This document shows, one piece after another, positions 1-4,990 of a stretch of 4,990 nucleotides of DNA. A program made the position numbers and the translations under genes. The stretch lies in the IMG/VR virus record IMGVR_UViG_2713896773_000012, one strand, 5' to 3'. The notes under the pieces were generated by a model. That model did no database searches and had not been told where the DNA came from. It saw nothing but the letters and a program-made list of their open reading frames with translations. This stretch comes from a virus. Taxonomy: Duplodnaviria; Heunggongvirae; Uroviricota; Caudoviricetes. Each line of letters starts with the position of its first letter. Within the stretch, counting starts at the first letter, position 1.

Positions 1-414
1 CTGCATCAGGCTGTTTTTTGTTTCTTCCGCCTCCCGGATCCGGAACAGTTTTTCTGCTTCCGTATCCTTCACCCAGGCTGTGCCGTTCCACTTCTGAAAC
101 TCCCCTTCCGGGGATAACCAGGTGATATTTTCCGGTAGAGGTCCGAGTTCAGAAATAAATAACGAGTCGCCGGAAGCCACGTCATAGACGTTTTTTCCCC
201 GATGATCTTCAACGAGATGCCACGATGCCTCATCACTGTTGAAAACAGCCACGAAGCCTGCCGGAATATCTGGCGGTGCAATATAGGTACTGTTTGCTGG
301 CAGACCTGTATGAGGCGGAATATATGCGTCACCTTCACCAATAAATTCATTAGTTCCGGCCAGCAGATTATAAATTTTTATGGTCCGTGGTTGTTCACTC
401 ATTCTGAATGCCAT
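1..414 (-). CDS. tfa: Tail fibre assembly protein Tfa (lambda Tfa family); ATG at 414-412, 138 codons in window with no stop, 3' end beyond window start
   Basis: Manual translation of the minus strand from 414 gives [138 protein letters not shown], open to position 1. This matches lambda Tfa as I recall it. Start overlaps the upstream stop (TAATG). Not in the ORF track because no stop lies in the window. Confidence 0.85.
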
Positions 415-713
415 TACGCAAGCCTCACAATATAGTTAAATGCGATGTTTTTGACGGTGTTTTCCGCGTTACCAGCAGCGTTAACGGTGATGGTATGTCC
501 ATGTGAACCAATCGCAACGGAGTGCGTATGAGCACCAATACCGACAGTATGTGCGTGTGCACCTGCGCTTGCAGCAGTACCCGATACAGAGTGCGTATGA
601 GCGCCTGCAGAAGAAGTGTTAACACTGTATTTAGAATAATCAGGTGATCCACTTCCCGGAGCACCACTGGAACCACCTGAAACAAATGTCATCGAATGGG
701 TATGTGCACCGGC
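414..713 (-). pseudogene. Side tail fibre protein Stf, C-terminal remnant (about 100 codons) lacking its N-terminal part
   Basis: ORF-track protein 414..722 ends ...[31 protein letters not shown], the characteristic lambda Stf C-terminus, and carries (G/A)AHxHS repeats. It has no upstream Stf body: the sequence 5' of about 713 is J-derived in another frame. Boundary is approximate (about 10 bp). Confidence 0.75.
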
Positions 714-1026
714 TGTCCCCATGCATTTACCGCCCGGACTGTCAGCCTGTAATTTCCCAGCGCCAGCTGCGTGAAGCGATATGTGGTTTCCGTCGTCCGG
801 GCCGTGCTGACCAACCGCTCACTGCCGTCGTCCGCTGCCACGGTCAGGCGAAGCATAAAGCTCACCCCCTTCACCACCTTCGGCGTGTCCCAGCGCGCCA
901 GCACCTGGTATTCCCCGCTGTCTGCGGTGACTTCTGCGGTCAGGTGCTGAACTGCTGGCGGCGTGACACCATTCACCGTGCCGCTCTGGTCACCGTCAAA
1001 GTGCGCCCCGTTATCAGTTCATCCAG
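714..1026 (-). pseudogene. Host specificity protein J (central tail fibre), internal fragment of about 105 codons, no start or native stop
   Basis: Minus-strand translation reads ...[101 protein letters not shown], matching an internal stretch of lambda J. It is flanked by nu1 sequence upstream and Stf sequence downstream. Confidence 0.75.
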
Positions 1027-1518
1027 CGCGGCTGCTTTGTTCATGGCTTTGATGATATCCCGTTTCAGGAAATCAACATGTCGGTTTTCCAGTTCCGGAA
1101 AACGCCGCTGCACCGACAGGGGGATCCCGTCGAGAATACTGGCAATTTCACCTGCGATCCGCGACAGCACGAAAGTACAGAATGCGGTTTCCACCACTTC
1201 AGCGGAGTCTCTGGCATTTTTCAGCTCCTGTGCGTCGGCCTGCGCACGCGTAAGTCGATGGCGTTCGTACTCAATAGTCCCTGGCTGGAGATCTGTCTCG
1301 CTGGCCTGCCGCAGTTCTTCAACTTCCCGGCGCAGCTTTTCGTTCTCAATTTCAGCATCCCTTTCGGCATACCATTTTATGACGGCGGCAGAATCATAAA
1401 GCACCTCATTACCCTTGCCACCGCCTCGCAGAACGGGCATTCCCTGTTCCTGCCAGTTCTGAATGGTACGGATACTCGCACCGAAAATGTCAGCCAGCTG
1501 CTTTTTGTTGACTTCCAT
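973..1518 (-). CDS. nohA: Terminase small subunit Nu1 homologue (cryptic prophage Noh type); residues 1-169 Nu1-like, last 12 residues (TGRTLTVTRAAR) from out-of-frame J sequence
   Basis: ORF-track 181-aa protein MEVNKKQLADIFGASIRTIQNWQEQGMPVLRGGGKGNEVLYDSAAVIKWYAERDAEIENEKLRREVEELRQ... is near-identical to lambda Nu1 up to ...KAAALDELI, then diverges. The start lies about 190 bp downstream of cosN, as in lambda. Symbol nohA rests on Qin-like neighbours (ynfO, ydfO, gnsB, cspI); nohD/nohB of DLP12 cannot be excluded. Confidence 0.88.
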   Translation of the reverse strand: MEVNKKQLADIFGASIRTIQNWQEQGMPVLRGGGKGNEVLYDSAAVIKWYAERDAEIENEKLRREVEELRQASETDLQPGTIEYERHRLTRAQADAQELKNARDSAEVVETAFCTFVLSRIAGEIASILDGIPLSVQRRFPELENRHVDFLKRDIIKAMNKAAALDELITGRTLTVTRAAR

Positions 1519-1529
1519 TGTTCATTCCA

Positions 1530-1740
1530 CGGACAAAAACAGAGAAAGGAAACGACAAAGGCCAAAAAGCCCGCTTTCAGCACCTGTCGTTTCCTTTCTT
1601 TTCAGGGGGTATTTTAAATAAAAACATTAAGTTACGACGAAGAAGAACGGAAACACCTTAAACCGGAAAATTTTCATAAATAGCGAAAACCCGCGAGGTC
1701 GCCGCCCCGTAACCTGTCGGATCACCGGAAAGGACCCGTA
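1530..1740 (-). other. Lambda-type cos site: cosB (R1/R2/R3 gpNu1 sites and IHF site I1, about 1535-1660), cosN (12-nt cohesive end 1696-1707), cosQ region (about 1720-1740 by analogy)
   Basis: Reverse complement of 1696-1713 is GTTACG/GGGCGGCGACCT, the lambda right-end/left-end junction with the 12-nt cohesive end. Minus-strand sequence downstream reads CGCGGGTTTTCGCTATTTATGAAAATTTTCCGG... with repeated CGTTTCC(G/T)TTCT-type R elements and an A/T-rich IHF-like segment before the nu1 ATG. 1714-1906 matches the terminal 190 bp of lambda's right end as I recall it. Confidence 0.8.
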
Positions 1741-1906
1741 AAGTGATAATGATTATCATCTACATATCACAACGTGCGTGGAGGCCATCAAACCACGTCA
1801 AATAATCAATTATGACGCAGGTATCGTATTAATTGATCTGCATCAACTTAACGTAAAAACAACTTCAGACAATACAAATCAGCGACACTGAATACGGGGC
1901 AACCTC

Positions 1907-2140
1907 ATGTCAACGAAGAACAGAACCCGCAGAACAACAACCCGCAACATCCGCTTTCCTAACCAAATGATTGAACAAATTAACATCGCTCTTGAGCAAA
2001 AAGGGTCCGGGAATTTCTCAGCCTGGGTCATTGAAGCCTGCCGCCGGAGACTGTGCTCAGAAAAAAGAGTTTCTTCTGAAGCAAACAAAGAAAAGAGTGA
2101 CATTACTGAATTGCTCAGAAAACAGGTCAGACCAGATTGA
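1907..2140 (+). CDS. ynfO: Small Arc/Mnt-like ribbon-helix-helix DNA-binding protein (YnfO/YlcI-type prophage protein), 77 aa
   Basis: ORF-track 77-aa protein. The segment TRNIRFPNQMIEQINIALEQKGSGNFSAWVIEACRRRL fits the RHH pattern (beta-strand RNIRFP, helix A, G-x-S/N turn, helix B) and parallels P22 Arc (FNLRWP...ENGRSVNSEIYQRV). Symbol is assigned by position between nohA-like and ydfO-like, not by remembered sequence. Confidence 0.6.
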   Translation: MSTKNRTRRTTTRNIRFPNQMIEQINIALEQKGSGNFSAWVIEACRRRLCSEKRVSSEANKEKSDITELLRKQVRPD

Positions 2141-2197
2141 AGCAATTTAGATAATCGTGCAGACTACGCCCCCTCATATCACATGGAAGGTTTATCT

Positions 2198-2608
2198 ATG
2201 GATCAGGTAGTCATTTTTAAACAAATATTTGATAAAGTTCGAAACGATTTAAACTATCAATGGTTTTATTCTGAGCTAAAACGTCACAATGTCTCACATT
2301 ACATTTACTATTTAGCCACAGAGAATGTTCATATTGTATTAAAAAATGATAATACAGTGTTATTAAAGGGCCTAAAAAACATTGTGTCTGTCAAATTTTC
2401 AAAGGATAGGCATCTTATAGAAACGACCTCTAATAAGCTGAAATCCAGAGAGATCACATTTCAGGAATACAGAAGAAACCTTGCTAAAGCAGGAGTTTTT
2501 CGGTGGGTTACAAATATCCACGAACAAAAAAGATATTACTATACCTTTGATAATTCATTACTATTTACTGAAAGCATCCAGAAAACTACACAGATCTTAC
2601 CACGCTAA
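2198..2608 (+). CDS. ydfO: DUF1398-family prophage protein (YdfO/YbcV-like), 136 aa from the second ATG
   Basis: ORF-track ORF 2183..2608. The internal ATG at 2198 is preceded by GGAAGG (2185-2190) at 7-nt spacing, giving 136 aa ([30 protein letters not shown]...). Recognised as the YdfO/YbcV family; very AT-rich coding sequence. Confidence 0.75.
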
Positions 2609-2616
2609 ACCATAAC

Positions 2617-2645
2617 GTCCGGCTTCTCTCACTCCTGAGCCGGAC
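2617..2645 (+). terminator. GC-rich stem-loop just after the ydfO stop; candidate terminator with a poor U-tract
   Basis: Perfect 8-bp inverted repeat GTCCGGCT (2617-2624) / AGCCGGAC (2638-2645) with a 13-nt loop. The following sequence CTGCATTGGTTTAAT is only weakly T-rich. Confidence 0.35.
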
Positions 2646-2711
2646 TGCATTGGTTTAATAAAAACCATCAACAATTGTGATTTAGATATTCGGAACCATT
2701 CAAATATAACA

Positions 2712-2733
2712 AAACCCCGTAAAAACGAGGTTT
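2712..2733 (-). terminator. Rho-independent terminator downstream of gnsB (minus strand)
   Basis: Minus-strand RNA reads CCUCG-UUUUUA-CGGGG followed by UUUUGUUAUAUUU (5-bp stem including one G-U pair, then a U-tract). It lies 27 bp past the gnsB stop. On the plus strand the same stem has a C-A mismatch, so it is oriented for the minus strand. Confidence 0.55.
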
Positions 2734-2759
2734 ATGGATAAATTTTATTATTGAATACA

Positions 2760-2933
2760 TCAGATTAAATTAATCTTGACATCATAGCTTTCAAGACCCG
2801 TCATTTTTTCCCGTGCGGTAAACTGAATACTGGTAACTTCTTTCCCGGTCTTTTTCTTAAGTTCAATAATTTTTTTTGTTATATATTCAGAAATATCTGC
2901 TTCTGCTTTTGTTTTTAAGTTTTCAATATTCAT
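2760..2933 (-). CDS. gnsB: GnsA/GnsB-family small protein, 57 aa
   Basis: Manual minus-strand translation gives MNIENLKTKAEADISEYITKKIIELKKKTGKEVTSIQFTAREKMTGLESYDVKINLI, which carries the GnsA/GnsB signature (TGKEV...FTAREKMTGLESYDVKI). AGAGGA Shine-Dalgarno lies 4 nt upstream of the ATG at 2933. Below the length cut-off of the ORF track. Confidence 0.8.
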   Translation of the reverse strand: MNIENLKTKAEADISEYITKKIIELKKKTGKEVTSIQFTAREKMTGLESYDVKINLI

Positions 2934-2981
2934 CATTTCCTCTTTTAGTCTGTTATGACTTTCCAGTTACACAGTAAGTCG

Positions 2982-2987
2982 ATTATA
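2982..2987 (-). promoter_or_regulatory. Candidate sigma70 -10 hexamer (TATAAT) for gnsB
   Basis: Minus-strand sequence ...CTTATCTTTTACACGTTTGCACCATATAATCGACTTACTG... has a consensus TATAAT about 48 nt upstream of the gnsB ATG. The -35 region is weak (TTATCT/TTTACA with suboptimal spacing). Pattern-based only. Confidence 0.3.
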
Positions 2988-3104
2988 TGGTGCAAACGTG
3001 TAAAAGATAAGATGAAACATCGCAATAATCAACATACGATAGTCTAAATTTTACACAAACAGACAAAGAGAATTTTCCTGAATTATCAATGCAATAGCAT
3101 CAAA

Positions 3105-3335
3105 TCAACTCAAGAGCCTTATTGCTGCTTCCAGAATTTCTTCTGAAGTAACATGTCGATCCGCGGCTACATAAATGACTTTATGATCTCCGGTCAGAGA
3201 TGGAAACCCTGCGGCCATTACAGTAAGGTGTGTTTTTTCGCCATTTGGATATTCACGCATGATGGTGTTAACTCCAGTCATCGCTGGCACTACCACTGCT
3301 GGTTCAGAGTTAAAAAAAACTATGATTTTTTTCAT
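3105..3335 (-). CDS. ynfN: Small protein of the YnfN/YmcE family (76 aa from ATG 3335; alternative 51-aa product from ATG 3260)
   Basis: ORF-track ORF 3105..3377 begins at a non-ATG codon; the first ATG (3335) gives MKKIIVFFNSEPAVVVPAMTGVNTIMREYPNGEKTHLTVMAAGFPSLTGDHKVIYVAADRHVTSEEILEAAIRLLS. The internal ATG at 3260 has GGAG 11 nt upstream and gives 51 aa, the length I recall for K-12 YnfN. Position between gnsB and cspI mirrors the chromosomal gnsA-ymcE-cspG arrangement. Confidence 0.55.
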   Translation of the reverse strand: MKKIIVFFNSEPAVVVPAMTGVNTIMREYPNGEKTHLTVMAAGFPSLTGDHKVIYVAADRHVTSEEILEAAIRLLS

Positions 3336-3377
3336 GATGTTACCGTAGTATGTGAGTATCCATCGAATAGACACCAA

Positions 3378-3403
3378 GCAAAAAAGCTCCCGAAGGAGCC
3401 TTC
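3378..3403 (-). terminator. Strong Rho-independent terminator (minus strand) with a C(UUCG)G tetraloop, between the cspI remnant and ynfN
   Basis: Minus-strand RNA reads AAGGCUCC-UUCG-GGAGCUUUUUUGC: a stem of 7-8 bp (one G-U), a UUCG loop closed by C-G, then six U. Confidence 0.6.
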
Positions 3404-3606
3404 ATTTTCACTTTTTTAAATCCAACGACAGACGGCTGGCATTTAAGTATTGTGAAATATTATCAAATGTAATCATCATTGATTTACAAAAGATACATTT
3501 TGCCCCGAAAGGATTCATGTCAGAAACATCAAAAGATGATGTTCTATACTGGGAACCATGACAACACGGGCATCTAAAGTGAATATGGTTTGTAATATTG
3601 TCTACC

Positions 3607-3732
3607 TCAAAGCGCCACTACATGAACAGCGGCAGGACCTTTAGGTCCGTTCTCAATACCAAATTCAACTTCCTGATTCTCAGTTAATGTTTTGAAATCG
3701 TTGCTCTGAATTGCTGAGAAATGGACAAACAC
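3607..3732 (-). pseudogene. cspI: Cold-shock protein CspI, 3' remnant (codons 30-70 plus stop); 5' part displaced or removed by IS3
   Basis: Manual minus-strand translation from 3732 gives [41 protein letters not shown], the C-terminal two-thirds of a CspA-family protein (RNP2 motif VFVHF present, RNP1 KGFGFI absent). The reading frame runs directly into the IS3 right inverted repeat at 3733. Confidence 0.8.
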
Positions 3733-3771
3733 TGATCCTACCCACGTAATATGGACACAGGCCTAAGCGAG
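3733..3771. repeat. IS3 terminal inverted repeat at the orfB-proximal end (IRR)
   Basis: Begins TGATCC...; pairs with the 4952-4990 repeat. The orfB stop (3763-3765) lies inside it. Confidence 0.85.
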
Positions 3772-4629
3772 GTTCTTGTTTTCAAATTGTTCCGGACTGA
3801 GGCCGCCACACCAACTGTGCCGCCGCCACCGATTGTAATCACATTCGATATAATTAAACACCGTTGCCCGCATTATTTCCCGGCTGATAAAGTGTTCTCC
3901 ATGGATACATTCCACTTTCAGCGAATGAAAGAAGCTTTCCACGCAGGCATTATCGTAGCAGCAACCTTTTGCGCTCATACTTCCACGCAGATTATGCCGC
4001 TTCAGTTGCGCCTGATAATCTGCTGAACAGTACTGGCCTCCACGGTCCGTGTGAACGATAACGTTCCGGGGCCTCTTACGCCGCCACAGCGCCATCTGCA
4101 GGGCATCGCAGGCCAGTTGCGCCGTCATGCGTGGCGACATTGACCAGCCAATAACGGCACGTGACCACAGGTCAATGACCACTGCCAGATACAGCCAGCC
4201 TTCATCTGTACGTAAGTACGTGATGTCTCCTGCCCACTTCTGGTTCGGGCCACTGGCGTAAAAATCCTGCTCCAACAGATTTTCTGACACAGGCAGGCCG
4301 TGTGCGCGGTAGCTGACCGGGCTGAACTTCCGGGAGGCCTTTGCCCTCAGTCCCTGACGGCGCAGGCTTGCCGCCACGGTTTTTACGTTAAAGGGGTAAC
4401 CCTGAGCACGCAGTTCATCCGTCAGGCGTGGGGCACCGTAACGCTGTTTTGACCGGGTAAAAGCCGCGAGGACAACGCTGTCGCAGTGTTGGCGGAACTG
4501 CTGACGCGTGCTTATCCTTGTCCGCCGCTGACACCACGTATACCAGCCGCTGCGGGCCACCCGGAGCACGCGGCACATTGCTTTGATGCTGAACTCAGCC
4601 TGATGTTTTTCAATAAAGACATACTTCAT
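3763..4629 (-). CDS. insF: IS3 transposase OrfB (InsF), 288 aa, DDE catalytic domain; expressed mainly as an OrfAB fusion by -1 frameshifting
   Basis: ORF-track 288-aa protein [36 protein letters not shown]... with DDE context motifs ([29 protein letters not shown]). The ATG overlaps the orfA stop (ATGA) in the -1 frame. Confidence 0.95.
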
Positions 4630-4925
4630 TTCAGGCGCTTCGCGAAGTATGTCGCGGCCTTTTGGAGGATAGCCAGCTCTTCATCCCGTTCTGCCAGCTG
4701 GCGTTTGAGACGTGCAATCTCGGTAGACATCTCCAGTTCACGTTCAGAAGACGTCTGCTGATTTTGCTGTTTACTGCGCCAGTTGTAGAGTTGTGATTCA
4801 TACAGGCTGAGTTCACGGGCTGCGGCAGTAACACCGATGCGTTCAGCAAGCTTCAGGGCTTCACTGCGAAATTCAGGCGAATGCTGTTTACGGGGTTTTT
4901 TACTGGTTGATACTGTTTTTGTCAT
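4626..4925 (-). CDS. insE: IS3 transposase OrfA (InsE), 99 aa, helix-turn-helix/leucine-zipper subunit
   Basis: ORF-track protein (MTH)[102 protein letters not shown] at 4925 is preceded by GAGGTGA; the track start at 4934 is a GTG. Confidence 0.93.
4669..4673 (-). other. Programmed -1 ribosomal frameshift slippery site (A-AAG) for the OrfAB transposase
   Basis: Minus-strand sequence CTC CAA AAG GCC (L-Q-K-A in the orfA frame) contains A AAA G, 43-47 nt upstream of the orfA stop. The IS3 family is known to use an A-AAG shift followed by downstream structure. Confidence 0.6.
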
Positions 4926-4951
4926 GTGAGTCACCTCTGACTGAGAGTTTA

Positions 4952-4990
4952 CTCACTTAGCCGCGTGTCCACTATTGCTGGGTAAGATCA
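4952..4990. repeat. IS3 terminal inverted repeat at the orfA-proximal end (IRL)
   Basis: Reverse complement reads TGATCTTACCCAGCAATAGTGGACACGCGGCTAAGTGAG, an imperfect match to 3733-3771. Confidence 0.85.

Follow-up and report, generated by a model that had tools for sequence, protein, structure and literature searches.

The right end of a Qin prophage

The window—the whole stretch of 4,990 nucleotides analysed here—is the right end of a Qin cryptic lambdoid prophage of E. coli. It was assigned to Qin from its open reading frames and BLAST matches, and the annotated Qin region of P377 is collinear with window positions 1-3732 at 99.5% identity. The Qin gene order is pinQ-tfaQ-stf'-nohA-cos-ynfO-ydfO-gnsB-ynfN-cspI, and the chromosomal position is the ydfJ/ydfK side. 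The features of the window are as follows.

1..413, minus strand: tfaQ (tail fibre assembly gene), extending past the left end of the window
414..708, minus strand: C-terminal remnant of the side-tail-fibre gene (stf), from open reading frames, lambda BLAST and the P377 annotation
709..1015, minus strand: J' fragment, equivalent to lambda J nucleotides 17302-17608 (codons 600-701), 91.9% identical
973..1518, minus strand: nohA, a nu1 homologue of 181 aa, annotated as nohA (WP_000453589.1) in P377
1006..1015, minus strand: decamer of the joint, GATAACGGGG (CCCCGTTATC on the plus strand), the 10 bases in which nu1 homology and J homology overlap
1006..1011, minus strand: ACGGGG, in which position 1011 carries the J allele, A, and CGGGG is common to both parents
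1012..1015, minus strand: GATA, the sole possible crossover interval, equivalent to lambda nu1 694-697 and the last nu1-derived bases
1696..1707, minus strand: 12-base cohesive-end sequence of cosN (reverse complement GGGCGGCGACCT), read from the sequence; lambda 8 is window 1700
1907-2140, plus strand: ynfO
2183-2608, plus strand: ydfO
2760-2936, minus strand: gnsB
between gnsB and cspI in the Qin gene order: ynfN
3607-3732, minus strand: truncated cspI
3736-4990, reaching the end of the window: IS3 copy, the only IS in the window, 2.7 kb from the joint

Between cosN and nohA lies cosB. On its other side the J' fragment, which is annotated in P377 as a J-related pseudogene, meets the stf remnant in a further deletion joint, near window 706-712.

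Structure of the nu1-J joint

When the minus strand of the window was compared with lambda by BLAST, two blocks were recovered—one of cos and nu1 (window 1700..1006, lambda 8..703, 98.1% identity) and one of J (window 1015..709, lambda 17302..17608, 91.9%)—that overlap by exactly 10 bases, window 1006-1015. A three-way alignment gives GATACCGGGG for lambda nu1 694-703 and GATAACGGGG for lambda J 17302-17311, so that the parents match at 9 of the 10 bases; outside the decamer, the other parent is unrelated on each side. At the single mismatch, window 1011, the base kept is that of J, which places the crossover within GATA (window 1012-1015). Nu1-derived sequence stops at lambda A697, and everything 3' of A697 is J-derived. 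The reading frame at 973-1518(-), of 181 aa, ends in AALDELITGRTLTVTRAAR followed by a stop, and NohA accordingly consists of Nu1 residues 1-169 and a 12-codon, out-of-frame, J-derived tail. The frame switches at AALDELI/TGRTLTVTRAAR (here and below, a slash within a sequence or between two lambda positions marks a joint), and the J frame, DNGAHFDG, starts at window 1015.

An earlier note on this DNA had proposed a nu1-J junction within a 10-bp microhomology. The junction is real, but the coordinates need correcting: the decamer lies at 1006-1015 and not at 1017-1026, a displacement of 11 bases that leaves it inside the reported span of 973-1030, and the breakpoint in J falls at codon 600 and not at about codons 640-660. 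The lambda decamers that the note gave were both right, and the alignment against lambda nu1 and J that the note had suggested does find them shared at 9 of 10 positions; its description of the frames, with AALDELI before the switch and DNGAHFDG opening the J frame, likewise matches the translation.

Among all nu1 x J decamer pairs in lambda, those matching at 9 or more of 10 bases make up ~6e-5, and a random joint would fall in a register this good with a probability of ~6e-4, so chance does not account for the microhomology found here. Several further features are those of a deletion between short repeats. Lambda 8-703 and 17302-17608 lie on one strand and are collinear, a direct repeat is found at both parental breakpoints, and a single hybrid copy remains at the joint. 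Where nu1 meets J, the window sequence shows no IS end, no filler DNA and no evident recombinase site, which bears out the earlier view of the event as illegitimate as opposed to IS-mediated. An adjacent deletion mediated by an IS was rejected, given that nu1 meets J directly and the IS3 copy, 2.7 kb off, is a separate event. Homologous recombination between the repeats, by RecA or Red, was rejected as well, on the ground that the parents agree at just 9 of 10 bases and are flanked by unrelated sequence. By eye, the joint bears no convincing likeness to the attP core or to the gix, hix or cix consensus, and partner sites (see below) resemble only nu1's own CTGATA, with TA constant at the crossover.

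To judge by its sequence, then, the joint is an illegitimate, short-homology deletion that has fused nu1 (nohA) to an internal piece of J. Short-homology illegitimate recombination in E. coli proceeds by slipped mispairing, RecA-independent deletion and alternative end-joining, and the window joint shares with such events a short, imperfect direct repeat of which one copy is kept, with neither filler nor a mobile-element end. The imperfect repeat—GATACCGGGG in nu1 and GATAACGGGG in J—would have recombined independently of RecA, with strand exchange in the 4-base GATA block, to leave one hybrid copy. Replication slippage, end joining and template switching are routes that sequence alone does not separate. 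On its own, the joint is an unremarkable trace of prophage decay, of a known kind.

Sister architectures and distribution of the joint

Since the J fragment matches lambda at no more than 92% identity, closer relatives were sought. In VG48B2 (L007) the same Qin is found, and it shares the stf remnant and the J'/stf' joint with the window; its order is lambda 1-956 / 13434-13575 / 16534-17608, its nu1 is intact, and over window 286-3732 it differs from the window by 1 SNP and the joint base. Both decamers are present in cis, 1,165 bp apart (the nu1 copy, GATACCGGGG, at 6740 and the J copy, GATAACGGGG, at 5575 of L007(-)), with a third copy, GATAACGG, between them in J, and VG48B2 still holds the 1,155 bp that are absent between the parental sites. 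As read from these sequences, the VG48B2 decamers confirm the microhomology in the true Qin lineage.

The closest relative of the window is F829, which shows 0 differences over window 286-1015 and 1008-3732; a variable patch in tfaQ, window 98-285, is the only region of the shared sequence outside this identity. In F829, nu1-697 is joined to J at ~16723, and perfect 8-bp GATAACGG repeats remain 579 bp apart. This architecture was found in one genome. In the Qin of FDAARGOS_1337, nu1-699 is joined to J 16135. A single Qin sub-lineage, at 0-2 SNPs per 3.4 kb, thus holds four deletion architectures. The VG48B2 and FDAARGOS_1337 types each keep DNA that the other lacks, from which it follows that there was a recent and much more complete ancestor and that the deletions are young and independent. 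VG48B2-type Qin was accordingly rejected as the ancestor of all, FDAARGOS_1337 retaining more of J (from 16135).

The window-type joint occurs in 52 to 89 of 5,426 complete E. coli genomes (~1-1.6%) and is identical in at least 52. In the Qin of K-12, the nohA-stfQ' junction lies in the same prophage and locus, and there too nu1 is cut short close to its 3' end and runs into the remnant of a tail gene. Unlike in the window, however, K-12 keeps nu1 to lambda ~719-721 (GAGTGAATATA/ACCGCGCTGACAG) and passes directly to stf with no J fragment, so that its NohA has 189 aa versus 181 aa. K-12 Qin is of a different sub-lineage, with many SNPs relative to the window, and the two joints are independent events. 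LR-58-1, in which nu1 697 is joined to J 17229, also belongs to a Qin sub-lineage other than that of the window, with K-12. Because that sub-lineage has different joints, the window joint is lineage-specific and not an ancient feature of Qin, which answers the comparison between an ancient and a strain-specific junction that the earlier note had raised; as such, the nu1-J joint serves mainly as a lineage marker among Qin variants.

Size of the deletion and its precursor

The earlier note had described a deletion from A through the first half of J. Relative to lambda this is true, but a single event of 16.6 kb is not established. Three routes to the joint are possible—from a fuller ancestor (up to 16.6 kb), from Qin like that of VG48B2 or FDAARGOS_1337 (~1.2 kb) or from Qin like that of F829 (579 bp)—and the number of events is equal across these candidate precursors, while the SNP differences, 0-2 per 3.4 kb, do not suffice to place them in sequence. 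Deletions between short repeats drop steeply in frequency as the distance grows. For this reason, and because F829 is identical to the window, the most likely recent precursor is an already shortened Qin, with repeats 0.6-1.2 kb apart, rather than a full-length one.

If instead full-length Qin had lost 16,608 bp in one step, from lambda 694/698 to 17301/17305, the loss would run from the end of nu1 across A and the head and tail genes through codon 599 of J, and would have been resolved in the decamer. The joint, relative to lambda, fits this exactly; the VG48B2 and FDAARGOS_1337 types, neither derivable from the other, imply a much more complete recent ancestor in the sub-lineage; and many other joints at the same nu1 position cover 2-22 kb of lambda coordinates. 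Nevertheless, we regard one large loss as doubtful: shorter precursors with near-identical flanks exist, with 1,165 bp and 579 bp between the repeats, repeat-mediated deletions are established to be rarer over longer distances, and 110 lambda nu1 x J repeats of equal or better quality, perfect 10-11-mers among them, have gone unused.

A similarly tentative standing, a possibility short of a probability, is given to a two-step history, in which GATA of nu1 would first have joined an upstream site in J (CCGGATAACGGCTGGG in J of the Qin lineage) to give the F829 architecture, and slipped mispairing between the perfect 8-bp GATAACGG repeats would then have removed 579 bp to give the window joint. 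F829 is the closest relative (0 differences, as above) and carries the required repeats 579 bp apart; this history leaves no mismatch to resolve and accounts for the nu1 end common to F829 and the window. Set against it, the F829 type is known here from one genome. The shared nu1 end is also weakened as proof of two steps, since the upstream site in real Qin J reads GATAACGG too and independent events from a common precursor fit equally well. The recurrence of the nu1 breakpoint, set out below, makes independent events an especially good account of that shared end.

A third history moves the origin of the joint to another locus. In E. coli B (REL606) and relatives, the DLP12 prophage, like the window, has nu1 fused to an internal site of J, across a 4-base microhomology (TACC), with the nu1 end at lambda 699, 2 bases from the window breakpoint. 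It differs from the window in the prophage locus, in its J site (16135) and in that J runs to its natural end. This 699/16135 joint is present both in REL606 DLP12 and in the Qin of FDAARGOS_1337, and lambda readily swaps cos-nu1 DNA with DLP12 by homologous recombination, DLP12 nu1 being functional (PMC3945230). Such lambda-DLP12 exchange could explain why the identical joint occurs in both DLP12 and Qin, and the window joint might by analogy have formed elsewhere and arrived from another lambdoid prophage by homologous recombination or gene conversion. We consider this improbable for the window, in which the flanks are 100% identical to those of sister Qin architectures; the window-type matches listed are all annotated as nohA next to a J or tail-protein remnant, and import would merely shift the formation of the joint to another locus.

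A recurrent breakpoint in nu1

The earlier note had let the decamer account for the nu1 breakpoint, and for this it is insufficient. Between nu1 and J of lambda there are 110 decamer pairs that match at 9 or more of 10 bases, including perfect 10-11-mers that were not used (for example nu1 513/J 15866, nu1 232/J 17226 and nu1 703/J 15570), and the same nu1 nucleotides recur in dozens of unrelated joints. Breakpoint choice does not follow from repeat quality or proximity alone, as the same nu1 bases are reused with matches of 2 bases. All nu1-J joints that we encountered stop within a few bases of one nu1 position—CTGATA/ACGGCTGG in F829, CTGATA/TCCGTG in LR-58-1, CTGAT/GCCGACG in PCP07083, CTGATACC/TGACC in AH21 and CTGATACC/CGAAC in E. 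coli B DLP12 and FDAARGOS_1337. At another locus, in GENOMIC22-004, CTGATA/AAGCGC joins nu1 to a tail-fibre gene.

For a census of such joints, NohA of the window was searched against a collection of 5.8 billion proteins and the point at which each match departs from intact Nu1 was mapped. Joints at residue 137 or later were expected to rank above the cut-off of the match list, so residues 137-181 should be sampled without positional bias; the proteins were clustered at 90% identity, and joints with short tails are consequently under-counted. Within residues 137-181 we found 48 distinct Nu1 fusion joints, 32 of them in codons 169-170 (p ~6e-32). The partners joined at these two codons comprise A (748, 2176), B (2993, 3025, 4240), C, E (6276, 6411, 6856), FI, U, V, K, I (15016, 15275), J and lom (several sites each), stf and tfa, together with some non-lambda DNA. 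Smaller clusters, with 3-4 partners each, follow residues 140, 144 and 165.

DNA contigs were available for 11 of the census proteins, and 9 break at the recurrent position—8 as GAACTGATA/partner and the ninth, a second joint to B, as CTGATACC/CGTGGC. Among the nine are a nu1 homologue of 82% identity that runs into inverted lysis genes (GAAATGATA/ACGG) and a joint to an integrase fragment, beyond which lie alpA and a gene with a TIR domain; the remaining two contigs (P0105 and P0118) represent minor clusters at other nu1 positions. At the DNA level, joints therefore take the form CTGATA/N or CTGATACC/N, and their partners are A, B, E, U, I, J, lom, stf and tfa as well as the integrase island and the inverted lysis genes. 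Pattern scans of IMG/VR added joints to A 2248, A 2489, Z/U 8065, J 15808 and J 17971, another lom site and two unknown partners. In total, at least 40 different joints among the lambdoid prophages of E. coli have their left endpoint at nu1 nucleotides 694-699. Scanning a single genome from each species, tried as an unbiased sample, was uninformative, 25 of its 33 matches being lambda DNA that contaminates unrelated assemblies.

The position of the crossover can be read from partners whose similarity to nu1 extends beyond the joint. Where similarity extends to the left (E 6277 and B 3026, ACTG-G-TA versus ACTG-A-TA in nu1), the mismatch retains the nu1 base; where it extends to the right (GATA-A-CGG versus GATA-C-CGG), the mismatch retains the base of the partner. 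The two together place the crossover at T696-A697, with a minority class at C699. Five of ~46 partners read ACGG after GATA (p ~1e-6), an excess which shows that extended similarity influences the choice of partner, and the window decamer belongs to this subset. Partner sites are otherwise dispersed across the lambda map, so the unevenness is specific to nu1 and not general to these deletions.

The joints are also one-sided. In IMG/VR, 18 loci retain the cos-nu1 side, whereas five pattern scans for joints retained on the right (X/CCGGGG... or X/GGGG...) recovered no locus that keeps the A side: all 62 matches are synonymous or point variants of intact nu1, and these candidates were rejected. 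Full-text literature searches returned no account of this joint or of a breakpoint hot spot in nu1, and on nohA, nohB, nohD and prophage deletion hot spots they returned only FNR and Fur sites upstream of nohA and the lambda-DLP12 exchange.

Origin of the nu1 breakpoint

With good but not full confidence, we explain the window joint as a whole as a short-homology deletion in Qin, likely from a short precursor, whose nu1 end lies at a recurrent breakpoint. The repeat would have helped to select the partner site in J, and something else would have set the breakpoint in nu1—possibly a DNA 3' end or break that arises recurrently at CTGATA and then joins partners sharing 2-8 bases. On balance, and by a narrow preference, we take nu1 694-699 (GAACTGATA/CC) to be a polar hot spot of illegitimate recombination in enterobacterial lambdoid prophages, the window joint being one of at least 40 independent products. 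Such an end would keep the cos-nu1 side, join downstream or foreign DNA and yield Nu1(1-169), short of its last 12 residues. It is this recurrent, polar breakpoint that makes the locus far more interesting than the single junction.

Two kinds of known system offer comparisons. In classical short-homology models, breakpoints follow the quality and proximity of repeats; the nu1 breakpoint, in contrast, is reused whatever the quality of the repeat and with a single polarity. Deletion hot spots at Ter arrest sites or topoisomerase sites show a fixed end, a variable end, 2-8 bases of microhomology and polarity, and the nu1 breakpoint resembles these in having one endpoint fixed within a few nucleotides, the other variable, and a polar arrangement. 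It is unlike them in that nu1 694-699 showed neither a recognisable Ter-like sequence nor a known cleavage site.

Fork arrest, a site-specific nick or cleavage by a topoisomerase might underlie the hot spot, perhaps with selection for truncated NohA in addition. Stated more strictly, the nu1 end may have been made by a site-specific event at nu1 696-699—an enzymatic nick or break, cleavage by a topoisomerase or gyrase, or polar arrest of replication or transcription—with the decamer merely biasing which partner was captured. We hold this stricter form to be a serious candidate that falls a little short of probable. At least 40 distinct partners have one nu1 end in common, the crossover lies at T696-A697 whether the extra similarity is on the left (ACTG.TA) or the right (GATA.CGG), retention is one-sided with some partners being foreign or inverted DNA, and the 82%-identical homologue uses the same position (GAAATGATA/ACGG). 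The pattern of a fixed and a variable end also fits a site-specific break with a protected left end.

Searches of the sequence for a signal weigh against a site-specific event, similarity to cosN, Chi, a hairpin and an IS-like inverted repeat all being negative or at background. A secondary, cosN-like terminase site was rejected for nu1 690-710, where the best 16-mer matches at 10 of 16 bases, the modal value for random lambda windows. A RecBCD stop was rejected because nu1 of the window holds no Chi site, the nearest look-alike, GCTGGATG (lambda 682), having 2 mismatches. Lambda 640-770 folds no better than its shuffles (z = 0.49), which speaks against a hairpin or cruciform, and a pseudo-transposon end was dismissed for lack of an inverted-repeat partner in the window. 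By eye, the breakpoint site matches none of the ends of IS1, IS3 and IS10.

In REL606, the nu1-to-A direction is that of increasing coordinates, at 0.55 Mb, which would be co-directional with replication if the record is in the standard K-12-like orientation, as we assume. This direction would suit a leading-strand 3' end that stalls at A697 and proves nothing. Should the breakpoint be due to a site-specific break or to fork arrest, prophage decay (domestication) would be partly programmed by sequence and not random, and the site would offer a natural model of polar illegitimate recombination that is easy to assay.

Selection for one truncated form of NohA may contribute, which tells against a purely site-specific origin. 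The joints keep Nu1 1-169 intact beside cos and drop the last 12 residues, which lie within the C-terminal, gpA-binding region of Nu1. Selection alone would not fix the joint to one dinucleotide. If it is involved, however, it would imply a function for C-terminally truncated Nu1 (NohA), which is found intact beside cos in many genomes.

Minor joint clusters within nu1

Matches departing from intact Nu1 also fell into three minor clusters ahead of the recurrent breakpoint, which lies after about residue 169 (lambda nu1 nt 694-699).

Window about 1099-1100: minor joint cluster after Nu1 residue 140 (after RRF), lambda nu1 nt 609-610
Window about 1083-1087: minor joint cluster after residue 144 (after LE), lambda nu1 nt 622-626
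Window about 1024: minor joint cluster after residue 165 (after AAL), lambda nu1 nt 685

These are independent fusion joints, with three to four different partners in each cluster. The motif GAACTG (614, 689) stands 3 bases ahead of two of the four nu1 joint clusters, and CCGG (611, 698) immediately follows two of the four.

Partners and loci of the nu1 joints

One joint, CTGATACC joined to CGAACACGG (nu1 699 to J 16135), is identical in DLP12 of REL606 (L008) and in Qin of FDAARGOS_1337 (L053), reflecting either homologous exchange between prophages or two origins. Other partners were more varied. In locus L048 (1501-3499), Nu1(1-169) continues in frame into the C-terminal 116 residues of a tyrosine integrase, with alpA and then a TIR-domain gene downstream. 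The element that adjoins the recurrent breakpoint here is defence-island-like. An 82%-identical nu1 homologue in locus L054 (1201-2700) breaks at the same position, GAAATGATA joined to ACGG, where inverted lysozyme and holin genes follow. This rearrangement is not a simple deletion. In locus L051 (973-3270), from PCP07083, a 766-aa ORF joins Nu1 to J in frame (nu1 about 696 to J 17192); its annotation reads tail-tip domain protein. The reading frame is likewise kept in many of the Nu1 fusions that involve Lom, U, E, B, and V, probably through detection bias.

A scan of genome contigs with a 29-base nu1 pattern returned 33 matches (L009-L041), 25 of which are lambda DNA inside assemblies of unrelated bacteria, including Marinifilum, Bradyrhizobium, Paenibacillus, and Shewanella; some are contigs of about 48.5 kb. 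The lambda DNA in these 25 assemblies is almost certainly laboratory lambda contamination.

Other rearrangements in the window

Window 694-722: second deletion joint, J'-stf', at about 706-712, end of the lambda J homology
Window 3736-4990: IS3, its terminal repeat coinciding exactly with the end of the window

J homology ends at lambda 17608 (window 709), directly adjoined by a side-tail-fibre C-terminal remnant. This joint is common to P377, F829, VG48B2, and FDAARGOS_1337 and absent from K-12 and LR-58-1; an intact stf parent was sought for comparison and none was found. Relative to the former four strains, tfaQ carries 15 clustered substitutions (window 98-285), with 0-2 differing sites over 3.4 kb outside this patch; the cluster has the look of a brief stretch of recombined DNA within this tail-fibre assembly gene.

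At the far end, a 5'-truncated cspI adjoins IS3 (window 3607-4990). Because IS3 in P377 instead lies beside cspB, with cspI intact and rzpQ-rrrQ-ydfR-essD-ynfU between, the window's strain has lost about 2.8 kb by a deletion adjacent to IS3. The exact cspI-IS3 arrangement was found in one piece in none of the complete genomes of the collection searched.

Regulatory sites upstream of nohA

An FNR site has been located upstream of nohA/nohB by ChIP-chip (PMC1802558), and strong Fur site clusters have been reported upstream of each gene (PMC2189734). Read on the opposite strand, window 1828-1851 (ATTAATTGATCTGCATCAACTTAA) gives the published FNR site.

Follow-up and report, generated by a model that had tools for sequence, protein, structure and literature searches.

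A lambda-type cos site, intact in sequence, beside nohA in a Qin-type cryptic prophage of Escherichia coli

The stretch of DNA that was analyzed, a window of 4990 bp, is, judged by its gene order and identity, part of a Qin-type cryptic lambdoid prophage of Escherichia coli. Window positions 1-3732 are 99.5% identical to strain P377, and positions 1006-3732 match the Qin prophage of K-12 MG1655 at 99.56%. The gene order tfaQ-nohA-ynfO-ydfO-gnsB-ynfN-cspI is that of Qin, at 99.5-99.6% identity to these two genomes. The genes labeled in P377 over positions 1-3732 are tfaQ, pseudogene fragments of tail fiber genes and J, nohA, ynfO, ydfO, gnsB, ynfN and cspI, with IS3 beyond. Open reading frames of the window matched the Pfam families Phage_Nu1, Ig_J, Phage_fiber, Caudo_TAP, DUF3950, DUF1398, GnsAB, CSD and an IS3 transposase. 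The chromosomal flanks, which lie outside the window and were read in P377 and MG1655, place the insertion between ydfJ and rspB.

The left end of the window holds remains of a tail region on the minus strand. The gene tfaQ (1-414, continuing past the window edge) is adjoined by a C-terminal fragment of a side tail fiber gene (414-722), both of which were identified by Pfam, comparison with lambda and the P377 annotation. Next to these is an internal piece of the tail-tip gene J (709-1015), which matches lambda 17302-17608 at 91.9% identity, contains the Ig_J domain and is annotated as a J-related pseudogene in P377. At the other end, an IS3-adjacent deletion is evident at 3732/3733, where a truncated cspI (a 41-aa remnant, 3607-3732) abuts the end of IS3. 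Relative to P377, 2796 bp are missing, made up of the remainder of cspI along with rzpQ, rrrQ, ydfR, essD and ynfU, and by this comparison the lysis cassette is gone from the strain that carries the window. The exact cspI/IS3 joint in one piece was absent from every complete genome of the collection.

Between these ends, nohA (973-1518, minus strand) encodes a 181-aa homolog of Nu1, or TerS (Pfam Phage_Nu1, PF07471, E = 4e-101); the name stands for Nu one homologue. Relative to lambda Nu1, NohA carries the substitutions A75T and L132I, and its residues 170-181 are replaced. Residues 1-68 are identical to the gpNu1 DNA-binding domain (PDB 1J9I), residues 1-98 match the TerS chain of 6HN7 save for A75T, and residues 1-169 are identical to Nu1 of phages 2H10, phiSTEC1575-Stx2k and PhiR70_1. 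The C-terminus was replaced as a result of a deletion with its junction, Nu1::J, at 1006-1015 (minus strand), where lambda sequence ending at or before bp 703 is joined to lambda 17302 with an overlap of about 10 bp, and residues 170-181 are translated from out-of-frame J sequence. This deletion, of ~16.6 kb, took out A, every head gene, the majority of the tail genes and the 5′ portion of J. On the standard lambda map the lost stretch corresponds to A, W, B, C, Nu3, D, E, FI, FII, Z, U, V, G, T, H, M, L, K and I and to the initial 1.8 kb of J. Another deletion fused J, at lambda 17608, with the end of the side tail fiber gene.

No terminase large subunit accompanies nohA. A tblastn search of the window with lambda gpA gave a best E of 0.83, so a gpA gene hidden in another frame or on the other strand was rejected, and the Qin annotations of P377 and MG1655 contain no large subunit gene. 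An earlier note on this DNA, made from the sequence alone, had described a Nu1 homolog in which the N-terminal, cosB-binding region is kept and the C-terminus replaced, followed by neither gpA nor head genes; each part of that description holds, with Nu1 fused directly to J. Cos, Nu1 and A do not make up a functional packaging module here, as the C-terminal tail of TerS is replaced and TerL is absent.

The Nu1::J junction is not peculiar to this stretch, as 52 complete E. coli genomes of diverse origin have exactly the same one, with the genes annotated as nohA and "J-related protein." Qin of MG1655 has a different junction, between Nu1/A (lambda ~719) and stfQ, with stfQ starting at the gpA start codon (~5848-5870 of the MG1655 extract), and this type was found in up to 372 genomes. 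The two deletion junctions of Qin-type prophages are independent and lie within 17 bp of one another at the end of Nu1.

On its minus strand, the window is equivalent to lambda 48141..48502 followed by 1..703, across the circular junction (1065 bp, 98.2% identity), with lambda bp n corresponding to window position 1708 - n. The high identity to lambda on the cosQ side stops within ynfO (1907-2140), at lambda 48141. A complete cos site is found at 1527-1764 (minus strand), equivalent to lambda bp 48446-182, which is the 238-bp fragment containing cosQ, cosN and cosB used by Feiss and colleagues (PMC4856287). From lambda 48167 to bp 52, base-by-base comparison gave zero differences, a run of 388 bp of perfect identity (window 1656-2043) that takes in cosQ, cosN and I2. 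The packaging-termination element cosQ (GGGTCCT, 1731-1737, minus strand; lambda 48473-48479) is exact, and the spacer between it and cosN is the same as in lambda. Also identical is cosN (1694-1709, minus strand), which consists of the cohesive-end 12-mer GGGCGGCGACCT (1696-1707) and 2-bp flanks with the nick sites; in the string ACG-GGGCGGCGACCT-CG at 1694-1710, both CG nick dinucleotides are as in lambda. The AT-rich bent spacer I2 (1658-1690, minus strand; lambda bp 18-50) is essential and sets the spacing from cosN to R3 (PMC4856287). Since this stretch is identical to lambda, with no indel, the distance from cosN to R3 is exact.

The cosB layout R3-I1-R2-R1 is kept on the minus strand, with five differences from lambda: C53T, A73G, T102C, a 1-bp deletion at bp 137 and C151T. 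The critical TerS-binding site R3 (1643-1658; lambda bp 50-65) carries C53T at window 1655, and its bp 54-65, including 56, 58 and 59, are the same as in lambda. The IHF site and intrinsic bend of I1 (1617-1643; lambda bp 65-91) contain A73G at window 1635; matches to the IHF consensus in I1 and I2 keep their lambda positions, and the match at bp 79-91 is unaltered. R2 (1584-1599; lambda bp 109-124), which is inverted relative to R3 and R1, is identical at 16/16 positions. The accessory TerS site R1 (1543-1558; lambda bp 151-166) has C151T at its outermost base (window 1558) and an intact core. Chance resemblance to cos was rejected, since a 222-bp segment of the site matches lambda-type phages with E = 2e-104 and the perfect identity to lambda extends over 388 bp.

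Every feature of a lambda-type cos that can be read from sequence is therefore present. Elements, order, orientation and spacing are those of lambda cos, as are T56, C58 and C59 of R3 and the recognition helix of TerS encoded in the adjoining nohA. The site differs from lambda in having four substitutions and a 1-bp deletion in cosB, an allele in common with PhiR70_1/2H10, and in having no complete Nu1-A operon or head genes after it. The earlier note had called the site intact and collinear with lambda, which is borne out for the identical cosQ, cosN and I2 and for the order within cosB, and it had placed it correctly. It had also proposed a base-by-base alignment to lambda, and in that alignment the cosN nick positions are identical, R2 matches at all 16 bases and the critical base pairs of R3 are unaltered.

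In order to judge whether the cosB variants would disable the site, we compared their positions with those known to be constrained. R3 is the critical TerS site and R1 is accessory only, contacts seen by NMR span bp 55-63, mutations that impair packaging are known at bp 56, 58 and 59, lambda and phage 21 are discriminated at bp 56 and 59, and there are also constraints on cosQ, on the left half of cosN and on spacing (PMC9026076, PMC4669245). All of these (R3 bp 56/58/59, I2, the left half of cosN, cosQ and all spacings) are unaltered in the window. The specificity of packaging is set by the R3 base pairs together with the TerS recognition helix (PMC4669245), and here bp 56/58/59 are lambda-type and the helix matches.

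The variants themselves are found in phages. Over lambda bp 8-72, 12 phage records among the matches listed are 100% identical to the window, T53 included, and these include 1H12, 2H10, Lambda_2E9, PhiR29_1, PhiR70_1 and phiSTEC1575-Stx2k. T53 occurs in 2H10, 1H12, PhiR29_1, PhiR70_1 and phiSTEC1575-Stx2k, T151 is common to 2H10, phiSTEC1575-Stx2k and PhiR70_1, and G73 is common to the four non-lambda complete phages that were aligned and to MG1655 Qin. In an alignment of the whole cos, all five variants of the window co-occur in 2H10, phiSTEC1575-Stx2k and PhiR70_1, each of which has full-length Nu1 and A genes in its record. In the 702 bp that run from cosN up to the deletion junction, the window and PhiR70_1 differ at 3 positions, one of which is the cosN change of PhiR70_1 itself. 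Phages of the 2H10 series were plaque-purified and amplified on indicator strains (PMC6969025), and the PhiR70_1 record gives E. coli C as host. Inactivation of cosB by C53T is thus unlikely, as all five variants are found in plaque-forming phages and the critical base pairs are unaltered. C53T does lie in R3 as nominally defined (bp 50-65), and the base concerned is the same in R1, R2 and R3 of lambda; we infer the neutrality of the change solely from its occurrence in plaque-forming phages. By this comparison, the cosB of the window is a natural, working allele of lambda specificity, because the same variants are found in 2H10/PhiR70_1-type phages with intact Nu1 and A.

The cos site of MG1655 Qin (6358-6607 of the MG1655 extract) has a different cosB allele, with C53 and A54. 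It carries private changes seen in none of the five complete phages of the alignment, among them G54A in the core of R3, which turns CGTTTCC into CATTTCC. These suggest that the MG1655 site may be a poorer terminase substrate than that of the window.

The two sides of the cos site have different relatives. On the cosQ side, the sequence is lambda/Qin-type, with 0 differences from lambda over 1656-2043, while from bp 53 rightward it is PhiR70_1/2H10-type. PhiR70_1 differs from window 1708-2200 at 13 sites, the nearest at lambda 48486. These flanking differences bound a crossover to the 68 bp between lambda 48487 and bp 52 (window 1656-1723), an interval that holds cosN. The comparison with MG1655 Qin has the same limit, as all 11 substitutions fall in 1011-1655 and none in 1656-3311; were they spread evenly, the probability of this clustering would be ~(650/2727)^11, or roughly 1e-7. 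Such a mosaic joint fits past recombination at cos. It could have arisen between free phages, before the prophage decayed, and because exchange between free phages is possible, it is no proof that a chromosomal cos was cut.

Sites of this type are frequent. Of 5426 complete E. coli genomes, 4590 (~85%) contain lambda-type cos matches, at 8770 places in all, with up to 8 copies per genome and 37 copies on plasmids. An intact Nu1-A boundary was found at 6076 places in complete E. coli genomes. From the difference between the two counts, orphaned or truncated copies are frequent, and they appear to make up a large minority of cos copies. The K-12 reference (NC_000913.3) contains no cos as an annotated feature, so orphan cos sites are invisible when helper-dependent mobilization or lambda-induced chromosome breaks are to be predicted.

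The explanation that we regard as very probable joins two parts, a relic cos left beside the ~16.6 kb deletion and a site still competent for lambda-specificity terminase, which would be cut in trans and would not lead to efficient transduction. The deletion would have joined Nu1 at codon ~170 to the middle of J, sparing cos and nearly all of nohA. Recognition and cutting by a helper terminase are consistent with, and well supported by, the sequence, and cutting in trans is predicted because plaque-forming phages carry the same cosB variants and no critical position is altered. The terminase could be supplied by a co-resident or superinfecting phage of lambda specificity, such as lambda, 434, a 2H10/PhiR70_1-like phage or one of N15 type. 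An N15-specific terminase packages lambda-type DNA with ~50% efficiency (PMC4669245).

In lambda, TerL nicks cosN, terminase stays on the cosB end, moves in the direction from cosB to Nu1 and closes at the next cosQ-cosN (PMC4669245, PMC9026076). In the same way, TerL would nick cosN of the window, remain on the cosB end and translocate toward nohA, in the direction of decreasing window coordinates, passing through nohA, tfaQ and pinQ and on into host DNA. In P377 the border of the prophage would be crossed after ~4 kb, and the host genes beyond it are ydfJ, dcp, marRAB, the lsr operon and hipBA. Lambda-type terminases require a downstream cosQ-cosN in order to complete packaging (PMC4669245, PMC6687093). 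No second cos, and no exact cosN, was found in the 49.9 kb downstream in P377, the closest complete genome. Matches to cosN with 2 mismatches numbered 5 in this stretch, including the real site, a number no higher than chance would give (3.4 expected), and the four downstream have no adjacent cosQ. A second cosQ-cosN of the same orientation about one headful downstream, which would define a packageable unit of the kind used in lateral transduction, was thus rejected for the 49.9 kb of P377.

Efficient transducing particles are not expected, because cos-type terminases need a second cos to terminate. It also counts against cutting in trans that a single chromosomal copy would face competition from hundreds of phage cos copies. 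The earlier note had suggested that cos-dependent packaging of flanking DNA could follow. Of this, abortive packaging or rare particles with one cos are still to be expected, but proper termination is not, given that there is no second cos within 49.9 kb in P377. With no second cosQ-cosN within one headful, packaging would run on without a proper end. The predicted outcomes are a double-strand break made by terminase in the chromosome, stimulated recombination with incoming phages at a hotspot and, at most, rare and defective one-cos particles resembling those of lambda docL. NohA would most likely be an unexpressed passenger.

The lambda docL particles, in work by Sternberg and Weisberg in 1975 and by Sternberg in 1986, reportedly contained one cos, started at cos and ended in bacterial DNA. 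Particles from the window would be like them in starting at a chromosomal cos and running into host DNA with no terminal cos. The source of docL is said to differ, in that it was an induced, replicating and excision-defective lambda with its own terminase in cis.

Two defective prophages give precedents for a cos used in trans. In the cos/nohD region of DLP12, cos is a recombination hotspot with lambda, where 10 of 19 lambda-DLP12 junctions adjoined cos (PMC3945230). Sp4 of O157 Sakai has no working terminase and yet is packaged, which its authors credit to the Sp14 terminase acting on an identical cos (PMC2669165). Like the Qin-type relic, Sp4 is a defective lambdoid prophage without a working terminase, and its cos is the same as that of a phage resident in the same cell. 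Unlike the relic, which is ~20 kb with one cos in situ, Sp4 excises, amplifies and is of packageable size. The Qin integrase is disrupted in K-12.

Gram-negative PICIs also lack a terminase and use the TerS/TerL of a lambda-like helper at a lambda-like cosN and cosQ (PMC9026076). The window resembles them in being a chromosomal element with these features and no terminase. PICIs, however, have a distinct cosB, encode Rpp, which redirects TerS, carry int, alpA and a replication module, and excise and replicate, whereas the window has a plain lambda-type cosB and no rpp-like or replication gene. The element is for these reasons, gene content and cosB type, not a PICI.

A site that is intact in sequence may nevertheless be silent in vivo, its integrity reflecting a recent deletion or gene conversion from a live phage, and we consider this rather unlikely. 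Codons 1-169 of nohA are identical at the DNA level to Nu1 of the live phage PhiR70_1, which means that there has been little time for decay. The private changes of MG1655 Qin, including G54A, look as they would under neutral drift, and the excess of cos places over Nu1-A boundaries makes orphan copies very common. A silent site would also agree with the results of a promoter scan, in which the stretch from cos to nohA gave no consensus promoter-like site, fewer sites were counted in total than expected from shuffling and the sole minus-strand promoter-like site of the area was inside the nohA coding sequence. Against silence, the site has no sequence feature that would block recognition, DLP12 cos acts as a hotspot upon lambda infection (PMC3945230), and Sp4 is packaged in trans (PMC2669165).

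An adaptive role is very improbable. It would have the orphan cos kept as a helper-dependent origin for unidirectional mobilization, akin to lateral transduction, of ydfJ, mar, lsr and hipBA in lambda capsids. The cos site does face outward with host genes ~4 kb away, two independent Qin-type deletions both spared cos and Nu1, and the one-cos docL particles, begun at cos and ended in bacterial DNA, are reportedly a precedent. There is, however, no sign of selection, Qin itself lacks working replication and late functions here and has also lost the lysis cassette, and tails cannot attach in the absence of termination. The second cos that cos-type terminases need (PMC6687093, PMC4669245) is absent within a headful in P377.

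That NohA is a dominant-negative TerS, which binds cosB or co-oligomerizes with helper Nu1, fails to recruit gpA and so blocks lambdoid packaging in the manner of PICI Rpp or SaPI Ppi, is barely credible, and the interference suggested in the earlier note is pure conjecture. In favor of this reading are the native DNA-binding domain and central region, with the oligomerization part kept, and the loss of the native last 12 residues, which belong to the TerL-binding tail; TerL is bound poorly by TerS that has been shortened by 30 residues at its C-terminus (PMC9026076). Here only 12 of ~40 C-terminal residues are lost, so that gpA binding may persist, nohA has no promoter-like site between it and cos, a terminator-like hairpin follows gnsB on the nohA strand, the prophage late operon is disrupted, and the late/lysis region that would drive transcription across cos is deleted. 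A literature search found no phage-related phenotype of nohA. K-12 MG1655, which has a similar nohA, is the standard permissive host for lambda.

The preferred explanation, a relic cos that would be cut in trans by helper terminase, is of a kind already known, since DLP12 and Sp4 are earlier examples of defective lambdoid prophages with an orphan cos usable by the terminase of a related phage. Qin/nohA has long been on record as a locus, and the window holds a variant of it that is set apart by its deletion junction. Neither this identity nor the high frequency of orphan lambda-type cos sites in E. coli had been recognized in the earlier note. The variant shares with MG1655 Qin the location, the gene order nohA-ynfO-ydfO-gnsB-ynfN-cspI and the established gene name nohA, and it differs in the junction (Nu1::J rather than Nu1/A::stfQ), in the cosB allele and in the IS3-adjacent loss of lysis genes. 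If cut in trans, the site would add to three documented processes, namely recombination when a lambdoid phage infects a cell with a defective prophage, complementation of such prophages by others resident in the same cell and the occasional packaging of host DNA. Its importance beyond bookkeeping is small, given a known locus and a lambda-type cos in ~85% of complete E. coli genomes. A more general role for orphan lambda-type cos sites as directional entry points, rather than neutral debris, is speculative and improbable. Such sites would be cut in trans when a lambda-specificity phage infects or is induced, would give rare one-cos capsids with neighboring host DNA, in this case ydfJ, marRAB, lsr and hipBA, and would let prophage remnants exchange modules for packaging and structure with live phages; the mosaic joint in the cosN interval would be a footprint of this.

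Other parts of the window also show changes. A search of the whole window against Rfam gave no structured RNA at the gathering threshold. In tfaQ, 18 substitutions relative to P377 are clustered within 188 bp (98-285), with zero elsewhere in 1-3732, and this cluster looks like a gene-conversion patch from another tail fiber assembly paralog. The ynfN open reading frame (3105-3377, minus strand), which matched no Pfam family, has a 1-bp indel relative to MG1655 at window 3312 and encodes 90 aa here, compared to 51 aa annotated in MG1655 and 76 aa in P377. The gene ydfO (2124-2627, DUF1398) is 84% identical in DNA to the lambda open reading frame lambdap78, which is labeled "head protein" in RefSeq and "YbcV" in the records PV340556 and PV340577.

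What the first reader, a model, noticed from the sequence alone, without database searches (positions are those of the whole stretch)
1907..2608. Arc-like RHH protein (ynfO) immediately upstream of a DUF1398 protein (ydfO): candidate two-gene regulatory or toxin-antitoxin-like module
YnfO-like has a clear ribbon-helix-helix signature (RNIRFP strand, helix, GSGNFS turn, AWVIEACRRRL helix) resembling P22 Arc/Mnt and RHH antitoxins. It sits 57 bp upstream of, and co-oriented with, the DUF1398 gene, in the cargo slot between the lysis genes and cos where lambdoid phages carry host-interaction genes. Neither protein has an established function as far as I know. A small DNA-binding protein followed by a larger partner is the usual antitoxin-toxin or repressor-effector layout. 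A weak direct repeat CAACTT (1844-1849 and 1860-1865) lies upstream of ynfO.
Basis: partly seen in the sequence, partly recalled or inferred. Interest (0 to 1): 0.5.

Follow-up and report, generated by a model that had tools for sequence, protein, structure and literature searches.

The report
Phage RHH gene beside unrelated cargo gene
The two genes are the already annotated prophage genes ynfO and ydfO: ynfO probably encodes a small Arc-like DNA-binding regulator that sits next to the packaging site of lambda-like phages, but it is not a conserved partner, and almost certainly not an antitoxin, of ydfO.

Summary
ynfO (1907-2140, 77 aa) and ydfO (2198-2608, 136 aa) lie 57 bp apart on the + strand, right of cos in a Qin-like lambdoid prophage of E. 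coli. Both are annotated genes of unknown function (DUF3950/YlcI-YnfO; DUF1398 = PDB 2HH8).

The ribbon-helix-helix reading of YnfO is supported but not statistically proven. It rests on the predicted strand-helix-helix layout, weak structure matches that are mostly RHH proteins, an hhalign register matching Arc, and satellite relatives preceded by operator-like palindromes.

The two-gene or toxin-antitoxin reading is not supported:
- YnfO relatives occur in 155 phage records, DUF1398 in 43.
- None of 38 non-Escherichia YnfO loci carries DUF1398.
- K-12 ycgX is a DUF1398 gene with no RHH neighbour.
- The tight spacing is specific to the Qin type. A 54-bp joint replaces 613 bp present in lambda, and it creates the YnfO tail.
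- ydfO keeps its own upstream region, with a published PdhR site.

A published, perfect Fur box (1744-1758) lies between cos and ynfO.

Leads: some satellites fuse this RHH domain to a terminase small-subunit DNA-binding domain, and the lambda reference record leaves its copy of this ORF unannotated.

Verdict: known genes, modest interest.

The parts
1696..1707 (.). Context: the lambda-type cohesive end (cosN). Mature lambda left-end base 1 corresponds to 1707 and the right-end base to 1708.
   Evidence: The window matches the lambda-like right end from 1708 onward at 98%. The lambda left-end sequence GGGCGGCGACCT is read on the - strand (plus my own knowledge of the lambda sequence).
1731..1737 (.). 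Context: cosQ (AGGACCC, the complement of GGGTCCT, lambda 48473-48479).
   Evidence: Sequence and coordinates converted through. The identity as cosQ rests on my own knowledge of the lambda literature and was not tested here.
1744..1758 (.). Fur box TGATAATGATTATCA, a perfect 7-1-7 inverted repeat, 149-163 bp upstream of the ynfO ATG and 233 bp upstream of nohA. A weak + strand promoter candidate has its -10 (TATCAT, 1754-1759) inside the box.
   Evidence: One match against 0.02 expected. It coincides with the published nohA Fur site at -233, which was found by Fur titration and confirmed by gel shift (PMC2189734). In the other lambda-type loci only the unconstrained central base varies. Promoter candidate.
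1805..1837 (.). Imperfect inverted repeat ATCAATTATGACG / CGTATTAATTGAT, 70-100 bp upstream of ynfO. A weak candidate operator.
   Evidence: 13-nt arms, 85% complementary. The surrounding ATCAA cluster gives p of about 0.02, tested after the fact. It is not conserved in non-lambda contexts. Unproven.
1907..2140 (+). ynfO coding sequence, 77 aa, YlcI/YnfO (DUF3950) family.
   Evidence: 1077 relatives were found, and 1217 with the profile.
1943..2056 (+). Predicted RHH core, residues 13-50: strand R-N-I-R-F, helix A 19-32, turn GSGN, helix B from residue 37. It is 100% identical to lambda up to about codon 48.
   Evidence: AF2 block-mean pLDDT of 68 to 88 over residues 11-50. Family-invariant I15 R16 F17 N36 F37 S38 W40 V41 A44 C45. 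RHH-dominated structure matches. Arc register. Identity to lambda.
2070..2123 (+). Qin-type joint. These 54 bp stand in place of 613 bp of lambda (the lambda YlcI tail plus p79/ybcW on the other strand). They encode most of the YnfO C-terminal tail.
   Evidence: Pairwise alignment of the window with the lambda-like locus L002: 1708-2069 at 98%, then 2124-2627 at 84%. Tails are mosaic among relatives.
2119..2135 (.). PdhR-box-like palindrome AACAGGTCAGACCAGAT. It overlaps the last ynfO codons and lies upstream of ydfO. It is followed by a -10 candidate GATAAT at 2150-2155.
   Evidence: Published gSELEX site in K-12, listed for the ynfO>ydfO spacer, with the equivalent site before ybcV. ybcV mRNA is 10-fold lower in a pdhR deletion (PMC7660256). 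The site is conserved before lambda p78.
2198..2608 (+). ydfO coding sequence, 136 aa (alternative start at 2183 gives 141 aa), DUF1398. The structure is solved (2HH8); the function is unknown.
2617..2645 (+). GC-rich hairpin GTCCGGCT...AGCCGGAC just after ydfO. Possibly the end of the ydfO transcript. It is followed by a convergent gnsB terminator on the - strand (2733-2712).
   Evidence: Inverted repeat I12, terminator scan, conserved after lambda p78.

Best explanation
ynfO and ydfO are two independent accessory genes of lambda-type phages. In the Qin lineage a local replacement placed them side by side.

YnfO is most likely a small dimeric ribbon-helix-helix DNA-binding protein. It has a basic N-terminal arm, a strand (R13-F17) that would pair with its twin and enter the major groove, two helices, and a dispensable mosaic tail. 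I infer that it acts as a sequence-specific transcription regulator, most probably repressing its own leftward promoter in the cos-proximal region. That promoter may also be under Fur control.

YdfO is a separate DUF1398 cargo gene with its own Shine-Dalgarno sequence, its own conserved upstream region carrying a PdhR site, and a candidate -10.

Shown here or in the cited literature: family membership, gene layout, lack of conserved pairing, the origin of the junction, and the presence of the Fur and PdhR sites. Inferred: the RHH fold (about 0.8), DNA binding and autoregulation (about 0.5), and independent transcription of ydfO (about 0.6).
For: RHH fold:
- The AF2 layout fits strand-helix-helix.
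- About 30 of the 39 Foldseek PDB matches are RHH proteins, including NikA, NikR, Arc, MazE9, ParD2, PutA, CopA and MatP.
- Named BFVD hits are mostly RHH proteins.
- hhalign gives the Arc register with P = 0.002.
- The invariant residues fall on the strand and on the N-cap of helix B.

Regulator role for the family:
- In satellite (PICI/HES-like) loci the YnfO-like gene is preceded by three copies of a locus-specific palindrome GTG-N6-CAC, at about -100, -77 and -31.
- These copies bracket a TTGAC and a TATAGT element.
- The palindrome core changes together with the residues just before K-x-IRF. Examples: STTKG with GTGCAYAWACAC in 11 loci, a lysine at the position matching YnfO residue 12 (STKKG, SAKKN) with TGTGCGCACA, Y or L at that position with GTTTAAAC, and SAKKH with GTGTGAACCCAC.

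Independence of the two genes:
- YnfO occurs in 155 phage records and DUF1398 in 43.
- 0 of 38 non-Escherichia YnfO loci has DUF1398 within the roughly 8-kb locus. The HMM used finds the 44%-identical YcgX at E = 1e-44.
- ycgX has no RHH neighbour.
- In lambda and DLP12 the two genes are 530-650 bp apart with an opposite-strand gene between them.
- In Stx phage YYZ-2008 the RHH gene stands alone between Rz and HNH-TerS-TerL and has its own terminator.

Junction: the Qin type carries 54 bp where lambda carries 613 bp.

Own control of ydfO: PdhR site, a GATAAT -10 candidate, and the region is conserved before lambda p78.

Fur site.
Against: - The strand is not formed in the monomer model, and a dimer could not be modelled.
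- No operator was identified for the lambda/Qin type. The 1805-1837 repeat and the ATCAA cluster are weak.
- The strict scan finds no sigma-70 promoter in 1500-3000, so expression of ynfO is not demonstrated.
- The operator covariation comes from linked sequences in related satellites and is not corrected for shared descent. Another regulator could bind those palindromes.
- No terminator separates ynfO from ydfO, so read-through co-transcription in Qin remains possible.
Confidence: 0.55

Rival explanations
1. Type II toxin-antitoxin pair. YnfO would be an RHH antitoxin that represses the operon and neutralises YdfO through its C-terminal tail. YdfO would be a growth-inhibiting toxin.
For: - The layout is small RHH gene first, larger gene second, on the same strand, 57 bp apart.
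- No terminator lies between the genes.
- A rare natural allele fuses the two ORFs (P0318, TGA to TGG).
Against: - Pairing is not conserved in either direction.
- The tail is mosaic and is created by a Qin-specific joint. The same DUF1398 family is found next to different tails, 530-650 bp away with a gene between.
- No toxin, antitoxin or defence model matches YdfO.
- YdfO was solved as an isolated protein by NMR (2HH8), and a ybcV overexpression clone was scored in a stationary-phase screen. This is weak evidence against acute toxicity.
- ydfO has its own regulatory region.
Confidence: 0.04
2. Repressor-effector operon specific to the Qin arrangement. YnfO represses a promoter upstream of itself, and ydfO is expressed mainly by read-through from it, so the two genes are coupled in regulation but not in protein function.
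For: - The genes share a strand, with no predicted terminator between them.
- A weak Fur-box-overlapping promoter candidate reads toward ynfO.
- The arrangement is stable in active phages (PhiR42_1, Kati, Chlobot) and in at least 120 viral contigs.
Against: - ydfO keeps the upstream region it has in lambda and DLP12, where it is not adjacent to the RHH gene. That region holds a PdhR site and a 5/6 -10 hexamer.
- The juxtaposition arose by a local replacement.
- There are no transcript data.
Confidence: 0.2
3. Packaging-linked factor. YnfO would bind DNA beside cos, or work with the terminase small subunit, modulating cos recognition or cleavage, or protecting the prophage cos, rather than regulating cargo genes.
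For: - The gene is the first gene on the lysis-gene side of the packaging module in two unrelated terminase systems: lambda cos-Nu1-A and HNH-TerS-TerL of Stx phages, where it starts 41 bp from HNH.
- Satellites encode complete 120-129 aa proteins that join this RHH domain to the N-terminal DNA-binding domain of Terminase_2 TerS, 66% identical to the helper-type TerS. This recalls how the PICI protein Rpp mimics the TerS DNA-binding domain (PMC6739421).
- DNA from cos through codon 48 is 100% identical between lambda and Qin.
Against: - The lysis-packaging junction is also the usual insertion point for accessory genes, so position alone is weak evidence.
- The gene is antisense to late transcription, which is odd for a packaging factor.
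- Most satellite homologues sit by int/alpA with operator-like repeats, which suggests a regulator.
- The identity to lambda may simply reflect recent recombination.
- Minimal cos function is not known to need this ORF (my own knowledge).
Confidence: 0.15

Closest known systems
P22 Arc / Mnt repressors (RHH, MetJ/Arc/CopG superfamily)
   Same: Small phage protein. The N-terminal arm, the N-[IL]-R-[FW]-P strand, helix, a G-x-x-x-x-S turn and a second helix are all present. hhalign places the YnfO strand in register with Arc residues 6-30. Arc structures appear among the Foldseek matches.
   Different: Sequence similarity is not significant, and no Pfam or PDB profile link was found. YnfO lies next to cos, not in an immunity region. 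It has a longer basic arm and a mosaic C-terminal tail. No operator is known.
RHH antitoxins of the ParD/CopG type (e.g. PDB 5CEG chain A)
   Different: There is no conserved toxin partner. The tail is not conserved and arose from a junction. The downstream gene is not a known toxin family.
Lambda accessory ('moron') genes bor and lom
   Same: Same region between the lysis genes and cos, and the same orientation antisense to late transcription. In lambda and ev243 the RHH gene, DUF1398 and bor all read leftward. These are candidates for expression in the lysogen.
   Different: bor and lom encode outer-membrane proteins with known phenotypes. YnfO and YdfO are cytoplasmic-looking proteins with no phenotype. 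Their expression in lysogens was not assessed here.
Rpp of E. coli PICIs (redirecting phage packaging)
   Same: A satellite-encoded small protein that copies the TerS DNA-binding domain. The satellite chimeras P0208 and P0190 carry such a domain fused to a YnfO-type RHH.
   Different: Rpp is a winged helix-turn-helix plus a coiled coil, not an RHH (PMC6739421). The YnfO of this window has no TerS-like part.
YbcV (DLP12), YcgX and lambda p78, the DUF1398 paralogues
   Same: YdfO is 79% identical to YbcV and to lambda p78, and 44% identical to YcgX. The upstream PdhR-type palindrome is shared.
   Different: Only the Qin type lies directly after the RHH gene. The labels 'head protein' and 'envelope protein' attached to these proteins have no experimental basis that I could find.

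Membership tests
YlcI/YnfO family (Pfam DUF3950, NCBIfam NF041551) | Score above the curated cut-offs of the family models | tested here: met
   PF13132 at 75.6 bits (cut-off 25) and NF041551 at 36.6 bits (cut-off 30). RefSeq names the same protein YlcI/YnfO family.
DUF1398 (Pfam PF07166) | Score above the curated cut-off, and identity with the solved family member | tested here: met
   157.5 bits (cut-off 22). 140 of 141 residues identical to PDB 2HH8 'hypothetical protein ydfO'.
Ribbon-helix-helix (MetJ/Arc/CopG) superfamily | Strand-helix-helix topology of about 45 residues, with the strand at the N-terminus | tested here: met
   AF2 gives extended residues 1-18, helix 19-32 and a helix from residue 37, with block-mean pLDDT of 68 to 88 over residues 11-50. 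The strand is not called in a monomer, which is expected for a strand that pairs only in the dimer.
Ribbon-helix-helix (MetJ/Arc/CopG) superfamily | Conserved turn and N-cap at the start of helix B (a G-x-[ST]-x-x-[ST]-like motif), and alternating polar and hydrophobic residues in the strand | tested here: met
   GSGNFS with N36, F37 and S38 invariant. I15, R16 and F17 are invariant across 51 diverse members. The Arc register is found by hhalign.
Ribbon-helix-helix (MetJ/Arc/CopG) superfamily | Statistically significant sequence or structure similarity to a solved RHH protein | tested here: inconclusive
Ribbon-helix-helix (MetJ/Arc/CopG) superfamily | Obligate dimer with an antiparallel two-stranded ribbon that binds repeated operator half-sites | not testable with these tools
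   No multimer prediction is available. Indirect support only: triple, locus-specific palindromes precede satellite homologues and co-vary with strand residues.
Type II toxin-antitoxin system | Antitoxin and toxin genes co-occur as a conserved pair across genomes | tested here: not met
   155 against 43 phage records. 0 of 38 non-Escherichia YnfO loci has DUF1398. ycgX has no RHH neighbour. The Stx-phage homologue stands alone.
Type II toxin-antitoxin system | The antitoxin has a conserved toxin-binding region that co-varies with its toxin | tested here: not met
   Sequence after residue 50 is mosaic among close relatives. In this window it is encoded by a 54-bp Qin-specific joint plus the ydfO upstream region.
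Type II toxin-antitoxin system | The second gene belongs to a toxin family or inhibits growth when expressed alone | tested here: inconclusive
   No toxin or defence model matches. The isolated protein was solved by NMR, and the ybcV overexpression clone gave only a glycogen phenotype.
Type II toxin-antitoxin system | A single autoregulated operon, with genes overlapping or a few bases apart | tested here: inconclusive
   57-nt spacer, a separate Shine-Dalgarno, a separate candidate -10 and a PdhR site before ydfO. On the other hand, no terminator lies between the genes.
Rpp (PICI packaging redirection) | Winged helix-turn-helix domain that mimics the TerS DNA-binding domain | tested here: not met
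   The YnfO model has no such domain. Rpp is described as wHTH plus a dimerisation domain. Only the satellite chimeras P0208 and P0190 carry a TerS-like domain.

The most novel reading that the evidence does not exclude
YnfO-family RHH proteins might be cos- or terminase-linked DNA-binding factors rather than ordinary cargo regulators. Lambda-type and HNH-type cos phages keep the gene as the immediate neighbour of the packaging module. Helper-embedded or PICI-like satellites have fused the same RHH domain to a copy of the helper TerS DNA-binding domain, which could be a new Rpp-like way of redirecting packaging. A related option is that the published 'nohA' Fur box really controls a leftward, iron-responsive ynfO (and downstream cargo) transcript in lysogens.
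Probability: 0.12. Interest if true: 0.7.

Novelty: new member of a known kind. Interest (0 to 1): 0.3.

Why it matters
YnfO/YlcI and DUF1398 are among the conserved open reading frames of phage lambda and of the E. coli K-12 prophages that still have no function. The lambda reference record shows no feature over its copy of the RHH ORF (hit in NC_001416.1).

Placing YnfO in the ribbon-helix-helix class gives a concrete, cheap experiment: does it bind DNA next to cos, and which DNA? Removing the toxin-antitoxin idea saves effort.

If the packaging-linked reading were right, it would add a new player to cos recognition and to satellite piracy. If the Fur reading were right, it would change the assignment of a textbook Fur site from nohA to a lysogen-expressed transcript. 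As things stand, the finding is a sensible annotation refinement of known genes.

Tried and rejected
- Sequence and profile searches of YnfO against PDB found no RHH protein. The fold call therefore rests on weaker evidence.
- The AlphaFold2 model of YdfO came from a shallow alignment (all relatives above 70% identity) and failed, with pLDDT 46.5. No fold search was run on it. The AFDB library was not available.
- Programmed read-through or a YnfO-YdfO fusion: the two ORFs share a frame and the spacer is open in this window. However, TGA is kept in 120 of 120 sampled viral contigs, and 19 of them have an in-frame stop in the spacer and 3 a frameshift. The fused protein P0318 is a rare TGA-to-TGG allele. 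Rejected as a designed feature.
- The CAACTT repeat is chance.
- The ATCAA/TTGAT cluster upstream of ynfO gives p of about 0.02 but was picked after the fact. Two 9-mers shared with the Stx-phage locus are not significant.
- PADLOC has no defence model for any of the four small genes tested.
- Rfam finds no RNA family in the window or near satellite homologues.
- The claimed phenotype 'YdfO overexpression increases oxidative-stress resistance' (PMC4077768) cites Wang et al. 2010. That paper names yfdO of CPS-53 and never mentions ydfO. This is a gene-name mix-up, so it was discarded.
- Rpp as the identity of YnfO is rejected, because the fold differs.
Full report
**What is in the window**

The 4990 bases are a Qin-like defective lambdoid prophage of E. 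coli. The best match is 99.6% to strain P377, and parts of the window are found in 5395 of 5426 complete E. coli genomes. From left to right:
- tail-fibre remnants on the - strand;
- nohA, the lambda Nu1 homologue, at 973-1518 (-);
- the lambda cos region;
- ynfO at 1907-2140 (+);
- ydfO at 2198-2608 (+);
- gnsB at 2760-2936 (-);
- ynfN at 3105-3344 (-);
- a cspI remnant at 3607-3732 (-), followed directly by an IS3 copy.

Alignment to a lambda-type phage fixes the mature chromosome ends at 1707/1708. ynfO is therefore the first gene on the lysis-gene side of cos, and it reads against the direction of late transcription.

**Check of the observation**

- the 77-aa ORF with RNIRFP, GSGNFS and AWVIEACRRRL;
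- the DUF1398 ORF on the same strand;
- a 57-nt spacer to the ATG at 2198, which has a GGAAGG ribosome-binding site and is the RefSeq start. The 141-aa form from 2183 is the construct solved as PDB 2HH8, identical at 140 of 141 positions.

Both genes are annotated under these names. Both pass curated family cut-offs, DUF3950/YlcI_YnfO_N and DUF1398. Both were still listed as uncharacterised in 2024. The CAACTT repeat is no more than chance, at 4 copies against 3.7 expected.

**Is YnfO a ribbon-helix-helix protein?**

The family is small and confined mostly to Enterobacterales phages, prophages and satellites. There are 120 representatives at 50% identity among 1.8 billion proteins and 1217 members with a profile.

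Across 51 diverse members, I15, R16, F17, N36, F37, S38, W40, V41, A44 and C45 are invariant. These fall on the proposed strand, on the N-cap of helix B and in its core.

AlphaFold2 with that alignment gives an extended N-terminus, helix 19-32, a four-residue turn and a helix from residue 37. Block-mean pLDDT is 68 to 88 over residues 11-50 and about 60 in the tail.

Structure and profile comparisons:
- Foldseek against the PDB gives no significant match (all E above 1). About 30 of the 39 listed are RHH proteins: NikA, HicB, NikR, MazE9, Arc (1b28, 1bdv), MatP, KacA, VapB, CdbA, ParD2, PutA and CopA.
- The named BFVD hits are again mostly RHH.
- hhalign of the family profile against Arc aligns residues 9-33 with Arc 6-30, so that N14-I15-R16-F17-P18 falls on Arc N11-L12-R13-W14-P15, with P = 0.002.
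- Profile searches against PDB sequences find nothing. Pfam RHH_1 is touched by one member at E = 0.24.

I rate the RHH fold at about 0.8. The pattern is coherent, but no single test is significant and the dimer could not be modelled.

**Evidence that the family binds operators**

In 30-odd non-Escherichia loci the YnfO-like gene lies in integrase/AlpA/Bro-N/primase elements that look like PICI or helper-embedded satellites (PMC13612085; bioRxiv 2022.07.18.500453).

Immediately upstream there are typically three copies of a palindrome GTG-N6-CAC, at about -100, -77 and -31. The second copy is followed by GTCAA, which is TTGAC on the other strand. The third copy follows TATAGT.

The palindrome core is the same in the copies of one locus but differs between loci, and it tracks the residues preceding K-x-IRF:
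- STTKG goes with GTGCAYAWACAC (11 loci);
- a lysine at the position matching YnfO residue 12 (STKKG, SAKKN) goes with TGTGCGCACA;
- Y or L at that position goes with GTTTAAAC;
- SAKKH goes with GTGTGAACCCAC.

These are the positions that read bases in Arc-type ribbons. This is the behaviour of an autoregulated repressor and its operators. However, gene and upstream DNA are inherited together, the loci are related, and another regulator could be responsible, so I treat it as supportive only.

For the lambda/Qin type no operator was found. The 1805-1837 inverted repeat and an ATCAA cluster (p about 0.02, chosen after the fact) are weak. Nothing is shared convincingly with the Stx-phage context, which has the same strand residues.

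**Is it a two-gene module?**

The evidence says no.
- In the phage collection, YnfO relatives occur in 155 records and DUF1398 in 43, all of the 43 being lambda-like Escherichia phages.
- In the 38 non-Escherichia YnfO loci, no DUF1398 and no Nu1 are found anywhere in the roughly 8-kb loci. The HMM used detects the 44%-identical YcgX at E = 1e-44.
- K-12 has three DUF1398 genes. ydfO lies directly after ynfO. ybcV lies 656 bp after ylcI, with ybcW on the other strand between them, as in lambda. ycgX has no RHH gene nearby.
- In Stx phage YYZ-2008 the RHH gene stands alone. It starts 41 bp from the divergent HNH-TerS-TerL genes and is followed by its own hairpin and T-run.
- In ev243 it is followed by a small ORF and bor.

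**How the Qin juxtaposition arose**

The window is 98% identical to lambda from 1708 to 2069, and 100% identical up to about codon 48 of ynfO. From 2124 to 2627 it is 84% identical. The 613 bp that lambda has in between (its own YlcI tail and p79/ybcW) are represented here by 54 bp at 2070-2123.

The YnfO tail is therefore encoded by this joint plus the first bases of the conserved region upstream of the DUF1398 gene. The tails of close relatives are likewise a mosaic. This is the opposite of what a toxin-binding antitoxin tail should look like.

**ydfO has its own control region**

The segment 2124-2197 is conserved before lambda p78 and before ybcV. It holds the palindrome GGTCAGACC, which a gSELEX study lists as a PdhR site in both K-12 copies. 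ybcV mRNA falls 10-fold in a pdhR mutant (PMC7660256). A 5/6 -10 hexamer, GATAAT at 2150-2155, follows the site.

No terminator is predicted between the genes, so read-through in this arrangement cannot be excluded.

**Toxicity and phenotypes**

No toxin, antitoxin or defence model matches either protein. YdfO was solved as an isolated protein by NMR, and the ybcV ASKA clone gave only a glycogen phenotype.

Other literature offers expression changes only: induction of ydfO by an ionic liquid and of ybcV by sabinene adaptation or T4 MotB.

The one functional claim, that YdfO protects against oxidative stress (PMC4077768), cites a paper that names yfdO of CPS-53 and never mentions ydfO. It is a gene-name mix-up.

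**Regulatory DNA between cos and ynfO**

TGATAATGATTATCA at 1744-1758 is a perfect 7-1-7 Fur box, with one match against 0.02 expected. It coincides with the published 'nohA' Fur site at -233, which was identified by Fur titration and confirmed by gel shift (PMC2189734). In the other lambda-type loci only the free central base varies.

The site was assigned to nohA. It lies closer to ynfO (149 bp) than to nohA (233 bp, with cos in between). The best + strand promoter candidate in the region has its -10 (TATCAT) inside the box. Which gene Fur controls is open.

**A lead toward packaging**

Two complete satellite proteins, P0208 (120 aa, seen on many contigs) and P0190 (129 aa), join a YnfO-type RHH to the first ~50 residues of a Terminase_2 small subunit. 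That segment is 66% identical to the N-terminus of the helper-type TerS.

In locus L170 the satellite is embedded beside a prophage HNH-TerS region that has its own divergent YnfO gene. [quoted passage not shown]

Together with the constant position of the gene at the edge of two unrelated packaging modules, this keeps a packaging-linked role alive, at about 0.15.

**Verdict**

- The RHH interpretation is probably right.
- The toxin-antitoxin or obligate-pair interpretation is not supported.
- The genes are known, and the fold assignment adds an uncharacterised branch to a known class.
- Interest is modest. It is raised a little because lambda itself carries the ORF unannotated in its reference record, and because of the Fur-site and satellite-chimera leads.

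Noticed in passing
window 1744-1758: A perfect Fur 7-1-7 box (TGATAATGATTATCA) lies between cosQ and ynfO. It is the published 'nohA' Fur site, but it is nearer to ynfO, and a weak + strand -10 lies inside it. In related lambda-type loci only the central base varies.
   Followed up: partly
window 2119-2135 and 2150-2155: A PdhR-box-like palindrome (published gSELEX site) overlaps the last ynfO codons, and a GATAAT -10 candidate follows it. Both are conserved upstream of lambda p78 and DLP12 ybcV, which suggests that DUF1398 genes have their own PdhR-influenced promoter.
   Followed up: partly
window 2138-2200; protein P0318: ynfO and ydfO share a reading frame, and the spacer has no stop in this window. 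A rare allele (TGA to TGG) encodes a 233-aa YnfO-YdfO fusion. All 120 sampled viral contigs keep TGA, 19 have a stop in the spacer and 3 a frameshift, so this is not a conserved read-through design.
   Followed up: yes
window 2760-2936 (-) and 3105-3344 (-): gnsB matches the Pfam family 'GnsA/GnsB toxin of toxin-antitoxin system', and RefSeq calls it an addiction-module toxin. ynfN lies next to it. The only toxin-annotated gene in the window is therefore this one, convergent with ydfO.
   Followed up: no
window 3607-4990: cspI is represented only by its C-terminal 41 codons and is followed directly by an IS3 copy (orfA/orfB at 4934-3763, - strand) that runs to the end of the window. In strain P377 cspI is intact and the IS3 lies beyond the lysis genes, so this window carries a different rearrangement.
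   Followed up: partly
window 414-1020: Only fragments of the tail-tip J and tail-fibre genes follow nohA. The whole head and tail gene block between Nu1 and J is missing, and the 181-aa nohA ORF overlaps the J-related remnant, so its C-terminal end is probably not native.
   Followed up: no
L170 3590-4363 (also L171-L174): Satellites next to int/alpA carry two tandem YnfO-like genes, each with its own set of upstream palindromes. The second is fused to a copy of the helper TerS N-terminal DNA-binding domain (66% identity). This may be an Rpp-like packaging hijack that has not been described for this domain.
   Followed up: partly
L044-L083, about 150 bp upstream of each YnfO-like gene: There are three copies of a locus-specific palindrome GTG-N6-CAC, with a conserved TTGAC (opposite strand) and a TATAGT. 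The layout resembles a divergent switch region, and the palindrome core co-varies with the RHH strand residues.
   Followed up: partly
proteins P0014-P0120; loci L010-L040, L057, L064: Many 'homologues' come from lambda DNA in unrelated assemblies (Staphylococcus, Bacillus, Streptomyces, a spider, candidate-phylum genome bins). They are often error-rich contigs of about 3.5 kb, the size of the lambda-derived nanopore control fragment (the link to that control is from my own knowledge). They inflate family counts and produce false tail variants.
   Followed up: no
NC_001416.1 48142-48303 (lambda reference), hit H102: The lambda reference record shows no annotated feature over its 64-aa YlcI/YnfO-type ORF, although other lambda-like records annotate it.
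   Followed up: no
annotation of DUF1398 proteins (phrog_413, lambda p78, RefSeq phage records): DUF1398 proteins are labelled 'head protein' or 'putative envelope protein' in phage databases. I found no experimental basis for either label, and they look like propagated annotation.
   Followed up: partly
literature: PMC4077768 citing PMC3105296: The statement that YdfO overexpression raises oxidative-stress resistance is a confusion with yfdO of prophage CPS-53. The cited paper never mentions ydfO.
   Followed up: yes
window 1500-3000: The strict sigma-70 scan finds no promoter-like site in this 1.5-kb stretch, against 4.1 +/- 1.9 in shuffles, even though it contains four or five gene starts.
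   Followed up: no

Follow-up and report, generated by a model that had tools for sequence, protein, structure and literature searches.

The cspI–ynfQ–ynfR–ynfN–gnsB cargo block of the Escherichia coli Qin prophage: a 76-residue YnfN tied to the cold-shock operon, and an IS3 insertion in cspI

Between their late-gene blocks lambdoid prophages carry morons, such as bor and lom of lambda: accessory genes, each equipped with a promoter and a terminator. Cold-shock proteins of the CspA family (CspA, CspE and CspC) reportedly act as antiterminators at rho-independent terminators (Bae et al. 2000 PNAS). In the Qin cryptic prophage of E. coli K-12 the genes cspI, ynfQ, ynfR, ynfN and gnsB (b1552, b4724, b4749, b1551 and b1550) stand in a row, and the chromosome bears a related group, cspG-ymcF-ymcE-gnsA. 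Both gnsA and gnsB were described as multicopy suppressors that raise the content of unsaturated fatty acids and, when overexpressed, suppress fabA6(Ts) and the cold sensitivity of a secG-null mutant (Sugai 2001, as cited in bioRxiv 10.1101/2024.03.27.586906 and PMC10607373). Reviews list ymcE-gnsA as a toxin-antitoxin (TA) pair, citing Wei et al. 2015 (PMC8484670, PMC6265476). An earlier note on the DNA studied here had mentioned both the membrane-lipid suppression and the proposed TA-like pairing of GnsA with YmcE, and the literature, as cited in these sources, agrees with it.

The window, that is, the whole stretch of DNA analysed (4,990 nt, IMG/VR record IMGVR_UViG_2713896773_000012), contains the well-known Qin cargo block cspI–ynfQ–ynfR–ynfN–gnsB interrupted by IS3 (Table 1). 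Many E. coli genomes have a Qin prophage locus that agrees with positions 2600–3732 at 100% identity, a match is present in 2,177 of the 5,426 complete genomes compared, and the alignment with MG1655 reveals a single different base over the same positions. K-12 has the genes in the same order, with the same neighbours ydfO, ynfO and nohA, so this is the same locus, from which the window differs by an IS3 in cspI at the codon 29/30 boundary and by the state of ynfN described below. It is an ordinary locus with pre-existing annotation, to which our analysis adds modest annotation lessons. In prophages the cassette sits between the lysis and terminase genes. Like lambdoid morons, it has this lysis/terminase location, comprises self-contained units with their own terminators and varies in content among related prophages; unlike them, it brings a cold-shock and lipid-remodelling set instead of virulence or exclusion genes. 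The reading we favour, with a probability of roughly 0.7, is that of a moron cassette made of a csp operon and a separate gnsB unit, with a 76-aa ynfN and a cspI broken by IS3. Such a region would be an accessory cassette of Qin-type lambdoid prophages.

Table 1. Features of the cargo block and the adjoining insertion element (positions in the window)
Feature	Position	Strand	Description	Basis
Terminator 3′ of gnsB	2706..2733	-	intrinsic; 9-bp stem and U-rich tail	terminator scan
gnsB	2760..2933	-	57 aa, GnsA/GnsB family	PF08178, RefSeq coordinates
Promoter-like block	2982..3032	-	in the ynfN-gnsB spacer	conservation
ynfN	3105..3335	-	76 aa, WP_000720962.1 (PGAP)	annotation, phrog_3425, conservation, AF2
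MG1655 model of ynfN	3105-3260	-	51 aa	curated record
Slippage-prone tracts	3312..3332	-	A7 (3332-3326) and T8 (3319-3312), ynfN codons 2-8	window/MG1655 alignment
ynfR	3340..3405	-	21 aa (MKAPSGAFLLGVYSMDTHILR)	RefSeq annotation
Hairpin, intrinsic-terminator-like	3380..3402	-	GGCUCC-UUCG-GGAGC and U6, directly 3′ of ynfQ	RNA fold, dG -13 kcal/mol
ynfQ	3408..3596	-	62 aa, YmcF-like CxxC...CxxC zinc-ribbon, ATT start annotated	RefSeq, PF23641
cspI 3′ fragment	3607..3732	-	codons 30-70 only, 41 aa	comparison with intact cspI
IS3	3733..4990	orfA and orfB on -	complete, 1,258 bp	ORFs, annotation in matching genomes

On the opposite (+) strand, the open reading frames 3153-3419 and 3352-3561, antisense to ynfN and ynfQ, are unannotated in every matching genome.

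At its upstream end the block is cut. The earlier note had placed a cold-shock domain (CSD) frame, named cspI, at this end of the cluster, which is correct for the frame itself; it is, however, a remnant left by IS3, aligning with positions 27–65 only of the CSD profile (PF00313). The promoter, 5′UTR and codons 1–29 of cspI are absent from the window. A complete cold-shock domain of about 66 residues with the N-terminal RNP1/RNP2 strands, as in the CspA family, is thus not found here, and the window cspI is a gene fragment, not a functional family member. The Rfam search gave a sub-threshold remnant of the cspA thermoregulator (26 bits vs a gathering score of 78), which fits the truncation, a second sub-threshold match to a truncated IS009, and nothing else. 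IS3 replaces the rest of cspI, its far terminus coinciding with the end of the window. With about 1.26 kb, orfA/orfB and terminal inverted repeats TGATC..., the insertion is an IS3 element; its ends read TGATCCTACCC and the reverse complement of TGATCTTACCC, and the matching genomes label it [quoted passage not shown]. Its reading frames comprise a GTG-started one of 102 aa followed by a 288-aa orfB-like one. From the known InsE sequence, the orfA protein presumably starts at the internal MTKTV of the 102-aa frame. The cspI::IS3 junction occurs in 0 of the 5,426 complete genomes and is known from the assembled sequence alone, the window stopping at the IS end. Since IS3 took the promoter, the 5′UTR and the first 29 codons, CspI is inactivated, and the loss of the promoter and 5′UTR uncouples ynfQ-ynfR-ynfN from cold induction in the window.

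Between cspI and ynfN there are two annotated genes, ynfQ and ynfR, which had been overlooked previously. The ynfQ product matches PF23641 in a profile search (E=2.1e-27), its RCPCC...CIFC motifs align with those of YmcF, and, with two CxxC pairs and a position directly after a csp gene, it belongs to this family. Its Shine-Dalgarno sequence GAGG overlaps the cspI stop. The genes are tightly packed: ynfQ lies 10 nt from cspI, ynfR starts 2 nt past the ynfQ stop, and the ynfR stop is 4 nt ahead of the ynfN ATG. The ynfR frame accommodates the hairpin listed in Table 1. Its product has been detected as YnfR-SPA, which is induced by cold shock (PMC6001520), and the SPA tag sits downstream of the hairpin. 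YnfR is conserved in one E. coli haplotype only; in haplotype 2 its frame is a “too short” pseudogene, and it is not conserved in the Citrobacter loci either, so that models relying on the ynfR peptide are weakened. The strong terminator that the earlier note had seen between cspI and ynfN is borne out as a stable hairpin with a U-tract. The loop is cUUCGg. Of 15 gns-linked loci that we compared, 14 show a hairpin and T-tract at the same position, with compensatory changes; the exception (L027) has the stem without the T-run. A GC-rich stem-loop followed by a U-tract on the transcribed strand is what defines an intrinsic (rho-independent) terminator, and termination at this site is predicted.

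The results allow us to conclude that ynfN belongs with the csp operon in front of it and not with gnsB. Upon AZT induction, cspI, ynfQ and ynfN rise 6.5-, 5.9- and 5.8-fold, and their dependence on SspA runs in parallel (38-, 42- and 51-fold, PMC11228462). Distant homologues of YnfN are always found downstream of a csp gene, and the csp-ynfN linkage is maintained where gns is absent. The spacer between ynfN and gnsB comprises 171 nt with the promoter-like block inside, and 204 nt in Citrobacter-type loci. Given the 4-nt distance to ynfR, the 171-nt spacer before gnsB, the co-induction and the csp linkage even without gns, the proposal that ynfN and gnsB form a unit of their own is unlikely.

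The gnsB gene itself is clear-cut. Its product covers positions 1–54 of the 54-position PF08178 profile (E=3.3e-35), matches the solved structures PDB 4XO1/4XO2 of “Protein GnsA” (E about 1e-20) and, being full-length against both the profile and GnsA, is a member of the GnsA/GnsB family; the K-12 gnsB sequence is the same as that in the window. A GnsA/GnsB-family frame on the minus strand had been recognized before, with the start at 2936, one codon upstream of the RefSeq start at 2933. This extra in-frame ATG would make a 58-aa protein, and the spacing from the Shine-Dalgarno GAGG fits 2933 better. The promoter-like block in front of gnsB consists of TTGATT (3032-3027), 17 nt, TATCTT (3009-3004) and a perfect TATAAT (2987-2982). 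Chromosomal, prophage-type and “no middle gene” loci all retain it ahead of gns, and it is collinear with nt 104–123 of ymcE. Scoring about 8/12, it falls below the consensus scanner threshold, so that for gnsB we can only infer a promoter function. The terminator 3′ of gnsB folds with dG -11 kcal/mol (z = -3.2).

The comparison with the chromosomal locus shows how far the resemblance goes. The cassette was said to mirror this locus, and it does so in its csp gene, ymcF/ynfQ, hairpin and gns, four of five elements, with the same order and strand logic. CspI and CspG share 79% of their amino acids, YnfQ and YmcF 66%, GnsB and GnsA 67% over 57 aa; the hairpin after ymcF/ynfQ, the promoter-like block and the gns-upstream RBS region are common as well. 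The middle elements, on the contrary, are unrelated: Qin has a conserved 76-aa ynfN, the chromosome the “ymcE” frame. The two had been grouped as one YmcE/YnfN type, but BLASTP gave no alignment of YnfN with YmcE at E<=100, and YnfN is not a member of the YmcE family. At the DNA level, the matches of ymcE are confined to the 3′ end of ynfQ with the hairpin, to the block in the spacer and to the RBS of gnsB, leaving ynfN unmatched. The ymcE frame, of 76 codons, shares sequence with ymcF, the terminator and gnsA by overlap and holds the chromosomal equivalent of the hairpin inside it; it is composed of homologues of the ymcF 3′ end with the terminator and of the gns promoter with the 5′UTR. Its start or frame is lost in six of eight Escherichia lineages, in which gnsA is conserved. 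That YmcE and YnfN both have 76 codons was considered as a sign of homology and rejected, as there is no BLASTP alignment and the DNA matches lie elsewhere. The Qin cassette is a paralogue of the chromosomal cspG-ymcF-hairpin-gnsA, its sole real difference being the presence of ynfN after the hairpin and before the promoter region of gns.

As to ynfN, its real coding sequence is the 76-aa form starting with ATG 3335. It had been noticed from the sequence that the frame is open for 76 codons from this ATG, which we confirm, and that the start is ambiguous. The ambiguity is genuine, as PGAP and the curated record of MG1655 give different starts, and it is decided here for 76 aa; two more in-frame ATGs follow at 3281 (Met19) and 3260 (Met26, the start of the 51-aa form). 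The ATGs at 3335 and 3260 correspond to MG1655 coordinates 1638183 and 1638109, and the 76-aa and 51-aa forms would have masses of about 8.4 and 5.6 kDa. The check that had been suggested, conservation of the N-terminal extension across homologues, comes out in favour of the long form: the N-terminal 25 residues are kept in homologues down to 52% identity, and all unextended full-length homologues in this range start with M-x-K-(V/I)-(I/L)-V-F-F-N, K3, F7, F8 and N9 being invariant. Met26 is Cys or Thr in some homologues, and Met19 is variable too. Codons 1–25 are under purifying selection (pN 0.10–0.16 vs pS 0.64–0.74), resembling the remainder of the gene. The phrog_3425 profile matches positions 1–76 of 76 (E=7e-54), the profile search returned proteins of about 75 aa aligning to YnfN from position 1, and the PGAP name “protein YnfN”, phrog_3425 and the N-terminal MKK(I/V)IVFFN all assign the protein to the YnfN family. 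The window coordinates are those of the DH5alpha gene WP_000720962.1, the stretch being 100% identical. Pfam and NCBIfam scans gave no match for YnfN or YnfR. The AF2 model of YnfN (pLDDT 86.6) predicts a five-stranded beta-sheet with a C-terminal helix, and no structural relative of it was recognisable. Because strands beta1 and beta2 of the model fall within residues 2–18 (residues 2–7 and 14–18 forming core strands), the 51-aa fragment would be without part of the sheet.

The single base that separates MG1655 from the window accounts for the conflict between the records. MG1655 has T7, a frameshift and the 51-aa annotation, and the window has T8 and an intact 76-aa ynfN; as judged from this alignment, the 51-aa model is a by-product of a -1 frameshift (T8 -> T7) in K-12 MG1655. 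Among complete genomes with the Qin haplotype, 1,045 match T8 exactly and 417 match T7 exactly; most of the T7 genomes sampled are K-12 laboratory derivatives, one clonal lineage. E. coli HS is an example of a T8 strain. The DH5alpha assembly CP026085.1, a K-12 derivative, reads T8. PGAP labels T7-type alleles “frameshifted”, those of natural isolates included. Alleles with A8 (+1) and T7 (-1) occur on at least three haplotype backgrounds, and this recurrence suggests weak selection on ynfN in E. coli. The assumption that every row of 70 nt (minus one base) represents a ynfN frameshift was rejected, given that Ecol_AZ147 has its deletion ahead of the coding sequence and an intact ynfN.

Two other interpretations of these data have to be weighed. 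The short YnfN (51 aa from Met26, or 58 aa from Met19) might be a genuine product of internal initiation, made alongside the 76-aa protein or replacing it. The ATG at 3260 does have the strongest anti-SD pairing of the three, with GGAG in front of it (-5.9 kcal/mol vs a weak -3.0 kcal/mol at 3335), phrog_4911 adopts the 51-aa form as the curated record of MG1655 does, and none of the frameshift alleles closes the frame toward the C-terminus. The distance from this SD to the ATG is, however, 11 nt, and the short form is at odds with the poor conservation of Met26 and Met19, with the conserved residues 1–25, under purifying selection and holding the predicted beta1 and beta2, and with PGAP counting T7 alleles as frameshifted pseudogenes. 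We therefore consider internal initiation improbable. Alternatively, A7 and T8 could serve as a contingency (phase-variable) switch of YnfN, operating through slipped-strand mispairing or transcriptional slippage, in line with the A8 and T7 alleles on at least three haplotypes, in K-12 and in natural pig and chicken isolates. Such a switch accords poorly with the excess of exact T8 over exact T7 matches, the latter mostly from a clonal laboratory lineage as sampled, and with runs of 7–8 nt, which are short beside those of contingency loci of the classical type. Part of the variation could stem from miscalled homopolymers in older or long-read assemblies, and one of the 70-nt rows inspected has its deletion outside the coding sequence. 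Phase variation is thus, in our opinion, quite unlikely, and a 76-aa gene with a frameshift allele in K-12 is the reading we retain.

The third interpretation concerns the pair ynfN-gnsB, which was suggested to be TA-like: by analogy with ymcE-gnsA, YnfN would neutralise a GnsB toxin as in type II systems. The resemblance consists in two small adjacent same-strand genes on a mobile element, ynfN lying upstream, and in the name “GnsA/GnsB addiction module toxin” that Pfam and PGAP give to the family of the downstream gene, in addition to the above reviews on ymcE-gnsA. Moreover, ynfN is upstream in 94 of 107 sampled gns loci, a sample dominated by close relatives, and in a SLING-based survey the partners of GnsAB_toxin are strictly upstream (PMC10790755). 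Type II pairs are compact bicistrons, overlapping or a few nt apart, but gnsB is preceded by 171 nt with the promoter-like block, vs only 4 nt from the ynfR stop to ynfN. Nor do the two genes co-occur obligatorily, as YnfN homologues are found with csp and without gns, and gns with no middle gene (L030) or next to the non-homologous ymcE region. YnfN has no antitoxin or DNA-binding domain (RHH, HTH, AbrB, Phd/YefM or similar) and resembles no antitoxin or defence protein in family or in fold, and no PADLOC model matched GnsB, YnfN, YnfQ, YnfR or YmcE. As YnfN and YmcE lack homology, a role as antitoxin cannot be carried over from the latter to the former, and the template pair is itself doubtful in view of the patchwork origin of the ymcE frame and its loss beside a retained gnsA. 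Frameshifted, naturally inactivated ynfN stands beside an intact gnsB “toxin” in K-12, as it does in at least 15 of the loci sampled, from several haplotypes. Finally, the gns overexpression phenotypes published in Sugai 2001, as cited, are those of suppression and rescue instead of growth arrest: a plasmid with gnsA or gnsB and no partner rescues growth, with no killing. Taken together, homology, spacing, linkage and frameshift coexistence leave the TA proposal unsupported, and we regard it as very unlikely.

Returning to the moron cassette, we propose that it works in two parts, the cold-shock operon cspI-ynfQ-(hairpin/ynfR)-ynfN, and gnsB with its own promoter-like element and terminator. 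In the cold, synthesis of CspI and YnfQ would be driven by the promoter and 5′UTR of cspI, and some transcripts would read past the hairpin, thereby allowing YnfR and YnfN to be expressed. Ribosomes that end ynfQ, or that translate ynfR across the 5′ side of the stem, could help read-through, and Csp-type antitermination might possibly do so too. A csp gene, an intrinsic terminator, a downstream cold-shock product (YnfR-SPA) and co-variation with cspI recall the CspA-family operons and Csp antitermination; the difference is that a role of CspI at the Qin hairpin would follow from mechanistic analogy only. GnsB, if made, would move membrane lipids toward unsaturated, acidic species, and the whole cassette may represent a cold-adaptation module for the lysogen. 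More tentatively, one may envisage a core of csp, ymcF-like gene, terminator and ynfN to which gns is optional, with an attenuator gating YnfN, an unreal “YmcE” and a wrong toxin label on Gns, a joint reading that we hold possible and no better than doubtful. Its attenuator would be a cold- or translation-responsive hairpin, melted by the Csp encoded upstream or masked by ribosomes on ynfQ/ynfR, which is likewise speculative. Equally conjectural, YnfN would be a 76-aa cold-shock accessory protein of novel fold, and GnsA/GnsB small lipid-remodelling regulators.

For annotation, the consequences are straightforward. The 51-aa YnfN of the E. coli K-12 reference record and UniProt is a frameshift remnant, so that work on “YnfN” in K-12 concerns a broken allele, whereas most E. 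coli strains having the gene encode the conserved 76-aa protein. The name “addiction module toxin” of gnsA/gnsB depends on YmcE, whose frame is unconserved even within Escherichia, and caution is advised with TA catalogues and models that include ymcE-gnsA. The csp-ymcF-ynfN linkage, together with the conserved terminator, offers a small testable system for the control of read-through during cold shock.

The window is a segment of an E. coli Qin-type lambdoid prophage, and the locus is an ordinary one that has already been annotated: many E. coli genomes share positions 2600–3732 at 100% identity, and a match is present in 2,177 of the 5,426 complete genomes. To build the gene map, the RefSeq annotation was carried over from DH5alpha and MG1655 and combined with direct reading of the sequence. 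The earlier note was right about gnsB, ynfN, the hairpin and cspI; it overlooked ynfQ and ynfR, and did not remark that cspI is only a fragment. Between gnsB and nohA, on the strand opposite to the cassette, come the uncharacterised ynfO and ydfO, arranged as in K-12. Tail-fibre-like ORF fragments at the left end of the window abut nohA. In most genomes the match with the window begins only at position 1006, suggesting that a deletion or recombination junction lies there.

Features of the window, with the segments of chromosomal ymcE collinear with it
Feature	Position	Strand	Remarks
IS3	3733–4990		complete, 1,258 bp; transposase on same strand as cspI
cspI′ fragment	3732–3607	minus	codons 30–70 only
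ynfQ	3596–3408	minus	62 aa; ATT start (3596–3594); YmcF-like zinc ribbon; PF23641, E=2e-27
ynfR	3405–3340	minus	21 aa
ynfN	3335–3105	minus	76 aa
A7 tract of ynfN	3332–3326
T8 tract of ynfN	3319–3312
ynfN–gnsB spacer		minus	171 nt
gnsB	2933–2760	minus	57 aa; PF08178, E=3e-35
Terminator	2733–2706	minus	3′ end of cassette, after gnsB
ydfO	2183–2608	plus	DUF1398
ynfO	1907–2140	plus	DUF3950, YlcI/YnfO family
Tail-fibre-like ORF fragments	1–1005	minus	e.g., 414–722, 689–976
Rfam IS009 match	1–71		truncated; 64 bits, below gathering score 117
ymcE nt 7–53	3427–3380		ynfQ 3′ end and hairpin; 78%
ymcE nt 104–123	3034–3014		promoter-like block in ynfN–gnsB spacer
ymcE nt 202–231	2951–2923		gnsB RBS and start

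The ynfN gene is annotated as 51 aa in MG1655 and as 76 aa by PGAP, and this conflict comes down to one base. The T8 allele is found in the window and in 1,045 genomes (exact 71-nt match), and T7 in MG1655 and 417 genomes (exact match), those sampled being overwhelmingly K-12 laboratory derivatives. With T7, reading from the upstream ATG stops after 14 codons (MKKIIVFLTLNQQW, then a stop), and therefore the annotators resorted to Met26, which has the best Shine–Dalgarno sequence (GGAG, −5.9 vs. −3.0 kcal/mol for ATG1). The 76-codon frame pointed out in the earlier note stands, since its N-terminal part is conserved. All unextended full-length homologues down to 52% identity, coming from Citrobacter, other Enterobacteriaceae and metagenomes, begin M-x-K-(V/I)-(I/L)-V-F-F-N with K3, F7, F8 and N9 invariant, and several of them have Cys or Thr in place of Met26. 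Against Citrobacter-type homologues, codons 1–25 show pN of 0.10–0.16 and pS of 0.64–0.74, and codons 26–75 follow the same regime; the ratios of ~0.06–0.12 are approximate because dS is near saturation. A profile search over 1.84 billion representatives returned only 45 proteins, mostly of ~75 aa, matching from profile position 1, and the phrog_3425 match covers residues 1–76 of 76. The AlphaFold2 model (pLDDT 86.6) comprises a five-stranded sheet and a C-terminal helix, with strands beta1 (residues 2–7) and beta2 (14–18) at pLDDT ~90; a structure search with it gave no match in PDB or BFVD. Moreover, PGAP labels T7-type alleles of natural isolates as "frameshifted". Taken together, the homologue N-termini, codon statistics, profile searches and predicted structure settle that the 76-aa YnfN is the real gene product; the K-12 ynfN is a frameshift remnant.

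Two adjacent homopolymers, A7 and T8, open the gene (codons 2–8), and the A8 (+1) and T7 (−1) alleles are found repeatedly, on no fewer than three haplotypes, natural isolates included (length alleles in loci L017, L066, L078, L105, L108, L126 and L127). A true phase-variation switch for ynfN is a possible but unlikely explanation; the recurrence could reflect slippage under weak selection or, in part, homopolymer miscalling. Within the second major haplotype (556 genomes), ~10% of the sampled rows are one base short, and those inspected were one PGAP-flagged frameshift and one deletion outside the CDS. MG1655, DH1, JM109 and MC4100 read T7; the T8 of one K-12 derivative assembly, DH5alpha CP026085.1, stems from either a reversion or a miscalled homopolymer.

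The proposed likeness to the chromosomal cspG-ymcE-gnsA locus holds for four of the five elements. The chromosomal order is cspG-ymcF-ymcE-gnsA, identity being 79% for CspI and CspG, 66% for YnfQ and YmcF, and 67% for GnsB and GnsA, and DNA homology spans csp, ymcF/ynfQ and the hairpin with its T-tract right after the ymcF/ynfQ stop. It is gone across the middle and returns ~20 nt before the gns start; the middle ORFs are unrelated. YnfN as a "YmcE-type" ORF was ruled out, as BLASTP gave no alignment with YmcE even at E≤100, and their equal length of 76 codons is a coincidence. In a finer DNA comparison, the 231-nt ymcE ORF aligned collinearly with three stretches of the Qin locus, all of them outside ynfN (see the table). 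The rare ATT start is annotated for ymcF too (2685–2687 in L002, the chromosomal locus) and is conserved between the loci, preceded by a GAGG Shine–Dalgarno sequence overlapping the csp stop codon (aSD dG −6.9 kcal/mol).

Among eight Escherichia lineages in which cspG, ymcF and gnsA are at least 92% identical, the ymcE ATG is missing or the ORF interrupted in six, the DNA itself being well conserved: the ATG is lost in four, and four have a frame broken by stops or indels, namely E. ruysiae, Escherichia sp. E1V33, E. whittamii and one E. coli. An intact ATG-initiated 76-codon ymcE is confined to the copies from K-12-like E. coli and from S. flexneri. In L002, ymcE (2848–3078; loci L032–L040 compared) overlaps the ymcF 3′ end, the terminator hairpin, a promoter-like block and the gnsA RBS. 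Probably, ymcE is regulatory DNA and not a protein gene.

This bears on the suggestion that ynfN and gnsB form a toxin–antitoxin (TA) pair. The literature to which the earlier note alludes exists: bioRxiv 10.1101/2024.03.27.586906 and PMC10607373 describe multicopy gnsA/gnsB as suppressors raising unsaturated fatty acids (after Sugai 2001), and PMC8484670 and PMC6265476 include ymcE-gnsA in type II TA listings after Wei et al. 2015; the Pfam and PGAP names of the gns family also contain "toxin". However, the YmcE-GnsA template is itself weak, and the evidence is against a ynfN-gnsB pair. Among the families and folds scanned, neither YmcE nor any antitoxin or defence protein proved homologous to YnfN. 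The gene geometry is not compact, and co-occurrence is not obligate: across 107 sampled gns loci, whose viral part is mostly close relatives, the middle element is ynfN in 94, a ymcE-like sequence in 12 and nothing in one. A frameshifted ynfN accompanies intact gnsB in K-12 as well as in at least 15 of the loci sampled, on several haplotype backgrounds, although residual activity is conceivable, the C-terminal two-thirds of YnfN being open in all frameshift alleles. Moreover, plasmid-borne gnsA or gnsB rescues growth partner-free, according to the same two sources (bioRxiv 10.1101/2024.03.27.586906, PMC10607373).

Nor are ynfN and gnsB likely to form a unit of their own, a possibility raised because of the hairpin upstream. 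Intergenic spacings are 10 nt (cspI-ynfQ), 2 nt (ynfQ-ynfR), 4 nt (ynfR-ynfN) and 171 nt (ynfN-gnsB). The hairpin lies inside ynfR (GGCUCC-UUCG-GGAGC plus U6, dG −13 kcal/mol), and it is a genuine conserved element, since 14 of the 15 gns-linked loci examined keep a hairpin with a T-tract 4–10 nt past the ymcF-like stop (in the exception, L027, the stem lacks the T-run), with compensatory changes (e.g., GGCTCC/GGAGCC to GGCCCC/GGGGCC in L030). The ynfR gene is not conserved: the second E. coli haplotype (L125, L126) has only a 39-nt pseudogene flagged "too short", and Citrobacter loci L022–L029 lack ynfR, the overlapped hairpin being retained in both. The hairpin is evidently leaky, because cold shock strongly induces YnfR-SPA, whose tag is encoded beyond the stem (PMC6001520). 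The cspI, ynfQ and ynfN genes were induced in parallel in an AZT transcriptome (6.5-, 5.9- and 5.8-fold), with SspA dependence of 38-, 42- and 51-fold, respectively (PMC11228462). The 76%-identical YnfN homologue is always found in the order csp, ymcF-like, ynfN, gns, between lysis and terminase genes; those 52–60% identical follow csp and a ymcF-like remnant, with neither gns nor the hairpin at their loci. In the distant loci, a second YnfN paralogue (36–55% identical) lies upstream of csp, so that a ynfN-like gene stands on either side of it (L012 3037–3279, icd adjoining; L013 2165–2407; L015 725–952). Spacing, co-regulation and comparative context thus place ynfN at the distal end of the cspI operon. 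A promoter-like block upstream of gns (TTGATT, 17 nt, TATCTT) is common to all three architectures, with an additional perfect TATAAT in E. coli; since it scores below the threshold of the promoter scanner, its function is inferred. Probably, gnsB has its own promoter.

In the window, IS3, whose terminus is the exact window end, has replaced the cspI promoter, 5′ UTR and first 29 codons; cspI is thereby inactivated and the downstream genes are severed from the cold-shock promoter. The junction (3732/3733) is absent from all 5,426 complete genomes. In UMB200201_11 (L124), cspI is intact, and an independent IS3 in the same orientation sits ~40 nt upstream of it. In at least 12 genomes (H1–H12), IS1 lies somewhere within the stretch matching 2600–3732, giving two-piece matches spanning ~1.9 kb. 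Taking the IS1 and IS3 insertions together, the cassette seems to be a hotspot for IS elements.

Most likely, the cassette is a prophage "moron" for cold adaptation. The cold-inducible csp operon would supply the CspI RNA chaperone and the YnfQ zinc-ribbon peptide, partial read-through of the hairpin would add YnfR and YnfN, and the lipid-remodelling regulator GnsB would be paired with them. Two routes of read-through are plausible: ribosomes ending at the ynfQ stop (3410–3408) or translating ynfR may cover the 5′ stem arm (3400–3395), or Csp proteins, which are known antiterminators, may act on the hairpin. For annotation, the results call for caution both with ynfN of K-12, as a frameshift remnant, and with ymcE, which is probably not a gene.

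Follow-up and report, generated by a model that had tools for sequence, protein, structure and literature searches.

The cold-shock gene cspI of a Qin-type prophage ends at codon 30 against a complete IS3 element in the window, by which we mean the whole stretch of 4,990 nt that was analyzed. This arrangement is best explained by the simple insertion of IS3 into codon 30 (GTG, Val30) with duplication of the triplet CAC, a reading to which we give a probability of roughly 0.8. The cspI::IS3 allele is unique in the data available, in which no relative carries it. As a kind of mutation, the knock-out of a dispensable gene of a cryptic prophage by IS3 is a textbook, ordinary event, and the novelty is confined to the exact site.

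The cspI fragment, the IS3 copy and their prophage context

Gene calls follow K-12 MG1655 and the annotation that strain IAL7250 carries for the identical DNA (table 1). The order nohA-ynfO-ydfO-gnsB-ynfN-ynfR-ynfQ-cspI was found to be that of K-12 and of the intact Qin-type locus of IAL7250 (L005), and positions 286-3732 of the window were 100% identical to the latter locus. By gene order and sequence identity, the window belongs to a Qin-type defective lambdoid prophage of Escherichia coli.

Table 1. Features of the window, with positions counted from its first base
Feature	Position	Strand	Remarks
tfaQ, 5' part	1-414	minus
Tail-fibre and J-protein remnants	414-1015
nohA	973-1518		Pfam Phage_Nu1
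ynfO	1907-2140
ydfO	2198-2608
gnsB	2760-2933
ynfN	3105-3335
ynfR	3340-3405
GC-rich hairpin followed by a T-run	3372-3399	minus	GGCTCCTTCGGGAGC; palindrome search and reading of the sequence
ynfQ/ymcF-type small cold-shock protein gene	3408-3596	minus	62 aa, ATT start, CxxC...CxxC; identical DNA so annotated in L005, L001 and K-12
cspI, 3' fragment	3607-3732	minus	codons 30-70 (3610-3732) and TGA stop (3607-3609)
RNP2 motif VFVHF of the cspI fragment	3718-3732	minus	alignment to WP_000066495.1
Flanking triplet CAC (GTG, Val30, on the coding strand)	3730-3732		candidate 3-bp target-site duplication
IS3, complete, 1258 bp	3733-4990	minus	transposase gene reads into the cspI fragment
IS3 right terminal inverted repeat (IRR)	3733-3771		abuts cspI codon 30
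IS3 orfB, 288 aa	3763-4629	minus	HTH_21 and rve integrase/DDE core (Pfam)
IS3 orfA, 99 aa	4626-4925	minus	HTH_Tnp_1 (Pfam); ATG at 4925
A4G (AAAAG) -1 frameshift motif	4659-4663	minus	in the orfA/orfB overlap
IS3 left terminal inverted repeat (IRL)	4952-4990		ends with the last base of the window

The minus-strand frame of 3607-3732 translates into 41 residues followed by a stop, and alignment with the intact locus identified these as residues 30-70 of CspI (WP_000066495.1), without a difference. At the nucleotide level, the fragment was identical over 126/126 nt to cspI of K-12 MG1655 (b1552), the cold-inducible CspA-family paralogue of the Qin prophage, and the gene neighborhood was likewise the same; the window's copy differs in being interrupted, and the side of IS3 seen here lacks codons 1-29, RNP1, the 5' UTR and the promoter. 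Full-length CspB and CspI are 70% identical, and the best NCBIfam profile was that of CspG, below its cut-off, both for the fragment and for intact CspI. Since NCBIfam lacks a CspI-specific model, the paralogue call was made on exact identity and synteny, by which the other csp paralogues were ruled out as the identity of the fragment.

These results bear out the first-pass annotation, which had called the gene cspI, cut at codon 30 with residues 30-70 remaining, and the flanking triplet CAC that it reported is read directly at 3730-3732. It had also placed the break between the RNP1 and RNP2 motifs, which holds and can be refined, as GTG (V30), with which VFVHF begins, is the very first codon after the break, and RNP2 is kept whole beside the IS end. 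Missing are codons 1-29, including RNP1 (KGFGFI, residues 16-21), and the Pfam CSD profile is matched only at positions 27-65 of 66, so that the cold-shock domain is incomplete. Judged by what it encodes, the piece is a gene fragment and no functional member of the CspA family.

The adjoining element showed no difference (1258/1258 nt) from the IS3 copy of strain 33-6 (L002, 4833-6090) and a single difference from that of strain UMB200201_11 (L001), both of which RefSeq annotates as an intact IS3 transposase with programmed frameshift. The arms of its inverted repeat, TGATC...GATCA, measure 39 nt and are 72% complementary. A -1 shift at the AAAAG motif, whose role in -1 frameshifting is known from published IS3 work, leads into an open OrfAB fusion of 387 aa, a length in agreement with the 1163-nt joined CDS in RefSeq. 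The element has, as far as can be read from these features, the two-ORF architecture of IS3, with an HTH domain in orfA, the DDE/rve core in orfB and a predicted -1 frameshift fusion. In comparison with the RefSeq IS3 of Escherichia coli (IS3 family, IS3 group, WP_085947771.1), its length, repeats, ORFs, A4G motif and 387-aa fusion were all the same; the element itself is no different and its location alone is new. With full orfA and orfB, the A4G motif, the 39-nt repeats and the open fusion all present, and with both IS3 and cspI on the minus strand, the earlier view of an intact IS3 oriented like cspI stands. The matches to cspI and IS3 extend over the full length compared and are not due to chance. 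IS3-family elements transpose by a copy-out, paste-in route through a circular intermediate, as is established for the family, and the window's copy is presumably still mobile.

At the opposite end of the window, all 15 differences from the intact Qin locus cluster within tfaQ at 98-285. Positions 1-400, in turn, are 100% identical to a tail-fibre-assembly gene that strain ML35 (L017) carries in another prophage. The tfaQ of the window reads as a mosaic, which reflects either an exchange between prophages (gene conversion or recombination) or the route that the assembly took through a repeat. Additionally, nohA runs at its 3' end into a J-protein remnant (713-1015), the overlap marking a deletion junction (973-1020), and the last residues (...ELITGRTLTVTRAAR) of the 181-aa NohA lie beyond its Pfam Nu1 match (residues 1-164); these C-terminal residues may derive from the fused J remnant rather than from Nu1. 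This structure is widespread in E. coli, with 523 genomes covering at least 80% of window 1-3732.

Origin of the cspI-IS3 junction

By simple insertion, an intact IS3 would have transposed into cspI codon 30 and duplicated the 3-bp target CAC/GTG, and the missing codons 1-30, the 5' UTR and the promoter would lie directly beyond the left end of IS3, on another contig. The DNA past that end is predicted to read CAC followed by ATCTTTGCTGCCATCTTTCGG (cspI codons 29 to 1), that is, the predicted partner junction has the IS3 left end (...CTATTGCTGGGTAAGATCA) joined to CACATCTTTGCTGCCATCTTTCGGCGTGATGAAACC. To give this reading a base rate, we inspected the flanks of 13 further complete IS3 copies from finished genomes. 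A perfect 3-bp duplication was observed in nine of the 13, and two more had a duplication with one mismatch (TAA/CAA in L006, 646/1903, and TGA/TAA in L015, 442/1699), their flanks being contiguous on the empty site with a 3-bp overlap. One copy was ambiguous (GAT/GAA), and the remaining one (L008), which lies in a Qin-like region with hokD on one side and a truncated integrase on the other, had no duplication, its flanks being unrelated. Hence 11 of the 13 sampled copies (~85%) are simple insertions whose flanks are contiguous, which makes simple insertion the most likely reading of the window as well.

An IS3-mediated rearrangement, which we regard as an unlikely alternative, would have the copy mark the end point of an adjacent deletion, or of a segment inverted or deleted when two IS3 copies recombined. 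In that case the left end would be followed by DNA with no relation to cspI, the 5' half of the gene with its promoter would have been lost or moved, and rzpQ and the lysis genes perhaps with it. That such events do occur with IS3 follows from the L008 copy, the only one of the 13 without duplication and with unrelated flanks, and strain 23CRST024, in which two direct IS3 copies lie 611 bp apart around cspI, provides a substrate for deletion; the other side of the same sample, with its 11 simple insertions, argues against a rearrangement here. The remaining point in its favor is that the partner junction is unseen, and this point depends on how the window ends.

Two IS3 copies at other loci, both with clean 3-bp duplications, show that the left inverted repeat of IS3 ends at base 4990: in UMB200201_11 the same IS3 end (...GGTAAGATCA) is directly followed by a GAA duplication, and the copy of 33-6 has a clean ATC duplication. 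At the other end, base 1 of the window opens a 97-bp block with the same sequence in the Qin tfaQ and in a tfa paralogue of another prophage, and the base just before this block differs between the two paralogues. Since both ends lie at repeat branch points and the length of 4990 is an odd one, the window is very probably one whole contig of a short-read draft assembly, bounded by repeats. The second junction does lie beyond the window, as had been noted at first, the window stopping at the terminal base of IS3; sequence beyond 4990 probably does not exist in this record, and on the whole-contig reading it is therefore to be sought on other contigs, in the assembly graph or in the reads. The end at a repeat fully accounts for the missing sequence, and the absence of the partner junction is explained without any rearrangement.

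Database searches were in agreement with the singularity of the allele. The observed cspI-IS3 junction had no match in 5,426 complete E. coli genomes, of which 1,576 contain cspI, and in the four top-ranking genome records cspI and IS3 were merely near each other; nor was it matched in species-representative genomes, metagenome contigs or viral contigs. The predicted partner junction (IS3 left end, CAC, cspI codons 29 to 1) was likewise found neither in the 5,426 complete E. coli genomes nor in species-representative genomes or metagenome contigs. This second absence might be taken to favor a rearrangement, but it is uninformative, since the junction that is actually observed in the window is absent too. 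A literature search on IS3 insertion in cspI returned nothing relevant, and an Rfam scan of the window gave no family at threshold.

Far less probable still is an assembly artefact or minority variant, in which a chimeric cspI-IS3 path or only a part of the culture would carry the join and cspI would be intact in the main genotype: the window does behave as a repeat-bounded contig, and its left 285 bp, being of the other tfa paralogue type than the rest, point to some path ambiguity in the assembly, but the join coincides with the terminal base of IS3 in a unique context where a graph assembler needs real k-mers spanning the point, cspI and the IS3 end have no common sequence that could create a false join, and IS3 insertions in the neighborhood of cspI are common in finished genomes.

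IS3 insertions and loss of cspI in other strains

The simple insertion favored for the window has counterparts close by. Within 1.14 kb, seven distinct IS3 sites were found including that of the window, namely three in ynfN (strains 2018-10-1CC, EC01307 and 23CRST024), two in the cspI 5' UTR (UMB200201_11 and 23CRST024), one in rzpQ (33-6, 58-3 and LZYWN_4) and one in cspI itself. The six insertions in other strains were all simple and independent, two of their six duplications having one mismatch, and their empty-site equivalents in window coordinates are 3226 (L016), 3234 (L006), 3260 (L015), 3841 (L006), 3855 (L001) and 4362 (L002). The window shares with these neighbors in Qin-type prophages the same element and the same AT-rich accessory block, whereas they leave the cspI coding sequence intact and the window's insertion is the only one inside the cspI ORF. 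In 23CRST024, two identical direct IS3 copies (L006, 646-3771) bracket cspI-ymcF-ynfR and the start of ynfN, an arrangement that looks like a composite transposon and from which the module could be deleted.

As a specific IS3 hot spot, cspI was rejected, the neighboring ydfO control segment being similar (4 records, 4 sites). The GC-richer nohA control yielded 0 IS3 records, and the GC content of the AT-rich block is 31-39%. The clustering of IS3 is regional, follows AT content and is not specific to cspI, and it may be no denser than the tolerance of dispensable AT-rich DNA for insertions would produce. We consider it doubtful that the AT-rich Qin block (ydfO to rzpQ, including cspI-ynfQ) constitutes a true regional IS3 hot spot, with the allele of the window as one more event in it; the causes proposed for such a hot spot would be a target preference for AT-rich, H-NS-type DNA or a selection that silences or rewires the cold-shock module. 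If it were one, paired IS3 copies around cspI, as in the one strain, could mobilise the module as a composite transposon. Repeated landing of IS3 in an AT-rich prophage block also fits the view of cryptic prophages as sinks for mobile elements.

A second natural loss-of-function allele of cspI occurs in GCA_000704805.1 (L003, 9915-10126), which resembles that of the window in leaving the same 41-aa GTG-initiated ORF and differs from it in being a point mutation of TGG to TAG (W11 amber) instead of an insertion. In GCA_000704805.1 this 41-aa ORF was annotated by the gene caller. An exact-protein look-up of the ORF returned only the W11 amber allele and a metagenome scaffold of 520 bp. This ENA scaffold (L004, 1-520) carries cspI from about codon 29 together with ynfQ and ynfR, and both of its ends join non-Qin sequence, the first 51 nt having no match in any complete E. 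coli genome; the scaffold is chimeric or else represents a foreign context. The cspI::IS3 allele is a possible strain marker and illustrates how assemblies break at IS copies.

Predicted consequences for cspI and ynfQ/ymcF

Should the simple insertion hold, the N-terminal product would comprise CspI residues 1-30 and would end directly at the TGA with which the left end of IS3 begins. On the retained side, the 41-aa ORF starts at GTG with AGGATCA of the IS end directly before it. Since this C-terminal piece retains neither RNP1 nor beta-strands 1 and 2 of the five, no functional cold-shock domain is expected from it, and we infer that the cspI allele is null. CspI is one of nine CspA-family paralogues, and E. 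coli becomes cold-sensitive only when several of these are lost. A knock-out of cspI alone, a gene of a defective prophage, should therefore be close to neutral.

The effect of the insertion would extend beyond cspI, given the probable co-transcription of ynfQ/ymcF, on which the first-pass annotation was silent. The gene at 3408-3596 is named ynfQ in K-12 and ymcF in many RefSeq records, gave a weak NCBIfam CxxC hit, and starts 10 nt past the cspI stop. Transcript levels of ynfQ and cspI fall together in a transcriptome (PMC7653855), and the two genes probably form one transcription unit, from which it follows that the insertion separates ynfQ from the cold-shock promoter and 5' UTR. The gene would accordingly be expected to have lost its cold-shock control. 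Because no terminator-like site was predicted on the minus strand between the orfB stop (3763) and ynfQ (3596), weak read-through from IS3 into ynfQ is possible, and ynfQ could be expressed only in this manner.

Downstream of ynfQ, the hairpin listed in table 1 is the probable terminator of the cspI-ynfQ unit. The 21-codon ynfR ORF is laid over this hairpin and its T-run.
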